Sequence record: MK799832.1
Length of the DNA stretch: 64,000 bases
Strand: one strand, 5' to 3'
Positions 1 to 64,000 of the stretch are shown here, piece after piece. Made by a program: the position numbers and the translations under genes. A model generated the notes under the pieces. The model saw nothing but the letters and a program-made list of their open reading frames with translations, ran no database searches and was not told the origin of the DNA. Every line of letters begins with the position of its first letter. The first letter of the stretch is position 1.

Positions 1-63
1 ATCAATGTTGCATCTGGTGCCACTGTCACAGTCAATTCAGGTTCAGTTTGGAGTGTAGTATAA
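1..63 (+). CDS. 3' end of small virion/tail-associated protein (partial)
   Basis: Frame 1 reads INVASGATVTVNSGSVWSVV-stop; TAA overlaps the next ATG (TAATG). Confidence 0.6.
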   Translation: MNVASGATVTVNSGSVWSVV

Positions 64-677
64 TGACTGTAAGAATTAGCGGAACAAATACTACAGCAGC
101 ACCTGGTTTTCAGGGTGGTGATTCAGACACAGGTATCAGACCTGGCACTAATGAAATTGAATTTGTAACTGGTGGTAGTGTAGCTGCAACGTTTAATAGT
201 AGTGGTAATTTAGTATTTCCAGATACTCAAGGTATTGACTTCTCTGCTGCTTCAGGGTCTGCTGCTGGTAGTACTTCTGCAATTCTTGATGATTATGAGG
301 AGGGCACTTTTACACCATCATTTTTAAACGGCACTTTCACATACGGATCTAGTTTATCAGGTCTATACACAAAAATTGGTAATCAAGTTACTGCACACTT
401 TCAGATTCCTTGGACTGCTAAATCAGGTAGTGGAACGTTGGGAGTTGTATTACCTTTTGTTTCAGGAGGTGATCTCACTAATAGATATTGTGGTACTTTT
501 GGATATGTAAGTGGTGTAGACACTATGAGTAACCGCCAAATAGTTGCCACAGTCACCGGCACTGGTAATAATTTTGTTGTATATGTTCTCGGTGACAACG
601 CTTCCCCTGATGCTTCACTTGTCGAAAATATGTCGTCAACGGGGGAGCTTCAAGCAACCATCACTTTTATAGTTTAA
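63..677 (+). CDS. Tail-fibre-like protein (GIDFSA...DDYEEGT family)
   Basis: Shares the GIDF...DDYEEG.[FW].P...Y.K.G block with 4787..5749 and 47071..48069; ATG at 63 is coupled to the upstream stop. Confidence 0.65.
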   Translation: MTVRISGTNTTAAPGFQGGDSDTGIRPGTNEIEFVTGGSVAATFNSSGNLVFPDTQGIDFSAASGSAAGSTSAILDDYEEGTFTPSFLNGTFTYGSSLSGLYTKIGNQVTAHFQIPWTAKSGSGTLGVVLPFVSGGDLTNRYCGTFGYVSGVDTMSNRQIVATVTGTGNNFVVYVLGDNASPDASLVENMSSTGELQATITFIV

Positions 678-738
678 ACTTATTTCTGAACAGTTGATAA
701 CGATAATAAATATATAATAAGAATGGAGGTTCATTAAA

Positions 739-1326
739 ATGCCAGTTAGGTTAAATGGTGCCACATCTGGATATACAGAGTTGAGTGCACCAGCTGTTGC
801 TGGTATCACTACAATGACGATGCCCACTGCAAGTGGAACTCTTGATCGCCTTGAACGTTCTGGAAATATTTTGCAGGTTGTTCAGAATACGTTTACCTCA
901 ACAACAAATAGCACTTCCACTTCTTTTGTTGATACAGGGTTATCAGTAACCATAACCCCCACATCTTCTAGTAGTAAAATTTTTATTATGACTTCATTTT
1001 TGTTTGGTCAAAGAAGAACATCTAATTTGACTCAAGACCATATGAAGTCTTTTACTTTATTAAGGGGATCTACTAATATTGCTCCTGCTAACAATTCATT
1101 TTTTCAGGCACAAAATCAGGCCTCGGGTAGTATAAATTTTGCTGAACAAACTCAAGTCTGTGCTATTAACTATCTTGATAGTCCTTCTACAACCAGTGCA
1201 ACTACATACAAGGTTCAAATGAAGACAGACAATTCAGCTGTGATTATATGGTTCAACTCCCGAGGTAATGGGGATGGTGATCATCCTGGGACTAGTACAA
1301 TAATTGCTATGGAGGTTGCAGCATGA
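739..1326 (+). CDS. Tail-fibre-associated protein
   Basis: T/S-rich, GNILQVVQ...DTGLSVTITPTSSSSKI motif typical of cyanophage fibre cassettes. Confidence 0.55.
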   Translation: MPVRLNGATSGYTELSAPAVAGITTMTMPTASGTLDRLERSGNILQVVQNTFTSTTNSTSTSFVDTGLSVTITPTSSSSKIFIMTSFLFGQRRTSNLTQDHMKSFTLLRGSTNIAPANNSFFQAQNQASGSINFAEQTQVCAINYLDSPSTTSATTYKVQMKTDNSAVIIWFNSRGNGDGDHPGTSTIIAMEVAA

Positions 1327-1646
1327 CTAGGGATTTAGCAATTAGAGCAGTACATACAAACGTCGTTACTGTTTACGATGGTAATCGTGCATATGACGCA
1401 AACGGAGCAGAAGTTACATTAGATGAGAGTCTAATTGAAGCAAAAATAACTGAGTTAGATATTTCAAACAAATGGAGTGAATTACGTAAAGAACGTAATC
1501 GTCTTCTGGCTGAAACTGACTACTTGGCATTGTCGGATTTGACACTGAGTGCCGAAATGACAACTTATCGTCAGGCATTGAGAGATCTTCCATCAAATAC
1601 ATCAGATCCAGCCAATCCAACATGGCCTACTAAACCAGGAAGCTAA
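1323..1646 (+). CDS. Phage tail assembly chaperone-like protein
   Basis: C-terminal LRKERNRLLAETDY...YRQALRDLP...WPTKP signature; overlaps the upstream fibre gene. Confidence 0.75.
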   Translation: MTRDLAIRAVHTNVVTVYDGNRAYDANGAEVTLDESLIEAKITELDISNKWSELRKERNRLLAETDYLALSDLTLSAEMTTYRQALRDLPSNTSDPANPTWPTKPGS

Positions 1647-1648
1647 CC

Positions 1649-2869
1649 ATGAGTACCTTAAGAGTTTACAATATAGAAAACCCTTCCACCGCAGCAGGTG
1701 GTATTGGTATTGCAACTGATGGTTCAGTGACTGTTGGTGGTCTTCAATATCCTACTGCTGGTCCATTAAGTAATCGCAACTTGATCATCAATGGGGCGAT
1801 GCGGGTAGCGCAAAGAGGGACAACTAGCACGTCAGGAGGTTATCAAACTGTTGACCGAATGGACGTGCAGTTCGGGCAAGGCTCTCATACACAAAGCCAG
1901 GAAACGCTAGCAACTTCTGACAAGCCATTTACAGAAGACGGTCATAGTCATTTTCTAAGGGTAACAAATACAACTGGGTCCACTGCAGCCGCTGCTTATA
2001 GAGGCCCTTCAACCATATTAGAAGCGCAAGATATTGCTTCTAGCGGTTGGAATTACAAAAGTGCATCAAGCTTTATTACTTTAAGCTTTTGGGTTAGGGC
2101 AAGCGTTAGTCAAGAATTTTACGCAAGCTTAGCAACATTTGACGGCACAGGTCAAAATTATGTTTTTTCTTTTACACCAGCGGCTGGTACTTGGACAAAA
2201 GTAACCAAGTCAATTCCAGGAAATTCAAATCTGCAATTTGATTTAGACAACGGTCCAGGTCTAAAGATTAGCATTTCAGCTTTTTGGGGCACAAACTGGA
2301 CAGCCTCATCGACTACCACTGATTCTTGGCAAACTTTTACAAGCACCGAACGATTCCCTGATTTTGCCACTACTTGGGCAAGCACTGATGGTGCAACCTT
2401 CGACCTTACTGGAATCCAACTAGAATTAGGTTCCAAGGCTACACCTTTCGAACATCGGAGTTATGGTGATGAGCTTGCAAGATGTCAGCGTTATTTTTAT
2501 ACCCATTTAGGTACTGACGCTACTGCTGACGGAATCGGAACTGGATCAATTTGGACTACTAACCAGATATATATAGCCGTTCATCATCCAGTAACGATGA
2601 GATCAACACCCGTCTTTAGTAATAATATATCTGCATCAACACCTGGATTTATCCGTGTATTTTCTGCTGGAGTGGCTAGTTTTAACCAAACTGGTTCTAC
2701 TTTTGGTACACAAAGATGCGGAACAAATTGCTCTATAGTTTACTTGTCGGATTTTTATGACAATGCAAATGGCACTGGAGGTAGTGTTGTTACATATACT
2801 GCAGGAGATGCAGGATGGCTCGAAGTATACAATGATGACTTAAGAATGGATTTTAGTGCAGAATTATGA
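1649..2869 (+). CDS. Tail fibre / carbohydrate-binding-like protein (NLIING..QRG...ATPFEHR family)
   Basis: Conserved anchors NRNLIINGAM, LTGIQLELG..ATPFEHR..ELARCQRYF; paralogue of 3096..4397 and 45470..46855. Confidence 0.65.
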   Translation: MSTLRVYNIENPSTAAGGIGIATDGSVTVGGLQYPTAGPLSNRNLIINGAMRVAQRGTTSTSGGYQTVDRMDVQFGQGSHTQSQETLATSDKPFTEDGHSHFLRVTNTTGSTAAAAYRGPSTILEAQDIASSGWNYKSASSFITLSFWVRASVSQEFYASLATFDGTGQNYVFSFTPAAGTWTKVTKSIPGNSNLQFDLDNGPGLKISISAFWGTNWTASSTTTDSWQTFTSTERFPDFATTWASTDGATFDLTGIQLELGSKATPFEHRSYGDELARCQRYFYTHLGTDATADGIGTGSIWTTNQIYIAVHHPVTMRSTPVFSNNISASTPGFIRVFSAGVASFNQTGSTFGTQRCGTNCSIVYLSDFYDNANGTGGSVVTYTAGDAGWLEVYNDDLRMDFSAEL

Positions 2870-2911
2870 TCATGTACAAAATTTACATTGACAATTAAAG
2901 GAGTTCAATTA

Positions 2912-3076
2912 ATGTATAAAATTCACAATAACAATCAAGGGGAGCAAATTGGAGTTGTTTATCAAAGAAATAATTTTAAATTTTACGTTCCGAATGACGA
3001 GAACAACTCCGAATACCAGAGATATCTAGAATGGGTCGCTGAAGGCAACACACCATTACCTGCTGACTCTGAATAA
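2912..3076 (+). CDS. Small fibre partner protein
   Basis: AAGGAG RBS before ATG 2912; ends YLEWVAEGNTPLPADSE like 46860..47048. Confidence 0.6.
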   Translation: MYKIHNNNQGEQIGVVYQRNNFKFYVPNDENNSEYQRYLEWVAEGNTPLPADSE

Positions 3077-3095
3077 ATAACTAAAAAGTTTCACA

Positions 3096-4397
3096 ATGTC
3101 TAGAGTAAGAGCTGACAGATATACTGATAGGGCAGGAACTGGATCACCCACATTCTCTGAGGGTGTGAATGTTATTGGTATCTCCAGTCTCGGTATTACG
3201 ACTGTGACTGGAGTTGGTCAGACTGCTCTGACAGTAAATGGAGATGCAAGAATCACTGGAGTTCTGACAGTTGGTCAGGGTTCAGTTACGATTGGTAGTA
3301 CCAATATTACCACTGAATACATTAATGACTTACAATATCCTACCAATGGACCTTTAAGTAACCGTAATATTATTATTAACGGCGGGATGCAGGTTGATCA
3401 GAGAAATAATGGTATTACTAGTACAGCATCAGCCAGTGCCGAATATTGTATTGACAGGTTTACAATTCAAGCCAATGTTGGTACTGGACATACTACAATT
3501 CAAAGTAATGATGCTCCTGATGGATTTGGTCACTCATTAAGACTAGAAGTAGGAAGTGGGAGTTCTCCTGGAGCAGATGATTTTGGTAGATTATATTATA
3601 GTATTGAAGGATATGATGTTAACTGTCTGAACTTAGGTACAGCAGAGGTTGAAGCATTTACATTATCTTTTTATGTTAAATCATCACTAAGTGGAACATT
3701 TGGTGGTACTATTAAAGACGAGGGTGCACCTAGTGCAACCTACACATTTTCCTACACTGTAAGTGCAACAAATACTTGGGAACGTCATACAGTCACAGTA
3801 CCTGCAGGAACATTTACAAGTGGAACATATCAAACTCAAACTGGTCGTGGATTATTAGTATCATGGGATTTGGGAGAAGGGGCAAATAGAAGTTTATCAA
3901 CTGGATATAGTACAATTGCTCCTGGGGGTCAACTGGGATTGACGGGTGGTGTAAAAGTTTTAGAAACTACAGGTGCAACTTGGTTATTGACTGGTGTGCA
4001 ACTAGAAAGAGGTACAAGAGCAACACCTTTTGAGCATAGGACATATTCAGAAGAATTATTAAAATGTCAGCGATATTTTCTAAAGATTAGAAATCTTTCA
4101 AACGGTCAAGCAAGAACAATGATAATGGGTGCTTATAATGCTACAAGAGCATTTGGTGGAATTCCATTACCAACTATGAGAATTGATCCTACAACAACTT
4201 TTAATAATATGAGACTTGAAGAACTTGATTTGACTGGATCAAGTGTTATGACAAAGTTTTATACTTATACAACCCAACCAGATGGTTGGATGACAGGAAT
4301 GGAGGCGAATGTAGCCTCTGGATTAGTTGGTAACGTATCATATTATGTGAGATTTACTGACGAAACTTCCTTTGTAGCCTTCGACGCCGATTACTAA
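3096..4397 (+). CDS. Tail fibre / carbohydrate-binding-like protein
   Basis: Same anchor motifs as 1649..2869; preceded by TAAATAACTAAAAA late-promoter motif. Confidence 0.65.
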   Translation: MSRVRADRYTDRAGTGSPTFSEGVNVIGISSLGITTVTGVGQTALTVNGDARITGVLTVGQGSVTIGSTNITTEYINDLQYPTNGPLSNRNIIINGGMQVDQRNNGITSTASASAEYCIDRFTIQANVGTGHTTIQSNDAPDGFGHSLRLEVGSGSSPGADDFGRLYYSIEGYDVNCLNLGTAEVEAFTLSFYVKSSLSGTFGGTIKDEGAPSATYTFSYTVSATNTWERHTVTVPAGTFTSGTYQTQTGRGLLVSWDLGEGANRSLSTGYSTIAPGGQLGLTGGVKVLETTGATWLLTGVQLERGTRATPFEHRTYSEELLKCQRYFLKIRNLSNGQARTMIMGAYNATRAFGGIPLPTMRIDPTTTFNNMRLEELDLTGSSVMTKFYTYTTQPDGWMTGMEANVASGLVGNVSYYVRFTDETSFVAFDADY

Positions 4398-4398
4398 A

Positions 4399-4767
4399 AT
4401 GTATAAAATTATAGAACAAAATTTAAAGGTAATTCAACTTATCTCCAAAAACGCATTTTTTAAAGTAGGAGATAATCGTTATTTCAAGAAATTTCTTGAA
4501 GATGTATCGAATGATGGATTAGGTATAGTTGAAGGACCTGATGTCATTGAACCTTCTTATTCTGAACTTAGACGACAAGAATATCCATCCCGTGAGGATC
4601 AATTCGATATGCAGTTCCATGATCAAGTAAATGGGACAACAACATGGAAAGATACTATTCAAGCAATCAAAGATAAGTATCCAAAGACCATCACTGGTGG
4701 AACTTCTATCGGTCCAATTCCTGATTGGGTTCAAGAAGAAGTTGATAAGTACAATTCTTCTCTCTAA
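4399..4767 (+). CDS. Fibre chaperone-like protein
   Basis: YSELRRQEYPS..DQFDM..WKDTIQAIKDKYPK motif; directly follows a fibre gene. Confidence 0.55.
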   Translation: MYKIIEQNLKVIQLISKNAFFKVGDNRYFKKFLEDVSNDGLGIVEGPDVIEPSYSELRRQEYPSREDQFDMQFHDQVNGTTTWKDTIQAIKDKYPKTITGGTSIGPIPDWVQEEVDKYNSSL

Positions 4768-4786
4768 ATAACTAAAAAGTCTTCAG

Positions 4787-5749
4787 ATGTCTAGAATAAG
4801 AGCCAATAACATTGTCAATGGTGCTGGTACTGGAGCTCCTACATTTCCTAATGGTGCAGTCATCAGTGGAATTGCAACAATAAATGCTGATATTGATTCG
4901 AATAGTAATATTACTGTGAATCAGATTACATCATTACAATCACTTGGAGTCGGTACTGGAGCAACTGTTACTAACCCTGCTGATAATGAACTCGCATTTA
5001 ATACTAATGGAACTGAGAGAGTTCGTGTAGATTCAAGTGGCAATGTTGGCATTAATACAACTCCTTCATATGCCCTGGATGTAAATAGTGCTGCCATTCA
5101 GATTGGAAACTCTACAGACGCATTTATTCAGTATAAATCAACAGCAGGTAATTGGCACGCAGGAGCACACTCCGACAATGCTTTAGTGTTTTATAGTGGT
5201 ACATATGGAACTGGCACTGAGAAAATGCGTCTCAACAGTGCTGGTAATTTAGTATTTCCTTCAGGACAAGGTATTGACTTCTCTGCCACTGGTGATGGTT
5301 CAGGAGTAGCATCATCTGAACTTTTTGATGATTATGAAGAAGGCTCTTGGTCACCTATATTTGCAGATTCTTCTGGTGCACAGGCAAGTCAAACGTATTC
5401 TGTCCAGAGAGGTAGATATGTTAAGGTTGGTAGACATTTGACCTGTACTTTTGATGTTCAATTGTCTGCTAAGGGTACGTTTGGGGGGTCTTATATAATC
5501 CTTGGTGGTTTACCTTATTCAACTACTCAGGGCTCGAACTGTGGTGGTACATTGACCATTGGTTACTATTCTGGATTTAGTTTACCTGCACAAGCAAATG
5601 TAATAAATGGTTATGTAAATTCAGGAAATGTGTATATTATGACTCCTCGTGACGCTAATGGGTCAGACTATCTTACAACTGGTGAAGTTTCACAAATAAA
5701 TAATGATTCTAGACTGATTGGTACTATTAATATAATGTTAGATGTTTGA
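4787..5749 (+). CDS. Tail-fibre-like protein (GIDFSA...DDYEEG family)
   Basis: TERVRVDSSGNVGINTT repeat plus the shared C-terminal block with 63..677. Confidence 0.65.
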   Translation: MSRIRANNIVNGAGTGAPTFPNGAVISGIATINADIDSNSNITVNQITSLQSLGVGTGATVTNPADNELAFNTNGTERVRVDSSGNVGINTTPSYALDVNSAAIQIGNSTDAFIQYKSTAGNWHAGAHSDNALVFYSGTYGTGTEKMRLNSAGNLVFPSGQGIDFSATGDGSGVASSELFDDYEEGSWSPIFADSSGAQASQTYSVQRGRYVKVGRHLTCTFDVQLSAKGTFGGSYIILGGLPYSTTQGSNCGGTLTIGYYSGFSLPAQANVINGYVNSGNVYIMTPRDANGSDYLTTGEVSQINNDSRLIGTINIMLDV

Positions 5750-5934
5750 TATTATATTCATACCATAAGACCACTTGACAAACTGTCACACCTGACCTCC
5801 AGATGACCTCTGGGGGTCTTATAGTATGCTCAGTTACCTAAGGGAGATGACCACCACACACAAACTAATCTTCATCGCATCCTTTATGTGGATGATGAAT
5901 TGGGGTACCAGAGTTGTCTATCAAGGATTGTCAC

Positions 5935-6273
5935 ATGCATTCTATTGAAGTTGTCCCGTCATTTACACCTGTACCGTCTTGTAAACCCCTTCTAGAGTGG
6001 TTCATGACAGAATATCTGTCTGACCATAGTGTAGACCTTACAGTGGTCTATATGCCCCTATCTGATGAGGGTGTGACTGGATGGTGTATGAGGGAGAGTG
6101 ACTATGAGTTTGTCATTCAAATAGATGAAAATCTAAGGGGTGATGAACATGATAAAACTCTCTTACATGAGATGTATCATTGCATGCAACATCTGATGGG
6201 TATTCCACGATGTGAGATGTGTGCTAATCTATCAGAAAACTTGTTACTTGACAAGTACAACAATCAGGACTAG
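5935..6273 (+). CDS. HExxH metallopeptidase-like small protein
   Basis: TLLHEMYH zinc-binding motif. Confidence 0.55.
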   Translation: MHSIEVVPSFTPVPSCKPLLEWFMTEYLSDHSVDLTVVYMPLSDEGVTGWCMRESDYEFVIQIDENLRGDEHDKTLLHEMYHCMQHLMGIPRCEMCANLSENLLLDKYNNQD

Positions 6274-6298
6274 AATAGGCTTGTCCTGGAAGATGAGG
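6248..6298 (+). promoter_or_regulatory. Sigma70-like early promoter with conserved leader
   Basis: TTGACA 6248-6253, 17-nt spacer, TAGAAT 6271-6276, then AGGCTTGTCCTGGAAGATGAGG. Confidence 0.7.
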
Positions 6299-6319
6299 AT
6301 CCTTTAAGTTATTAAGACC

Positions 6320-6514
6320 ATGAAGACCAAGTTCATTTGTGTACAACCAAAATCAAATAAAGCAAAGAACCGATTTGCAAATCTTATGAATGAACTACAC
6401 AGTTGTCGTGTAGAACAAGAGAAAGAGGACAGTATGTTCCTGAGTTCTATTACTGGAAATTACAGTTTCTGGTTTCAAAAACAAAATGACCCTAATTGGA
6501 TGGTGATCAAATGA
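6320..6514 (+). CDS. Hypothetical cyanophage protein
   Basis: ORF directly after the promoter. Confidence 0.6.
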   Translation: MKTKFICVQPKSNKAKNRFANLMNELHSCRVEQEKEDSMFLSSITGNYSFWFQKQNDPNWMVIK

Positions 6515-6649
6515 ATTACGAAGAAATTCGTAAGGAATTAGAGACTTCAGAGATAGAGGGATGGAAGAAAAGATTTCATCCCTACCACAATGTAAAGAAG
6601 ACTTACAAAAGGGTGGACCTATACTCTGAAATATGTAAATATTTCAACA

Positions 6650-6892
6650 ATGAGTGTTGATTCCATGACAATGCCTAAGGGGAATGATCTCTCAAAGAAA
6701 GAGATTGATTCAATGGAAATTGCTGTCAAAGAGGCAAGTATCACCGCCATTCATCCTGATCGGATGGAGGCATTCGCAGATTACCTTGTTCAAAAACTTC
6801 AAAATAATGAAACTCGACCCGAAACAAAAACTTGTGATTGCACATGCTCAAGTGGAAAATCTTCTTGCATTAACCGAGGAGATGGAGTATGA
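6650..6892 (+). CDS. Hypothetical protein
   Basis: ORF track; part of a run of small same-strand genes. Confidence 0.45.
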   Translation: MSVDSMTMPKGNDLSKKEIDSMEIAVKEASITAIHPDRMEAFADYLVQKLQNNETRPETKTCDCTCSSGKSSCINRGDGV

Positions 6893-6971
6893 AAGTTATA
6901 TTCAAAGTAAATTGTATAAACTCAAATATGAATTTGAACGTCAGATGAAATGTCTTGACATTTCTGTATAA
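6807..6971 (+). CDS. Hypothetical protein
   Basis: ATG at 6807 within track ORF 6684..6971. Confidence 0.5.
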   Translation: MKLDPKQKLVIAHAQVENLLALTEEMEYESYIQSKLYKLKYEFERQMKCLDISV

Positions 6972-7005
6972 ATCAATTATAGTTTATGTAAAATTACAGG
7001 AGTAA

Positions 7006-7239
7006 ATGAAGTACCTCTACACTGTGGATCATTATGTACCCTTTCCACAATCAGAATATGGTGGTTTATGGGTAGTCAGAGCATCTGATGATGAGGAATG
7101 TTTTGATTTGATTACATCAGCAGATAATGAGTTATATCCTGAATTTTATGGTAAACTCAGGGAGAACATCAGTCATTCAAATAAATATGAATTGGTTGGT
7201 GATGCACCATCTGAAGTTGTAGAGAGTTTCCTAACATGA
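7006..7239 (+). CDS. Hypothetical protein
   Basis: AGGAG RBS before ATG; translationally coupled to the next ORF. Confidence 0.6.
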   Translation: MKYLYTVDHYVPFPQSEYGGLWVVRASDDEECFDLITSADNELYPEFYGKLRENISHSNKYELVGDAPSEVVESFLT

Positions 7240-7436
7240 CAAAAGAAAACGATCCCAACGATAAGTACGCAGAGTACGAAGTTGATTTTCACGCAAATGA
7301 ACCTCATTCAGAAGATGAGGTAGACCCAAATTCAGGGAAGATTGATGATTGGCATGAACGTCACAAAGACAAACAATTAGATAGGTTTTGTGACACCCAC
7401 CCCTCAGCTCCACAATGTAAAGTTTTCGATGACTGA
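7236..7436 (+). CDS. Acidic hypothetical protein, CP12-like C-terminus
   Basis: Ends FCDTHPSAPQCKVFDD, resembling the C-terminal cysteine pair of CP12; lacks a clear CP12 N-terminus. Confidence 0.45.
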   Translation: MTKENDPNDKYAEYEVDFHANEPHSEDEVDPNSGKIDDWHERHKDKQLDRFCDTHPSAPQCKVFDD

Positions 7437-7611
7437 ACCTGAAAAACTTGCTCTCAGTCTTATGATTGAGAGTGTGTTAGAACCAGACTCAAAACTCCGT
7501 GTTTGTGCTCACGACGAAGGATGTTTTGAAGAATTGATGGAATGGCGTCAGAAGATGCTTGACCTGCTCTATAGTTATGAAAAGAATGGAATTTCCCCAC
7601 AAGGCACCTGA
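7429..7611 (+). CDS. Hypothetical protein
   Basis: ATG overlaps the previous stop. Confidence 0.5.
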   Translation: MTEPEKLALSLMIESVLEPDSKLRVCAHDEGCFEELMEWRQKMLDLLYSYEKNGISPQGT

Positions 7612-7864
7612 AGGTTTCAAATATGAGACCGACCAATTCTCAAAAACTGTAATTCGTATTTGGATTCGTAATTATAATTACGAATTCGTAGGATGTTCAG
7701 AACCACATCCTAAATCAGTGTGGGGTTTCTTTTGTCAAAAGACTAAACAATTCAAAGCACCCATTCACAAAGACAAACCAGGTAAAATTGTAAAACCAGA
7801 AGACACAACACCGTATTCTGCCATGCAGTTGAACCTCAATCCACTCATGTCAGCATTTCAATGA
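7586..7864 (+). CDS. Hypothetical cyanophage protein
   Basis: MEFPHKAP...VWGFF...TPYSAMQLNLNPL. Confidence 0.6.
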   Translation: MEFPHKAPEGFKYETDQFSKTVIRIWIRNYNYEFVGCSEPHPKSVWGFFCQKTKQFKAPIHKDKPGKIVKPEDTTPYSAMQLNLNPLMSAFQ

Positions 7865-8064
7865 AAGACTTAGACCCTTCACAAATTACATTAGAATCAC
7901 CATCTAAATCGTTTGCATACGAGAAGATTTCACGTGATATTGATGAATGTAGTGATGTAGTAGTGTTAAAAGAAGCTCTTCGTTGTTACGTTAAACTATA
8001 CTTCAAACAACAAGAAACAATTTCTCTTATTGGAGCACCAAATATCCACAATGAAAACATTTGA
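7861..8064 (+). CDS. Hypothetical protein
   Basis: ATGA overlap with the previous gene. Confidence 0.55.
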   Translation: MKDLDPSQITLESPSKSFAYEKISRDIDECSDVVVLKEALRCYVKLYFKQQETISLIGAPNIHNENI

Positions 8065-8350
8065 TGTTCAGGTTAATGATTATGTGAAGTGGCATCACAA
8101 TAATAACTGTGATGAAGGGTGGGTATATTTCAAGTGTGATGATTATATTACCATTGAAGTTGGTGTCAAACCTAAACCCTATTGTAATATTGTCAAAAAT
8201 AAGTTACACTGTAATGATCACATTCTAGTCGTCTGTCAATCACAATTTTGGGATGAATTAGAATATATTAAAACGAGAGAATCTAAAGATGAAAATTCGC
8301 AATGTTTTGTTAGGACTATCACTGTTGATCGTCCCTCCAGCCATGGCTAA
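8051..8350 (+). CDS. Hypothetical protein
   Basis: EGWVYFKCDDYITIEVGVK; part of the small-gene run. Confidence 0.55.
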   Translation: MKTFDVQVNDYVKWHHNNNCDEGWVYFKCDDYITIEVGVKPKPYCNIVKNKLHCNDHILVVCQSQFWDELEYIKTRESKDENSQCFVRTITVDRPSSHG

Positions 8351-8960
8351 TGAGACAAAGATTACTAAAGGGTACAATACCATGGATGCCATGGGTTGTA
8401 TGATTGTAAGAGAGTGCACAAAAGACGTGGATGAAGTCTTTAGTCTTCTCGATATTTCAAGTCAGTACCCTAACACTGAAGAATTTTCATCAGTTTCTCT
8501 TGAGTTTAATACTCTGTTGATGACACTGAATCAAATTGGTGTCAATGTATATCTAGCAGATCAAAAATATTTTCCAAAGAATCATCGTGGTGTATATCAC
8601 ACTGTAACTAATAATTTCTATCTGAATAAAGATTATATGGGTGATCCAAGTGTCTTGATGCAGTTGATGAGACATGAAGGATGGCATGCTGCACAGGATT
8701 GTATGGCTGGAACAATCAAGAATAGTTTGATTGCAATTATTCTACCTGAAGAAGATGTTCCTATGTTGTGGCGTGTGATGGTTGAACGTACCTATCCCGC
8801 ATCCGCAGTGCCCTGGGAGGCAGAAGCACAATGGGCAGGACGTACTGAAGGAATGACACAAAAAGCATTGACTGCTTGTGCCAAAGGTAATATGTGGGAA
8901 ACATATACACCAACACCAAAGACTAAAGAGTGGTTGTTAGAAAATGGTTACATCAAATGA
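8289..8960 (+). CDS. Putative exported HExxH metallopeptidase
   Basis: N-terminal signal-like segment and MRHEGWHAAQDC motif. Confidence 0.6.
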   Translation: MKIRNVLLGLSLLIVPPAMANETKITKGYNTMDAMGCMIVRECTKDVDEVFSLLDISSQYPNTEEFSSVSLEFNTLLMTLNQIGVNVYLADQKYFPKNHRGVYHTVTNNFYLNKDYMGDPSVLMQLMRHEGWHAAQDCMAGTIKNSLIAIILPEEDVPMLWRVMVERTYPASAVPWEAEAQWAGRTEGMTQKALTACAKGNMWETYTPTPKTKEWLLENGYIK

Positions 8961-9157
8961 TTCCAATTTATATTCAAGAACCAATTACTTGGAGAGAGAT
9001 TGAAGTTCCACAAGAAATTATTCAACATTGTAGTGAATTTACTCAGTTAAATCCATACGATATTGATAATCCCACAGATAAACTTCGTCTTTTAGATTGT
9101 TATTGGTACAATATGAATTACTATAAAGATATTGTCGTCGTTCCTCCTGGTTGGTAA
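8957..9157 (+). CDS. Hypothetical protein
   Basis: Coupled start at 8957. Confidence 0.5.
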   Translation: MIPIYIQEPITWREIEVPQEIIQHCSEFTQLNPYDIDNPTDKLRLLDCYWYNMNYYKDIVVVPPGW

Positions 9158-9360
9158 TGTGGAGAATATGGTCACTTGCATTAGGTAGAAAAGATGGACG
9201 AACGGATCGGGAAGCTGATTATATCGCTGTCATTAGGACTGTGGTTTTTGTTACTTATTTCATCACAAACTGTTTTATTGTCGCTGGTGTCGCGCGTCAC
9301 TGGAACTCAGTAGACAGTTGTAATTCTGGCACAATTCTCTTGACACCTGCTCCTAAATAG
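9157..9360 (+). CDS. Small membrane protein
   Basis: One hydrophobic segment; TAATG coupling. Confidence 0.55.
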   Translation: MWRIWSLALGRKDGRTDREADYIAVIRTVVFVTYFITNCFIVAGVARHWNSVDSCNSGTILLTPAPK

Positions 9361-9614
9361 ACTATAGTCTTAAGGTAGTCAATCAGGAGTTCTCATGTCT
9401 GCCACTTATCTTCCTCAAAAGACCAAGTATCGCGTCACGCTCGAGTTAGATGTAATGGACGATTTCAACCCTCATAATATCGATTGGGAAAAAGTTCTCG
9501 ATGTTCAAGGTAATGAATCTATCGAGGCTTATGTGGAAGACTTGTCGGTACCTGACTGTTTCTTCTCCTGATAATACCAAGGGTGATAAATAATCATATT
9601 ATCACCCTCCAATC

Positions 9615-9806
9615 ATGGCCTTTTACGCAACTAAACCATCATTGATTGATCCAAGTATCACAGTATATTATGCTGGTGGTAATAGATGGTCTGACCAATC
9701 ATCAGAGAAAGTAACTTATGCAACCCGTGATGGTTTAGATGCGAAGGTTGCCAACGTTGATGGTAAGACTGGTGGGTTCAAAAATGCTACGGTCGTAGAA
9801 GAATGA
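9615..9806 (+). CDS. Hypothetical protein
   Basis: Preceded by ATAAATA late-promoter motif. Confidence 0.55.
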   Translation: MAFYATKPSLIDPSITVYYAGGNRWSDQSSEKVTYATRDGLDAKVANVDGKTGGFKNATVVEE

Positions 9807-10465
9807 AAACATTAAGAGATTTCCTATCAGAAGCATACGATCCTGACCTCAAAGGTGCACAGATTCGTAGAACTGGTGAAGGTGGTAGGAAACAACCTAA
9901 GAGAGAAACTGAAACAAGAAGAAAGGCTGGTCAATCACCACGAATGAAGGCAGTTGGTGGTGGTAAGATGGCACCTGTTGGTGAATATAAGACTCGTAAA
10001 GACGTAGGTACAACTAAAGCACGTTCTGAAAGAGAACAACAACCTGAAAAGGAACGTGGTTCTGCAGAAGTCAAACAAACTTATGCGGATAAGGCAAAGG
10101 CAGAAAGAAAGGCAGCAGCAAGAGCACGTATTGCTGCAAGAAAGGCAGGTACTGAAGTTAAGAAAGACACAACATCATCGAAAGATGTTGAAAAGAAAGC
10201 AACACAGATGTTGAAGACTAAGAAGGCAGAACCTAAGAAGACTGAACCAGCAAAAGAACGTCGTAGTTGGAAGACTACAGACGGTGGTGGTATGACAAGA
10301 AAAGAAAGAGATGCTGCTCGTAATAAAGAGACTGGTAAGAGTAGAAAAGATGTAAAGTCACAACTTCGTGCTGACTTTGAGAAGAAACACGGTAGAAAAC
10401 CAAACAAGAAAGAGGCAATTCAACTGACTGCAAAGGCACATGCTGCAGCTAAGGCTCTAAAATGA
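9803..10465 (+). CDS. Lys/Arg-rich hypothetical protein
   Basis: MKTLRDFLSEAYD start; highly charged, low complexity. Confidence 0.65.
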   Translation: MKTLRDFLSEAYDPDLKGAQIRRTGEGGRKQPKRETETRRKAGQSPRMKAVGGGKMAPVGEYKTRKDVGTTKARSEREQQPEKERGSAEVKQTYADKAKAERKAAARARIAARKAGTEVKKDTTSSKDVEKKATQMLKTKKAEPKKTEPAKERRSWKTTDGGGMTRKERDAARNKETGKSRKDVKSQLRADFEKKHGRKPNKKEAIQLTAKAHAAAKALK

Positions 10466-10620
10466 CACAGAAGATGATGCGACTGTTTAATACAGTCACA
10501 GAAGCAAGATCTTATCTGAGAACTAACCATGGTATGACAATTGCGAGAGCAAAACAATATGTTGATAACCATACTACAATGAAAAATGGTAACAAAGTCT
10601 GGGTAGTTCTCCCCTGATAT

Positions 10621-10703
10621 TGGGCGGTCAACATGGCAGGGGTGTTAGGTTGACGTAAGACCCTTTTTATGGTATAAATATAATTACCCCTGTCAATAGA
10701 AGA
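10621..10703 (+). promoter_or_regulatory. Structured leader with T4-type late promoter
   Basis: GGG-CG-GTCAAC...GTTGAC-GTAAGA-CCC hairpin; TATAAATA 10673-10680; loop strand 10635-10644 complementary to 10685-10694. Confidence 0.6.
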
Positions 10704-11195
10704 ATGGACCCGTTTGAAAGTCTAAAGAACTTTGTCTGTGAAGATGACACAGACCACACACCATATGCAACTCCTGAAGGTATCGGACCAAGACGTGGTA
10801 TTCCATGGTCTGATGAAGAACGTGAGTTGCAAATAACCACTAATCCTTACTTTGACCGTGACAATCAGGTTGAAGCAGGAAAGAAAGGTGGTAAAATTAC
10901 AAGAGAAAATAACTTAGGTATCTTCAATCCTGAGTATGATAGAACTCCTGCGGCAAAACTTGGTGGGAGTAAGGGTTCTCGTGCCCAGATAGACAATAAT
11001 ATTGGTATCTGGGGGATGACACCTGAACAACAATCAGAGAGGTCAAAAAGAGGAGCCAAAACAACAACATCTCAACGATGGAAATGTTTAGTCACTGGCC
11101 ACATATCATCCCCTGGTGGTCTCTCTAACCATCAGAAGGGGTTAGGTATAGATTACAAGGACAAATCACTTCGCGTCAGAATTACTCACCTCTAA
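10704..11195 (+). CDS. Homing-endonuclease-derived protein lacking a recognisable nuclease motif
   Basis: GKKGG/KLGG repeats and QRWKCLVTGHISSPGGL tail as in phage HNH/GIY-YIG C-termini; no HNH or GIY-YIG motif visible. Confidence 0.45.
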   Translation: MDPFESLKNFVCEDDTDHTPYATPEGIGPRRGIPWSDEERELQITTNPYFDRDNQVEAGKKGGKITRENNLGIFNPEYDRTPAAKLGGSKGSRAQIDNNIGIWGMTPEQQSERSKRGAKTTTSQRWKCLVTGHISSPGGLSNHQKGLGIDYKDKSLRVRITHL

Positions 11196-11227
11196 AGGTC
11201 ACCTATAGTACGATACCACACTAAATT

Positions 11228-12109
11228 ATGACTTCCACACATATTGAGCACCCAGAGGATATGATTTTGACTGGCGATTTGTCGGTCTTTGATCTTCTGT
11301 ATGACCGAGCACATATCAGTATGAAAATGGATGGTATGTCACTTGTGTGGGGTACTAATCCTGCCAATGGTAAATGGTTCTGTTGCACGAAGTCCGCATT
11401 TAATAAGAAAAAGATCCGTCTGTGTTACTCTATTGACGACATCTTCACTCATTTTGGTCATCAAATCGAAGTTGTAGATATTCTGTCTCATTGTTTCAAG
11501 TATCTTCCTCGTACCGAGAAGATTTACTGGGGTGATTGGCTTGGTTTCGGTCGTACTGATGTGTTTACTCAGAACACTCTGACGTATGTCTTTGACGAAG
11601 CAATTGACCAGAAACTTGTCATCGCTCCTCACACAGTTGTTGACGTTCACGAGGAAATGTGGAAGAATGTGTGTTCACCTTTGATGGAAACATTTGAAGA
11701 CACCACTATGGTCAAGTGGGTGCAACCTTCTGTTGATCGTATTCCTCCCCAAGGATCTGTCCCTAAGATTAACCCTAAGGGTATCAAGTTTCTGACTGAT
11801 AAGGAAGCTGCTAAGGCTAAGACTGCTATCAACGCACTCATCAAATCTGGTCAGTATATTGATGACGCAACCCTGACTGACATTCTTGGTTGTCAACATC
11901 TCGCTAATCTGTATCAGTTTGTGATGGAAATCAAACTGGATATTATGGACAGTCTGATTGTCACCGACGCACCACAATCTTATCTTCCTAATGGTAAGAA
12001 ATGTAGTGGTGAAGGATATGTTTTCCACTCTAACACCTATGGATGTGTTAAACTGGTAGATCGTACCGAGTTTGCATATGCTAACTTCCATAATGGATAC
12101 GGTTCATAA
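11228..12109 (+). CDS. Ligase-like nucleotidyltransferase-fold protein
   Basis: KMDG (motif I), EGYVF (motif IV) and VKLV (motif V) in the expected order. Confidence 0.5.
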   Translation: MTSTHIEHPEDMILTGDLSVFDLLYDRAHISMKMDGMSLVWGTNPANGKWFCCTKSAFNKKKIRLCYSIDDIFTHFGHQIEVVDILSHCFKYLPRTEKIYWGDWLGFGRTDVFTQNTLTYVFDEAIDQKLVIAPHTVVDVHEEMWKNVCSPLMETFEDTTMVKWVQPSVDRIPPQGSVPKINPKGIKFLTDKEAAKAKTAINALIKSGQYIDDATLTDILGCQHLANLYQFVMEIKLDIMDSLIVTDAPQSYLPNGKKCSGEGYVFHSNTYGCVKLVDRTEFAYANFHNGYGS

Positions 12110-12152
12110 TTACTCACCTCCAAACGTCCACACTATTACATACACCACATAA

Positions 12153-13331
12153 ATGATCAAACTCCGCCCTCATCAACAGGACGCTGTTTACGCTCTTCGT
12201 AATAACTCTATCGGTCAAATCATTGTTCCTACTGGTGGCGGCAAGACTCTTATCGCTATCATGGACGCAGTGAGACGATTTGAGATAAAAGTTCCTCGCA
12301 CTATTGTTGTTGTCGCTCCTCGTATTCTGTTGGCAGAACAACTGTCATCAGAGTATCTGGAACATATCACCAATGCAAATGTTCTCCATGTTCATAGTGG
12401 AGAGACAAAACATTTCAGTACCACGAAGTCTGACCGTATCAAATTATTTGTTGATATGTGTCAAACTATGCGTGAACACGTTATTATCTTCACCACATAT
12501 CATTCTCTTCATCGTGTACAAGAGTCTGGTATTGCTGTAGATACGATTTACTTTGACGAGGCACATAACTCTGTTCAACGTAACTTCTACGGTCCCACTG
12601 AGTATTTCAGTAAGCATGCAGATCGTTGTTACTACTTCACTGCAACTCGTAAAACCAGTGTGACTGTGAAGAAACCAGGCATGAACTGGACTGAGACTTA
12701 TGGTCAAGTGATTGCACGTGTGTCTGCACCTGATCTGGTTCAGAATGGTTACATTCTTCCACCTAAGGTCAAGGTGATTGAGATGGATAAGATTGACAAA
12801 AAGTCTCTCACTCCTCATCTTGAGGGTAACAATGTCCTCGCATCTATTGACCAGATTGACATCAAGAAGATTCTGGTTTGTGTTAAGACCACACGACAGT
12901 TACAGAACCTGTTCATGACTGATTTCGCTGATCAGTTGACAGAACGTGGTTACTCTTATCTGTATATCACCGCCAAGACTGGTGCTGTTATCGATGGTCA
13001 GAAAGTATCTCGTGAAGAGTTTTTCAATACTCTGAATGCATGGGGTCGTGACAAGTCAAAGAAATTTGTTGTCCTTCACCGTTCTATTCTGTCTGAAGGC
13101 ATCAACGTGTCTGAACTTGAGGCGGTTATCTTCCTTCGTAACATGGACAGTATTGAGCTTCTTCAAACTGTCGGACGTGTCATTAGGGTTGGTTCTTCTA
13201 CTAAAACCTACGGTATGCTCTGCGTCCCTGTCTACAATCAGGTAGGACTTTCCACTCAAAAGTCTCTCCAGCGTTGTGTTGATATTGTGTTTGAGAAGGG
13301 AGAAATGCTTGACAGTGTAACTCGTAAATAA
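12153..13331 (+). CDS. SF2 DExH helicase
   Basis: PTGGGKT Walker A, FDEAH, FTAT, LSEGIN, QTVGRVIR. Confidence 0.9.
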   Translation: MIKLRPHQQDAVYALRNNSIGQIIVPTGGGKTLIAIMDAVRRFEIKVPRTIVVVAPRILLAEQLSSEYLEHITNANVLHVHSGETKHFSTTKSDRIKLFVDMCQTMREHVIIFTTYHSLHRVQESGIAVDTIYFDEAHNSVQRNFYGPTEYFSKHADRCYYFTATRKTSVTVKKPGMNWTETYGQVIARVSAPDLVQNGYILPPKVKVIEMDKIDKKSLTPHLEGNNVLASIDQIDIKKILVCVKTTRQLQNLFMTDFADQLTERGYSYLYITAKTGAVIDGQKVSREEFFNTLNAWGRDKSKKFVVLHRSILSEGINVSELEAVIFLRNMDSIELLQTVGRVIRVGSSTKTYGMLCVPVYNQVGLSTQKSLQRCVDIVFEKGEMLDSVTRK

Positions 13332-13425
13332 TAATGTGGGCAGTCAGTGTGTCTTGGCGGGTAAATTGACGTAAGTCCCACATTATGATAAAATTCTAAA
13401 TAGTAATGTCATCGCCAAGACACAC
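13331..13425 (+). promoter_or_regulatory. Structured leader with late promoter sequestering the HNH start region
   Basis: Perfect 10-bp stem 13331-13340/13377-13386; perfect 13-bp match 13347-13359/13413-13425; TAAATA 13397-13402. Confidence 0.7.
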
Positions 13426-13908
13426 ATGAGAAATTATCAACTCCCTTCACAGGGTAGGTTACAGGAACTTTTCGCCTACCAAGATGGTGAACTTATCTAC
13501 AAAAAATGTAGGGGAAGACAACCTGCAGGTTCTATTGCAGGGACTAAACATCACACTGGATATTATCAAATATCTGTGGATAAGAAGATATATTTAAAGC
13601 ACAGATTGGTGTATCAGTATCATTATGGTGACTTAGAGCAGGAACAACAAATAGACCATATTGATAGAAACAAAAGTAATAACAGAATAGAAAACTTACG
13701 AGCAGTTGACCAAACACAGAATAATTACAATACTAAAGTAAGAAACAATAATGAATTAGGTGTCAGAGGTGTATCGACCGCACATAGTGGTAGATATTAC
13801 TCTCGTATTGCACATGAAGGTAAAACTGAATATTTGGGGATATATGATACTATTGAAGAAGCCCACCAAGTATATCTAAATGCATTACACAAACTCACAC
13901 ATCCTTGA
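13426..13908 (+). mobile_element. HNH homing endonuclease with AP2-like C-terminus
   Basis: HRLVY...IDHIDRNKSNNRIENLR; GVRGVS...YLGIYDTIEEA. Confidence 0.85.
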
Positions 13909-14060
13909 TTGTAAACCAGGAACATTACCTATCATTGTGGGTGATGGTTATCTGGCTGCAATTCCACTGGTTGGTTCAACAACTAAACTTGTGGTTGTTC
14001 ACAATGGTGTGGTGGTTAAAGTATGTCGTAACAGACAATCTGCGATGACATTGATTAGAA
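13880..14060 (+). pseudogene. Small hypothetical gene cut by junction
   Basis: Reads ...VCRNRQSAMTLIRK, then sequence switches to nrdB in another frame. Confidence 0.5.
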
Positions 14061-14477
14061 AATCAACACCTTGCCATCACTCAGAACATCCTGAACAAGT
14101 GGAGATCAGGTGATGATCCTGAGATGCAACAGATCATGAAGGAAGAAGAAGAGTGGTTGTATGCCATGTTTGACAAGGCTGTCAACGAAGAGAAGAGATG
14201 GGCTGACTATCTCTTCAGAGATGGAAGTATGATTGGTTTGAATGACACACTTCTGAAGAAGTATGTTGAGTGGGTTGCCAATCGCAGAATGAAAGCAATT
14301 GGTCTTAAGCCCGTGTACGATGTCGCTGCAAAGAACAATCCTCTCCCTTGGACACAACATTGGATCTCTTCTAAGGGTCTTCAAGTCGCACCGCAGGAGA
14401 CGGAGGTAGAGAGCTACGTGGTTGGTGGTATCAAACAAGATGTCAAGAAAGACACATTCTCAGGATTCAAGCTTTGA
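14058..14477 (+). pseudogene. nrdB: Ribonucleotide reductase class Ia beta subunit, 3' fragment only
   Basis: ENQHLAITQNILNKW...EKRWADYLF...APQETEVESY; no 5' two-thirds and no nrdA upstream. Confidence 0.9.
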
Positions 14478-14580
14478 TGATTGGAATGATTACGCAATAG
14501 GACTTTACATCCAATATTGTAGAGAAATCAAAGCCAAAAAAATTGATGACTACATATTTCAGGACTATGAAGAAGACTGA

Positions 14581-15003
14581 GTGTGTGACTACGAGAACCC
14601 CTGGTACTTTGAAGGTAAACCCTTTACCTCTGATTCTATTGGGGACAACTTTGGCTTTGTTTATCTCATTACCAATAACGTCAACGAGCGGTGTTACATT
14701 GGTAGAAAGTATTTTTGGTCGTTTAGAAAACCAAAAGGTAAGAGTAGAAAAGTAAAGTCAGAATCTGACTGGAAAAAATATTATGGATCTTGTCCAGAAC
14801 TAAAGGAGGATGTTACTCTTCTGGGCAAGGATAAATTTTCTCGTAAGATTTTGTCCCTACATAGTACGAAGGGAAAGGTTAATTTTGAGGAGACCAGACA
14901 ATTGTTCCTCAATGAAGTCCTGTCTCAAAGGTTGACAGATGAGACACCCTTGTACTACAATTCCAACATCCTTGGTCGATATTACCGCAAGGATTATTTT
15001 TGA
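14581..15003 (+). CDS. GIY-YIG-family nuclease
   Basis: GFVYLITN..N...YIGRK, YYGS, LYYNSNI. Confidence 0.7.
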   Translation: MCDYENPWYFEGKPFTSDSIGDNFGFVYLITNNVNERCYIGRKYFWSFRKPKGKSRKVKSESDWKKYYGSCPELKEDVTLLGKDKFSRKILSLHSTKGKVNFEETRQLFLNEVLSQRLTDETPLYYNSNILGRYYRKDYF

Positions 15004-15052
15004 GTCACCCAAATCTTTGATGGGAGGTGAATGTCGAATTCTATTTAATTTA

Positions 15053-15658
15053 ATGTTTAAAAAACTTCTTCCATTTGCATTGGCAACTATTATTCCTTCG
15101 GCTTGTGCATATGCCACAACTGATGAGATTAAAAATCCACCATCTGTGGATGTGACTGTGAATGAAGAGAAGGCTGTTCCCATCGAAGTTGTAAGGAAGA
15201 CATGGGATTGTCCTGATTGCAGTCCTAATGAGAGATATGTTCTCGCACAACTTCAAGAACAGACTCGTATCACTGATCGTAATGCACTTGCAACGATCAT
15301 GGGTAACATCAGGTCAGAAAGTAACTTTCATCCTAACATCTGTGAAGGTGGTGCAAGAGTAAATTATAACCAGTGTCATGCTGGTGGTTATGGTCTGATT
15401 CAATGGACTTCTATTGGTCGTTATCGTGGTCTCGGAAACTTTGCCGCTAAATATAAATGTAACCCGAGTGCACTAGACTGTCAGGTTCGTTACATGGTGA
15501 ACGAGAGCCAGTTCCAAAAGGTGCTACCTGAGTTCGAAGGTGGTGGTCTAACTGTGAGACAATACATGGTACCCTCCTACTACTGGTTGGGTTGGGGTAT
15601 CAAGGGATACCGTGAACACTATGCATATGACTACACTAAACGAATGATTTTGGTATGA
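15053..15658 (+). CDS. Lysozyme-like (phage tail lysozyme-type) protein with signal-like N-terminus
   Basis: IMGNIRSES catalytic-Glu motif, GYGLIQWT. Confidence 0.65.
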   Translation: MFKKLLPFALATIIPSACAYATTDEIKNPPSVDVTVNEEKAVPIEVVRKTWDCPDCSPNERYVLAQLQEQTRITDRNALATIMGNIRSESNFHPNICEGGARVNYNQCHAGGYGLIQWTSIGRYRGLGNFAAKYKCNPSALDCQVRYMVNESQFQKVLPEFEGGGLTVRQYMVPSYYWLGWGIKGYREHYAYDYTKRMILV

Positions 15659-16047
15659 TTAAGAAGATTAAGACTAAACTCAAATCAATCTATAATATCT
15701 TTATTCCTAAAAGTGAAGGTATTATTAAAAAGGTTGTCAGTAAGGTAAAGAAACCTATTGCAACCTTCAGGTCTGTTCCTGCACCTGTCATTCTTCCTGA
15801 GGATCCGTGGTTTGGAAAACCAGTCCTCACCAAAAAGGCCCTTGACAAACAGAAGGAGATCGACCATAATAAGAAGGTCGAGAGGGAGACCACCCACCAG
15901 GTCGAGTCACCAAACATTCATCAAGAGATGTATGAATTGGCGACTAAGAACTGGAACACTGTCAAAGAGACACAAGGAGGTTCTGAGAACTTCCATGAAG
16001 GTCCAGGTGGTTGGAACTCTGGAACAGGTAATAACCAGTTCCGTTGA
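15655..16047 (+). CDS. Hypothetical protein
   Basis: ATGA overlap; ORF track. Confidence 0.55.
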   Translation: MIKKIKTKLKSIYNIFIPKSEGIIKKVVSKVKKPIATFRSVPAPVILPEDPWFGKPVLTKKALDKQKEIDHNKKVERETTHQVESPNIHQEMYELATKNWNTVKETQGGSENFHEGPGGWNSGTGNNQFR

Positions 16048-16100
16048 CTGCTGTAACCCCCTTGGTAGTTCAGGGTTAGAGGCGATAGGAACTACCACTT

Positions 16101-16174
16101 GACTCAATAGCTCAGCTGGATAGAGCAACTGCCTTCTAAGCAGTCGGTCGTAGGTTCGAATCCTACTTGAGTCG
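16101..16174 (+). tRNA. tRNA-Arg(TCT)
   Basis: Cloverleaf, anticodon loop CT-TCT-AA, GGTTCGAATCC T-arm. Confidence 0.95.
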
Positions 16175-16175
16175 T

Positions 16176-16385
16176 TGGAGATTGATCATCTCCATAGGGT
16201 ATGACAGAAAAGTTGGTGTGGTCAAGCACCCAACATTGTATAGTAAGGAAGGCTGTGGTGGCCACCATGTGACCTGGAGACAGGAGGCATGAGAACCCAT
16301 ACCAAGGGTCCTGAAAGTTCAGAGGTATCATTAACATTAGTGAGACCCCTCTGTTGAAGGTATAATGTAATCCTTCTACCCACCC
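16176..16385 (+). ncRNA. Structured ncRNA between tRNAs, probably manA RNA motif
   Basis: Several hairpins (GGAGAT/ATCTCC, GTTGG/CCAAC, CAGAGG/CCTCTG, GAAGG/CCTTC) and GGTATG/CATACC pairing; manA RNAs are known beside cyanophage tRNAs; not confirmed by covariance search. Confidence 0.5.
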
Positions 16386-16387
16386 AT

Positions 16388-16462
16388 GCCTCCGTAGCTC
16401 AGTGGTAGAGCAGGGCTTTTGTAAAGCTCAGGTCGCAAGTTCAAATCTTGTCAGAGGCTCCA
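16388..16462 (+). tRNA. tRNA-Thr(TGT)
   Basis: Cloverleaf, TT-TGT-AA loop, encoded CCA. Confidence 0.95.
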
Positions 16463-16535
16463 GGGGAATTAGCTCAGTTGGTAGAGCACCTGCTTTGCAA
16501 GCAGGCTGTCAGGAGTTCGAGTCTCCTATTCTCCA
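16463..16535 (+). tRNA. tRNA-Ala(TGC)
   Basis: Cloverleaf, TT-TGC-AA loop. Confidence 0.95.
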
Positions 16536-16551
16536 TCCTCCTAGGAGGTTT

Positions 16552-16752
16552 ATGAGTAAAGAGTATACGTTCGGGGGTCTTGACAGATCTTCAATCAATA
16601 TGTTAAGATTGATCAGTGAACTTGAGGGTTCTTTTCAACTCCTTAAATACATGGGGTACGAAGAGGACATGAATACCATTTCAGAAATGAAACAACGGTA
16701 TTACAAACTTTACTTCAAGACCGCCAAAGAGGAGAAATCCAATGACCTATAG
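16552..16752 (+). CDS. Hypothetical protein within tRNA cluster
   Basis: AGGAGG RBS before ATG 16552; stop overlaps the tRNA-Asn 5' end. Confidence 0.65.
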   Translation: MSKEYTFGGLDRSSINMLRLISELEGSFQLLKYMGYEEDMNTISEMKQRYYKLYFKTAKEEKSNDL

Positions 16753-16815
16753 CTCAGTTGGTAGAGCAGCTGACTGTTAATCAGCCTGTCCCAGGTTCGA
16801 GCCCTGGTGGGTCAG
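16743..16815 (+). tRNA. tRNA-Asn(GTT)
   Basis: Cloverleaf, CT-GTT-AA loop. Confidence 0.95.
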
Positions 16816-16818
16816 TTA

Positions 16819-16900
16819 GGGTGGTTGTCCGAGTGGTTAAAGGAGATGGACTGTAAATCCATTGGCTCTGCCTACCTTGGTTCAAATCCAAGACCACCCA
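16819..16900 (+). tRNA. tRNA-Tyr(GTA)
   Basis: Long variable arm, CT-GTA-AA loop. Confidence 0.93.
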
Positions 16901-16906
16901 CCTTGA

Positions 16907-16978
16907 GGGAGTTTAGCGCAGCGGTAGCGCAGTTGCTTTACACGCAATTGGTCACAAGTTCGAATCTTGTAACTCCCA
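16907..16978 (+). tRNA. tRNA-Val(TAC)
   Basis: Cloverleaf, TT-TAC-AC loop. Confidence 0.93.
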
Positions 16979-17000
16979 TATCGAATTACAAACATGACCC

Positions 17001-17249
17001 ATGATTACTGTAAGATGCAAACAGTGTAACAAAGAAATCCGAAGTGACCATCACATACATTGTTGTGGTTGTCCCAATATGATGACGGTAATTGAAGACA
17101 AGGTTACAGCAGTTGACTTGTCTAAAGTAGTGATGGTAGAATCTAACAAGGAACCAATTTCAAAAGGTGTCCTTAGTAACTCCGATCTCTCCTATCAGGA
17201 AGAGAGGAGAAAAAGAAAGGTGAGGAGACTTGATTTTGAAGTTCGTTGA
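17001..17249 (+). CDS. Zinc-ribbon hypothetical protein
   Basis: CKQC...CCGCPN. Confidence 0.6.
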   Translation: MITVRCKQCNKEIRSDHHIHCCGCPNMMTVIEDKVTAVDLSKVVMVESNKEPISKGVLSNSDLSYQEERRKRKVRRLDFEVR

Positions 17250-17787
17250 AGTCAAAGATAACATCTATCGTATCAAGAGTATACTTGATACAAAGGATTT
17301 CTTTTCACTGAACGACGAACTTAATTCAAAATACAATACCTGGAGATTTACCAAAAACGATAGTTATGAGGAAGACCATCCCAACATGGGATGTTTGATG
17401 AAACCATTATCAAAATTCAATACTATTGGTGATAACCTTACACTGATTAAGTATGGTACTCTACTCAAGTATCAGTGTCAGAAAATTATCAAACAAAATC
17501 TGACATTAAATAGAGTTAATACCAACATTCAGTTTTTTGGTCAAGAGTCTACCTTTCATACTGATGGCTCATTTGGAAGTTGGACTCTTTTAATTTTTGC
17601 GAATCCTTCTTGGAATAGTGTATGGGGAGGTGAGTTTGTTGTAATGACTGAAGACAAAGAATATCTTTATCAATCATTCATTCCTAACGACGCAGTGTTA
17701 TTCCCTGCACATTTGGAACACATGGGGTTTGCTCCTAATGTTCTTTGTAAACATCCAAGAATGACAATCGCATATACTTATACTTGA
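17230..17787 (+). CDS. 2OG-Fe(II) oxygenase
   Basis: FHTDG...WGGEF...PNDAVLFPAHLEH...RMTIA. Confidence 0.8.
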   Translation: MILKFVEVKDNIYRIKSILDTKDFFSLNDELNSKYNTWRFTKNDSYEEDHPNMGCLMKPLSKFNTIGDNLTLIKYGTLLKYQCQKIIKQNLTLNRVNTNIQFFGQESTFHTDGSFGSWTLLIFANPSWNSVWGGEFVVMTEDKEYLYQSFIPNDAVLFPAHLEHMGFAPNVLCKHPRMTIAYTYT

Positions 17788-17824
17788 CAACCACACTAGA
17801 TGTGGTATGATAGATAAGACACAC

Positions 17825-17913
17825 GGAAGAATGGCAGAGTGGTTGATTGCACCAGTCTTGAAAACTGGAGAGGTTAGTAGCCTCCGCGAGTTCGAATCTC
17901 GCTTCTTCCTCCA
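17825..17913 (+). tRNA. tRNA-Ser(TGA)
   Basis: Long variable arm, CT-TGA-AA loop, encoded CCA. Confidence 0.93.
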
Positions 17914-17987
17914 CGGAATGTAGCTCAGCTTGGTAGAGCACTGCTTTTGGGAAGCAGGGGTCGCACGTTCGAATCGTGTCATTCCGA
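17914..17987 (+). tRNA. tRNA-Pro(TGG)
   Basis: Cloverleaf, TT-TGG-GA loop. Confidence 0.93.
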
Positions 17988-18043
17988 CTGAATAAATACT
18001 AGAAGGATTATACCATCTAGATGGAACCCATAAGAATCTGATT

Positions 18044-19546
18044 ATGATAACCCCATCCCAATTCTTTAATGATACCAAGGAGATCATTGAAGTTGTAGAA
18101 GAATCTATTGAAGAAAAGCAGGCACTGGAAGAGGAAATTTCTCATTCAGTGTCTTTAATTGATGGTGCGTTCAAAAGTATTCAAGAAAATATTCTCTCTT
18201 CTAACAAGAAAGAACTGTCTGTATATAAGGGACAGGTATTAGAAGTTTATAATTTTTGCAACGACATCAAAGAGAATTTACTTCCTAGGTATAAGAAGGA
18301 AGTTATTCAATCTGATCTAAGAACAGATCAAAAAATTAAAGATCTCAAACAGGAGTTCTATGAAACTCTTGAAGAAAGAATTGAAGAGACCAAGGAAACC
18401 ATCAAGGTATACTTCAGAGAGGAAGTAAAGGATCTCAACAAACTCAGGGCAAGTGTTGTTCTGGTTGAAAGATATATTAAGGAAAACTCCTCAGCAATTG
18501 TCAGTCTGAGAGAGGAAGTATTTGCTCAACTTAGAGAGTCTAATAGTGATTCTGAAATTAATCAGATTGTCATTCAGGATAAGTTAGATGAGATAAGCAA
18601 AGAGTATGAGACGTTAAGTGAGGGACTTCTGAATGAACCACCCTCCACTAGTAATAGTGACCCACTCACACCATTAGATCAGAACTTTGTAACTCTGGAT
18701 CAGTTACAACAACACTACAAGGTATTTGTAAACAGAGTTCAACAACAACTGGCAACAGTTGGTGGTGGTGGTGAAGTCAGACTTGAGTTTCTGGATGACA
18801 TTGATAGATCCACTGCTCTGATTGATGGTAGAGTTCTTGCATACCAAGCATCTACTGGCAAGTTTATTGGAACTACCACTACCTCTGGTAGTGGACTTCC
18901 TTCTGGATCAGTAGGACAACTTCTACAACATGATGGTTCATCCTTTGTTGGTATTGCATCCACAGGATTTTCAGACTATGTAATTAGTGAAGGTCAAGGT
19001 TACTACGCATACACGACTGACTACTACACAGTTGGTGTTGCAAATACCACACAAGAAATTATTGAGGGAGAGTGGACACTTATTCAACCACAAGTAGCAT
19101 CTGGTGGTTTGTATAATTATCAACCAGGTCCCATGCTTAGATGCAATGCTGGTGATCCTTGGATTGGTATGGGTGCTACAATTGGTACAGGTCAGACAGA
19201 GTTCTCATTGGCAGGAACAAAACCTGGCACTTCATGTATTGTAAGATCAGTTTTTAGATTTGAACCTGATACTGATGAAACTGATTTGGATATGAGACTC
19301 CACTTCACTACTAATACAGCAACTCAAGGAACAGGACTCACTAACTTCAACATTGAGAAACAGGCACTGGTTATGACTGTTGGTGCTGCTGTCACATACA
19401 CCAGTGAAACATTAATCTCTTTCTTTGTTGGTGAGACATTGTATGGTGATACAAAGGCAGATGCAGGTTCATTCTGTGTTGAGGTAAATGGAACAACTGA
19501 TGGAACCCTAGAGATTCTGGGTTTAACTGTTATGGTAGACGTATAA
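18044..19546 (+). CDS. Virion structural protein (coiled-coil N-terminus, GGGGEVRL motif)
   Basis: ATAAATA late promoter at 17992; acidic coiled-coil then T/G-rich beta region. Confidence 0.55.
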   Translation: MITPSQFFNDTKEIIEVVEESIEEKQALEEEISHSVSLIDGAFKSIQENILSSNKKELSVYKGQVLEVYNFCNDIKENLLPRYKKEVIQSDLRTDQKIKDLKQEFYETLEERIEETKETIKVYFREEVKDLNKLRASVVLVERYIKENSSAIVSLREEVFAQLRESNSDSEINQIVIQDKLDEISKEYETLSEGLLNEPPSTSNSDPLTPLDQNFVTLDQLQQHYKVFVNRVQQQLATVGGGGEVRLEFLDDIDRSTALIDGRVLAYQASTGKFIGTTTTSGSGLPSGSVGQLLQHDGSSFVGIASTGFSDYVISEGQGYYAYTTDYYTVGVANTTQEIIEGEWTLIQPQVASGGLYNYQPGPMLRCNAGDPWIGMGATIGTGQTEFSLAGTKPGTSCIVRSVFRFEPDTDETDLDMRLHFTTNTATQGTGLTNFNIEKQALVMTVGAAVTYTSETLISFFVGETLYGDTKADAGSFCVEVNGTTDGTLEILGLTVMVDV

Positions 19547-19558
19547 GGAGGAAAACCA

Positions 19559-22114
19559 ATGGGAGTTAAAATTTACGCAGATACAAGTACTGGATTCCTC
19601 CACTTTGATGGTAGTAGAATCTCACCCAAACCACTGAATGGTGTTATTACAGCTTCTGCATCTAATAAAGCATTTAGAATTAGAATCACAAGAAGTGACC
19701 TTCTTCAAGCAAATGGTAACCCTAGGGTTATGTTCAAGCACCTGAAGATGAATAGGGTTGAAAGACAAGATGGTACAAATCTTCGTCTTGATCTTGGATA
19801 TAGCAGACAACAAATTATTGATTATATCAATACTGAAGCACAGAAGGTTGTTGAGACTGGTATTGAAGGTGTTGCAGTATGTATTGATGGTACTGTTGTA
19901 TCTTATGCTGCAACTACAATTGACTTTACTGGTAGTGCAGTTCAATCTCTTGAGGTAACTGGTGGTATTGCTACGATTTCTATTGCACAAACCACTGCTG
20001 TTGGTGGTGGTAGTTCATATGCAGATAGTGATGTAGATACTCATCTCAATGTTGGTCTTGCAAACACTGGTGATATTCTTACTTGGGGTGGTTCTGACTA
20101 TGAGTGGAGTGCTCCTTCCACTATTGGAGCAGGTAATCCTGTAGTTAATGGTTCTATCACTGGTGTAGGTAACAGTACTCTACGTCTCGTACTACAAGAT
20201 TCTAATGTTATTGATATTGATTTAAGTACTCTGAACACCACTGGTTCTGATGATGACATCAACACTAGGATTACCAAGGCAGTATCTTTTGCAAGAACTG
20301 AAACCACTTACTTGAGATATTCAGTAGGTAGTGCATCCAATAATATGTGGGATGCTGCATTCAGGACACCTGGTAGCACTCCATTGGGTATGGGATCAGC
20401 AGCAGATACTCATGTTTCTAATGATGGTAATGCACAACCCTTCGCACAAACTCTTATCTTCAGAAACGCAGGTATCAATACTGATAGAGACAGTGTTCTA
20501 GTTGGAGTTACTGATGGTGATGAAGCGGATATCATGGTTCCTGGTATAATTCATCATTATATTGGTATTAGTTCTACCAAGAAACTTGTTCATCACTGGG
20601 GTGAACCACACGTCCTAGGTATTGGCACTACTCAGGCTAACAGAGCAGAGTTGATGGATGTAAGTGATGATAAATTCTATGGTATCTTTATGGACTTTGA
20701 TGGACAGAGATTTGGTACTGGTGTTTCCACATCTCAACTGAATAGTCAGTTTAGATATAAAGTGGTTGATCTTTCAAGTGGAGATGTTACTGACTTAACA
20801 CCAAACTGGACACACTATGGTAAGAGTCAGGATGGTAATGGTGATTCGCGAGTGTATTCAAGATTAATGTATGGTGCTCTTGCTGGTACAAATAATAATA
20901 ATGTATCATCAGCATCAAATGTACATTTAAGATTTGAGGGTGATATTGCACAGGCAACTAGTATAACCTATCAACAGGGAGCAGTTTTGCTTGATGATAC
21001 ACAGGTAAGTTTGATGGTTCGTAACCCCGAGAAGTATCTCAGAGACTATAAGGTTGGTACTTCATCTAGAAGACCTTACTTTGATACTACTCAACTCTTC
21101 AAAGTGAGTTTTGCAAACTACCATTTCCAAGCAGCACAAGTTTGGCTAATGGGTGATGGTGATTATGATTCACTTGGTTCTTCTAGTGAACAGGGTGTCA
21201 GAAATTTTGTAAGACCAGACGCATATATGAGACTGAATTGGCCCAGTTATCCATCTTATACTGGATTCACAACTGTGAGTGTTACCGCTGGTCCTTCCTT
21301 TACGAATACAAAATCAACTAATTTTGAGAACCTGGATCATGCTACCAGGAATCGTCAAAGTGGTGAGTTCACTAACTTGATTAAGACATCTGGTCAGACG
21401 GCATCTGCATACACTCTGAGTTTCTGGTTCAGACCAGGTAACAACTCTCATGAGGATCAAAACATCTTTAACGCTTTTAGTCAATACAATACATTTGAGG
21501 GTACAAGTATCATCCAAGTGATGTACAATGGTAATACAGCATCAACTAGAAACATTAGATTCAAGGTTCAGGATCAGTCTGGTGGACTTGATGCAGATAA
21601 TTACAGACTTGACTTAGCTACACCTGTTGGTGATGTGACTCACACCAATGGTAGTAATGGTTTCCATCATATTGCTATCACCTGTGATGGTTCTGCTAAT
21701 GCATATACATCAGCAAGTCTTGGCATCAAGATCTATATCAATGGTGTACTCCAAACACTGACTGATAATAGTAATGGTGGTGGTATTGAAGATGTTCCAT
21801 CTGGTGGTGAGACTTTCTCTATTGCTCCAAATAAAATCGCACTTGGAAGACAACCAACCAATGCAAGATATATGAGAGATTCAAAGGTTGATGAACTCTC
21901 ATTCTTCAATACAGAACTCAATGCAACTGAAGTCGCTTGTCTGTATAATGGTGGTACTCCATCCAATCTTGCTAACTTCATTCCAGGACCAGCACACTGG
22001 TACAGAATGGGTGATGGTGATTCAGCACCAACTCTTGCAGATAGTATCGGTAACGCAGACCTGTCTATGACGAATATGTCTGACGCCAACTTTGTGACTA
22101 TAGTTCCTTCTTGA
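19559..22114 (+). CDS. Large structural protein with C-terminal LamG/ConA-like domain
   Basis: TLSFWFR...FHHIAIT...KIYINGV...VDELSFFNTELNA..V..LYNGG. Confidence 0.65.
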   Translation: MGVKIYADTSTGFLHFDGSRISPKPLNGVITASASNKAFRIRITRSDLLQANGNPRVMFKHLKMNRVERQDGTNLRLDLGYSRQQIIDYINTEAQKVVETGIEGVAVCIDGTVVSYAATTIDFTGSAVQSLEVTGGIATISIAQTTAVGGGSSYADSDVDTHLNVGLANTGDILTWGGSDYEWSAPSTIGAGNPVVNGSITGVGNSTLRLVLQDSNVIDIDLSTLNTTGSDDDINTRITKAVSFARTETTYLRYSVGSASNNMWDAAFRTPGSTPLGMGSAADTHVSNDGNAQPFAQTLIFRNAGINTDRDSVLVGVTDGDEADIMVPGIIHHYIGISSTKKLVHHWGEPHVLGIGTTQANRAELMDVSDDKFYGIFMDFDGQRFGTGVSTSQLNSQFRYKVVDLSSGDVTDLTPNWTHYGKSQDGNGDSRVYSRLMYGALAGTNNNNVSSASNVHLRFEGDIAQATSITYQQGAVLLDDTQVSLMVRNPEKYLRDYKVGTSSRRPYFDTTQLFKVSFANYHFQAAQVWLMGDGDYDSLGSSSEQGVRNFVRPDAYMRLNWPSYPSYTGFTTVSVTAGPSFTNTKSTNFENLDHATRNRQSGEFTNLIKTSGQTASAYTLSFWFRPGNNSHEDQNIFNAFSQYNTFEGTSIIQVMYNGNTASTRNIRFKVQDQSGGLDADNYRLDLATPVGDVTHTNGSNGFHHIAITCDGSANAYTSASLGIKIYINGVLQTLTDNSNGGGIEDVPSGGETFSIAPNKIALGRQPTNARYMRDSKVDELSFFNTELNATEVACLYNGGTPSNLANFIPGPAHWYRMGDGDSAPTLADSIGNADLSMTNMSDANFVTIVPS

Positions 22115-22161
22115 CTTATCTGGTGATCTGAAGTAGTATTATCTCACCTACATAAGTCAGT

Positions 22162-22335
22162 ATGGAAGTCTTCACGGTGCAAGAATTTCAAGAGAATTGG
22201 GACGAGCTTATAGACAGGGTAGAGAACGGAGAGATATTCGGAATAGTAAATGAAAATGGATCTGCAGCAGTGATAATGCCAACTGACGATCCATTGTACA
22301 AAATGTACTCAGAAAATAATAACGAAGCTCCCTAG
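22162..22335 (+). CDS. Small Phd/YefM-like hypothetical protein
   Basis: MEVFTVQEFQENWDELIDRVENGE..IV..NG..AVIMP, translated by hand. Confidence 0.5.
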   Translation: MEVFTVQEFQENWDELIDRVENGEIFGIVNENGSAAVIMPTDDPLYKMYSENNNEAP

Positions 22336-22406
22336 GGACTGTCGCCTAACGGTTAAGGCCCACTGCTTATAACGGTGTGACCTGGGTTCAATTCCCAGCA
22401 GTCCTA
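22335..22406 (+). tRNA. tRNA-Ile(TAT)
   Basis: Cloverleaf, CT-TAT-AA loop. Confidence 0.88.
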
Positions 22407-22410
22407 CCTT

Positions 22411-22483
22411 GGGGGATTAGCAATCTGGTGAATGCACCGAACTCATAATTCGGCTAAGGTGGGTTCGATCCCCTCATCCCCCA
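22411..22483 (+). tRNA. tRNA with CAT anticodon (Met or Ile2)
   Basis: Cloverleaf, CT-CAT-AA loop. Confidence 0.88.
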
Positions 22484-22558
22484 TTGGACAGTTTAATTAC
22501 TGTCCTCTTGACTCACAAGGTCAAAACCCTTATACTACTAAGGTCAACACGCAAGACA

Positions 22559-22774
22559 ATGACAATCACTTCTAAGTTCAAAAAAGACATCACGACTCTT
22601 CGTTCCGCAGTGAATGGAGACTTCTTCCTTGACGTTAAGAATCCGAAACTTTTCAAAAAGGTCCGTAAGTTTTATGAGAACGACGGTGTAACTTTTTCTG
22701 GTGACCCTCTGGACGACTATGATATTCTCATCGATTGTTTGGCGGAGGACCTGGAACTTCAAGAGGTGGAGTGA
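22559..22774 (+). CDS. Conserved hypothetical protein
   Basis: ATG 22559 after promoter TTGACT...TATACT. Confidence 0.65.
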   Translation: MTITSKFKKDITTLRSAVNGDFFLDVKNPKLFKKVRKFYENDGVTFSGDPLDDYDILIDCLAEDLELQEVE

Positions 22775-23010
22775 TGAAGATTCTCCTTGAGAGATTCCCT
22801 TATCGTTATGTTGAATGTGGAACCCTAGAAAATGGGTTCCCTGACTATCGTATTCAAAAAGCTGATAGTTGGACTAAACGTTACAGTGACATGTATCTTC
22901 TAGACAATCAGATGCAACTCTTGACTGCAATGGAAGATCATGAGTATACTAAATGGCTTGATCCAGATGGTGTACCTTGTTACATCAAAGACAGGGTGTC
23001 AAATAAATAG
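22774..23010 (+). CDS. Conserved hypothetical protein
   Basis: GTGATG coupling; MKILLERFPYRYVE. Confidence 0.65.
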   Translation: MKILLERFPYRYVECGTLENGFPDYRIQKADSWTKRYSDMYLLDNQMQLLTAMEDHEYTKWLDPDGVPCYIKDRVSNK

Positions 23011-23034
23011 GTTAGAATTAAATCTATAACTATT

Positions 23035-23274
23035 ATGGCAACGAAAAGAACATCCTCTACTGGTGCATACATGAGTCAGTATGACCAGGAAGTTGAGAGC
23101 AGACTGAAGGCTCTTGAAGAAGCAGTAGCTGAGTTGAAGTCGGCGTGTCAAGCAAAGGCTGAAGCACCTGCAGCTGCACCTTCTGGTCTTGAGGGTAAGT
23201 TTGATGAACTTGTTAGAGTTTTGAAAATGAACGAAGGTCTTAATATCTCTAAGCTTTCGAAGGGTGCTCTTTGA
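23035..23274 (+). CDS. Coiled-coil hypothetical protein
   Basis: ORF track; TAAATA upstream. Confidence 0.6.
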   Translation: MATKRTSSTGAYMSQYDQEVESRLKALEEAVAELKSACQAKAEAPAAAPSGLEGKFDELVRVLKMNEGLNISKLSKGAL

Positions 23275-23621
23275 TGAACGTGGTTGATAAACCATGGGGA
23301 TTCTATGTTGACCTTGAGAGAAATCCTTTCAGGGTCATCAAAAGAATCAAAGTCTCTCCCAACCAGAAACTGTCCCTACAGAAACATAAGAACAGAAGCG
23401 AATTCTGGTTTATATTGTCTGGGTTTGGTAGAGTCACTCTTGGTAATCATACATTTCCTGCAGGACACGAAAATCATTTCCACATTCCTAGGAATATGAT
23501 TCATAGGATGGAGGCTGGACCAGAAGGGATTATGTTCCTTGAGGTTCAGTCAGGAGACTGTAGAGAAGACGATATCATCAGACTTCAGGATGATTATGGT
23601 AGAGTCACGGAGGGACTATAA
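23271..23621 (+). CDS. Mannose-6-phosphate isomerase-like cupin
   Basis: KPWG...LSLQKHKNRSEFW...EVQSG..EDDIIRLQDDYGR. Confidence 0.85.
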   Translation: MMNVVDKPWGFYVDLERNPFRVIKRIKVSPNQKLSLQKHKNRSEFWFILSGFGRVTLGNHTFPAGHENHFHIPRNMIHRMEAGPEGIMFLEVQSGDCREDDIIRLQDDYGRVTEGL

Positions 23622-23806
23622 CAGCACTGGTCGGTGAAGGGAGGCCCCTTCAATCCCGCGTTTCTTAGTTCGTAAAACTAAGTGGTGGAGTCACTGGACC
23701 CAACTGAGTTTACTAATTCTCCAAAGATTAGTTGGTGCGGATGGAGGAAACTCCCGCCTGAGATTTAGTTATTACTCAGTGATAAAAATAACTTGGCGAG
23801 CCTGAG
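23622..23806 (+). ncRNA. wcaG-like structured RNA (three hairpin + TGGYG units)
   Basis: TGGTG 23683, TGGTG 23733 and TGGCG 23794, each after an A/T-rich hairpin; UGGYG copies are my recollection of the cyanophage wcaG motif. Confidence 0.55.
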
Positions 23807-23810
23807 TACC

Positions 23811-23837
23811 AAAGATGGGTCACACCCATCTTTTTTT
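23811..23837 (+). terminator. Intrinsic terminator
   Basis: AAAGATGGGT-CAC-ACCCATCTTT plus T run. Confidence 0.75.
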
Positions 23838-23850
23838 ATATCTTCATAAA

Positions 23851-24423
23851 ATGATTAAAAATTTTCGAAGTCCATTTCTATTTCATAGGAATGTTCCTAA
23901 TCATAAAAGAATCAAAGAAGATGTACTACCCAAAATAAAATCGGAACTTGAGAATAAAGAGAAGTATCATAATGTAGGATCTTGGAATGCTGAAGTATAC
24001 ACATCATTCAATTATAGACTTGATTTCCTACATGATCCCAAGTTTATTGATAGTGTCATCTGGGATTCTATGGATCAAATGGTTGGTGAACTACTTGATG
24101 ATAAATCTTTAACAACATATCCTCAATCAAGTAATTGTAAATCTATTTGGTTTAATTATTATGAACCTGGTGGATTTCAGGAAGTTCATGATCACCTAGG
24201 TGAGAATGTTTCATTCTCTGGAATTTATTTACTTCATGTGGAAGAACCAAATACTACTTTCTTCTACAATCCAAATTCAAATTCGTATCTCGCACATACA
24301 ATCAATACAAAAGATTATGAAGAGGGGTCTGTTTTAATATTCCCATCATCACTTTTACATTATGTGAATCCTGTAAAGGATCATAGATATACGATTTCAT
24401 TTAATATTGTAAGTAATTTCTAG
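23851..24423 (+). CDS. 2OG-Fe(II) oxygenase-like protein
   Basis: WFNYYEPGGFQEVHDH..FSGIY...EGSVLIFPSSLLHYV...RYTISFN. Confidence 0.8.
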   Translation: MIKNFRSPFLFHRNVPNHKRIKEDVLPKIKSELENKEKYHNVGSWNAEVYTSFNYRLDFLHDPKFIDSVIWDSMDQMVGELLDDKSLTTYPQSSNCKSIWFNYYEPGGFQEVHDHLGENVSFSGIYLLHVEEPNTTFFYNPNSNSYLAHTINTKDYEEGSVLIFPSSLLHYVNPVKDHRYTISFNIVSNF

Positions 24424-24623
24424 GAGTCTTGACAAAGGGCTCCTTTTTTCATACAATACATACTATGTGGTTATGATCTTTGATAATGAAGATTGGACCT
24501 TCATCTTCTACTCTGTGTTGTTCACAGATGATGTAGACGATGACGATAACGGTCCCGATAGTGGTTTAATGCAACCAGTATATGAGGGTGTCTAATAAAT
24601 AATTACACCCTTATTTTCTACTC

Positions 24624-24923
24624 ATGCTTGGCAAACCAAAAAAAGTAGAAGAGAAGGACCAAGATGAAGATAAGAGTGAGGTACTAGGTAATCTAGTCAA
24701 AGTTGTTGTACTTATTTGGTCTGCATCTCTTCTTACATTCAGTTACGTAAGACTCCCAAATGGTCAGAAGATTCTTGACTTCGACCCTACTTTTATCGCA
24801 TCAGTATTCTCAGGCTCTCTTGCAGCTTTCGGATTGTCACCAGCCAAAACTGGTGGTGGTCAACCAGCCAAAAAGAAAGAAGGAGAACCACCTGTTCAAT
24901 CTACAATAGAACCTAAAAAGTAA
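24624..24923 (+). CDS. Two-TM membrane protein
   Basis: Two hydrophobic helices; late promoter motif upstream. Confidence 0.65.
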   Translation: MLGKPKKVEEKDQDEDKSEVLGNLVKVVVLIWSASLLTFSYVRLPNGQKILDFDPTFIASVFSGSLAAFGLSPAKTGGGQPAKKKEGEPPVQSTIEPKK

Positions 24924-24925
24924 AA

Positions 24926-25135
24926 TTGTATCGAGAACCACACCTTCAAAAGAAGTCTGACGAATGTGCAGACCTCTGGAGGGTGTGGTTTTCTTTATTT
25001 CAGACAAGAAATCCAAACGATCCTGACAGAAAGAAAGCAAGACAAGAATGGTTAAAATGTTGTAAAGAGTTCGGAGAAATGATAAGTCAGGAAGTCAAGA
25101 CAAACGATAGGTATAAACACACATCTCTTGAATAG
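24926..25135 (+). CDS. Hypothetical protein
   Basis: ORF track. Confidence 0.5.
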   Translation: MYREPHLQKKSDECADLWRVWFSLFQTRNPNDPDRKKARQEWLKCCKEFGEMISQEVKTNDRYKHTSLE

Positions 25136-25157
25136 ATAGTGTAGTTGTAAGAGTTAT

Positions 25158-25481
25158 ATGAAGTTTATTTTTGCTCTTCTCGCTACAATTTTATTTTCCT
25201 CTCCAGTATGGGCAGTTGATGTTCAAATGGGTTACGATGGTAATCTAGTTTTTGAACCTGCTGAAATTTCTATTGCTGCTGGTGAGTCAGTACATTTTAT
25301 TAATAATATGCTTCCTCCTCACAATGTTGTGGTAGAAGACCATCCCGAATTGGGTCACGAAGCTCTGGCAATGTTACCAGGTGAAGACTTTACTGTTGAA
25401 TTTCCTGAGTCAGGTGACTATACTTATTGGTGTGGACCACATAAAGGTGCAGGAATGATCGGTACAGTACATGTCGAATGA
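25158..25481 (+). CDS. petE: Plastocyanin
   Basis: Signal peptide, PHNVV, YWCGPHKGAGM copper ligands. Confidence 0.95.
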   Translation: MKFIFALLATILFSSPVWAVDVQMGYDGNLVFEPAEISIAAGESVHFINNMLPPHNVVVEDHPELGHEALAMLPGEDFTVEFPESGDYTYWCGPHKGAGMIGTVHVE

Positions 25482-26183
25482 ATCAAGACGAAAAAAGAGA
25501 ATTCTATAAGTCACTTAGAGAAAGGGTTTATCAATTAAGGATGGCATATCTTTTTGAGGAACCCTGTCCTCTTTATGAAGAGGATGATGAATGGTGGTCA
25601 TGCAAACTATTCTACGACAACGATGAGGACGATGGAACTTGCTGACTTTTTAGTTTGGATATGTGTCCCATTTGTAGTTACAACACTTTGCTTTGGTTTT
25701 ATCAAGGGAGAGAACGATTACTACGACTCGGACGACTATGATGGAAATGGAACCGCGCATTAAGATGAGGTACATCTTTGCTATGAGTTCATTCTCAAGA
25801 ATGTATGGTGTACCTTATGTCGAATCACATACTGATGTTTCAAGATTTTGTATGACTTGGGCTGGTACAGAAGAAGAAGCTCCTTTAGATAGACTTTCTT
25901 CAGTTGATTTCTATTTTAGAGACCTTTGGTTACAGTGGGGAAATGGAAATGTCAATTAGTACACAAATAGTACAACAGTTTGTCATCATAATGATTCCAA
26001 TTTCATTTGGATTCATTTTATTTTGTATAGCCGCATTTACAGACCAATGATTCTATTTGTACGTCACTGGATGGAATCTCCTCCTGCATTAGGATTCTTG
26101 GGATTCATTTTAATATTTGTACCTATTCTAGGTATGTGGGCAGTCCATAAATATGGTTGGGAACATTGGGCACCCTTTGACAA

Positions 26184-26393
26184 ATGAAACCCATGATACT
26201 AGTAGCTTGTTTCTTACCACTAGTGATAATCTGGGTGGTTATGAAATTAAGTCTGTGGATCTTTGCAGTAAACGAAGAGCAGAGTTATGTCAAAGCAGAA
26301 TCCAGAAAACCCCATGGACCCTATGTGGCAAATCCATATGAGGACGTTGACGAAGAGGATGAAGAATATGGAGATCGCACAGACTATCGATGA
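26184..26393 (+). CDS. Small membrane protein
   Basis: N-terminal TM helix, acidic tail. Confidence 0.55.
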   Translation: MKPMILVACFLPLVIIWVVMKLSLWIFAVNEEQSYVKAESRKPHGPYVANPYEDVDEEDEEYGDRTDYR

Positions 26394-26649
26394 TTCCCTC
26401 TATCAATATTATGTGGTAGAAAAAAATGAAAAAGTTCCTAACTGGAGATATATCAAAGATCAAGATTGGTGGATTGAGTATCTTATCAAATTAGGTATTG
26501 ACCCCAAAAATCCATGAATCTTTTCCTTAGACCCCTGAATAATGTAAACGACGTAACATGGAGTGTTGTCATTTGTTTGATAGCACTCCTTTGTGGTGTT
26601 GGGTATTACATATATACGTTAATAGATCTATCCAATAGGGAGATGTCGA

Positions 26650-27108
26650 ATGGGAGCAATGACACCACCAAGTCGTAAGAGTTGTTACAATTTCAGAGTC
26701 ATCTCTATAGATAGAGTGTTGGATGGGGACACAATCGATGTCACAATCGATCTCGGTTTTGACCTTTATAAAAAAGAAAGAGTTAGAGTTGCTGGTGTGG
26801 ACACGCCAGAGAAAAGAACCAAAGACCTTGAAGAAAAGGAGCTAGGTATTCATGCGACTAACTGGCTTAAAGATAAACTGGAAGGTGCTATCAGTGGAGA
26901 TGATGATCTCGTTATTCGCACTGAGCTTGTTGGTGGGGTCGGTAAGTACGGTCGCCTTCTTGGCTGGCTTTATGTCGGGGACGGCGAGTTGTCCCTTAAC
27001 GAACAAATGATTACTGAAGGTTACGCGTGGCCCTACGCAGGCGGAACAAAGAAAAAAGATTTTGAGGAATTGCGTGAGATACGCAAGGCACACGGAACTC
27101 TTGTCTGA
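26650..27108 (+). CDS. Thermonuclease (SNase-like)
   Basis: DGDTIDV...RVAGVDTPE...GKYGRLLGW...LNEQMITEGYA. Confidence 0.85.
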   Translation: MGAMTPPSRKSCYNFRVISIDRVLDGDTIDVTIDLGFDLYKKERVRVAGVDTPEKRTKDLEEKELGIHATNWLKDKLEGAISGDDDLVIRTELVGGVGKYGRLLGWLYVGDGELSLNEQMITEGYAWPYAGGTKKKDFEELREIRKAHGTLV

Positions 27109-27154
27109 CCTTATGGTGGTTGATTTATAAATACTATTGTGTTATAATAATAGT

Positions 27155-27580
27155 ATGAAACATAAACACCATATTATACCCCGACACTTGGGCGGCACTG
27201 ATGACCCTGATAACATTGTAGAGTTGTCAGTAGAGGAACATGCTGCAGCCCATTGGAAATTATATGAAGAGCATGGGCATGAGTATGATAGAATTGCCGC
27301 CTCTGGTTTAGATAAACTTATAGGTAAAGAAGAGATTAGAAGACAAGTTATTAGTGCCGCAAATAAAGGTAAGATACCCTGGAACAAAGGAAAGAAGACT
27401 GGACCTAACCCCGCCATTGTAGCATCAAATAAGAGGAGAGTTTTTACAGAAGAACAATTAGAAAAGATGCGTGCCGCGGGTAAAAAGAACAAGGGGAGAA
27501 AACGCCCAGACTTGGCCGAGAGAAATAGAAATAAAGATATGTCGAAAGTCAAGAGAGATAGTAATGGTAAGTTTATATGA
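27155..27580 (+). mobile_element. HNH homing endonuclease with NUMOD3-like motifs
   Basis: HKHHIIPRHLGGTDDPDN...EEHAAAH; PWNKGKK; TATAAATA 27126-27133. Confidence 0.8.
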
Positions 27581-27653
27581 TAAGTGGTATTTTTGTATAC
27601 GGATTTTTAATTCTTCTTTGTATTACAATGGAATTAACATGGACTAGAAGATC

Positions 27654-27872
27654 ATGATTGGTTTATATCTTACAGTCACAATTGTTGTTCTCCTGGTAGC
27701 ATACGCAGGATTTGACAACACAATGAAATTGTTTGCTTACATTGATTTACAATTAAGATTCATTCCACTTCGTATCAAGATGGAATTAATGAAAAGAAAG
27801 TTGGAGAAACAACTTCTTATAGATAGAGAAGAACTTTTTAAAAAGGTAGAAGAAAATGCAAAAGATCATTAA
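27654..27872 (+). CDS. Membrane-anchored hypothetical protein
   Basis: N-terminal TM. Confidence 0.55.
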   Translation: MIGLYLTVTIVVLLVAYAGFDNTMKLFAYIDLQLRFIPLRIKMELMKRKLEKQLLIDREELFKKVEENAKDH

Positions 27873-28113
27873 TGGTATTGCATTACTTTCAGGTCTTGTA
27901 TCACTGGGCGTAGTCGTAGGTGGTACATGGATCTACCTTGAGAAAGATAACATGATTCATAATGTGAAGACTCAAATGATTAATGGTGTTACTGAGTCAA
28001 TCACAAATGCATTACCTGGTATGTTGGATGCAGCAATGCCAGAACTACCTGATGCAACAGGTGATGTTATCAAATCGTCACCAAATGTAACAGGTGGAGT
28101 TGTTCCTTTCTGA
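27856..28113 (+). CDS. Membrane-anchored hypothetical protein
   Basis: MQKIINGIALLSGLVS TM start. Confidence 0.6.
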   Translation: MQKIINGIALLSGLVSLGVVVGGTWIYLEKDNMIHNVKTQMINGVTESITNALPGMLDAAMPELPDATGDVIKSSPNVTGGVVPF

Positions 28114-28276
28114 AAATTTGATGAGATTTGTTAAATAAAAACTAATTGAATTAGTTCAATGAAGTTTTTAATCTTGTTTCTCCTGGCATCACCCTCTTAT
28201 GCTTTGACTGAGGGATCGTTAATGAATCAACCTTGTCCCACAACATTAGCTAGTGCTACAGTAGTAGGTGAACTAG

Positions 28277-28936
28277 ATGGAAATTCAACCTATACGGATC
28301 GACCCTATAAGGATACAGATCGATCCATTGTCCAATGCACCACCTGTAGTATCAGGGATTAATGCACCTGTCACAGTTGACATTGGTCTACCAATAGTAA
28401 ACTTACCTGGATGTGTAGAAGCTCGTGACTCAACATCAACCACACTCCCCACTGACGACCCGAAAGGTAATTTTACAGTTTGTGACTCTGGCGTTCCTAG
28501 TTATAATCCTATTCAGTTTGAACCTGAACAATTAATCTATACAGAACCAGCAAAGGTACCTAAGGTTCCAAATTCACCAGAACCACCTATACCAGAGACA
28601 CCAGAGATACCAAAAACTCCTCCACAAACTGCCATTGTAGAGGAGGAAGAAACTGTAGAAACCAAACCAGAGATACCCTGGACAGAAGAATATCTACCAC
28701 CACTGGGTACAGTTACAACCACTGCATCGATTGCACTTGTAGCAACCACATCAGCACTGTTAGCAAAACCAATTGCTGACCTTCTACTCAAGTTAATTAA
28801 ACCAACCATCAAGAAGGTTGTAAAGAAGGTATCTCAAATGGTAGGTAAAAAGGTTAAGGTTGATTCGTTAAGGGAGCGCCGAGGTCAGCAGCGTTCGAGG
28901 AATAAGGCTGTTCGGATTTTGAAGGGGAGGGAATAG
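28277..28936 (+). CDS. Pro-rich membrane protein
   Basis: PEPPIPETPEIP tract, C-terminal TM and basic tail. Confidence 0.6.
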   Translation: MEIQPIRIDPIRIQIDPLSNAPPVVSGINAPVTVDIGLPIVNLPGCVEARDSTSTTLPTDDPKGNFTVCDSGVPSYNPIQFEPEQLIYTEPAKVPKVPNSPEPPIPETPEIPKTPPQTAIVEEEETVETKPEIPWTEEYLPPLGTVTTTASIALVATTSALLAKPIADLLLKLIKPTIKKVVKKVSQMVGKKVKVDSLRERRGQQRSRNKAVRILKGRE

Positions 28937-29726
28937 TATGTCTATGAGGGGGGATGACACCACCAGGATTAGTAACAATCACATCCGCACATATTTTATA
29001 ATATGGAGACTTGGGGTGGAAATAGATGCCTTGCTTCTTGAGCTCTCCACAATTCTTCAGTCTGGCAATCTCGAAGTCTAGACGTTTGTTTGCAGTCAAC
29101 TGTTCTTGTAATGCAATCTGTGTTGCTGCTGCTCTCTTACACTGGTCTTGTAATGATTTATCTAAAGGTCTAGACCAGGTGGCTGAGAACCCCAGAGACA
29201 GGTTTGTATTATTCTTTTGACCCGTTCTAGTAGGAACATGGTATAAGATGTTTCCAGGGTTATCAAGCACACCATCATCATTTAAGTCAGACATATCATA
29301 TACAGGGTCATTATAGTATGGTTCATAAGGATGAGCCTGTGATAATGAACCAGTAATAAATGGTGTTACGTTAAGAGTAGGTCCCTGACATTGAATTCCT
29401 CCTCCATATGTGTTAGTGATGTATGGTCCTTGGAGGACTTGGATAGCCTGATTAGTAACAGAACCTGAAGAGTTAGCAACAGGAGCAGCTGTGGCGCTAA
29501 CACCACCCACTGTTTCAGCCATTGACGAAGACGGGAATAATACACTTAATAAAACTGCTCCTATTGTTGGAATATACTTGTTGTGTCTGTGACGCTTCTC
29601 ACTTCTGTGGTACGCTGGATAATCGTGTGATTGCTGAGCCCTGGTCCCCTGTATGTTTCGGTGAACTGAAAGGGAGCACCTGTTGTTGTTTGAGAAAATA
29701 CTGGTTTTGATGTTGCTCCAGTCCAT
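28854..29726 (-). CDS. Putative exported protein (true start probably near 29590)
   Basis: TAAPVANSSGSVTNQAIQVLQG...RLKNCGEL. Confidence 0.55.
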   Translation of the reverse strand: MDWSNIKTSIFSNNNRCSLSVHRNIQGTRAQQSHDYPAYHRSEKRHRHNKYIPTIGAVLLSVLFPSSSMAETVGGVSATAAPVANSSGSVTNQAIQVLQGPYITNTYGGGIQCQGPTLNVTPFITGSLSQAHPYEPYYNDPVYDMSDLNDDGVLDNPGNILYHVPTRTGQKNNTNLSLGFSATWSRPLDKSLQDQCKRAAATQIALQEQLTANKRLDFEIARLKNCGELKKQGIYFHPKSPYYKICADVIVTNPGGVIPPHRHTIPSPSKSEQPYSSNAADLGAPLTNQP

Positions 29727-30007
29727 GATGAGGTCACCCCATTGATATTAACATTTACAGAACCAGTTCCTGGAGATAAATTTCCATTGACAGTTACTCC
29801 AGACCCAGTTGCAGAGTATTGATACCCTGTGTTGTAGTCCATTGAATTAATGGTTTCAGTCACTGTGCTCGTGGTTTCAGTATGACTTGTCATACTTCCC
29901 TGAGTAAAGTTTGGTACTACGGGTACACTGTGTGCTGGTTGTAGTAACCCGTGAACCACACCAAGAACCAACCCAAGACCGATTGCTTCTTGTAGTCTAG
30001 TCATCAA
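29561..30007 (-). CDS. Putative exported protein
   Basis: Signal-like start, VPVVPNFTQGSMTS. Confidence 0.55.
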   Translation of the reverse strand: MMTRLQEAIGLGLVLGVVHGLLQPAHSVPVVPNFTQGSMTSHTETTSTVTETINSMDYNTGYQYSATGSGVTVNGNLSPGTGSVNVNINGVTSSWTGATSKPVFSQTTTGAPFQFTETYRGPGLSNHTIIQRTTEVRSVTDTTSIFQQ

Positions 30008-30516
30008 TCGATGACCGTGATTTCAGAGACGAATTGACCCGTTGCGCTTGTACCAGCTCCACCAGCAGTCAGAGTGATACCACCATCAGTTGTAATTGTA
30101 CCTGCAAGAGTTCCAGCTGATCCAGATGCATAAGAAGTTTGACTTGAGAAGTTACTTACAGTTCCTACAGTAGGAGCAGAAGTGCTCAGAGCATCACCCT
30201 CAATAAATGAAGTTGAGAAAGAGAATGCTTCACCAGCTGTTGCTTGAGTTGCAGTGATGGTACCAGGTGAATAGACACCACTTGAAATTGAACCAGTGGT
30301 CAATGCTCCTGAATTTGTTCCATCAGAAGTATTGACGTTACTTCCTGACACGGAGTACTGATTACCAAGTCTAGTTGATTGGGTTCTTGCTGAATCAACA
30401 GTCAGTTGAACAGAAGAAGACATACTATGAACAAGTCCGCCAGCATTTGCAGCACCTGCGGTCATCAATAACATACCTAAAGTCAGAAAGACTTTTTTCA
30501 TTGATCTAACGTACAC
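30004..30516 (-). CDS. Putative exported S/T/G-rich protein
   Basis: MKKVFLTLGMLLMTAGAANA signal peptide. Confidence 0.6.
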   Translation of the reverse strand: MYVRSMKKVFLTLGMLLMTAGAANAGGLVHSMSSSVQLTVDSARTQSTRLGNQYSVSGSNVNTSDGTNSGALTTGSISSGVYSPGTITATQATAGEAFSFSTSFIEGDALSTSAPTVGTVSNFSSQTSYASGSAGTLAGTITTDGGITLTAGGAGTSATGQFVSEITVID

Positions 30517-30621
30517 TGTAGATATTTAGAATTATCTGAGTGTGTTACAACACTAACATTTTGATCTAAAGAAATACTAAAATTTGTAAATAGTTGAAAC
30601 TGTATCACAGTGTAACAATCT

Positions 30622-30912
30622 ATGGACGATAAAGAAACTTCTGACCTATCTATTGATAGAAAGGAATGTTCTAAGTGTGGAGCAATTTGGTTAAATGGAC
30701 AACATATATGGTCTGGCACTGGTAAGCTTGGAGATCCTGAAACCCTATCTAACCTCGTCTGTGGTTTGGTGGAATCTCCTCAGTGTATAAACCCCTCTCA
30801 CAAGAAAGGTCATATATATGGAGAGAAGGATACTTGGAAGAAAAGATCTAGGTTTATTGATTCAAAGATAAAAGGAGAATATGATGCCCCACGGACAACT
30901 GACCAGGTATGA
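30622..30912 (+). CDS. Cys-rich hypothetical protein
   Basis: CSKCGA.W.NGQH.W...NLVC...CIN. Confidence 0.6.
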   Translation: MDDKETSDLSIDRKECSKCGAIWLNGQHIWSGTGKLGDPETLSNLVCGLVESPQCINPSHKKGHIYGEKDTWKKRSRFIDSKIKGEYDAPRTTDQV

Positions 30913-31105
30913 GATTTTATCTAAGGTTTATAGATTGAAAAACGAACTCAAAGATAGAGAAGGTCTTGCAGAAAACAAATACCTTGCTGACGAGTATCTC
31001 AACAAGGTTCTTGATTACATAAACGAATTTACTTATTGAATCCTTATCATCCTGGACAAGCCTATTCTATTCAAGAATGGACAGTCTGTCAAGTGGCTTA
31101 AAGAT

Positions 31106-31139
31106 TTGACAGGACCACCAAAGTAGGTTATTATAAATA
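31106..31139 (+). promoter_or_regulatory. Overlapping sigma70-like and late promoters of psbA
   Basis: TTGACA 31106, 17-nt spacer, TATTAT 31129; TATAAATA 31132-31139. Confidence 0.7.
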
Positions 31140-31183
31140 CATGGACAGGTCAGGGTTTCCTGACTTACCTAAACTCCCCTTAA

Positions 31184-31285
31184 ACCAAGACCTCTAGGGA
31201 GTATAAACACGTCTTTCATATCCTCGTTAAGGGTACGAGGAAATAGTAACTCCACCATTTCCCTGATGGTCTTACTTTTTTGTTC
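31184..31285 (+). ncRNA. PhotoRC-II-like psbA leader RNA
   Basis: AAGACC/GGTCTT outer pairing, CCTCGT/ACGAGG hairpin, directly 5' of phage psbA. Confidence 0.65.
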
Positions 31286-31291
31286 AAAACA

Positions 31292-32371
31292 ATGTCCGCA
31301 ACTCTTTCGCGCCAACAAGGCGCCTCTACCTGGGAATCCTTCTGTTCCTGGGTCACGTCCACAAATAACCGTCTGTATGTCGGTTGGTTCGGTGTGCTGA
31401 TGATCCCAACTCTGTTGGCAGCAACCGTTTGTTTCATTACTGCGTTCATCGCTGCTCCCCCAGTGGACATCGATGGCATTCGTGAACCAGTCGCTGGTTC
31501 TCTGATGTACGGTAACAACATCATCTCTGGTGCAGTTGTTCCTTCTTCCAACGCAATTGGTCTTCACTTCTACCCCATTTGGGAAGCCGCATCTCTGGAT
31601 GAATGGCTCTACAATGGTGGTCCTTATCAACTGGTAGTCTTCCACTTCCTCATCGGCGTCTTCTGCTACATGGGTCGTGAGTGGGAACTTTCATACAGAC
31701 TGGGTATGCGTCCTTGGATCTGTGTTGCTTACTCTGCACCTGTTGCAGCTGCATCCGCAGTCTTCCTCGTCTATCCTTTCGGTCAAGGTTCTTTCTCTGA
31801 TGGTATGCCCCTGGGTATCTCTGGTACCTTCAACTACATGCTTGTCTTCCAGGCAGAACACAACATCCTGATGCACCCCTTCCACATGCTGGGTGTCGCT
31901 GGTGTCTTCGGTGGTTCACTGTTCTCCGCAATGCATGGTTCACTGGTTACCTCCTCACTGGTTCGTGAAACCACTGAGAACGAGTCACAGAACTACGGTT
32001 ACAAGTTTGGTCAAGAAGAGGAAACATATAATATCGTGGCTGCCCACGGTTACTTTGGAAGACTTATCTTTCAGTATGCCTCTTTTAACAACTCACGTTC
32101 GCTCCACTTCTTCCTGGCAGCATGGCCTGTCATCGGCATCTGGTTTACCGCCCTCGGCGTGTCAACTATGGCATTCAACTTGAACGGCTTTAATTTCAAT
32201 CAGTCAATCCAATCTTCTGAGGGTAAAGTCCTCAACACTTGGGCTGACGTATTGAACCGCGCTGGTCTGGGGATGGAGGTGATGCACGAAAGGAACGCAC
32301 ACAATTTCCCGCTTGACCTTGCAGCTGCCGAGTCTACTCCTGTAGCTCTCACTGCTCCTTCAATTGGTTGA
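31292..32371 (+). CDS. psbA: Photosystem II D1 protein, uninterrupted
   Basis: [15 protein letters not shown]...[14 protein letters not shown]. Confidence 0.99.
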
Positions 32372-32401
32372 AGTTGACAAAAACTGAATAATATGTTAAA
32401 T

Positions 32402-32428
32402 AAGAGGAGTTAACACTCCTCTTTTTTT
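32402..32428 (+). terminator. Terminator hairpin that also pairs the GAGGAG RBS of the next ORF
   Basis: AAGAGGAGT-TAAC-ACTCCTCTT plus T run immediately before ATG 32429. Confidence 0.7.
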
Positions 32429-32872
32429 ATGCGCGTCTGTAATAAATGTGGAGAAACAAAAGAGTTCAAGTCATTCTCTCCTAAGGGAAAGAGAGTTGAT
32501 GGAAGTAGAAAATATTCTTCTCACTGTAAACCCTGTCAGGCTAAGGTAAAGAAAGAGAGATACTCTCCAGAGAGAAAGAGAGAGAAGGATTTGAAGAGTA
32601 AGTATGGTATTACTCTCAATGAATATGATGATATGCTCACAAGACAAAATTATAAGTGTGCAATATGTGGAACAGACGACACCACATTTTCAAATGGTAA
32701 GAGATTTCATGTTGACCATTGTCACACCACAGGCAAGGTAAGAGGTCTACTTTGTGGTAAATGTAACGTTGCCCTTGGTCACATTGGTGATAATATAGAT
32801 ACTCTTTCAAGGATGATTAACTATCTCAATGATAACCACACAGACCCCCTACAAACTAGCGGAAATTATTAG
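32429..32872 (+). mobile_element. Endonuclease VII-family free-standing homing endonuclease (F-CphI-like)
   Basis: CAIC...HVDHCHTTGKVRGLLCGKCNVALG; located between psbA and psbD as in S-PM2. Confidence 0.85.
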
Positions 32873-32990
32873 AGACACCTGGCCTCAGTTGTATCGTCCT
32901 CAAAAGAAAAAGAGTAAGTAGTTCTACTCTTGACCCCTTTTGTAAAGAAGTGTAAACTAAATATGATAAGTATTCTAAGAGGTTAAACTT

Positions 32991-34052
32991 TTGGCTTCAT
33001 CTACACTTTCTATTCCTAAACAAGGGGGAGGCTGGTTCGATGTTCTCGATGATTGGCTTAAGCGTGATCGGTTTGTTTTTGTCGGTTGGTCTGGCATTCT
33101 CCTTTTCCCTACAGCTTATCTCGCTATTGGCGGTTGGCTTACAGGAACCACCTTTGCTACCAGTTGGTACACCCATGGCCTGGCGAGTTCATATCTTGAG
33201 GGGGCTAACTTTCTCACTGCTGCTGTTTCTACTCCTGCTGATGCTCTCGGACATAGCCTCTTACTCTTATGGGGTCCTGAAGCTCAGGGAGATTTCGTCC
33301 GTTGGGTCCAACTTGGGGGACTCTGGAATTTCGTGGCACTCCACGGAGCATTTGCTCTCATAGGTTTCATGCTCCGTCAGTTTGAAATTGCACGTCTCGT
33401 CGGTATCCGTCCCTACAATGCGATTGCTTTTTCAGGTCCTATTGCCGTATTCACTTCTGTATTTCTCATCTATCCACTTGGACAATCCAGTTGGTTCTTT
33501 GCGCCGAGCTTTGGTGTCGCGGCAATCTTCCGATTCCTACTTTTTCTACAAGGATTTCATAACTGGACACTCAACCCCTTCCACATGATGGGAGTCGCAG
33601 GTATCCTTGGTGGTGCTTTACTCTCAGCCATTCACGGTGTGACTGTCGAAAACACACTCTACGAAGATGGCGAACAGGCAAATACTTTCAAAGCTTTTGA
33701 TAGTACACAAGAGGAGGAGACTTACTCGATGGTTACTGCGAACCGTTTCTGGTCACAGATTTTCGGTATTGCTTTTAGTAACAAGCGTTGGTTGCATTTC
33801 TTTATGCTCTTTGTTCCCGTCATGGGTCTCTGGACTGCTTCTATCGGTATTATTGGACTCGCTTTTAATCTTCGTGCTTACGACTTTGTATCTCAGGAGA
33901 TTCGTGCGGCGGAGGATCCAGAGTTTGAGACTTTTTATACTAAGAACATTCTCTTGAACGAAGGTATTCGTGCATGGATGGCAGGAGTCGATCAGCCACA
34001 TGAAAACTTTGTTTTTCCTGAGGAAGTACTCCCACGTGGCAATGCTCTTTGA
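32991..34052 (+). CDS. psbD: Photosystem II D2 protein (TTG start)
   Basis: [16 protein letters not shown]...[12 protein letters not shown]; AGAGG RBS before TTG. Confidence 0.99.
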
Positions 34053-34077
34053 CAAGAACTTGACAACGTGATACTAT

Positions 34078-34101
34078 AGAGGGGTCAACCCCTCTTTTTT
34101 T
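34078..34101 (+). terminator. Intrinsic terminator
   Basis: AGAGGGGTCAACCCCTCT hairpin plus T run. Confidence 0.75.
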
Positions 34102-34367
34102 GTCTAGATATATACATGGATAATACTTGGCGAGAAGAGTACAAGAAGATGAAGAAGTTATCTGAACGTCAGATATATCTTCTCGATCATGGTCCAGATT
34201 CGTTGTCATCATCATGGCTCGTTATGGCTATGAAGTATGACTACGATAAGATCACGGGTAAACGTAAGAAGAGAGATGACTGAACACAGTACACGCCCCC
34301 TGTTAAATATGGCAGGGGGTTTCCTAATAGCAATTCTAACTATCTCAATCCCACTATTAATTTTACT

Positions 34368-34633
34368 ATGAAAGTCTTCACTGTTTACTCAAAGAACGGT
34401 TGTCCTTATTGCACCAAGGTAGTTTCTGCATTACAACTTGCTGAACTTCAGTATGTTGAACTCAAATTGGGTAGAGACTTTGATAAAAATCAATTTTATG
34501 CTGACTTTGGACAAGGCAATTTTATGCTGACTTTGGACAAGGTTCTACCTTCCCTCAGGTATCAGTTGATGGTAAAACTATTGGTGGATGCATGGAAACT
34601 GTTAAATATTTGAAGGAGAATAAGTTGGTGTAA
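34368..34633 (+). pseudogene. Glutaredoxin frameshifted by a 26-bp tandem duplication
   Basis: CPYC active site; removing one copy gives ...GQGSTFPQVSVDGKTIGGCMETVKYLKENKLV-stop. Confidence 0.85.
34491..34542. repeat. Exact 2 x 26-bp tandem repeat
   Basis: CAATTTTATGCTGACTTTGGACAAGG at 34491 and 34517. Confidence 0.95.
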
Positions 34634-34983
34634 TGGTAGAGGAACTATACGAAGTAGTAGAGAAGACAATTGATTACGTCTTCGAAGGTAAATATATGCT
34701 TGACATGTATGCATATCTCAAAGACAGTAAGGTCTCTAGAACTGTCGTAGAGGAGTTCCTGATGAGTTGTACTGCCACTGAGGTAAAGAACCTTGTGTTG
34801 GACCTTGAAGGGTATCTGGAGGGTGGTAGTGACGAGGTTCACAAACAATTACGTGAGGGTTACGGTCACCTAGGTAAACCAGAGGCAAGAAAGATTAAGA
34901 ATTATCTCGCCAATATTCTTCATGACGCAGAGAGGTATAAAAATGATAAACGACCTGGAAGAAAACGAAGAGTCTCTAAATAA
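34633..34983 (+). CDS. Conserved hypothetical protein
   Basis: QLREGYGHLGKPEARKIKNYL. Confidence 0.7.
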   Translation: MVEELYEVVEKTIDYVFEGKYMLDMYAYLKDSKVSRTVVEEFLMSCTATEVKNLVLDLEGYLEGGSDEVHKQLREGYGHLGKPEARKIKNYLANILHDAERYKNDKRPGRKRRVSK

Positions 34984-35159
34984 TGACAACGAGTCTCCTA
35001 AGATGAATAGGGGATTTGAATTATTACTCAGAAATAAAAAGAGGAGGGAACCACCTAAAACTTTTCAAGTAAAGTTTGGAAAGATGGTCTCCTTCCTTCG
35101 AAGAGAGTTCCATTTTTTCTTAGACATTCAGTTTGACATAAGAAAAAAGGAGAGCTAAG

Positions 35160-35381
35160 ATGTTAGCAGTCACACTTACATTGTCCACGGTCATTTCAAT
35201 CATGTTCCTTTTGGTGGGAGGAGTGATTGGATATCTTTTAAAGGAATATGTAATCGAAAGGAATTCAACATTTATTCCAACACATCCAGAGATGTTTGAC
35301 GAAAATGGACAAATTATTCCAGATGATGTTTTAGCTGTTAGGTTTGAAAATAGCCTAGAGGACTTTGAGTCTGAAGATTGA
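35160..35381 (+). CDS. Membrane-anchored hypothetical protein
   Basis: TM then HPEMFDENGQIIPD. Confidence 0.65.
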   Translation: MLAVTLTLSTVISIMFLLVGGVIGYLLKEYVIERNSTFIPTHPEMFDENGQIIPDDVLAVRFENSLEDFESED

Positions 35382-35420
35382 CACCACCAAATAAATATTC
35401 TAAACTAAATTGAACATACA

Positions 35421-35894
35421 ATGGCAACTAAATCTTTCACTGTGAAAACTAAATTACCTCCCAACCCATTTGTTCATGAGATTCTTGAGTTGGTATCTAA
35501 ACAAAGAACGAAAGCAAAAAAGATTGAAATCCTACAAGAACATCGATGTGATGCACTCACATCTATTCTGATTTGGAACTTTGATGACAGTGTTCTGTCA
35601 ATGCTCCCTGAGGGTGAAGTACCTTTTAATAAGAATGAGGCACCTCTTGGCACCGATCACACCTCACTTCGTAAGGAGTGTAGGAATCTGTATCACTTTG
35701 TAAAAGGTGGTAATGACGGTCTCTCTAAGACACGTAGAGAGTCTATGTTTATTCAAATGCTCGAAGGTCTTCATCCTGAGGAAGCATCAATCCTGTGTCT
35801 TGTAAAAGACAAACGTCTTGGTGCTCAGTACAAGATCACTGATGATGTGGTTCGTAAAGCCTATCCCGATATTGAGTGGGGTGGTCGATCTTGA
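35421..35894 (+). CDS. Conserved T4-like phage hypothetical protein
   Basis: LPEGEVPF...RESMFIQMLEGLHPEEA..L..VKDK. Confidence 0.75.
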   Translation: MATKSFTVKTKLPPNPFVHEILELVSKQRTKAKKIEILQEHRCDALTSILIWNFDDSVLSMLPEGEVPFNKNEAPLGTDHTSLRKECRNLYHFVKGGNDGLSKTRRESMFIQMLEGLHPEEASILCLVKDKRLGAQYKITDDVVRKAYPDIEWGGRS

Positions 35895-36157
35895 GTGATA
35901 GTATAAGAATTCTCCATCAGGATTGTGATCCATCACTTGCACAAGATAAGAGTCTCCCATACACAGCTTATCTTGTTGAGTATCTTCAAGATGGTATGAC
36001 AAAGTTTGATATTGTAACTTCAAAGAAGAAGGTAGATATCTTTGATCACTATTGGGATAACTACCGTAGTGATTTCAAGAACATGACACAAACTGAAGGT
36101 CGAATCAATCCCAAACTCTGGGGTGGTGATAAGAAGTCCGACAAGAAAAGAAAATGA
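35891..36157 (+). CDS. Hypothetical protein
   Basis: Coupled to both neighbours. Confidence 0.6.
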   Translation: MSDSIRILHQDCDPSLAQDKSLPYTAYLVEYLQDGMTKFDIVTSKKKVDIFDHYWDNYRSDFKNMTQTEGRINPKLWGGDKKSDKKRK

Positions 36158-36348
36158 GTAACGGATTTGACATTAAGTTCGAAGGTTTGGATATGAACCA
36201 AGATCAGGTTCAAGCCCTCGTCAAAAAATATAAAAAGATCAAGAAGTATCAGAAGTCCACGATCTTCGAAGTCAAGACCATGGATGGGACAGAAAACTAT
36301 GTGTCCCAACTGATCAAAGAGGGCGAAGAGTACGGGCCCCTTGACTAA
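36154..36348 (+). CDS. Hypothetical protein
   Basis: ATGA overlap. Confidence 0.55.
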   Translation: MSNGFDIKFEGLDMNQDQVQALVKKYKKIKKYQKSTIFEVKTMDGTENYVSQLIKEGEEYGPLD

Positions 36349-36376
36349 ATAACTACAGTGGTCTATAATAACCTGT

Positions 36377-36669
36377 CGTTCATCCAAGAGACAGTCGCTA
36401 TGTACATAGCATAGAAAGACACCTCTGGACGCAAGTAAGTCGCGGAACGGATCGTTCATCCCATGAAATACTTCATACTCCTTCTACTTCTATTCACTCC
36501 TGCAACTGCTTCAGAACATCCAATGTCCTGTGAGTCGGTGAAGGAAGTTATAGATGTGGTTATGGAAGATCCATATCTTTCTGATAAGTCTAAGACTCAA
36601 ATTCTTAAAAAACTTGTCGGCAGTCATGGAATGAGGTGTATCAGGGACGCACACGACTGAAGGAACGGG
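36377..36669 (+). promoter_or_regulatory. Tandem glutamine riboswitch-like aptamers (glnA / Downstream-peptide class)
   Basis: Two CGTTCATCC...GGACGC...GGAACG units (36377-36449, 36453-36667) upstream of a DUF4278-like gene; TATAAT at 36364. Confidence 0.7.
36463..36660 (+). CDS. 65-aa signal-peptide-bearing ORF inside the second aptamer
   Basis: MKYFILLLLLFTPATAS..., two Cys; stop lies within GACTGAAGGAACG. Confidence 0.55.
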   Translation: MKYFILLLLLFTPATASEHPMSCESVKEVIDVVMEDPYLSDKSKTQILKKLVGSHGMRCIRDAHD

Positions 36670-36702
36670 GTAAAAAATCCCTAGTATTTCAGGAGTAAAC
36701 TC

Positions 36703-36870
36703 ATGAACACACTGAACATGATCAAGAAGCAGATCAACAAAGCATCTGCACTTCACGACGCACAGATTTCTCACACTGCATATCGTGGTGTTGAGTATGA
36801 TGTACACTGTGAAGAGAAAAATGAAACCCACGGAACATTTTGCTACCGTGGACGCACTTACGTCAAGTGA
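36703..36870 (+). CDS. DUF4278-like small protein
   Basis: AGGAG RBS; TAYRGVEY...FCYRGRTYVK, translated by hand. Confidence 0.7.
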   Translation: MNTLNMIKKQINKASALHDAQISHTAYRGVEYDVHCEEKNETHGTFCYRGRTYVK

Positions 36871-36923
36871 CTTGTCACTTGTTCAATAATCTGTTAGACT
36901 GGGGACATAGGTCCCCTTTTTTT

Positions 36924-37082
36924 ATGGAAAAAGACAATCTTAAATTAATCATCAGAAATCTCAGACTTCTACTTGACGCATTGGAATCGGAGGTGTATTC
37001 TGATCCTGGTGCATACGTAAAGACGGAGGAAAGACTTCCTCCACTCCCTGACTACGATGAGGTATTCGAAGATGACGAATGA
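36924..37082 (+). CDS. Hypothetical protein
   Basis: MEKDNLKLIIRNLRLLLDALESEVYSD. Confidence 0.55.
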   Translation: MEKDNLKLIIRNLRLLLDALESEVYSDPGAYVKTEERLPPLPDYDEVFEDDE

Positions 37083-37400
37083 GGATTGGAGGTACACGGA
37101 GGAGAGAATGAAACTCCGTGAACAATGTCTTAAAGTTTTGTTAAATAGATATGGTAGTGGTCGTATAGACAAAACATCATATTCAACAAAAGATATCTAT
37201 GAGTGTGTTGACACTTGGATCTCTCAGGGGAACAAGTTAAGTAATGGAATCGTTGCATATTTCAACGCATACTTCAATCATGAAAACAAAGAAAGCAATC
37301 AAGTACATCCTTAAACACCCAGAACTTTTCACAGAAGGTGAGAGACTTTATGTACAAAGGGTAAAGAAGGAACGTAAACAACAAAAGTCACAAAAGAAAC

Positions 37401-38036
37401 ATGAATCAAGCGAAACTAATCTCAGTCACTCCTGATGCTGAGCAACACATTGCATACTGTGCACGTGTGTCTAACCCAAACAATCAGGACAATGAGAACT
37501 TTGCTGGTCTCCTAAGATATTGTATCAAACATCAACACTGGAGTATTTTTGAACAAGCATTCATGACTCTTGAGATTGAGACTACCCGTGGTCTTGCTGC
37601 TCAAGTCTTGCGGCATCGTTCGTTTACATTCCAAGAGTTCTCTCAACGATATGCAAGTACTAATCTCTTGTCTACTGAGATTGAACTCCCCGAACTGAGG
37701 CGTCAAGACGTTAAGAATCGTCAGAATAGTATTGACGATCTTGATCCTGAAGTTGTTGACCGTTTGGAACGTCAGATGGTCACTCTGTTTAGTTCCTCAT
37801 ATAATCTTTACAATCAGATGTTGGAAGCAGGAGTCGCCAAAGAATGTGCTCGCTTTGTATTGCCGTTGGCAACACCAACCAAAATGTATATGACTGGTTC
37901 AATTCGCAGTTGGATTCATTACATCGATCTTCGGTCTGCCAATGGTACACAGAAGGAACACATGGACATTGCAAACTCTTGTAAGGAGATCTTCAAGGAG
38001 CAATTCCCTGTCATTTCAGAGGCTCTGGAGTGGTAA
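37401..38036 (+). CDS. thyX: Flavin-dependent thymidylate synthase
   Basis: HWSIFE, QVLRHRSFTFQEFSQRY, ARFVLP, TQKEH. Confidence 0.95.
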   Translation: MNQAKLISVTPDAEQHIAYCARVSNPNNQDNENFAGLLRYCIKHQHWSIFEQAFMTLEIETTRGLAAQVLRHRSFTFQEFSQRYASTNLLSTEIELPELRRQDVKNRQNSIDDLDPEVVDRLERQMVTLFSSSYNLYNQMLEAGVAKECARFVLPLATPTKMYMTGSIRSWIHYIDLRSANGTQKEHMDIANSCKEIFKEQFPVISEALEW

Positions 38037-38066
38037 TAAATATACACATTACAATGGAGAAATAAG

Positions 38067-38318
38067 TTGGCAACGTATCCAGTAAGAAATAAGAAGACTG
38101 GTGAAGAGAAAGAGATCCAGATGAGTATTCATGCATGGGATCAATGGCGTGAGGACAATCCCGACTGGGAACGTTTTTATACCCCCGACAACGCTCCTTG
38201 TTTGGGTGTTGAAATGGGTGATCCATTTAATAAGATCTACACCAAACATCCAGGTTGGAAAGATGTAATTGGCGCAGCCAAGAAACAACCAGGTTCAACA
38301 CTCAAACACTACGATTAA
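38067..38318 (+). CDS. Conserved hypothetical protein
   Basis: ATYPVRNKKTGEEKE...WDQWREDNPDWER. Confidence 0.65.
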   Translation: MATYPVRNKKTGEEKEIQMSIHAWDQWREDNPDWERFYTPDNAPCLGVEMGDPFNKIYTKHPGWKDVIGAAKKQPGSTLKHYD

Positions 38319-38322
38319 TTTT

Positions 38323-39087
38323 ATGCCGGCAAAGAAAAAGACAGGTGTCGGAACTACTAACCCAGTTCCATTTGGTATGAGCAATAGGGTAATGAAGAGA
38401 AAGAAACCAATCAATCTTGACTATATCAAGAAGGTAGAACCAATCACAGAGAACCAAGAAGTTTTCTTTGAGAAGTATAAGGAACAACAGAACTTAGTTG
38501 CCTACGGGTGTGCTGGTACAGGTAAGACCTTTATCACCCTCTACAACGCCCTTCTGGATGTCTTAGACCCCAAGTCACCCTACGAGAAGATCTACATCGT
38601 CAGGTCTCTTGTACCGACCAGAGAGATTGGTTTCCTTCCTGGTGACCATGAGGACAAGTCTTCTTTGTATCAGATTCCATACAAGAACATGGTCAAGTAC
38701 ATGTTCGAGATGCCTGATGATGCATCCTTTGAGATGTTGTATAACAATCTTAAGGCACAGGGAACTATTTCTTTCTGGTCCACATCATTCATTCGTGGTA
38801 CCACATTGGATAATGTGATTGTGATTGTTGATGAGTTCCAGAACCTGAACTTCCATGAACTTGATTCAATGATCACTCGTATCGGTGAGAATTCTAAGAT
38901 CATGTTCTGTGGTGATGCAACTCAGTCCGATTTGACCAAACAGAATGAGAGGAATGGTATCGCAGACTTCATGCGTATCTTGACTAATATGCCATCCTTT
39001 GATACAATTGAATTCAATGCAGAAGATATCTGTAGAAGTGGTCTTGTTAAAGAGTACATCATTGCTAAACTTGAACTCGGTATGTAA
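38323..39087 (+). CDS. phoH: PhoH-family ATPase
   Basis: GCAGTGKT, IGFLPG, FIRGTT, VDEFQN, FCGD. Confidence 0.95.
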   Translation: MPAKKKTGVGTTNPVPFGMSNRVMKRKKPINLDYIKKVEPITENQEVFFEKYKEQQNLVAYGCAGTGKTFITLYNALLDVLDPKSPYEKIYIVRSLVPTREIGFLPGDHEDKSSLYQIPYKNMVKYMFEMPDDASFEMLYNNLKAQGTISFWSTSFIRGTTLDNVIVIVDEFQNLNFHELDSMITRIGENSKIMFCGDATQSDLTKQNERNGIADFMRILTNMPSFDTIEFNAEDICRSGLVKEYIIAKLELGM

Positions 39088-39752
39088 TGTTTAATCACAT
39101 TGAAATTGATTATCCAACTCTCGATAGAGAGATGATTGACGGTGTAAGGTATTATGATACTCCAGATGGACAAAAATTAGTTTCCATCACATCGATTATT
39201 AGTCACTACAATCGAGAAATCTTCACTAAGTGGAGAAAGAGGGTTGGTGTTGAAGAAGCAAACAAGATCACAAAGGCAGCAACCAGTCGTGGTACTGACA
39301 TGCACACACTGGTTGAAAACTATATGTTGAATAAGGAACTTCCGACAGTGCAACCATTGTCAGAGTTCCTTTTTAAACAAGCCAAACCTGATCTAGACAA
39401 AATTGACAACATTCATGCAATCGAACAGGCTCTTTATAGTAAAGAGTTAGGTGTTGCAGGAACAGTCGATTGTATTGCTGAGTATGATGGAGAACTTGCT
39501 GTCATTGACTTCAAGACAAGTAAGAAACCAAAACCAGAAAAGTGGATCGAACATTATTATGTACAGTGTGCAGCCTATGCATGTATGCTATACGAAATGA
39601 CTGGTATTATGGTCAAAAAATTTGTCATCATTATGTCTTGTGAAAATGGAGAAGTTGAAGTCTATGAACAGTATGATAAGAGAAAGTACATCAACCTTCT
39701 CGCAGAATATATTAGCGAGTTTGTTGAATTCAAACTACAGCAACATGCCTAA
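39087..39752 (+). CDS. PD-(D/E)XK exonuclease
   Basis: SITSII, RGTDMH, IEQAL, AGTVDCIA..VIDFKTS, QCAAY. Confidence 0.85.
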   Translation: MFNHIEIDYPTLDREMIDGVRYYDTPDGQKLVSITSIISHYNREIFTKWRKRVGVEEANKITKAATSRGTDMHTLVENYMLNKELPTVQPLSEFLFKQAKPDLDKIDNIHAIEQALYSKELGVAGTVDCIAEYDGELAVIDFKTSKKPKPEKWIEHYYVQCAAYACMLYEMTGIMVKKFVIIMSCENGEVEVYEQYDKRKYINLLAEYISEFVEFKLQQHA

Positions 39753-40014
39753 ATCTGAAGAACTCAGTGTTGATCAACTCATCGAAAAGAAGTTCTATAA
39801 TAGTAGAACTTTCTCGGAGGAGATTGAGAAGATTGCAAAAGAGAACAAGGACATGAAGTACATGGACTCAATTGTTTTCTTTTGTGAGAGTAATAATATT
39901 GACATTGAGTCTATTCCTAAGTTAATATCCAAACCTTTGAAGGAAAAACTTAAGGCTGAGGCTATGGAACTCAACCTATTGAAACGTACATCTCATGCGA
40001 AACTACCTTTATGA
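39745..40014 (+). CDS. Late-transcription coactivator gp33
   Basis: FSEEIEK...YMDSIVFFCESNNIDIE..PKLISKPLKEKLKAEA; synteny before gp59. Confidence 0.85.
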   Translation: MPKSEELSVDQLIEKKFYNSRTFSEEIEKIAKENKDMKYMDSIVFFCESNNIDIESIPKLISKPLKEKLKAEAMELNLLKRTSHAKLPL

Positions 40015-40622
40015 TACCTAAAGTGACACCCTTCGACACTTACAAGAGTTATCTTGGATTGAAAAATCACTTTACAAAAGAAAAATATGATTACCATCGT
40101 TATGGTGGTAAGTCTCGTGCATCATTAGAGTCCTTTTACAAACGTAAAGACAGGTTCTTTTTTGAAAAATTGAGTCGGCAGAAAGATGATAGTGAAGTTA
40201 TTGAATTCTTTGTCAGTAATTTTGTGTCTTGTGATGATCCTCAGTCTCTGTGGATTGGTGAGATCGTCAGGAACGGTGAACAGAACTACACCGATTGGAA
40301 AAAACGTCTTCAGTCTCTATCTTATACGTTCAAATCAGAAGTAGAGAATGTTTTTTCTGGTAAAAACTTTGATGAGATGTTCAAGATTGAGGGAACTCGT
40401 CACCCTCAACTCATCAAAGAACACCTTGGAAAGAACCTTTCCCTTGAGTCTTTAGTGATCTTAAATAAGATCCTAGGATTCAAAAAACAATTCGATAGTA
40501 AACTGAATGACCCTGTGTGGAAGTTCTTATCGATGAGAATTGACAAGTATGATTCCTTTATACATATTGATGTATTCAAATTTAGATCTATCCTCAAGGA
40601 GGTTATAATCAATGGCACTTGA
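40011..40622 (+). CDS. Helicase loader gp59
   Basis: YLGLKNHFT...YDYHRYGGKSRAS..SFYKRKDRFFFEKL. Confidence 0.9.
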   Translation: MIPKVTPFDTYKSYLGLKNHFTKEKYDYHRYGGKSRASLESFYKRKDRFFFEKLSRQKDDSEVIEFFVSNFVSCDDPQSLWIGEIVRNGEQNYTDWKKRLQSLSYTFKSEVENVFSGKNFDEMFKIEGTRHPQLIKEHLGKNLSLESLVILNKILGFKKQFDSKLNDPVWKFLSMRIDKYDSFIHIDVFKFRSILKEVIINGT

Positions 40623-40784
40623 TAATGCTACCGTGCTTGAAAATCTGAGACAGCAAAAGGCTGAACTCGAAAAACAAATCGATGGTGGACGTGAAATGTA
40701 TCTTAAGATCCTCGGTGCCATTGATGTTCTGGAACAGATCGAAGAGTCTAACAATCAAGAATTAGAAGCAGACGCACAAACACA

Positions 40785-41120
40785 ATGAGTTTCTTTCAAT
40801 CAGAAATAGTTCAAACGGAAATGAAAGAGATCTCCGAATTACAAGAGGAGATCTACAAGAACGTGTTTGCGTTCGCATCAATGACCAACAAAGATAAGTT
40901 AGAACACGTTGAAATGTTAGAGAGTCTGTTAAAGAAACAACAGGTTCTCTACACTCGTCTGAGCTTATCTGATGATCCCGAAGCTCAGATGATGAAGGAG
41001 AGTATCATGTCTTCTGCACGTCAACTCGGATTCCCTGCTGATGTGGACCTGACATACGTCTTCAGTAACATGACCAACATCATCGACAACATGAGAAAAC
41101 ACCTTGACGAAAGTCTCTGA
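40785..41120 (+). CDS. Conserved hypothetical protein (DUF1825-like)
   Basis: MSFFQSEIVQ...KQQVLYTRLSLSDDPEA. Confidence 0.7.
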   Translation: MSFFQSEIVQTEMKEISELQEEIYKNVFAFASMTNKDKLEHVEMLESLLKKQQVLYTRLSLSDDPEAQMMKESIMSSARQLGFPADVDLTYVFSNMTNIIDNMRKHLDESL

Positions 41121-41225
41121 CGAACTGTATAGACCTGGGATGTCTCTAAACTCATCTGAGAGGGACTGAGAGAGGTATAGGTAAAGTCTGGGGAGACAGT
41201 ATCCATAAGTCTCTCCTGGTCCCTC

Positions 41226-41276
41226 TTGACAACTTCTCAAACCATGTGTAGACTAGGTTTGTCCTGGAAGATAAGG
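41226..41276 (+). promoter_or_regulatory. Sigma70-like promoter with the same leader as 6248
   Basis: TTGACA 41226, 17-nt spacer, TAGACT 41249, AGGTTTGTCCTGGAAGATAAGG. Confidence 0.7.
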
Positions 41277-41574
41277 TTACTATAAAGATTACTAAAAGAA
41301 AAGTTACTTCGTAACTTTATCCCGTAGGGATAAACCATATAGACAAATAGTAAAATCTAATCTATAATACATAGTATAAGTCTCCCCGACTTAGAAACCT
41401 ATTATGGATTATTTTTATGTCAAGAATTAAAGATTGTATCAGGTCTCTCGAAGAAGAGATAGAGACCTGTAACATGTTAGAATATCAACTTTATAGTTAC
41501 TATCAAGAGATGAAAGAGAAGTATGGAGAGGTAGAAGACCTCCTGGACTTCTTTGTCCCCTTGATGGAGGAAGA

Positions 41575-42078
41575 GTGATGAATTACTTATCAATATACAC
41601 AGTGACCCCTGAAGGTATCGTCATCAGAGACGATAACAAAGTTATGACACAATATGACAGGGGTCAAGGTTACAAACATGTCTGTCTGAAATGTGATGAT
41701 GGAAAGTTCAGGTGTTTTTATGTCCATAGACTTGTAGGAGAAAAGTATTGTCCTAATCCAGAGAACTATCCTGTGGTTCAACATATGGATGACGACCCCT
41801 CTAACAATCATTACACCAACCTGGTCTGGGGAACTCAATCAGACAACATTAGAGGGGGTGTAGAGAGGGGGAGGGTCAATCCTCCTGATACAAGTAAAAC
41901 TTACCACCTACAGTCTCCTGACGGTCAGTATGTGGTCGTTCATAACCTCAAACAATTTTGTCTTGAGAATAATTTAGACCCAAGTGGTATGAGTAAAATG
42001 TATCGTGGTTCAGAGGGTAGAAACCAACACAAGGGGTGGAAGAAATACCCTAAATACACTGTTGACACCTCCCCGTAA
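41575..42078 (+). mobile_element. HNH homing endonuclease
   Basis: YVHRLVGEKY..N....VQHMDDDPSNNHYTNLVWGTQSDN; NLKQFCLENNL tail. Confidence 0.85.
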
Positions 42079-42156
42079 AGGGGTTATATTATGGGGGACC
42101 CAGAACCCCCACCCAAATCTGGGACACAGACCAAATACAACTAATACAAGGAACAA

Positions 42157-43119
42157 ATGTCAAATTTTTCAGACCTAAAGAAACAATCCTCTCTTGGTTC
42201 TCTGACACAGAAACTGGTCAAAGAAGTAGAGAAACAAAACGGTGGTGGCGGTAATGGTACCGATGACCGACTGTGGAAACCAGAGATGGACAAAAGTGGT
42301 AACGGATATGCTGTTATTCGTTTCCTTCCTGCTCCCGAAGGAGAAGATCTCCCTTGGGTGAAACTGTTCTCCCATGCCTTCCAAGGTCCTGGTGGTTGGT
42401 ACATCGAAAACTCCCTGACTACCATTGGTGGTAAGGATCCTATCGGTGAACTGAATCGTGAACTGTGGAACACGGGTAACGAATCGGATAAGGAAACCGT
42501 TCGCAAACAAAAGCGTAAACTTTCTTTCTACGCAAACATCTACGTGGTCAAGGACCCTGCCAACCCTCAGAATGAAGGTAAGGTATTCCTGTATAAGTTT
42601 GGTAAGAAGATCTTCGACAAGATCATGGAAGCAATGCAACCTGAGTTCGAAGATGAAACTCCTATCAACCCCTTTGACTTCTGGCAAGGTGCCAACTTCA
42701 AACTCAAACTGAAGAAGGTTGCTGGTTACTGGAACTATGATAGTTCCGAGTTCGATCGTGTGTCTCCTCTCCTGGATGACGATGAAGCGATGGAAGCAAT
42801 CTGGAAGAAGCAGTATTCACTCACTGCCTTCACTGCACCCGATCAGTTCAAATCCTATGATGAACTGAAGAAGCGTCTTGATTATGTACTGGGCAACAAG
42901 TCCACCCGTCGATCAACCGTAGAGGAAGAAACTGAGTATGATAACTACGCAGCAACAGAACGAAAGACTGTCTCTGAAGAGGAGGTCATGCGAAAGCTTG
43001 AAGACTCCTATCAATCTTCAAAGACAACTTCTGACTTCAACTCTCCTGATATTACTGTCAGTAAGGGAGACGATGACGACGACCCCATGTCTTACTTCAG
43101 TAAGCTTGCTGAGTCCTGA
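42157..43119 (+). CDS. Single-stranded DNA-binding protein gp32
   Basis: DDRLWKPEMDKSGNGYAVIRFLP...KFGKKIFDKI...FDFWQGANFKLK; acidic tail. Confidence 0.97.
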   Translation: MSNFSDLKKQSSLGSLTQKLVKEVEKQNGGGGNGTDDRLWKPEMDKSGNGYAVIRFLPAPEGEDLPWVKLFSHAFQGPGGWYIENSLTTIGGKDPIGELNRELWNTGNESDKETVRKQKRKLSFYANIYVVKDPANPQNEGKVFLYKFGKKIFDKIMEAMQPEFEDETPINPFDFWQGANFKLKLKKVAGYWNYDSSEFDRVSPLLDDDEAMEAIWKKQYSLTAFTAPDQFKSYDELKKRLDYVLGNKSTRRSTVEEETEYDNYAATERKTVSEEEVMRKLEDSYQSSKTTSDFNSPDITVSKGDDDDDPMSYFSKLAES

Positions 43120-43142
43120 TACCAAAATCGGCCTTTGATTTC

Positions 43143-43177
43143 AAAATACCTGGGAAAAAAATCCCAGGTATTTTTTT
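43143..43177. terminator. Bidirectional terminator between convergent genes
   Basis: AAAATACCTGGGA / TCCCAGGTATTTT. Confidence 0.75.
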
Positions 43178-43191
43178 ACGCGTAGACTTTT

Positions 43192-43742
43192 TTATTCGTA
43201 CAGTCTAATGTTCTCACCACGTACAAGACGGTCTGAGACATACTGTGTTGAACCAGGTGTGTATGGCATGACAGTTTCTACATCATCAATAACTAGACCC
43301 ACGTAGATATCTTTTAGTAAGAATATATTTCTCTTATCGTTTTGAATTCTCTCTTCGTATTCAAAGTTTGAAACTGGATAGACAGAGGAACGAGTTACCA
43401 ATTGACCGAGACCAGTATCATAGAAAGTGATACTCCAGTCACTTGGTACTATCAAACCCTTCTCAATAATAATCCTGTCTTCACTGTCTTTGATCTCATT
43501 GGTTTCATAATGATGATCGAGGTACATATTTGGATATGAACCATACTTATCAAGAAGATACTTATCATATGATTGTTGAGACATTGGCCATTCATTCTCA
43601 AAGTTGATGATGTTATTGGATAACATCACAATCCAATCAAGATTCGCATCACCATAGATCCTATATGCAACCTCATCGGGTCTCTCATCACCAACCACCT
43701 TATACTTGGTGAAGTCTGTGAGTTCTTGGAAGATGTCATCTC
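43192..43742 (-). pseudogene. Baseplate wedge gp53, 5'-truncated
   Basis: DDIFQELTDFTKYKVVGDERPDEVAYRIYGD..LDWIVMLSNNI; no start before the junction. Confidence 0.85.
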
Positions 43743-44259
43743 TGTATCTACTCTCGGTATCGTTACTGGTCTCGAATCAATCGGTGTTGTTACTGCATAT
43801 GTCACTGACATTGTAGGTACATCTGCAACATTCACGGGTAATGTCACCATTGGTGGTACCCTGATTTATGAAGATGTAGAGAACATTGACTCTCTTGGTT
43901 TCGTCACTGCCAGAACTGGTATTCACGTTGGTTATGATTACGACGGTGGTACTGGTATTGGTATCACACTTTTACCATCAGGTAATGCATCATTTGCTGG
44001 TGTTGTCACTGCACCAACAGCACACATTACAACTCTTGGTATTGGTACAGATGACCCACTGAATGCTCTTCAGGTAGGTCTTGCTAACTCTTCATTCACT
44101 GTTGTATCAACAGCCACCACTACAATGGTGGGCATCGGGACTACAAACCCCTTATATACTCTAGATGTCAGAGGAGACACTAATATTGATGGTGAACTGA
44201 CTGTCAATAATAACTCTGTTCCTTCATTAGCAATGGTCATTGCTCTTGGTGGACTTTGA
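43743..44259 (+). pseudogene. 3' half of a tail-fibre gene whose 5' half is at 55953..55015 (-)
   Basis: First 37 bp are the exact reverse complement of 55015..55051. Confidence 0.85.
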
Positions 44260-44284
44260 TAAATAACTAAAAAGTATTAATACA

Positions 44285-44812
44285 ATGGCGGAGTCATTTA
44301 CAAATTCACTGACAAGAGCTGCTGGTATTGTGACCACTAGTTCAAGCGGAAGTATTGGAGCTGGTGTTACCATTATTACTGGTATCTCCACTGCTGGTGT
44401 TGCTGTTGGTGACATGGTTAGAACCACTCACTTCAGAGGTGGTGCAAAAGTTGCTTATATTGATGCGGGTCAGGTCAGACTTGACAAGACTTCAACCAAC
44501 ACTTCTTCTGCGACTAATCAGTCCGTAAGTTTCTTGGGTGTCACCACTGCATACACTGCAACAACCAAGTCAATTCTGGTCGGTGGTACTTTCTGTAACC
44601 TGTCCGACAACAATATCAACATCTTTGTAGAAGTCGGTGTTGGAAATACTTTTGTTAATATCGCAAATAACATTCCTGTTCCACAGGGAAGTTCATTTGT
44701 TATCAGTGATGCAGGTAAGACAATCCTGAGACAGAATGAAGAAGTCAGGGTATATTGTAATACCGCAACAGCTGTTGATGTCAATCTGAGTGTCCTTGCA
44801 GGAGTTGCCTGA
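44285..44812 (+). CDS. Tail/virion structural protein
   Basis: Late promoter motif upstream; T/G-rich. Confidence 0.6.
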   Translation: MAESFTNSLTRAAGIVTTSSSGSIGAGVTIITGISTAGVAVGDMVRTTHFRGGAKVAYIDAGQVRLDKTSTNTSSATNQSVSFLGVTTAYTATTKSILVGGTFCNLSDNNINIFVEVGVGNTFVNIANNIPVPQGSSFVISDAGKTILRQNEEVRVYCNTATAVDVNLSVLAGVA

Positions 44813-45444
44813 TGATTGGAAATAACGGTTACATCGGAAGATCTCCTAGTGACTCAGCGGTAACTGTTTCACGTCAGGTCTATCAACCCACAGGTATTCA
44901 AACCACCTATAATTTTGCATCAGGATACGATCTTCAATACTTTGATGTCTACCTAAACGGTGCAAAACAGATTAGAGGTATTGACTTCACTGCTGGTGAT
45001 GGAAATAACTTCTCATTCATTACACATCCACAGCCTGGTGACATCATCGAGGCTGTTACATATAAAGCATTCAATGCCGCACAAGCCACCATTGGTATTC
45101 ACTCCAATGGTGTATCTGTAGGTGAAGCAAATACACTTAACTTTGTTGGTACTGCAACTACATTCTCACAATCTGGTGACACCATTAACGTAGAAGTCAG
45201 TGGTGCTGGTGGTGGTGTTGGTACTGCTATTCGTTATCCTAGTAACACAGAAAGTCCATTTAGTTACATCAATGCAACTGTCTATGTCAATGAGACAATT
45301 GACCTGAATACGACAAATGCAGGTGCAGATAATACATATGTTGTAGTCCAGGAACCAAGAATGATTGTCAGCACTGGTGCTACAATTACTGTTGGTCTTG
45401 GTAAAACACTCGTAACTGATTTGTATCAGTTGGGTGACCTCTGA
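44812..45444 (+). CDS. Tail/virion structural protein
   Basis: DVYLNGAKQIRGIDFTAGDG repeat typical of cyanophage fibres. Confidence 0.6.
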   Translation: MIGNNGYIGRSPSDSAVTVSRQVYQPTGIQTTYNFASGYDLQYFDVYLNGAKQIRGIDFTAGDGNNFSFITHPQPGDIIEAVTYKAFNAAQATIGIHSNGVSVGEANTLNFVGTATTFSQSGDTINVEVSGAGGGVGTAIRYPSNTESPFSYINATVYVNETIDLNTTNAGADNTYVVVQEPRMIVSTGATITVGLGKTLVTDLYQLGDL

Positions 45445-45469
45445 TAAATACCTTTAAAAGATATAAACA

Positions 45470-46855
45470 ATGTCAGCAATTAATGTAAATTCTATTACAG
45501 GTAGGACTGGTTCTCACGGACCAGTGCTGACGGGTGTGACTACCATCTCGGGTGACTTACATGTCGGAAGTGGTTTATCTGTAACAGGTATATCAACATT
45601 AAGTAATACAGTAGTTGGTGGTGCCACAACAGAGTTGGTCGTTGGTGGTGATGCAAGAATCACTGGTATTCTAACAATTGGTACTGGTTCAGTTACTATT
45701 GATGGAACATCAGGTAGTTCAAGTATCACTGGTGTATCCACAGCAGGTATTGGTTCTGTCTATGGTGTTGATAGTATTAATGATATAGCTTATCCTACTG
45801 CTGGTGGATTGCAATTTAGAAACCGTATTATTAACGGTGATGGCAGAATCGACCAGAGAGAAGGTGGTTCAAGTGTGACCGTCGTTAACGATGGGACAAT
45901 TGGACCCGATCGTTGGATGATTCGTACATCGACTCCCTCTGCTGTAAGTATTCAACGAAATGCTGGTGGTATAGCTCCGCCAGATGGGTTTGATTTTTAC
46001 ACTGGTGTCACATCACTAGCAGCTACAAGTCTCGTTACAACCAGTTATTTTGCACTAATACAAAGAATTGAAGGGTATAATATTGGTGATTTAAAATTTG
46101 GATCATCATATGCAAAACCTGTCACAATATCTTTTTATGTACGGTCAAGTTTGACTGGTACCTTTGGTGGTGCTTTGACCAATGGGGCTCATAACAGGGG
46201 CTATCCTTTCACCTACACAATTTCCACTGCAGACACTTGGGAATACAAAACTATAACAATTCCTGGGGATACTTCTGGAACTTGGGATTACGCAAATACA
46301 TGTGGAATGCAGTTGCATTTTGGTCTTGGATCTGGCAGTAACTACACAGGAACTGCTGGGTCTTGGCAATCTGCCACCATCTTAGGAGCAACAGGTGAGA
46401 CCAGTGTTGTTAGTACAAGTGGTGCTACTTTTTATTTGACTGGTGTCCAACTAGAGGTTGGCGAAAGAGCCACCCCTTTCGAATATCATAACATTGAAGA
46501 TGAGCTTCAAAGGTGCAAAAGATACTTTGAAGTTATAGATGTAGCAGGAACATCCTATCTAGCACAGTATACTAATGCTGGTTATTTTTGGGGAGCTAAT
46601 ATACCTTACATGGTTGAAAAACGTATTGCTCCAACTTCAATTCAATACGAGAACATTAGTGGGAGCGACTATTGGGTAGAAGTTGGTCAAATTTCTTATT
46701 CCAATAATAGTACTGCAAATATATCCTTTGACGCTACTGGGGTTCATTCCACTAGAATGTTTCAACTTAGACCCGCTGGTGGTAGCACTCCCACTAGAAA
46801 TTATATCTATATATGGGAACCTAGATTTAAAGTAAAAGTAAACTCGGAGTTATAA
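45470..46855 (+). CDS. Tail fibre / carbohydrate-binding-like protein
   Basis: RNRIING..IDQR...LTGVQLEVGERATPFEY..ELQRCKRYF. Confidence 0.65.
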   Translation: MSAINVNSITGRTGSHGPVLTGVTTISGDLHVGSGLSVTGISTLSNTVVGGATTELVVGGDARITGILTIGTGSVTIDGTSGSSSITGVSTAGIGSVYGVDSINDIAYPTAGGLQFRNRIINGDGRIDQREGGSSVTVVNDGTIGPDRWMIRTSTPSAVSIQRNAGGIAPPDGFDFYTGVTSLAATSLVTTSYFALIQRIEGYNIGDLKFGSSYAKPVTISFYVRSSLTGTFGGALTNGAHNRGYPFTYTISTADTWEYKTITIPGDTSGTWDYANTCGMQLHFGLGSGSNYTGTAGSWQSATILGATGETSVVSTSGATFYLTGVQLEVGERATPFEYHNIEDELQRCKRYFEVIDVAGTSYLAQYTNAGYFWGANIPYMVEKRIAPTSIQYENISGSDYWVEVGQISYSNNSTANISFDATGVHSTRMFQLRPAGGSTPTRNYIYIWEPRFKVKVNSEL

Positions 46856-46859
46856 AAAA

Positions 46860-47048
46860 ATGACTATTACTTCAGCAAAATTTACTAGTATACCAACAAA
46901 TATAGACGGAACTCCAATTATTAATCAGGTTCTTGTTTCAACTCAGAATTCTGATGGCACCGTCTCTACACACCGTTATCCTGAGTCTGAAGAGTTAAAC
47001 CTTTGGGTCGCTGAAGGAAACACTATTACACCCGCTGACTCTGAATAA
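46860..47048 (+). CDS. Small fibre partner protein
   Basis: Ends WVAEGNTITPADSE. Confidence 0.6.
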   Translation: MTITSAKFTSIPTNIDGTPIINQVLVSTQNSDGTVSTHRYPESEELNLWVAEGNTITPADSE

Positions 47049-47070
47049 ATAACTAAAAAATCTGTGTGAT

Positions 47071-48069
47071 ATGTCTAAGATCCAAGTAAATGAGATTGTA
47101 AATCATTTTGATACTGGTGCACCTGATTGTCCCAAGGGTCTGACTGTCACTGGTTTCAGCACCTTTACTGGTAGTGCATCCTTTAGTGGTGATGTATCAA
47201 TTGGTGGTACATTGACTTATGAAGATGTAACTAATATTGATTCTGTTGGTGTTATTACTGCTCGTAATGGTATTGAAGTTACTGGTGGGACAGTAGATAT
47301 TGGAACCGAAACCAGTGGAAGAAAAATTCTCTATATTAATTCATCTGATAATGGTGCTGCTGTTATTTTAAGGGCAGATTCTGCAACAAGAGCACGTATT
47401 GAAGTTCCTGATGGATCATCTGATTTAATTTTTGGTGTTGAAACTGCAACTACACCAACAGAAAGACTTCGTATAACTTCTGGTGGAAACTTGGGCATCG
47501 GAACTGATAATCCGACACACCAAGTATCAATTGCTGGTAGTATGAGGGTACAAAACCCTTCTAATGCTGACCAATTCTTAGCAATTACACATCAAGGTAT
47601 TGATTTTGGTAATAATGGTCTAGCTGGTTCAGCAACCACTTCTGTAACTACATCTCATTTATTGGATGACTATGAGGAAGGCACTTGGACTCCAGTATAT
47701 ACAGGAAGAGCGACAAATGGTACTGCTATTAATAATAGAGCCCCTAGAGGAACATATGTAAAAATTGGAAAACAAGTGACCGTCCAGTTTGACTTTGACC
47801 AAACAAACACTACTGCAAGTGGTAATGCACAAATCATGGGTCTTCCATATCCTGCCACGACTGGTCCTTATAGAAGATATACTGGAAGTATAATTTTTTC
47901 AAATAACAATCTTACTTGGTCTGGTTCTGGTTCACCTTTGATATATCTAAATGATGGTAATAATGCAATTTGGATTGTACAAAATATATCTGGTTCTAAT
48001 TACCAGTTTATTGATAGAACAAGTAACAGATTTGAATGCTGGGGAGTCATTACCTACTTCATAGACTAA
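47071..48069 (+). CDS. Tail-fibre-like protein (DDYEEGTWTP family)
   Basis: LTYEDVTNIDSVGVITAR; GIDFG...DDYEEGTWTP..GTYVKIG. Confidence 0.65.
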   Translation: MSKIQVNEIVNHFDTGAPDCPKGLTVTGFSTFTGSASFSGDVSIGGTLTYEDVTNIDSVGVITARNGIEVTGGTVDIGTETSGRKILYINSSDNGAAVILRADSATRARIEVPDGSSDLIFGVETATTPTERLRITSGGNLGIGTDNPTHQVSIAGSMRVQNPSNADQFLAITHQGIDFGNNGLAGSATTSVTTSHLLDDYEEGTWTPVYTGRATNGTAINNRAPRGTYVKIGKQVTVQFDFDQTNTTASGNAQIMGLPYPATTGPYRRYTGSIIFSNNNLTWSGSGSPLIYLNDGNNAIWIVQNISGSNYQFIDRTSNRFECWGVITYFID

Positions 48070-48096
48070 CTGATAAATAACTAAAAACACACCAAG

Positions 48097-48705
48097 ATGT
48101 CTAGAGCAAGTACATTATCAGGTTTTTCAACTGCTATAGGGCAACCTACCGACCTGAATGTTGGTGTGGTTACCGCAACTCGTATTGACGCTGATAACAT
48201 CACAGCATCAAATACTTATGAATTCAACAACTTAAGTATCACTGGTATCGCAACATTCAGTGACACTGTAAGTATTGGTTCCACATTAGTCGGTGTTACC
48301 ACCATCAGTTCAAGTGGTATTCATAGTCCACTTGGTGTTGGTACATTCCTCAGTGTAGACACCAGAACTCTTTTAGGCAATGTATCAGTTGCTGGTACAC
48401 TAACTTATGAGGATGTCACCAACGTTGATTCACTTGGTATCATCACTACACGAGGTGGTATTCATGTCACTGGTGCAGGTAGTTCGGTAGGTATTGGAAG
48501 CACTGGACCTGAAGTCAGTCTTGATGTTTCACAGAACACTGATGCTATTGGACTTCCAAAAGGTACAACAGCACAGAGACCCACAGGTGTGGAGGGTTTC
48601 ATTAGATTCAATAGTACAAGTAAGGCGTTAGAGATATACGACGGTACAAACTGGGTAGAAATCATTACTGATTACTTCCCATCAGGTTCAGTAATTTTAG
48701 GTTGA
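48097..48705 (+). CDS. Tail-fibre-like protein
   Basis: TDAIGLPKGTTAQRP...G.IRFNS....LEIYDG. Confidence 0.6.
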   Translation: MSRASTLSGFSTAIGQPTDLNVGVVTATRIDADNITASNTYEFNNLSITGIATFSDTVSIGSTLVGVTTISSSGIHSPLGVGTFLSVDTRTLLGNVSVAGTLTYEDVTNVDSLGIITTRGGIHVTGAGSSVGIGSTGPEVSLDVSQNTDAIGLPKGTTAQRPTGVEGFIRFNSTSKALEIYDGTNWVEIITDYFPSGSVILG

Positions 48706-48716
48706 GGTAAGGTATA

Positions 48717-51255
48717 ATGTCAATTTTACAAAAAACACATACCTCCACTGGTAATAGAAAAGTATTTACTTGGGCTTGTTGGTTTAAAGAATCAGAGATT
48801 CCTGGTGGAAATAGATATCTTTTCTCTTTAAGTGATGACAATGGTGCAAATTATGATGAATCAAGATTATTCATTGATGCAGCTGGACGTTTGAATTATG
48901 TTGCATCAGATCTCGGTGTGCAAGTTGAGGGTGAACTAGCAATCAGGGATCCTGGTTCTTGGATGCACATTATGGTTGTTGTGGATACAACATTAACTAC
49001 GTCTTTCGATAGGGTAAAATTATATCTAAACGGAAGAAGAATAGAAGAAATGTCGATATCTACCATGCCGGCAAGGGATGCTAATGTTGCTCATAATGTA
49101 GGAGGAAATATACTTGTAATTGGTTCTTACGGTAATAGTAATACCTCTTTTAGAATAGATGGTTATATGAGTGATGTCTACAATGTAGACGGTCTTGCAC
49201 TCACACCAGATGTGTTTGGTTTCTATAAAGATGGTAATGGTTATATCTCTGCTGGTACTACACAAACAACTGATTTCAGACCAGGACAATGGGTTCCAAA
49301 GAAACCATCAGTAATTAAGAACACTATTAATAACAATGGTGGACTTGGTGTCAATGGTTTCTATCTTCCTATGAATGATAGTTCCAACTTTGGTGCTGAC
49401 TTCCACACTACTCCTAATAGTATCATCACCCTGAAAGGAGAAGACCTACCACAACCACGCAACGGTGCTCCTGATACTACTGATTCTTATGTAAGTCAGT
49501 TAAGAACTGATCCTTATGCTGCTAACTTGGTTCTTGCTCTGCCTTTTGTGTCTGGTGGTTTGCAGAGTGGGTTTGGTGATTATGCTCCAAGTATTAAAGG
49601 TAGTGGAAGTGCTAAAACCATGAGTAGTGGTAGTGTATCTATTGCTTCCACTGCGAGTTATTATGGAACTTCTGCAAATTATCAAAATGCAAACTCATAT
49701 GTAGATACTCCAGGAACTTCTGGTGACTTCAATATGGGAACAGGTGACTTTACGGTAGAGGGATGGTTTTATCCAATAGCAAATGGTGGAAATGCTAGGT
49801 TATTTGGTCAAAATACAAATATTAATAATGCTTGGGATGTTTATATAGATGGGTCAAGTTCTTCTGGACAACTTTGGATGATGGGTGGTGCATATCAATT
49901 AACATCAGCAAGTATTCAAGGAAACCAATGGAATCACGTTGCTATTTCCAGGAAAAATTTAGTATGGACTACTTATATTAATGGTGTTGCAGCAGGAATA
50001 GTTACCAGTATTGTAAATAATACTGTTGGAGATAGCACTAATAAGTTTAGAGTGGGGCAAATTGGTGAAAATGCTTATGGTGGAGTAGGATATGGTTTTC
50101 AAGGATATATACAAGACCTTCGAGTATACAAAGGTGTAGCAAAATACAAGGGTGGTTTTGATGTTCCCAAACCTTATACACCAGTAGGTATTGCAACCTG
50201 GAGAGCAGTATCTGATTGTACTGCAAATAACTTTGCGACTTTGAATCCATTAGCTAATGCTGTAGCTGGAACCCTGACAAGAGGAAATTTACAGGTATCA
50301 GGAACTACCGCCAATGATAAACATGTGTTCTCAACATTTGGATTTACCTCTGGAAAATGGTATGTTGAGGTAAGAGATGTTGACCAACAAGCCAGAGGCA
50401 ATATACTTGTAAGTGATGCAGACCACGACGCGGCGACAGTTGGAACTAACAATGTAAGTGTTCAAATGTGGGATGGTACAGTTGCTACCAGTGGTACAGA
50501 CAATGGTAATTTAAGTGCATTTAGTACTGGTGACATTCTTGCTATTGCATATGACGCAGACATTGGAAGTGTTTGGATTGCAAAAAATGAAGCAGTTGAT
50601 ACTAGTGGAACCGCAATGGCTACTGGTATCTCCACTACTCCAGAGAGAGATTATAGATTTTCTTACAGAGAGTCAGGTGGTACTCAAACCACGGTCAATT
50701 GGAACTTTGGTCAAAACCCAACATTCTCTGGTCAAGTTTCAGCAGCATCAACACAAAGAAATGCTGATTCCAATGGAAAAGGTGAATTTAGATATCAACC
50801 TCCAAGTGGATTCCTAGCATTATGTGAGGACAACTTACCAACTCCTGCGATTGCTGATCCTGGTGATTATTTTAAGACTGTGCTTTATACTGGTGATAAT
50901 AGAAATGGAAGGGGTATCGCTGGTGTTGGATTCCAACCAGATTTAGTTTGGATAAAAAATAGAAATGATGCTCAGGCACATGTACTTTTTGATTCAGTAA
51001 GAGGACCAAGATACCTTTTACCATCTTCATCTAGTGCAGAAGACGGAGCAGGACTTCTTGATTGGGCAAGTAATGGTGCACTGACAATGAGTTCTGATGG
51101 ATTTACAGTTGCATTGGGTTCCAATGGTTCAATTAATACTGGAAATTATAGTTATGTCGCCTGGTGTTGGAAAGCAGGTGGTGCCGCAGTATCAAACACA
51201 GATGGAACAATAACTTCTCAAGTCTCTGCGAACCAGGATACTGGATTTAGTATTT
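48717..51255 (+). pseudogene. Large LamG/SPRY-domain fibre protein, 3'-truncated at junction
   Basis: Repeated WMHI/WNHV LamG motifs, GKWYVEV SPRY-like motif; after DTGFSI the sequence is antisense gp43. Confidence 0.7.
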
Positions 51256-51883
51256 TAGTTCCCATAATCCGATCAATACGACCACAGAGATACGGAATAT
51301 CATACAGACGACAGTTCCAACCAGTCACAACCTCAGGTGGATTTGAACTCCACCAATATAAGAATGAGTTGAGCATTGCAACTTCATCCTCAAAGTGATA
51401 GTAAGTCACATTGTCCTGTGTAGGAGTATATGGCTTTCTACCCCAAGTCTTAATCTGCTTGGTTGCGTAGTCCTGAATGGAGATGGTCAACAACTCCTCA
51501 GAACAAGAATCAGGATCAGGGAATCCCTCCTCAGATTTAACCTCGATGTCGATCGTTACAAGATTGATTTTCTTAATATCAAACTTGATCTCATCTTCAG
51601 GATATTTGTCAGAAATGTATTGGAAGACATAACGGTCATTACCGTAGATCTTGAATCCATCTACATCTTCATATTTCTTGTAAAATTCTCTACAATCTCT
51701 TACCGTACCTGGTTGAATAGCTTCTACATTTTCACCCTCAAGAGTTTGATACTCAGTCTCTCGATTTGATTTTACAAACAGAGTGGGAGAATACTCTTCT
51801 TTGAAGATGACACTCTGTCCATTTTCATATCCACGAACCAGGAAGTTGTTACCAACGACCTGGATATTCGTATAAAATCTCAT
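51250..51883 (-). pseudogene. DNA polymerase gp43, N-terminal/exonuclease fragment
   Basis: MRFYTN, TIDIEVKSEEGFP, VTGWNCRLYDIPYL; breaks after GRIDRIMGTK. Confidence 0.92.
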
Positions 51884-52134
51884 TTAACCAGGTCTTCGTA
51901 CTTCTCGATCAGTTTACTATTGGGTTCTACGATAGTCAAGATCTTATCAGAATGGATCATGAACGTATTTTGTCTCGTAAGGTCAACCAGCCATGGAGAC
52001 AATGTACCATCCTCATTCAACTCAAATGGTTCAATCAATTTACAATCAGGTTCTCCTAGATCAGTGGCTACCTCCTCAATCTGAGTCAGAATAACTTTGT
52101 CAGTTGTTAGAATCAGAATTTTTAGGTTGTTCAT
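51880..52134 (-). CDS. Conserved hypothetical (Sm-like fold) protein
   Basis: PDCKLIEPF...LSPWL; synteny before gp43. Confidence 0.6.
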   Translation of the reverse strand: MNNLKILILTTDKVILTQIEEVATDLGEPDCKLIEPFELNEDGTLSPWLVDLTRQNTFMIHSDKILTIVEPNSKLIEKYEDLVK

Positions 52135-52429
52135 ATTTCTCTACTCCGTCAGCATACATTTTAGAAAGTTGTTCAATAGGTTCAGTGATAGTCACAACCC
52201 AGTCAGATACCACAGGGATCATCTTTTCTTTACTCAGTGGCATCCATGGAAGAAGTTGAATCTTTGAAGGAACCCTAGAAGATCCCTCAGTCTCTGTCAG
52301 ATCACTTACAAGATTGACACGGCAAGGATATTTAAGGTAGTAACCAACAACCTTCTCCTCAACAACCATTTCCTGTACTTCTGCAACCACGTCTTCACCA
52401 GACTTCAGAAGTAAAAGTTTTACACTCAT
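52100..52429 (-). CDS. Conserved hypothetical (Sm-like fold) protein
   Basis: VKLLLLKSGEDVVAEV...LLPWMPLS. Confidence 0.65.
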   Translation of the reverse strand: MSVKLLLLKSGEDVVAEVQEMVVEEKVVGYYLKYPCRVNLVSDLTETEGSSRVPSKIQLLPWMPLSKEKMIPVVSDWVVTITEPIEQLSKMYADGVEKYEQPKNSDSNN

Positions 52430-52809
52430 GTTTCTACAATTTTTCCTAGACTAATTATACCAACAAAAAAGGGAGGTGTCAAACTGGATTGTGCCAGTTA
52501 CCTCCCCGTCTGCGGCGACGATATTCAGTTTTATTTATTCAGTTTTTGGGAGTGAGCGAAAATGCCCCACCCATAACTACTCCGAAGATTGCGATTGTTG
52601 CTAAGATTTCCATAGGTCAGGATGTATTATGGTAGTACAGGTGAGAGAACTGCCCAACTAAAAAGAGAAGATACAGTTCCTAACAAAAGAGTGGCGGTAG
52701 TGAAATTCATAATCCGTCCTCCAAGTTACATAATTATATAGAAAAAAGTGTATCATAGTGATACAATTTTGTATCAACGACTACGTATTAATACTTATCC
52801 TGTTTTGAT

Positions 52810-53235
52810 TTAAAGATAATCTTTTCTTTGGTGGTGTTCTGGAATTACTTTGGTAAGTGTAATTGACAGAAGTCCGTCTTCAAATACGACGTTGGAGACC
52901 TCAGTGTCGTCAGCGAGGGTCCAGGATCTCTCAAAGTTTCTTTGAGCCAATCCCTTGTGGATAAATGATCCCTCTTCATCAGGTGATTCTTTCTCCCCCC
53001 TGACAAAAAGTTTTCCATACTCGGTGTAAGCATGTACCTGTTCCTTCTTAAATCCTGCTAGTGCAATTTCTAATCTAGTTTCTGTGCTATTTACCTGGAT
53101 TACGTTATATGGAGGGTAATTGTGTACTGAAGTGTTAAAAACTCTTTCAAAATATTCATCCATTCCAATTGAGTTCTTTGCAATTCGATCCATCAGCTGA
53201 TCCAAATTGGCAGCATTATACTTTGCTAGTGTCAT
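52810..53235 (-). CDS. Small heat-shock protein Hsp20
   Basis: NYPPYN, LEIALAGF, HKGLAQRNFERSW, DGLL. Confidence 0.92.
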   Translation of the reverse strand: MTLAKYNAANLDQLMDRIAKNSIGMDEYFERVFNTSVHNYPPYNVIQVNSTETRLEIALAGFKKEQVHAYTEYGKLFVRGEKESPDEEGSFIHKGLAQRNFERSWTLADDTEVSNVVFEDGLLSITLTKVIPEHHQRKDYL

Positions 53236-53391
53236 GTGACTTCTCCTTTTAAAGCGAGAGTGTGTTGTGTGGACCCTTACGGCGTCCAGTACTAATTATA
53301 ACAGATACGAAAAAAAGGAGTGTAGTATAAACCACACTCCCTTATGGGGGTTTCCGATTGTAGAGTGTGCCGCACGAAAGACACGTATTAT

Positions 53392-53829
53392 TTATTCTCC
53401 CTCTTCGGTCTTTCCTCTCTTACCAATGTTGTATTTCTGTTCCAGAGTCCAGTCTTGTTTATCTTTGTAAGACAGAACTTTGATCTGATTCAATGGTGCG
53501 ATATCAATAATTGAATCTTCATTGAGGATAGTAATGAGTCCCCAATCAGAAAGAAGCTTAGTAATACGATTCCTACGCTGAACATCATTAATAGTAAGGT
53601 TAGCGTATTTCCCATCTAGGGCAAACAGTTCCTTAAAGTGAACAATGTAATACTTACCTTGCTTATGAAGGATATGGCAAGACTGATACAGCTTCTTTTC
53701 TTTCCTAGAAGCAACACCAATACGAGTCAGAGTCTCTCTTACTTTGAGAAAGTCATCAGGTTCATTCAACCTGATCTCAACCATTTTTTCTTGAGACCAA
53801 GTTACCTGAGGTTCAGCAGTTTGGGTCAT
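53392..53829 (-). CDS. regA: Translational repressor RegA
   Basis: DDFLKVRETLTRIGVAS...LYQSCHILHKQG.YYIVHFKELF. Confidence 0.96.
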   Translation of the reverse strand: MTQTAEPQVTWSQEKMVEIRLNEPDDFLKVRETLTRIGVASRKEKKLYQSCHILHKQGKYYIVHFKELFALDGKYANLTINDVQRRNRITKLLSDWGLITILNEDSIIDIAPLNQIKVLSYKDKQDWTLEQKYNIGKRGKTEEGE

Positions 53830-54206
53830 TTCGTTCCACCAGTGTCAAGTCGTTGTTTGATAAATTCAATTTGTTCATTAGACAGAATTTTCAGTACTTG
53901 AGATGCTTTCTCATTATTATAACCATAATAACGTTTTACATACTCTAAATCTGATACCTTCTCTTTTCTAAGCCAAGGAGAGAATCTTTTCTTCTTTCTC
54001 AGAATATTTATATAAAAATTATATTGCATGTCCTTATCTAAGAAATGATACCTATTCATTTCGTTAGCAAATAACACACAATCCAAGTGACCTGACAGAC
54101 ACTTATTAATAATAAAGGGAGGATATTCTCTTGCTAGAGTGGGGTCTTCATCGAGAATATTCTCCTTGTTAAAGTTGATTGAATTCAACCAATCTTTCAA
54201 TTCCAT
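53826..54206 (-). CDS. Clamp loader small subunit gp62
   Basis: LKDWLNSIN..YPPFIINKCLS...MQY.FY...RKKKRFSPW. Confidence 0.9.
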   Translation of the reverse strand: MELKDWLNSINFNKENILDEDPTLAREYPPFIINKCLSGHLDCVLFANEMNRYHFLDKDMQYNFYINILRKKKRFSPWLRKEKVSDLEYVKRYYGYNNEKASQVLKILSNEQIEFIKQRLDTGGTK

Positions 54207-54207
54207 A

Positions 54208-54495
54208 TCAAAGGATCAACTTTTTACTAGGGGTTTTCAATGGAGAGAACATCTCCTCATACTGTTCTACCAGTTCGTCATTGACGTTGGCAGTATAGAC
54301 AATCCACTTCTTATTGATCTCCAGTTCCTTCTCTTCACGTTTCAGAAGTGGAGCATAAGGTGCAAAACCAAGACGACCATCACCTTGATTAAATGCAACA
54401 ATAGGATTCATGATAACAAGACTATCCTCTTTATTCTCAAGGACATCTGCAACCACATCCTCACCAGAGGACATACGAAATACTTTGACGTTCAT
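54208..54495 (-). CDS. Conserved hypothetical (Sm-like fold) protein
   Basis: VKVFRMSSGEDVVADV...FAPYAP. Confidence 0.6.
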   Translation of the reverse strand: MNVKVFRMSSGEDVVADVLENKEDSLVIMNPIVAFNQGDGRLGFAPYAPLLKREEKELEINKKWIVYTANVNDELVEQYEEMFSPLKTPSKKLIL

Positions 54496-54521
54496 AATTT
54501 TGTTCGATAATGATTATATTT

Positions 54522-54911
54522 TCAGCCACCGTCAACTTGACAGCCAACAAGGGCACCACCAACTACACCAGTTGGGATTGACCAGATCCAGTTCTTCTTC
54601 GTGGCTAGAGTTCCACCAGCGGCACCACCAAGAATACCACCAATGATAGAACCTTCGACACACGAATTGTCATCTACATCACTCTGAGGAGTGTAAGGTT
54701 GTGTTCGAGCTTGGTTCTCACAAGGAACCTCAACTCTCTCATTAAACTTTTTTACGTACCCAGGACTATTACGTGTACCTGGAACATACTCTTCACGGTA
54801 AACATTCTTATAACATTTGGTTTGTTGTGACCCACCTGGTTGATAATAGTTCTCAGCCAAGACTGGGATTGGAACAAACAATAAGGCCATTACTGCGAAT
54901 ACTTTGTTCAT
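54522..54911 (-). CDS. Glycine-zipper exported protein
   Basis: Signal peptide; GSIIGGILGGAAGG. Confidence 0.65.
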   Translation of the reverse strand: MNKVFAVMALLFVPIPVLAENYYQPGGSQQTKCYKNVYREEYVPGTRNSPGYVKKFNERVEVPCENQARTQPYTPQSDVDDNSCVEGSIIGGILGGAAGGTLATKKNWIWSIPTGVVGGALVGCQVDGG

Positions 54912-55014
54912 TTGAAGTTACACTCCACCATGATTTCAGTTAGACAAGCCAACATATTTATTTCTTGATCCGCGACGAAAGAACTTTGATACTGATACTT
55001 AGCAATAATGAGAA
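54908..55014 (-). repeat. Duplicate 3' end of gp44
   Basis: 54922..55014 is the exact reverse complement of 63908..64000 (93 bp; match runs to the window edge). Confidence 0.95.
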
Positions 55015-55953
55015 TGATTCGAGACCAGTAACGATACCGAGAGTAGATACACCAGTAACAACTAATGAATCTGCAACAACATTTGCTGTATTTGCAAGAC
55101 CAGTAATTGTGACATTACCTGTTGAACTGTCAACAGAAATATTATCACCCGCTGTGATTGAGGTGACAATACCTGATAATTCAGTACCAGAACCGTAGTA
55201 AGTTACAACACCAGCAGAACCACCAACGGTTGCACCGACACCCGATGATGTAATCTTAAAGTCTGCGAATGAAGATATACCTACATCTACATTGATTTGA
55301 GTAACAGAAGCTGCACCACCGACTACACTTGTGGATACACCCGCCTGTGCTACATAAGTCTGTTGTGAAATTGTGACTGTAGCAATACCACCGTTATTAT
55401 TACCAGTTGCTACTACATCTAAACCTCTAAAATCAAGACCACTAAATGTGGTACCAAGACCTACTGAACTTCCTTCATCGAATATTAAAATACCTTCAAT
55501 AGCACCTGCAGGTGCAACAGGTAACCATTGGGGAGGTTGTCCTACTCCTCTCGAATAGAGTCCATATCCAGTTATTCCATTCTCAAATGCAGAAGTGATA
55601 CCAGGTTGTGCCTGATATAATATCTGTCCTGCAGTACCACCGTAAATATTCGTTGCATTGGCGGCACTTGTGATTCCAGTCAGTCCCAGACCAGAACCAT
55701 AATACTCGTTGGCGGTAACGACACCAACGTTAATTACATTAGTATTATTTACATCTACCGCATCAGATGGTGTTGAAGTACCAATGCCGATACTTCCTGA
55801 AATATAAACATTCCCTCTTACGTCTAGATCCTGCATCGCAGAATCTGTATTCACGCCGATACGTCCGACTACTTCTAGTGAAGTTTTCTCTTCACTAAAA
55901 GAACTGACACCAACTTTTAGATTTAGACGGTCGTTACTTCCGTATCTTGCCAT
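55015..55953 (-). pseudogene. 5' half of a tail-fibre gene
   Basis: MARYGSNDRLNLKVGVSS...; frame continues at 43743 (+). Confidence 0.85.
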
Positions 55954-55958
55954 TGTTA

Positions 55959-56303
55959 TTACTGATTAAGTGTCTCTAAAACAGATGAGATAAACTTCAC
56001 GTCAGTATTACTACTGGATGATATAACCATAGAATCACCAGATTCCAGAACAAGTTTACCAGCCAAAAGATTGGCGGCATCATTAGCAGGAACTGGGAAC
56101 CCTTTCAACATTTCAGTAGTAACTGCGATACCTGAAGTGGTTCTTTCGTGTGAAAAACTGATAGTTTGAGTATCACTACCAATATTGGTTGCTTGTGCTA
56201 AAAGGACAATAGCACTATAACCAGTAGGTGCGGTATAGATACCGACCGTATTGAGTCCGACAACACCTGTGATTGTCTGATAATTGTTAAGGGCTAATGC
56301 CAT
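55959..56303 (-). CDS. Small virion protein
   Basis: IYTAPTGY..IVLLAQATN...KLVLESGD. Confidence 0.65.
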   Translation of the reverse strand: MALALNNYQTITGVVGLNTVGIYTAPTGYSAIVLLAQATNIGSDTQTISFSHERTTSGIAVTTEMLKGFPVPANDAANLLAGKLVLESGDSMVISSSSNTDVKFISSVLETLNQ

Positions 56304-56306
56304 CTT

Positions 56307-58540
56307 TTAGTCTCCTCCTCCTAATGCGAGAATATAAGGTGTAATGTTTGCAAACAGAGATCTTTGATATGCGTCACCTGTGATAGAACCTTCCAATTGA
56401 TTAATAATAACACCATCACCAATCTTAAAGTTACCTGCTTGGTCAGTTGATGTGTAAATGACCAGACCACCATTCTTACTTGTAACTTCATTTTCTGGTT
56501 TTGCTACACCACCTCTTTGTGGGAGTGCGGAAAGAGCAGTATTTCCAGAACCGATGTATTCAAATGCGTGGCTTGAAGCAAGTACTCTACTCTGTTTGAA
56601 GAATGGAACTGTTGTTCCTACACCAACCGCGTAAGGTACATTTTCAGTAAAGGTGACTGTAGAGATACCCCCAACTACAGGAGTAGCACTACTAACCACA
56701 TAGTATGTAGGTAAGATAACAGGGGTGCCAGTAGCAGCACCATCAATATTAACAGTAGGAGTTCCTGTGTACCCTCTACCATTTGAAATCATATCAATAG
56801 ATGTTACAACACCATCCGTAAGTCTTGCGACACCTGTTGCAGTGATACCCCAGGATTCAGATGGTGCAGAGAATGTAACAACTGGTGGAGTTGCATATCC
56901 TGAACCACCATTAGTAATTGTGACTCCACTGATGGTGTTATATAACTCATCCAGATATACAACCTGACCATCATAAGGTCTGGTGACAAAGGTTTCTACC
57001 TCACCACCACTGACATATGTGTGTGCTAATGTAGAGACACCAACATATGCCCTGAATTGTGTGTTAGATGGTACAGAATCTACCGTAAAGATATTTCCAT
57101 AAGCACCACTTGGGAATGGAGCAAATGTACTGATACTTACGTTTCCACCTTCCTGATAATTGTGTGTAATAGTTGATGGACCAACGTTGACTGTGAACTC
57201 TGTGGAAGTTCCGACTGTGATAACATCAAATACATGATTTGGAGCACCATTATTGTCACCAGGTGCTGGTGGGAAGTATGCAGTGGAAACACCACTACCA
57301 GAATCACAACTGAATACCAATTGAGCGAAGGTAACACTTGCACCAACGTAGAAGTTATTATCGACTGATGTCTGAACAGTCATAATACCACTTACTCTGT
57401 CATAATTTGCGGTCGAAATACCGAATGATGTGACAGGAAGTTGTGAATCACATGTGAAGGTCATATCCTTCATTGTGACTGACATACCAACATTGAAACC
57501 GTGGTTAGTTGATGTTGTAATTGTGGTCAGACCAGTTACATTATCATATTCAGCATTAGTAATAGTAAGTGTGTCAACACCAATGTCAAGTGGGAAGATA
57601 TTTGTACCTGCTGCTTTTGCTTCTGTGACTGTACCGATGAAACCTTGTGGTCCAATACCATCAGCAACGAGACCCAATCTACCGAAGGAAGAGTTGGAGT
57701 TAGTTAGGTCACATTGACCACCAGAAGTACAAACAATGCTCTGGTCATTGTAGATTGTGAAGATTGAAACTAACTGTGCATAACCTTCATTGGAGATTGA
57801 AACACCAATACCACCCTGATTAAGTTGAGTATAAGAGTCAACATTCATTGCTCTGGTATCACCAATGACGTGTCTACCGTCAATCTTCATACCAATACTA
57901 TTTGAGATGAAGTTGGTGCAGTTACGGATGTAAGGACCCTGTGTTACATATGATGGCTTATCAGGGTTGAATGCGATAATTGCCTTACCTTCATTCAATG
58001 AACCAGTGAATGAAAGATTTTCTACATAACTACCATTTGCAACATAGATGAGGTCTTCATCTGGGTTTTGTGGGATGATTGAAACTTCTCTCAGACTGTC
58101 ACCAAGAAGTGTGACCTGTTCTGGAAGAATGATTGGGTTGTTTTCTGAATAATTACCAGCAGAAATCTTAATGACTGTAGAAGCTTCAGCAACAGTCAGT
58201 GCAGAACCAACAGTTCTCTTCGCGGATGATACCAGATAACCATCATTTTCATCATTACCATCAGGGGTAACAAACAGGATGTTGGTGACAGATACCAGAC
58301 CAACAACACCAGTCAGGTTTGAACCATCACCATAGAATGCTGTTGCACTGACAATACCAGTCTGACCATACATCGTGATGGCTGCACCGACTGATGCAAT
58401 ACCAGAGACATACAGACTATCAGTGACTGTTGTGAAACCAAGTGTGGTTACCCCAGTGATATTCAGTGTTGTTGCTGTAATACCAGTACCAGCAACAGTC
58501 AGTCCAGTTCCAGCAGTTACATAACCAGTTAGTGTGGAAT
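56307..58540 (-). pseudogene. Large tail/baseplate-associated protein, 5'-truncated by sprA segment
   Basis: NILFVTPDGNDENDG, beta-helix-like centre, ITNGGSGY..PP.V repeats; upstream of INSTLTG the frame is antisense sprA. Confidence 0.7.
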
Positions 58541-61500
58541 TGATCCGTAACCATTGGATGCGATACCGCTTCAAACTGCAGTCACCCGGTGAATACATCC
58601 CCAACGATAATGACGACCAGACCACCTTCAACGTAGGAGCCGTAAGTGTGGAGGAAAACAGCAGTAAGGAGCCGATCCCATATGTGTTGCCCCCAGGTGT
58701 AGAACGTGAGCAGTTTGTGGGTAACAATGCCGGAAATACCTTCCTGCAGAATGAGCAATCCATGTTGTTGGAAGTTTGTGGTCTCCAAGATGGCGACAGT
58801 CGCGCTGTATTCAAAACCCTCAACTTCGACTTCCGTCAGTACGAGCGGATGCAGCTCTTCCTTCACGCTGAAGCCTTTACCGGCCAGCAGATTGCTACCG
58901 AAATCAGAGATGGAGAATTGTGGGCGTTCGTTCGATTAGGAGATGACTTCACAGAAAACTATTATGAGTACGCTTTACCACTCAAAATCACCAACCCGAA
59001 TGATGTTGCTGGTGGTGAATTAGAGCGTAGAGAAGCGATCTGGCCGCAAGACAACCTCATTGATGTATTGCTTGATACTTTGAAGGAAGTGAAGGTACAG
59101 CGTAACGATCGAGGCTTGAGTCGTACGGTGCCTTACGAAATTACCCTTGCCAACGGCCACAAGATCACCATCATCGGTAACCCGAACCTGGGTAGCGTGA
59201 AAATCTCAATGATCGGTCTGCGCAATCCAAAAGACCCGGATGTGATCGGGGAAGACCTATGTGCAGAAGTGTGGGTCAATGAATTCCGTTTATACGGCCT
59301 CAACAACCAGGGCGGAGGTGCCGGGGTGGTACGAGCCGATCTGCAATTAGCCGATTTGGGTTCTGTATCATTGGCAGGTAGCTTCCACACTATTGGTTTT
59401 GGTCAGCTAGAGCAAAAAGTAAATGAACGTTTCCGTGACAATTTCATGCAGTACGATGCCTCTACCAACCTGGAACTAGGTCGCTTGATGCCAAAGGACT
59501 GGGGTGTGAGCATTCCGATGTATGCCGGTATTTCCAATGCTTACAGTCGTCCGGAATTCGATCCATACGACTTCGATATTCGTACGAAGGAGAATGTGAT
59601 CGGCATGACCGGTGACGAAAGACGGGAGTATTATCGGCAGGTGCAGGACTTCACTTCTATCAAGAGTTTGAACTTCACCAACGTCAGGAAAAATAAAACG
59701 GGAGGCGGTAGTGCCAAACCGTGGGATATCTCCAATTTCAACCTCACCTATGCCTTCAGCGAGACCTTCCGATCGAGTCCGATCATTGAATACGATATCA
59801 TTCGGAGGAATAAGGGCGGATTGGCCTACCAATACAATACCCGTACAAAATACATTGAGCCTTTCAAAAAACTCTTCGGCAGAAGCAAGTGGTTGCAGTT
59901 GGTCAAAGACTTCAATTTTAACCCTATACCGAATCGATTCTCCTTCCGAACGGAGATGAATCGACAGTATGGCGAGACCGTCTTACGCGATTTGAATGGC
60001 GATGCCTTGCTGGATACGACCTATAATAAGTTCTTTACGTGGGATCGATTCTACGATATGCGTTGGGATATCACCAAATCATTGAAACTGGACTTCAATG
60101 CTGCCAATCTCGCACGAATCGATGAGCCCGATGGAAGGATCGATACTGATGCCGATAAGGACTCTGTATGGACTAACATCCGCAACCTGGGTAGAAATAC
60201 CAATTACCGGCACTCCATTACACTGAACTATAACCTGCCAACCAGCAAATTCCCGCTGACTGACTGGATCAATGCAAGAGCAGCCTATTCTGCCGATTAT
60301 GAGTGGGTAGCCGCCTCCCTGGTAGTGGATTCTTTGGGTAATACGCTTCGCAATTCTCGAAATATTCGACTGAATGCTGATGGTAACTTATCGCGGCTCT
60401 ACAACAAGGTAGATATCCTCAAACGCGCCAATCAGCGAAGTCGTCCGCAGCGAAATTCATCTCCAAGGAGAAGAGGAGGGGATAATGCAAAAGAAGAAGA
60501 AACAGAAGAAAAGGACAATAAGAAAGATAAAGGTGGTGGTGACTTGCACCCTGCCCTGAAGACGGCCTTACAGCTTGTAACCGGACTGAAGCGTGCCTCT
60601 GTAAACTATACGCGAACAGAAGGGACAGTGCTCCCTGGCTATGAACCTGAGACAGAATTCTTTGGTCTTCGCAACTGGACAGCACCGGGCTGGCAATTTA
60701 TCACCGGGTATCAACCTGACTCCTTCGATCTCAACCAATATGCTGCCAACGGCTGGATCGTGCAGGCGCAGACCTTACCCTTCCAGCATACTCAGACCCT
60801 ACAGGAGAACTTTGATATGCGGGTGACCATTGAACCACTGCCCGATATGCGCATCGACCTGAATTGGAAGAGTACTTACCAGGAAAACTTTGCTGAGTTC
60901 TTCCGTTGGGATCCCGTGACCAGCCGATATGTGCACCAAAATCCTATGGACCAGGGTAGCTACACTATCACTTACAATGGTCTCAATACCCTGTTTGACC
61001 GGGTCGACACCGCAGGCTTCTCAGAGACCTACCTGGACTTCGAAGAAAAGCGAAAAGAGGTTTCCAGAATACTGGGTGATCGAAACCCTTACTCCAACGG
61101 TACCTTCCTGGAAGAGAATGTATTTGATACGCTCTCCTATCCAGAATATTCGGATGGATATGGCCCTTACTCTGTAGATGTGTTAGTGCCTGCATTCTTG
61201 TCTTCGTATACGGGAATCCCGATCGAGGAAATTGGATTTAACTTATTTAATACCCGGCCGAAGCCCAACTGGCGCTTTACCTACAATGGTTTGAGTAGGA
61301 TCGGGCCTTTGAGTGAGATATTCCAAAACTTCAACATCACTCACGCCTACAATTCACAGCTAACTATCAATAGCTTCCAGACTGACTTCAATTACGAAGA
61401 CTCATTGAACACCGGATGGCCTTCTGCCCGGGATAGTTTGGCGGGCAACTTCTTCCCGGTATATACCATCCCGCAGATCATGCTATCCGAACAATTTGCT

Positions 61501-61670
61501 CCGCTATTAGGCTTGGATATCACATTGCAAAATGGCTTGACCGCAAGAGTGGAGTACAAGAAATCACGACAGGTGATGCTTAACCTGGTAGACTTCCAGA
61601 TGATCGAGACCAAGTCAACGGAGATCACTATCGGTGGAGGATATCGGGTAAAAGGTGTCAAGTTGCCATT
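58534..61670 (+). other. sprA: Internal fragment of Bacteroidota T9SS translocon gene sprA (foreign DNA)
   Basis: NEQSMLL.VCGLQDGDSRAVFK, RLGDDFTENYYEY, VWVNEFRL, GFGQLEQK, EQFAPLLG.D; different codon usage; no own start or stop. Confidence 0.88.
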
Positions 61671-61860
61671 TGTTACTGCCGTGGCTCTACTTGCAGAGTC
61701 TCATATCTCAATCCACACATGGCCTGAGAATGGTATGGCAGTCTGTGATGTGTTTACATGCGGTGAACACACAAACCCAAGGTCTGGTGCAACTTATATG
61801 TACGAGGCAATGGGTGCAACTGATTTAGTTTCTGAAACTTTCAAGAGACCTTTAGAATGA
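61671..61860 (+). pseudogene. speD: S-adenosylmethionine decarboxylase, 3' part only
   Basis: VTAVALLAESHISIHTWPE...CDVFTCG. Confidence 0.9.
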
Positions 61861-62381
61861 ATATCTTTGTAACCAGTGAATGTCCATGGGAGTCTGCCAA
61901 AGTTCTCCCTGACAAACATATTGTCAAGATGCCTCTAGAGACCTGTCAGATGTTGTCTATCGTCTGTTCAGACAAATGGGGTCATGGGTTTGGGACCATC
62001 CCTAAGGCCGACGGAACCCCTTACAGCACCGAGAAGGGTGCCTTCCGTAACCATCCCTGTACCATCTGGGCAAGTGAGTTCGTGATGAACTGGCAATGGT
62101 TACTTCACCACGGTATCGCTTTGTGTGATGAATACAAGATGAGGTATGGTAAAATTCATACTTGTTTTCATTCTCTTCTTGCAGCAAAAGAAATACTTCC
62201 TACAGGTGATCCTACAGGAAGAAGTGGAACACACACACCGTTTGTTCGTGCCATGCCTGAAGAATTCAAGTACGATACAAGTATTTCTACATTTGATGCG
62301 TATAAAATGTATATTGCATCTAAACCCTGGGTAAAAGATAACTATCTTCGTATCCCAGATCGTAAACCTGAATGGGTATGA
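61857..62381 (+). CDS. Pyrimidine-dimer DNA glycosylase-like protein
   Basis: MNIFVT....SA..LPDKHIVKMPLE.CQMLS...HPCTIW. Confidence 0.7.
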   Translation: MNIFVTSECPWESAKVLPDKHIVKMPLETCQMLSIVCSDKWGHGFGTIPKADGTPYSTEKGAFRNHPCTIWASEFVMNWQWLLHHGIALCDEYKMRYGKIHTCFHSLLAAKEILPTGDPTGRSGTHTPFVRAMPEEFKYDTSISTFDAYKMYIASKPWVKDNYLRIPDRKPEWV

Positions 62382-63064
62382 CAGACTATCTTCTGATTGA
62401 AAATAATCTTACTGAAAATGATATCAATGAAATCTATCGGTTGATTGATATTGAGTCTGTTTGGGTCGATGGTCATCAGAGTGTCCAATCTGATAGTAGT
62501 GACGAAGAAAAATTAAAGATTAAGACAAACTTTCAATGTGAGTTTACTTCACAGGGTAACCAATCCTTGTCTGATATTGTCTTCAGTAGAATGGATACGA
62601 GGATTAAGTTTATTGAGTTTACTGTTGCAAGAAATAGTGCAACTCCACTAGTAAGTAGAACTGAAGTTGGAGGGTTTTATAAACCTCATCATGATCATGC
62701 TCAACTTGGTGATTTTAGTACAACGATATTTCTCAATGATGACTTTGAGGGAGGAGAACTATGTTTGTGGATCAATGGTGAAGAAGTAAAATTCAAACCA
62801 CCTGCAGGTAGTTCAGTCACGTATAAAACTGGAACACCTCATAGGGTCAATACTGTCACTAAAGGACATAGAGATGCAGTTATATTCTGGACACATTCAC
62901 AACTCAAAGATCCGTTTGAGTATGATATGTATCAGGGGTTGACAAGTGCGTTAAACTATATTGAACCAACTTATCATGAAAATCTAGAAGACGCAAGTAA
63001 AGATCCATACTTTATCTTGCACAATTTACAGGACAAGATTATCAGAAAAAACCATCGTAATTAA
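62378..63064 (+). CDS. PKHD-type 2OG-Fe(II) hydroxylase
   Basis: FYKPHHD, STTIFLNDDFEGGEL, PHRVNTVTKGHR. Confidence 0.85.
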   Translation: MTDYLLIENNLTENDINEIYRLIDIESVWVDGHQSVQSDSSDEEKLKIKTNFQCEFTSQGNQSLSDIVFSRMDTRIKFIEFTVARNSATPLVSRTEVGGFYKPHHDHAQLGDFSTTIFLNDDFEGGELCLWINGEEVKFKPPAGSSVTYKTGTPHRVNTVTKGHRDAVIFWTHSQLKDPFEYDMYQGLTSALNYIEPTYHENLEDASKDPYFILHNLQDKIIRKNHRN

Positions 63065-63066
63065 TT

Positions 63067-64000
63067 ATGAGTCGTAATGAATTTGTCTGGGTTGAATCTT
63101 ACCGACCCCAGACTATTGAGGACTGTATTCTTCCTGATGGGATCAAGAATACATTTCAAAAATTTGTAGAGAAAGGTGAGGTTCCAAACCTTCTTCTATC
63201 TGGTCCTCCTGGTTGTGGTAAAACCACGGTGGCCAAAGCACTTTGTCATGAACTTGGAGTAGATTATTATGTCATCAACGGATCCGATGAGGGACGTTTT
63301 CTCGATACGGTCAGAAACAATGCGAAGAATTTCGCTTCGACCGTCTCACTTTCATCAACTGCAAAACACAAAGTCATCATCATTGATGAGGCAGATAACA
63401 CGACCCCAGATGTACAACTCTGTCTACGGGCATTTACTGAGGAGTTTATTGGTAACTGTCGATTCATCTTCACCTGTAACTACAAGAACAAAATTATTGA
63501 ACCGCTCCACTCCAGGTGCGCCGTTGTCGATTTCTCTATCAAAGGAAAAGAACGACAAGAACTTGCAGCCAAGTTCTTCCAGCGTCTCAGGACTATTCTT
63601 GAGACAGAGAGTGTGGAATATGATCCGAAAGTTCTTGTCGAACTAATCCAGAAACACTTCCCTGATTGGAGACGAGTTCTTAATGAACTCCAACGATACT
63701 CTGTCAGTGGTAAGATTGACTCTGGTATCCTTGCTGCCTTTAGTAACGTAAAAACCGATGATTTATTCAAAAGCCTTAAGGACAAAGATTTTCCAAAGGT
63801 CAGGAAGTGGGTCGTGGATAATCTTGATAATGACCCTCACGTTCTTCTTCGTAGTGTTTACGACGCAATATATTCAAAGTTGGATGGTAGTGGGATCGCT
63901 GCTGCTGTTCTCATTATTGCTAAGTATCAGTATCAAAGTTCTTTCGTCGCGGATCAAGAAATAAATATGTTGGCTTGTCTAACTGAAATCATGGTGGAGT
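63067..64000 (+). CDS. Clamp loader large subunit gp44 (runs off window end)
   Basis: Hand translation: WVESYRPQTIEDCILP, GPPGCGKT, IIDEAD, SRC; not in the ORF track. Confidence 0.95.
   Translation, partial: MSRNEFVWVESYRPQTIEDCILPDGIKNTFQKFVEKGEVPNLLLSGPPGCGKTTVAKALCHELGVDYYVINGSDEGRFLDTVRNNAKNFASTVSLSSTAKHKVIIIDEADNTTPDVQLCLRAFTEEFIGNCRFIFTCNYKNKIIEPLHSRCAVVDFSIKGKERQELAAKFFQRLRTILETESVEYDPKVLVELIQKHFPDWRRVLNELQRYSVSGKIDSGILAAFSNVKTDDLFKSLKDKDFPKVRKWVVDNLDNDPHVLLRSVYDAIYSKLDGSGIAAAVLIIAKYQYQSSFVADQEINMLACLTEIMVE

Follow-up and report, generated by a model that had tools for sequence, protein, structure and literature searches.

We identified a family of cyanophage RNA leaders in which a conserved scaffold of two helices, separated by a near-invariant RTAAG internal loop, presents in its apical loop a strand complementary to the start region of the following gene. 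This arrangement is the new element of the design, and the scaffold appears to have been undescribed so far; the leader as a whole is best regarded as a known mechanism in a new architecture and not as a new kind of system. On balance, we think it probable that these leaders follow the logic of I-TevI and mobE, by which read-through mRNA would be masked by its own leader whilst transcripts from internal promoters would be translatable. The two copies from which the family was traced lie in a 64-kb stretch of DNA (hereafter the window) that is identical to the final 64 kb of the Kyanoviridae member Synechococcus phage S-B05 (MK799832.1), window coordinates being record coordinates minus 144857. 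Both lie on the + strand amid a cluster of small genes. Over ∼85 bases (10622–10703 and 13338–13425) they share a common plan, in which GGGC-R-stem-loop-stem-GTAAG-N-CCC is followed by a late promoter of T4 type and by a segment before the ATG that can pair with the leader's own loop (Table 1). Copy 1 stands between a 51-aa ORF and a 163-aa ORF, and copy 2 between a helicase gene and an HNH_3 endonuclease gene.

Table 1. Features of the two leaders and their flanking genes (window coordinates)
Feature	Position	Strand	Remarks
51-aa ORF upstream of copy 1	10462–10617	+	
Cassette 1 (leader and 163-aa ORF)	10618–11179	+	562 bp; in S-B05, not in RN05-S
Copy 1 scaffold	10622–10663	+	Isolated fold −14.3 kcal/mol
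Copy 1 P1	10622–10625 with 10659 and 10661–10663	+	GGG(C) with (G) and CCC
Copy 1 unpaired R	10626	+	G
Copy 1 P2	10627–10632 with 10649–10654	+	GTCAAC with GTTGAC
Copy 1 apical loop	10633–10648	+	
Copy 1 anti-start strand (P3 5′ strand)	10634–10644	+	TGGCAGGGGTG, in apical loop; 11 bp with 10685–10695, 2 G-U
Copy 1 promoter region	10650–10680	+	Sigma-70-type extended −10 overlapping late motif: TTGACG 10650–10655, 17-nt spacer, TG 10670–10671, TATAAA 10673–10678
Copy 1 internal loop	10655–10660	+	GTAAG(A)
Copy 1 T4-type late motif	10673–10680	+	TATAAATA
Copy 1 start-region strand (P3 3′ strand)	10685–10695	+	TACCCCTGTCA; −19 to −9 before ATG
Copy 1 predicted transcript start	∼10686	+	
163-aa ORF behind copy 1	10704–11195	+	ATG at 10704; no nuclease domain detected
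Helicase gene	12153–13331	+	ResIII/DEAD/Helicase_C; 3′ end is a recurrent insertion site for such cassettes
Cassette 2 (leader and HNH_3 gene)	13326–13891	+	566 bp; not in RN05-S or S-B43
Copy 2 scaffold	13331–13386	+	Isolated fold −18.9 kcal/mol, z −2.8
Copy 2 P1	13331–13340 with 13377–13386	+	10 bp
Copy 2 C-A	13341–13342	+	
Copy 2 P2	13343–13347 with 13366–13370	+	GTCAG/TTGAC
Copy 2 anti-start strand (P3 5′ strand)	13347–13360	+	14 bp with 13412–13425, perfect
Copy 2 apical loop	13348–13365	+	
Copy 2 promoters	13366–13402	+	Sigma-70-type (TTGACG 13366–13371, 17-nt spacer with TG, TAAAAT 13389–13394), then late motif
Copy 2 internal loop	13371–13376	+	GTAAGT
Copy 2 late motif	13395–13402	+	TCTAAATA
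Copy 2 predicted late start	∼13408	+	
Copy 2 start-region strand (P3 3′ strand)	13412–13425	+	Adjoins ATG at 13426
HNH_3 homing endonuclease gene	13426–13908	+	160 aa; PF13392, E 4e-17

The initial annotation of this DNA had described the scaffold and late promoter of copy 1, together with a loop strand complementary to the segment before the ATG, and all three were confirmed. For copy 2 it had placed the same scaffold at 13337, with a different loop strand that again matched its own start region. The scaffold is indeed present and the match is perfect, but three small details required correction: the conserved scaffold pattern of copy 2 begins at 13338 and not at 13337, its inner stem has 5 bp including one G-U pair, and its late motif is TCTAAATA and not TATAAATA.

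Elsewhere in the window, Rfam matches comprised a manA RNA (16176–16386), a wcaG RNA (23704–23807), a PhotoRC-II RNA (31161–31254) and ten tRNA genes, the matches spanning 16101–22483, 23704–23807 and 31161–31254. Metatranscriptome contigs that could be placed on the window were three in number, short, and located within 10244–10573, in the genes upstream of copy 1; none of them covered a leader. Directly behind the HNH gene the record annotates a 102-bp repeat (window 13956–14057, record 158813–158914), a second copy of which lies at record 40399–40500; the genes found 3′ of the HNH gene in RB11-B and RN05-S are located in S-B05 at record ∼40.3 to 37 kb on the opposite strand, which reflects either a rearrangement or a join made at the repeat during assembly. 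S-B05 is also represented by a separate record of 40.5 kb.

The arrangement is not due to chance: the pattern GGGC-N12-42-TAAG-N-CCC occurs twice in the window against 0.14 occurrences expected. A covariance model of the scaffold recovered only the two copies there (E-values 2e-15 and 3e-10) and returned no strong match in the other 145 kb of the S-B05 genome. A third TTGACGTAAG in the window (36857–36866, minus strand) lacks the scaffold and was discarded as a chance match. Rfam 15 gave no match at either leader at gathering thresholds and nothing but noise at E-values up to 10, so that the family is not one already described there. Outside the window, the exact pattern derived from the two copies was found 33 times on 32 viral contigs, and a variant with a GCAAC/GTTGC inner stem, first met in a sample of genes chosen without regard to their leaders (described below), added 118 further stretches. 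After removal of GC-rich chance matches and orphans, the curated family contains at least 95 distinct members. These derive from viral metagenome contigs and from four cultured cyanophages: S-B05, RB11-B, Sf-CH5 and the freshwater phage S-SRM01. Amongst cultured relatives, blastn with the two leaders retrieved S-B05 and RB11-B only, and variant leaders retrieved Sf-CH5 and S-SRM01 in addition; none of the cultured carriers found in this way has a published start-site map. Three pattern matches in bacterial genomes, in GC-rich Actinobacteria and one alphaproteobacterial metagenome-assembled genome, were left out of later analyses, a similar number being expected by chance on a rough estimate.

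Related hairpins were also observed outside the curated set. One locus (L158 2957–2997, minus strand) holds an orphan scaffold with an intact masking loop, in which the start strand and endonuclease gene are gone and an unrelated gene is next; this looks like a relic left after gene loss. At S-B05 record 35689–35737 (minus strand, L262) there is a scaffold-like hairpin, GGGCA-TTGAGTGT...ACACTCA-TGTAAG-GCCC, with the GTAAG loop present and with no late promoter or start-site pairing. A similar GTAAG hairpin with a short loop stands ahead of an unrelated 256-aa gene (L139/L176). In Sf-CH5, a GIY-YIG-type gene behind a family leader (L265 1580–2002; PV340852.1 156271–156693) is annotated as 'translation initiation factor 2', which is probably a misannotation.

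Both helices of the scaffold covary. Across 50 diverse scaffolds and 12 pairs of P1 and P2, 94.5 % of cells were paired, compared with 77 % in column shuffles and 31–47 % with slid partners. Double changes were seen at seven pairs, and RNAalifold returned the same two helices de novo. Amongst the pairs not fixed by our search patterns are P2 positions 5–6 and P1 positions 5–6, where all four Watson–Crick types occur. Compensatory changes are present in all three helices, P1, P2 and P3. G-U pairs outnumber A-C mismatches by 40 to 4 in the family, with G-C to G-U changes at the base of P2, which argues that selection acts on the sense-strand RNA and not on the DNA or the antisense strand.

Between the two helices lies an asymmetric internal loop, with R opposite RUAAG(N), and the apical loop measures 13–21 nt. 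The conservation of GTAAG, also claimed initially, survived a search in which the 3′-side loop was left free in both sequence and length: true members had GTAAG (36) or ATAAG (3) and no others, and a separate count gave 71 against 5. To our knowledge, the RUAAG loop resembles no known internal-loop motif, and it differs in strand lengths from the 11-nt tetraloop receptor (CCUAAG/UAUGG), the UAA/GAN motif and the K-turn.

Pairing between the loop and the start region (P3) is also backed by covariation. In a 27-sequence subset aligned in register, 94.6 % of cells over 13 pairs were paired and 8 of these pairs had compensatory changes. Across the family we counted 37 distinct strand pairs, and the helix between a leader's own loop and own start region had a mean score of 11.3, as opposed to 6.0 with partners from other classes or with a shuffled loop. 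What had looked like covariation in two copies is therefore borne out. In copy 1, and in the entire class of leaders with a G-rich loop, P3 stops 7–10 nt short of the AUG, and would consequently cover a standby region and not the AUG or a Shine–Dalgarno element.

The leader had been called pseudoknot-like, and as topology this is correct: P3 crosses P1 and P2, and each helix is backed by covariation. The coexistence of full stems, however, does not follow. The 5′ linker between P2 and P3 (L1) is mostly 0–1 nt and the 3′ linker (L2) 0–8 nt, for a P3 of 8–15 bp, and L2 length showed no scaling with P3 length across members. Because a linker of 3–5 nt should be too short for 12–15 bp, full P2 and full P3 look, on geometric grounds, incompatible in many members, and a static compact pseudoknot is improbable as the linker fails to lengthen with P3. 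In nested minimum-energy folds of the long form, P3 was present and the scaffold melted in 76 of 89 leaders; likewise, both window copies folded into P1, internal loop and P2 when the scaffold was taken alone, and into the long-range helix when the downstream leader was included. Mean energies were −17 kcal/mol for the scaffold and −20 kcal/mol for the P3 duplex, compared with −1.6 kcal/mol for the short form that would arise from the internal promoters. P3 and the scaffold are thus probably in conformational exchange, most likely through pairing nucleated in the loop followed by opening of P2, with P1 possibly kept; partial coexistence of P2 and P3, or of P1 and P3, is possible.

The sequence TAAATA lies between the P3 strands in all 95 members, so that the late promoter, judged by its motif, has the position between the two pairing strands that was originally proposed for it. 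The 8-mer is TATAAATA in 46 members, AATAAATA in 17, TCTAAATA in 15, GATAAATA in 11 and something else in 6; the reported cyanophage late consensus is NATAAATA (PMC2984593). When the late start was predicted by the T4 spacing rule, it lay within −3 to +7 nt of the position at which the P3 3′ strand begins in 94/95. In S-B05 itself, TAAATA is found 25–45 nt before the ATG of late structural genes, namely those for tail sheath, tail tube, portal and scaffold, and was not found upstream of the replication genes checked.

Most leaders additionally contain a TGnTATAAT-like element 17 nt past a hexamer in the P2 3′ arm. A TATAAT-like hexamer with at most one mismatch is present 16–18 nt downstream of that hexamer in 84/95 members, and is wholly absent in any −10-like form from some members, such as L142 and L174. 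Both window copies match at 10 of 12 sigma-70 positions and possess the TG, with TTGACG as the −35 hexamer, whereas ∼60 % of members have GTTGCG or CTTGCG at the −35 position, a variation that arises because P2 covaries. The ordinary late promoters of S-B05 have no TATGN context before TAAATA. As such, the late motif claimed for these genes is present, but expression restricted to late infection is not implied, since a sigma-70-type extended −10 is there as well. For the middle-mode genes of RB49 and S-PM2, a pairing of an early with a late promoter has been proposed (PMC2984593). As regards termination, the scaffold was not called in a standard terminator scan, and a moderate U-tract follows P1 (median of 5 T in 8).

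In order to gauge how general masking is, we used a leader-unbiased sample of 72 distinct regions upstream of GIY-YIG genes, picked by protein similarity alone. A start-masking helix spanning the proximal late promoter was found in 56 of these, seven with the scaffold and 49 of a simpler type (type B). Masking is thus the rule for GIY-YIG genes, and the scaffold is a minority architecture. Type B leaders (L047–L124, ∼125 nt upstream of GIY-YIG genes, near locus position 475–603) consist, in order, of TAAATA, ∼5 nt, the masking strand, a small GC hairpin with a T-run, TATAAATA, the start strand and the ATG. They serve the same gene family by the same masking logic, with their hairpin and T-run directly before TATAAATA. 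Unlike the scaffold leaders, they have neither P1/P2 nor RUAAG, and their masking strand is linear and lies upstream of a small canonical terminator hairpin, usually with a second TAAATA before it. This upstream TAAATA is at most 16 nt from the masking strand in 32 of the 49, and could give rise to a short late RNA that contains the masking strand and terminator. Upstream of the S-B05 endosialidase gene (L263 ∼10,880–10,943; S-B05 record ∼60,880–60,943), a canonical terminator hairpin and T-run directly precede TAAATA; this pair resembles a type B leader but has no masking helix.

Mobility was evident from RN05-S, a near-identical phage from which both cassettes are precisely missing, each leader and gene as one unit. 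At both cassettes, homology to RN05-S stops directly behind the stop codon of the upstream gene (TGA 10615–10617 for cassette 1); it resumes at AATTACTCACC (11180) for cassette 1 and at ∼13892 for cassette 2. Leader and endonuclease-type gene are therefore present or absent together, in agreement with the suggestion that the module travels with mobile genes. RB11-B has a near-identical leader 1, in which identity stops after ATGGAC and a different 150-aa ORF follows. Immediately 3′ of orthologues (43–100 % identity) of the window's helicase gene we found 43 of the 95 cassettes, and eight at the copy-1 site; the helicase site is occupied by HNH_3, GIY-YIG and two other families. Over the whole family, the downstream genes are GIY-YIG/NUMOD3 (most), HNH_3, HNH, a 173–212-aa family of unknown fold, and small ORFs. 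At cassette 2, the 3′ end of the HNH gene overlaps a new start (MHYTNSHILDC...) of the next ORF (window 13880–14113), which at the empty site of RN05-S starts with MFTNSHILDC right at the helicase stop codon; hence, cassette 2 gives its neighbour a replacement start.

The gene behind copy 1 is not recognizable as an endonuclease. Searches of the 163-aa ORF against Pfam, PHROGs and PDB sequences returned nothing, and a protein atlas gave weak leads towards NUMOD3; residues 28–162 are 80 % identical to the ORF behind another leader of the same type. The RB11-B ORF shares 62 % identity with the C-terminal portion of full-length GIY-YIG genes that are found at this site in other contigs. Judged by their sequences, the two ORFs look like remodelled derivatives without a catalytic domain. 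At the right border of cassette 1, overlapping the stop codon of the 163-aa ORF, is the conserved intergenic motif ATTACTCACCTnnAAAGGTCnnnTATAGTAC (window 11181–11211, single copy in the window), just before a DUF6267 gene. It also occurs at L003 2322–2352 and at S-B05 record ∼35,590–35,620 (minus strand), and looks like a phage-specific promoter.

These observations are best explained if each copy is the 5′ part of a ∼565-bp mobile cassette in which a regulatory leader is joined to a free-standing gene of homing-endonuclease type. On read-through mRNA from the upstream gene, the leader would first fold into the P1/R-RUAAG(N)/P2 hairpin, whose apical loop would show a strand complementary to the 8–15 nt just before the AUG of the cassette gene. 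P3 would then nucleate from the loop, displacing P2 at least partly, and is proposed to bury the ribosome landing site, so that read-through transcripts would go untranslated. Transcripts from either of the two promoters between the P3 strands, the T4-type late promoter (NNTAAATA) and, in most members, the sigma-70-type TGnTATAAT, would begin at, or a few bases before, the P3 3′ strand. Such short transcripts would not have the masking strand, and with an essentially unstructured leader would be translatable. The GC-rich P1 and U-rich tract probably attenuate incoming transcription as well, in which case the cassette would be shielded from the surroundings of its insertion site whilst supplying transcription of its own to the downstream gene. 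The regulatory reading offered initially was thus largely right, in that the masking pairing covaries and the late promoter is between the strands, but the pseudoknot holds only as topology and exclusively late expression is not implied. As the scaffold is the first to form in the course of transcription and is nearly as stable as P3, silencing may be kinetically incomplete, and an active sigma-70-type promoter would mean that expression is not late-restricted, unlike in the I-TevI paradigm.

Masking leaves the near-invariant RTAAG unexplained, and this loop, kept whilst both flanking helices covary, speaks for a reading that we nonetheless hold to be unlikely, in which the scaffold is a binding or processing module and its RUAAG is read by a factor of phage or host origin, for instance RNase E, RNase III or a translational repressor. 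Such a factor would either set the balance between a scaffold-folded, start-free state and a P3-paired, start-masked state, or cut the read-through mRNA, an elaboration to which we give a small chance only. The similar energies of the two conformers are in keeping with this, and the GTAAG hairpins without a masking loop (L139/L176 and S-B05 record 35689–35737) suggest a function of P1/RUAAG in its own right. Protein binding at GTAAG is, however, pure conjecture, and since the proteins encoded downstream are not related to one another, what binds in all cases cannot be the product of the cassette itself. In its fullest form, P1/RUAAG/P2 would be an autonomous, factor-recognized two-state switch repeatedly captured by different selfish endonuclease genes; though improbable on present evidence, this would, if true, constitute a new cis-regulatory RNA class specific to cyanophage mobile genes.

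Two further readings would demote or relocate the masking. At the DNA level, the nearest concept is that of PeSLs (promoter-early stem-loops) of T4-like phages, in which a GGG...CCC-type stem-loop is combined with a sigma-70 promoter close to consensus; these elements mark the sites where near-identical phages differ by the gain, loss or exchange of accessory genes (PMC2839356, PMC4122927). They have been proposed to serve as a terminator and recombination patch, and their terminator and promoter activities have been measured (PMC2839356, PMC4122927). That our element is a mobile promoter/terminator cassette of this kind, with masking secondary, seems to us quite unlikely; the same low expectation applies to its particulars, in which the 3′ arm acts as −35, the hairpin as terminator and the shared sequence as a homology patch for endonuclease-gene swaps. 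The arrangement TTGACG-N17-TGnTATAAA or TAAAAT in the two copies, the TATAAT-like hexamer in most of the family, the TATGN context missing from the same phage's late genes, and the association of one leader with different genes at one site (RB11-B versus S-B05; the helicase site) would all fit. With GTTGCG or CTTGCG so frequent at −35, though, it is the pairing that is conserved and not the −35 sequence; the G-U pairs point to selection at the RNA level, the strong P3 covariation is inexplicable in DNA terms, and some members, e.g. L142 and L174, have no −10-like hexamer to begin with. In PeSLs, moreover, the stem-loop stands beside the promoter and not over its −35, and no strand complementary to a downstream start is found; they flank ORFans on both sides, as in PeSL mini-circles, and are not reported in cyanophages, whereas the covariance model finds one copy of our element per cassette, on the 5′ side only. 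Very unlikely, finally, is that the scaffold would be freed as a small RNA, through termination or processing downstream of P1, and that its loop would target, in trans, the endonuclease mRNAs transcribed from the internal promoters. Antisense RNAs that act in trans typically display their antisense strand in a loop, a T-rich tract follows P1, and in about a quarter of members a TAAATA ends 7–8 nt ahead of the scaffold, so that a late transcript would begin at the base of P1. In the scaffold leaders this upstream TAAATA mostly results, however, from the preceding gene's stop codon together with AT-rich sequence, TAG or TGA being able to stand in its place, and a small RNA from such a promoter was rejected on these grounds; copy 1 has no upstream TAAATA, and most members have no promoter for such an RNA.

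Masking of the start on read-through mRNA, the explanation we prefer, is established for I-TevI, I-TevII, I-TevIII, segB and Aeh1 mobE (PMC2988022). The T-even and Aeh1 leaders share with ours an upstream strand that pairs with the initiation region, a late promoter (in ours putative, from its motif) between the strands, and a setting of homing endonuclease genes inside longer transcription units (PMC2988022). As with I-TevI and mobE, a complementary upstream strand is found in both copies (11 and 14 bp, respectively), and an endonuclease gene is found behind copy 2 (HNH_3) and in the family at large (GIY-YIG/NUMOD3, HNH, HNH_3). Unlike in the T-even leaders, the masking strand here is in the apical loop of a separate conserved scaffold and its pairing crosses that scaffold; there is a RUAAG internal loop and usually a host-type promoter too; one leader serves several unrelated endonuclease families; and in the G-rich loop class the masked segment lies upstream of the AUG and not over the Shine–Dalgarno element or AUG.

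Closer to our phages, Dassa et al. (2009; PMC2677866) reported hairpins before free-standing endonuclease genes at cyanophage-like 'fractured gene' loci in ocean metagenomes, present in 15 of 16 leaders, ten of them with TATAAATA, as well as two conserved motifs that are mutually complementary, and read these hairpins in the same masking way. One hairpin described there was kept after loss of the endonuclease gene, comparable to the orphan scaffold noted above, and the two motifs likely overlap the scaffold leader. Pairing of a loop to the start across a scaffold, the covariation of this pairing, the RUAAG loop and the extent of the family are not described in the text of that paper. The novelty supposed at the outset is thus only partial, for although no Rfam family exists, endonuclease hairpins of cyanophage type, late promoters and two motifs were already reported (PMC2677866).

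Amongst the small mobile elements of T4-like phages, homing endonuclease genes are the principal kind, and the control that renders them harmless while permitting their expression is known from no more than a few cases in coliphages and an Aeromonas phage group. The leaders described here, at least 95 from marine and freshwater cyanophages, show the masking principle built differently and common to unrelated endonuclease families. As it stands, this set could be put forward as a new RNA family, and it is a marker with which mobile cassettes can be found and delimited in cyanophage genomes and metagenomes, misannotated ones included. Its RUAAG loop offers a lead to a putative RNA-binding or RNA-processing activity in cyanophage infection, and the leader itself represents a testable, portable control module that would insulate a selfish gene from its insertion site.

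Follow-up and report, generated by a model that had tools for sequence, protein, structure and literature searches.

A covarying leader RNA with putative promoters between its pairing arms heads a homing-endonuclease cassette in Synechococcus phage S-B05: a candidate portable translational insulator

In Synechococcus phage S-B05 (MK799832.1; Kyanoviridae; host Synechococcus sp. MW02) a helicase gene is followed by a conserved, structured leader of 95 bases on the + strand (13331–13425), which heads a homing-endonuclease gene. The initial annotation had proposed a leader of this kind; its recurrence in viral contigs, the covariation of its helices and the z-score of its fold (-4.4) bear the proposal out. 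We think it probable that this leader serves as the control module at the 5' end of a mobile, free-standing endonuclease cassette and acts as a portable translational insulator. Homing endonucleases need to be expressed without damage to the genes beside their landing site; in ocean cyanophages, a single module of ~95 nt may carry its own promoter(s) and silence the translation of foreign read-through RNA. The same leader is reused by several unrelated endonuclease families at many genomic sites. All coordinates refer to the window, i.e. the whole stretch of 64,000 nucleotides that was analysed, base 1 of which is base 144858 of the record and which matches the record with 100% identity. The window also contains manA, wcaG and PhotoRC-II RNAs and ten tRNAs, which fits a T4-like cyanomyovirus.

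The gene upstream of the leader (12153–13331, + strand; stop codon 13329–13331) encodes a UvsW/ResIII-like protein of 392 aa with matches to Pfam ResIII, DEAD and Helicase_C and to a PHROG DNA helicase; the record also annotates it as helicase. Transcripts of this gene would run on into the leader. Downstream is the gene of a 160-aa HNH_3 homing endonuclease (13426–13908, + strand; Pfam PF13392, 4e-17; PHROG 99, 1e-54), the product of which also matches I-HmuI (1U3E) weakly. The last 29 nt of this gene (13880–13908) overlap a 77-aa ORF (13880–14113, + strand), whose 5' end is new and supplied by the cassette. Based on alignment with the close relatives RN05-S and S-B43, the cassette (leader and endonuclease gene, + strand) occupies approximately 13332–13896; this insertion of ~565 bp is present in S-B05 and RB11-B and absent from the other two. 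In RN05-S and S-B43 the helicase gene runs directly into the next small ORF with a TAATG overlap, so that the start of the 77-aa ORF coincides with the helicase stop. Within the final ~30 nt of the helicase gene, ~10 positions distinguish the filled from the empty alleles, which would fit co-conversion or target-site divergence. Metatranscriptome contigs from empty-site relatives diverge from the window exactly at 13333; all the RNA contigs found are cassette-free alleles and are uninformative on cassette expression either way. An endonuclease gene placed between conserved genes, together with the GTAAGT of the leader, which resembles a splice-site string, could also be read as a group I intron or another self-splicing element that carries the endonuclease gene. 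We regard this as extremely improbable and rejected it: the helicase has a normal stop codon, the empty alleles are two adjacent genes and there was no Rfam intron match. More generally, nothing in the window reached the gathering score of any Rfam 15 family, and a search of 13250–13500 stayed empty even at E <= 10.

Concerning the parts of the leader, the outer stem P1 is formed by 13331–13340 (ATAATGTGGG) and 13377–13386 (CCCACATTAT), which can be read in the sequence as exact reverse complements over 10 bp. The full stem had been presented as part of a conserved leader; conservation holds for the inner 5 bp (GTGGG, 13336–13340, with CCCAC, 13377–13381) and does not extend to the outer 5 bp (13331–13335 on the 5' side), which are lineage-specific and contain an uncompensated change in contigs L144 and L146. 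The core CA-GTCAG...TTGAC-GTAAGT is present at 13341–13376. In it, CA (13341–13342) and GTAAGT (13371–13376) are the 5' and 3' sides of an internal loop, and GTCAG (13343–13347) and TTGAC (13366–13370) are the arms of the inner stem P2; the 3' arm doubles as a -35-like hexamer, TTGACG (13366–13371). The loop of P2 contains the anti-start sequence, arm 1 (13347–13359, GTGTGTCTTGGCG), which is the exact reverse complement, over 13 bp, of arm 2 (13413–13425, CGCCAAGACACAC); G13347 is common to arm 1 and the inner stem. The pairing abuts the start of the 160-aa HNH_3 ORF, with arm 2 directly adjoining the ATG at 13426, and no obvious Shine-Dalgarno sequence was seen in arm 2. Between the arms are an extended -10-like element, TG-A-TAAAAT (13386–13394), and a late-promoter box, CTAAATA (13396–13402; TAAATA at 13397–13402). 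Both pairings, the core and the position of TAAATA thus stand as first described; all elements are on the + strand.

The leader was found in 45 distinct versions in IMG/VR viral contigs, after duplicates and two false matches were removed. An exact 22-base core pattern matched 30 contigs, and arm-anchored scans added versions with differing hairpin stems; a loose first pattern scan of the viral contigs was non-specific and is excluded from the counts. One of the versions (L131) is identical to the S-B05 leader described above, hereafter copy 2. Leaders start at most ~25 nt past the upstream stop codon and mostly 2–13 nt past it, and one overlaps the end of the upstream ORF; arm 2 ends between 4 nt inside the start codon and 10 nt before the ATG. 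The downstream ORFs that could be assigned are homing endonucleases (HNH_3, classical HNH, GIY-YIG with NUMOD3, and I-HmuI-NUMOD-like), and a few are of unknown type. About half of the versions follow the same helicase gene, with different endonuclease families. When three leader versions were compared by blastn with 50,697 phage records, S-B05 and RB11-B were the only true matches; the remaining ones, e.g. in T5-like phages, were rejected as generic promoter-like AT-rich stretches. A search with the HNH protein led back to contigs already known as leader carriers and to one homologue with 39% identity (L342), which is without the leader and has an ordinary terminator instead. A full-text literature search for the core strings returned nothing relevant. 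With three covarying helices and no match in Rfam, the leaders can be put forward, with good support, as a candidate new RNA family.

Covariation was tested on an alignment of 30 versions, comprising 5 bp of P1, 5 bp of P2 and 13 bp of the arms. Standard pairs fill 95.2% of the cells, versus 35–48% when the partners are slid by 1–3 columns; in the three helices together 10 pairs change on both sides, and the covariation score was reached by none of 500 shuffles. In P1, three pairs change on both sides, the GTGGG/CCCAC type having the variants GGAGG/CCTCC (L176) and TGGGG/CCCCT. P2 is 99% paired and four of its five pairs change on both sides (GTCAA/TTGAC, GCAAC/GTTGC, ACAAC/GTTGT and GTCAG/TTGAC). 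P1 and P2 lay outside the arm-anchored search patterns, so their covariation does not result from ascertainment; the cores of the arms, by contrast, were set by these patterns. As for the arms, arm 1 complements arm 2 in every version while the sequence itself differs: among the 45 versions there are at least 10 unrelated complementary pairs, e.g. GTCTTGGCG, GTCTTGCCGG, GCAGGGGTG, GTAGTTAGGGGTA, TTGTGGGGG and TGCGGGGG, each with its exact complement. One of the clean compensatory changes is that between GTCTTGGCGG/CCGCCAAGAC and GTCTTGCCGG/CCGGCAAGAC. The arm duplex has an energy of -23.7 kcal/mol with the cognate partner, compared with -10.0 for shuffled and -13.9 for non-cognate partners. 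G-U pairs are found in P2 and in the arms; since the opposite strand would have C-A mismatches in their place, the RNA that folds is that of the + strand.

The full leader folds with -31.5 kcal/mol (z = -4.4; none of 200 shuffles was as good), owing to the long-range helix, and the hairpin alone with -18.9 kcal/mol (z = -3.0), whereas RNA from 13405 onward is unstructured (z = +0.45). The structure had been called pseudoknot-like, a description that the data do not support as worded. The arms take essentially the whole P2 loop, leaving 0–2 nt on the 5' side and 0–8 nt on the 3' side, in four versions arm 1 even runs into P2, and P1 and P2 are dissolved in the nested minimum-energy fold of the leader. 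It thus looks sterically unlikely that both helices coexist in full as a static H-type pseudoknot; as the arms fill the loop, the hairpin more probably precedes the full long-range helix or alternates with it.

Little variation is seen in the internal loop (C-A or C-G opposite GUAAG-N). Its 5' side is CA in 38 of the 45 versions and CG in seven, and its 3' side GTAAG in 42 and ATAAG in three. Part of the conservation in the family is due to ascertainment, since either the core or the cores of the arms were given in the patterns used for searching. A regulated switch could be built on the internal loop, with a protein or small ligand bound at C-A/GUAAG controlling the release of arm 1 and hence the masking of the start: GUAAG and the CA/CG form of the 5' side persist while the flanking helices covary, and the hairpin and the full duplex probably exclude each other, which would give two states. 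We hold such a switch to be quite improbable; there is no candidate binder, no Rfam riboswitch matched even at E <= 10, the hairpin is small, and a simple role in nucleation fits the data equally well.

Copy 2 has two putative promoters between its arms. The first is marked by TAAATA, which does not vary in the family and is found between the arms in all 45 versions, 0–10 nt (median 3) before arm 2. The string NATAAATA has been described as the cyanomyovirus late promoter (PMC2984593). In the window, a late box precedes 14 ORF starts of the + strand by 23–33 nt, against 0.7 expected, and the distance is 30 nt in both leaders of the phage. By the T4 rule, the 5' end of late RNA would be expected near 13408, with five bases to go to arm 2. 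Because the late box is between the arms, transcripts begun there cannot build the start-masking helix. The second candidate is of the sigma70 type and near consensus (TTGACG-N17-TAAAAT, with TGn as extended -10; 13366–13394); patterns of this type occur eight times in the window, against 0.6 expected. Its TATGnTAnAAT block is conserved across copies and kept in most versions, the variation falling on the -10 position that matters least. Members of the GCAAC/GTTGC subclass retain the P2 helix but have lost the -35 hexamer, and their sigma70-type promoter is weaker; hence the conservation of P2 reflects more than a -35 function. For cyanomyoviruses, which lack MotA, an overlap of early and late promoters has been proposed as the 'middle' mode (PMC2984593). 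It had been suggested that only late transcripts escape the pairing. The late box is indeed between the arms, but with a sigma70-type promoter there too, RNA that the cassette itself initiates early would also evade masking; the word 'only' is thus doubtful, and the notion that the endonuclease is delayed until late infection is weakened.

The accessibility of the start region was predicted by partition-function folding, as the mean unpaired probability of positions -13 to +3 in three kinds of transcript. For read-through RNA from upstream it is 0.25 over all 45 versions and 0.07 in copy 2; for RNA that begins at about the sigma70-type start it is 0.66 and 0.64, and for RNA from about the late start 0.70 and 0.74, respectively. 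The difference between read-through and late RNA has a Wilcoxon p of 3e-13. Masking is predicted to be weak (0.57 vs 0.66) in the class with G-rich arms, to which the second leader of S-B05 (copy 1) belongs and in which arm 2 ends 6–10 nt before the ATG.

We infer the following course of events. In read-through RNA, the hairpin of P1 and P2 with its C-A/GUAAG loop would form first and present arm 1 in the loop; arm 2, made ~55 nt later, would then pair with arm 1. The resulting 13-bp helix would hide positions -13 to -1 of the endonuclease start and block ribosome loading. The hairpin probably serves as a fast nucleation site for arm 1, the duplex then growing at the hairpin's cost. Transcripts from the cassette's own promoters, with predicted starts at ~13401–13408, would be without arm 1 and have an open start region, and the endonuclease would be made from its own promoter(s) only, whatever the transcription at the insertion site. 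Such promoter-dependent expression would render the module portable across sites and endonuclease families. The insulator model alone does not account for the strong conservation of P1/P2 and of the GUAAG loop, which leaves room for further roles of the hairpin: as a terminator or 3' stabiliser, in RNase III processing, or in the binding of a factor.

As regards RNase III, the duplex of arm 1 and arm 2 could be a cleavage site at which the helicase and endonuclease mRNAs are parted, the former keeping a 3' hairpin as protection; processing of this kind has a precedent of the T7 type. The position exactly between two genes suits this proposal, as does the length of the duplex in the family (median 16 bp, up to 20 bp). 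The 13 bp of copy 2 are shorter than typical substrates, however, and processing needs neither an arm 2 fixed at the ATG nor a promoter between the arms, which makes this reading very doubtful.

The start-masking principle as such is already known. Masking with a promoter inside the pairing has been demonstrated experimentally for T4 I-TevI and Aeh1 mobE (PMC2988022). In the leaders of the T4-family endonucleases (I-TevI, I-TevII, I-TevIII and segB, and Aeh1 mobE; PMC2988022) a pairing hides the start on RNA from upstream promoters, as here, and a late promoter within the pairing gives RNA without the 5' arm, a feature that the S-B05 leader shares at the level of sequence. The S-B05 leader differs in several respects: the 5' arm is presented in the loop of a separate covarying hairpin with a GUAAG loop, a sigma70-type promoter is also found between the arms, a clear Shine-Dalgarno sequence is lacking, and a single leader family is associated with at least four endonuclease families at many sites; masking in S-B05 is a prediction from sequence. 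Translatability depends on the promoter in the same way in the T4 late genes soc, e, 25 and 26, with their RBS-sequestering hairpins (cited in PMC2988022), but these genes are residents of the phage, whereas the S-B05 leader is a portable module. S-B05 on Synechococcus MW02 offers a testable system for promoter-dependent translation control outside the T-even phages.

Dassa et al. (2009; PMC2677866) describe hairpins that precede endonuclease genes, GIY-YIG among them, in marine GOS contigs of cyanophage-like DNA. According to their text, ten of the hairpins enclose TATAAATA, two conserved motifs pair with each other, and a promoter-dependent masking logic is suggested for the hairpins that enclose this string. 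At those loci the endonuclease gene overlaps the downstream gene with its 3' end, as it does here at 13880–13908, and the genes are split at split inteins, whereas the S-B05 cassettes sit between genes. Judged by that description, the hairpins are probably members of the S-B05 leader family. Their text is silent on a nested conserved hairpin, an early promoter and covariation (PMC2677866). What appears to be new is the covarying hairpin nested in the leader, the pair of putative promoters, the breadth of the family and the evidence that genes are swapped behind a constant leader.

Such swapping is suggested at copy 1 (10613–10703, + strand), the arms of which are TGGCAGGGGTG and TACCCCTGTCA and which has TATAAATA at 10673–10680. 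Copy 1 heads a second insertion of ~570 bp, absent from RN05-S, with a 163-aa ORF (10704–11195, + strand) behind it. The 163-aa protein matched nothing in Pfam or PHROG and gave a weak Atlas lead to NUMOD3-containing clusters; it is unrelated to the proteins of L125 and RB11-B. S-B05 and RB11-B are ~98% identical in the region of copy 1, and their leaders at this site are 99% identical; the ORFs behind are unrelated, the two genomes parting right after ATGGAC, and the upstream flanks differ as well. Unrelated ORFs behind a near-identical leader, and differing endonuclease families after one helicase gene, indicate that the leader is a module independent of the gene that it controls.

The same observations bear on a further explanation, namely that the leader is a terminator-promoter joint similar to PeSL (PMC2839356, PMC4122927): the hairpin would end or stabilise the upstream mRNA, the promoter would restart transcription, and the conserved module of ~95 nt would act chiefly as a patch of homology for the exchange of gene cassettes. 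Start masking would then be secondary, and the proposal is compatible with the insulator. Like PeSL, the S-B05 leader combines a stem-loop with a near-consensus sigma70 promoter and lies at the edges of variable genes, with apparent swapping of cassettes. The module begins 2–13 nt past upstream stops and lies at indel boundaries between close relatives, and it stays constant both at the copy-1 site, between different flanks and unrelated ORFs, and at the helicase 3' site, where it is followed by HNH_3, HNH, GIY-YIG or unknown ORFs. Other features are at odds with this explanation. PeSL occur many times per genome, in dense arrays in hyperplastic regions, whereas S-B05 has two copies of the leader; their stem-loop lies 5' of the -35, whereas that of the leader overlaps it; and PeSL have no late box, no pairing at the start codon and no specific link to endonucleases, all of which the leader has. 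The terminator scan found no intrinsic terminator at the hairpin, and the T-run that follows the hairpin in many copies is not conserved, copy 2 having CCCACATTATGA instead. Neither a terminator nor a recombination role explains the covarying pairing of arm 1 and arm 2 at the start codon, and the GCAAC/GTTGC subclass drops the -35 hexamer while keeping the helix. We consider such a PeSL-like joint unlikely. A broader combination is speculative and only somewhat less unlikely: the leader could be an exchangeable 'expression insulator' swapped among unrelated selfish genes of cyanomyoviruses, in which P1/P2 with its C-A/GUAAG loop is recognised by a protein of phage or host, or makes a tertiary contact, and so gates the release of arm 1, the whole being a regulated two-state switch and a recombination joint at once.

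With regard to the translational insulator that we favour, the leader marks the borders of the cassettes and can thus aid the annotation of cyanophage metagenomes. The covariance model R1, whose E-values are rough, finds exactly two leader copies in S-B05, in the window as in the whole record (copy 1 with 38 bits, E 2e-6), and none in RN05-S and S-B43. In RB11-B it finds the same two copies and a weak third match (E 0.26).

The copy-1 leader is 99% identical between S-B05 and its close relative RB11-B, yet the ORFs behind it are unrelated: that of S-B05 (window 10704-11195) encodes 163 aa and that of RB11-B (locus L002:2863-3315) 150 aa, the latter with 81% identity to its counterpart in the viral contig L151. 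Two or three leader copies per contig are found in the IMG/VR contigs L127, L140, L142, L144 and L263, and within each of these the copies differ in their arm pairs and endonuclease genes; several cassettes of the leader family therefore coexist in one phage genome. In RB11-B the leader model also has a third, weak hit (PV261925.1 163596-163703, locus L333; 18 bits, E 0.26), which may be a degraded copy.

Within S-B05 the module is used by some, but not all, of the endonuclease-like genes, since no leader copy is located upstream of the SegE-type GIY-YIG ORF (14581-15003; PF19835, 1e-54). The F-CphI-like endonuclease ORF next to psbA (32429-32872) is preceded by a region of different design (32372-32428): a strong hairpin (AGAGGAG...CTCCTCT) stands 3' of TTGACA-N17-TAAATA, and after it a U-run abuts the ATG.

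Downstream of the HNH cassette, the 'NrdB-like' ORF (14124-14477) comprises only the C-terminal 117 aa of the ribonucleotide reductase small subunit, matching the Pfam model over positions 215-281 of its 281. Starting at about 14058, S-B05 matches Synechococcus phage S-H68 at 100% DNA identity, and RB11-B and RN05-S diverge from S-B05 near this junction. In the contigs L207 and L235, a leader and GIY-YIG cassette follows the 3' end of nrdB.

The regions upstream of the DUF6267 gene (11179-11227) and the helicase gene (12107-12152) have in common a motif of about 45 nt, AATTACTCACCTC.AAA.GTC...CTAT...ACCACA.(T)AAAT.ATG, which may be a promoter or a leader belonging to a different class. RB11-B, RN05-S and S-B43 also have a string resembling it, 3' of the cassette site.

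On the + strand of the window, (A/C/T)TAAATA (e.g. at 3073, 4764, 44259, 45444, 47045 and 48073) lies 23-33 nt upstream of 14 ORF starts, against 0.7 expected, and these positional boxes provide a usable map of late promoters across the window. Known Rfam families are represented by a full-length manA RNA with tRNA genes on either side (16176-16386), a wcaG RNA (23704-23807) and a PhotoRC-II RNA immediately 5' of psbA (31161-31254).
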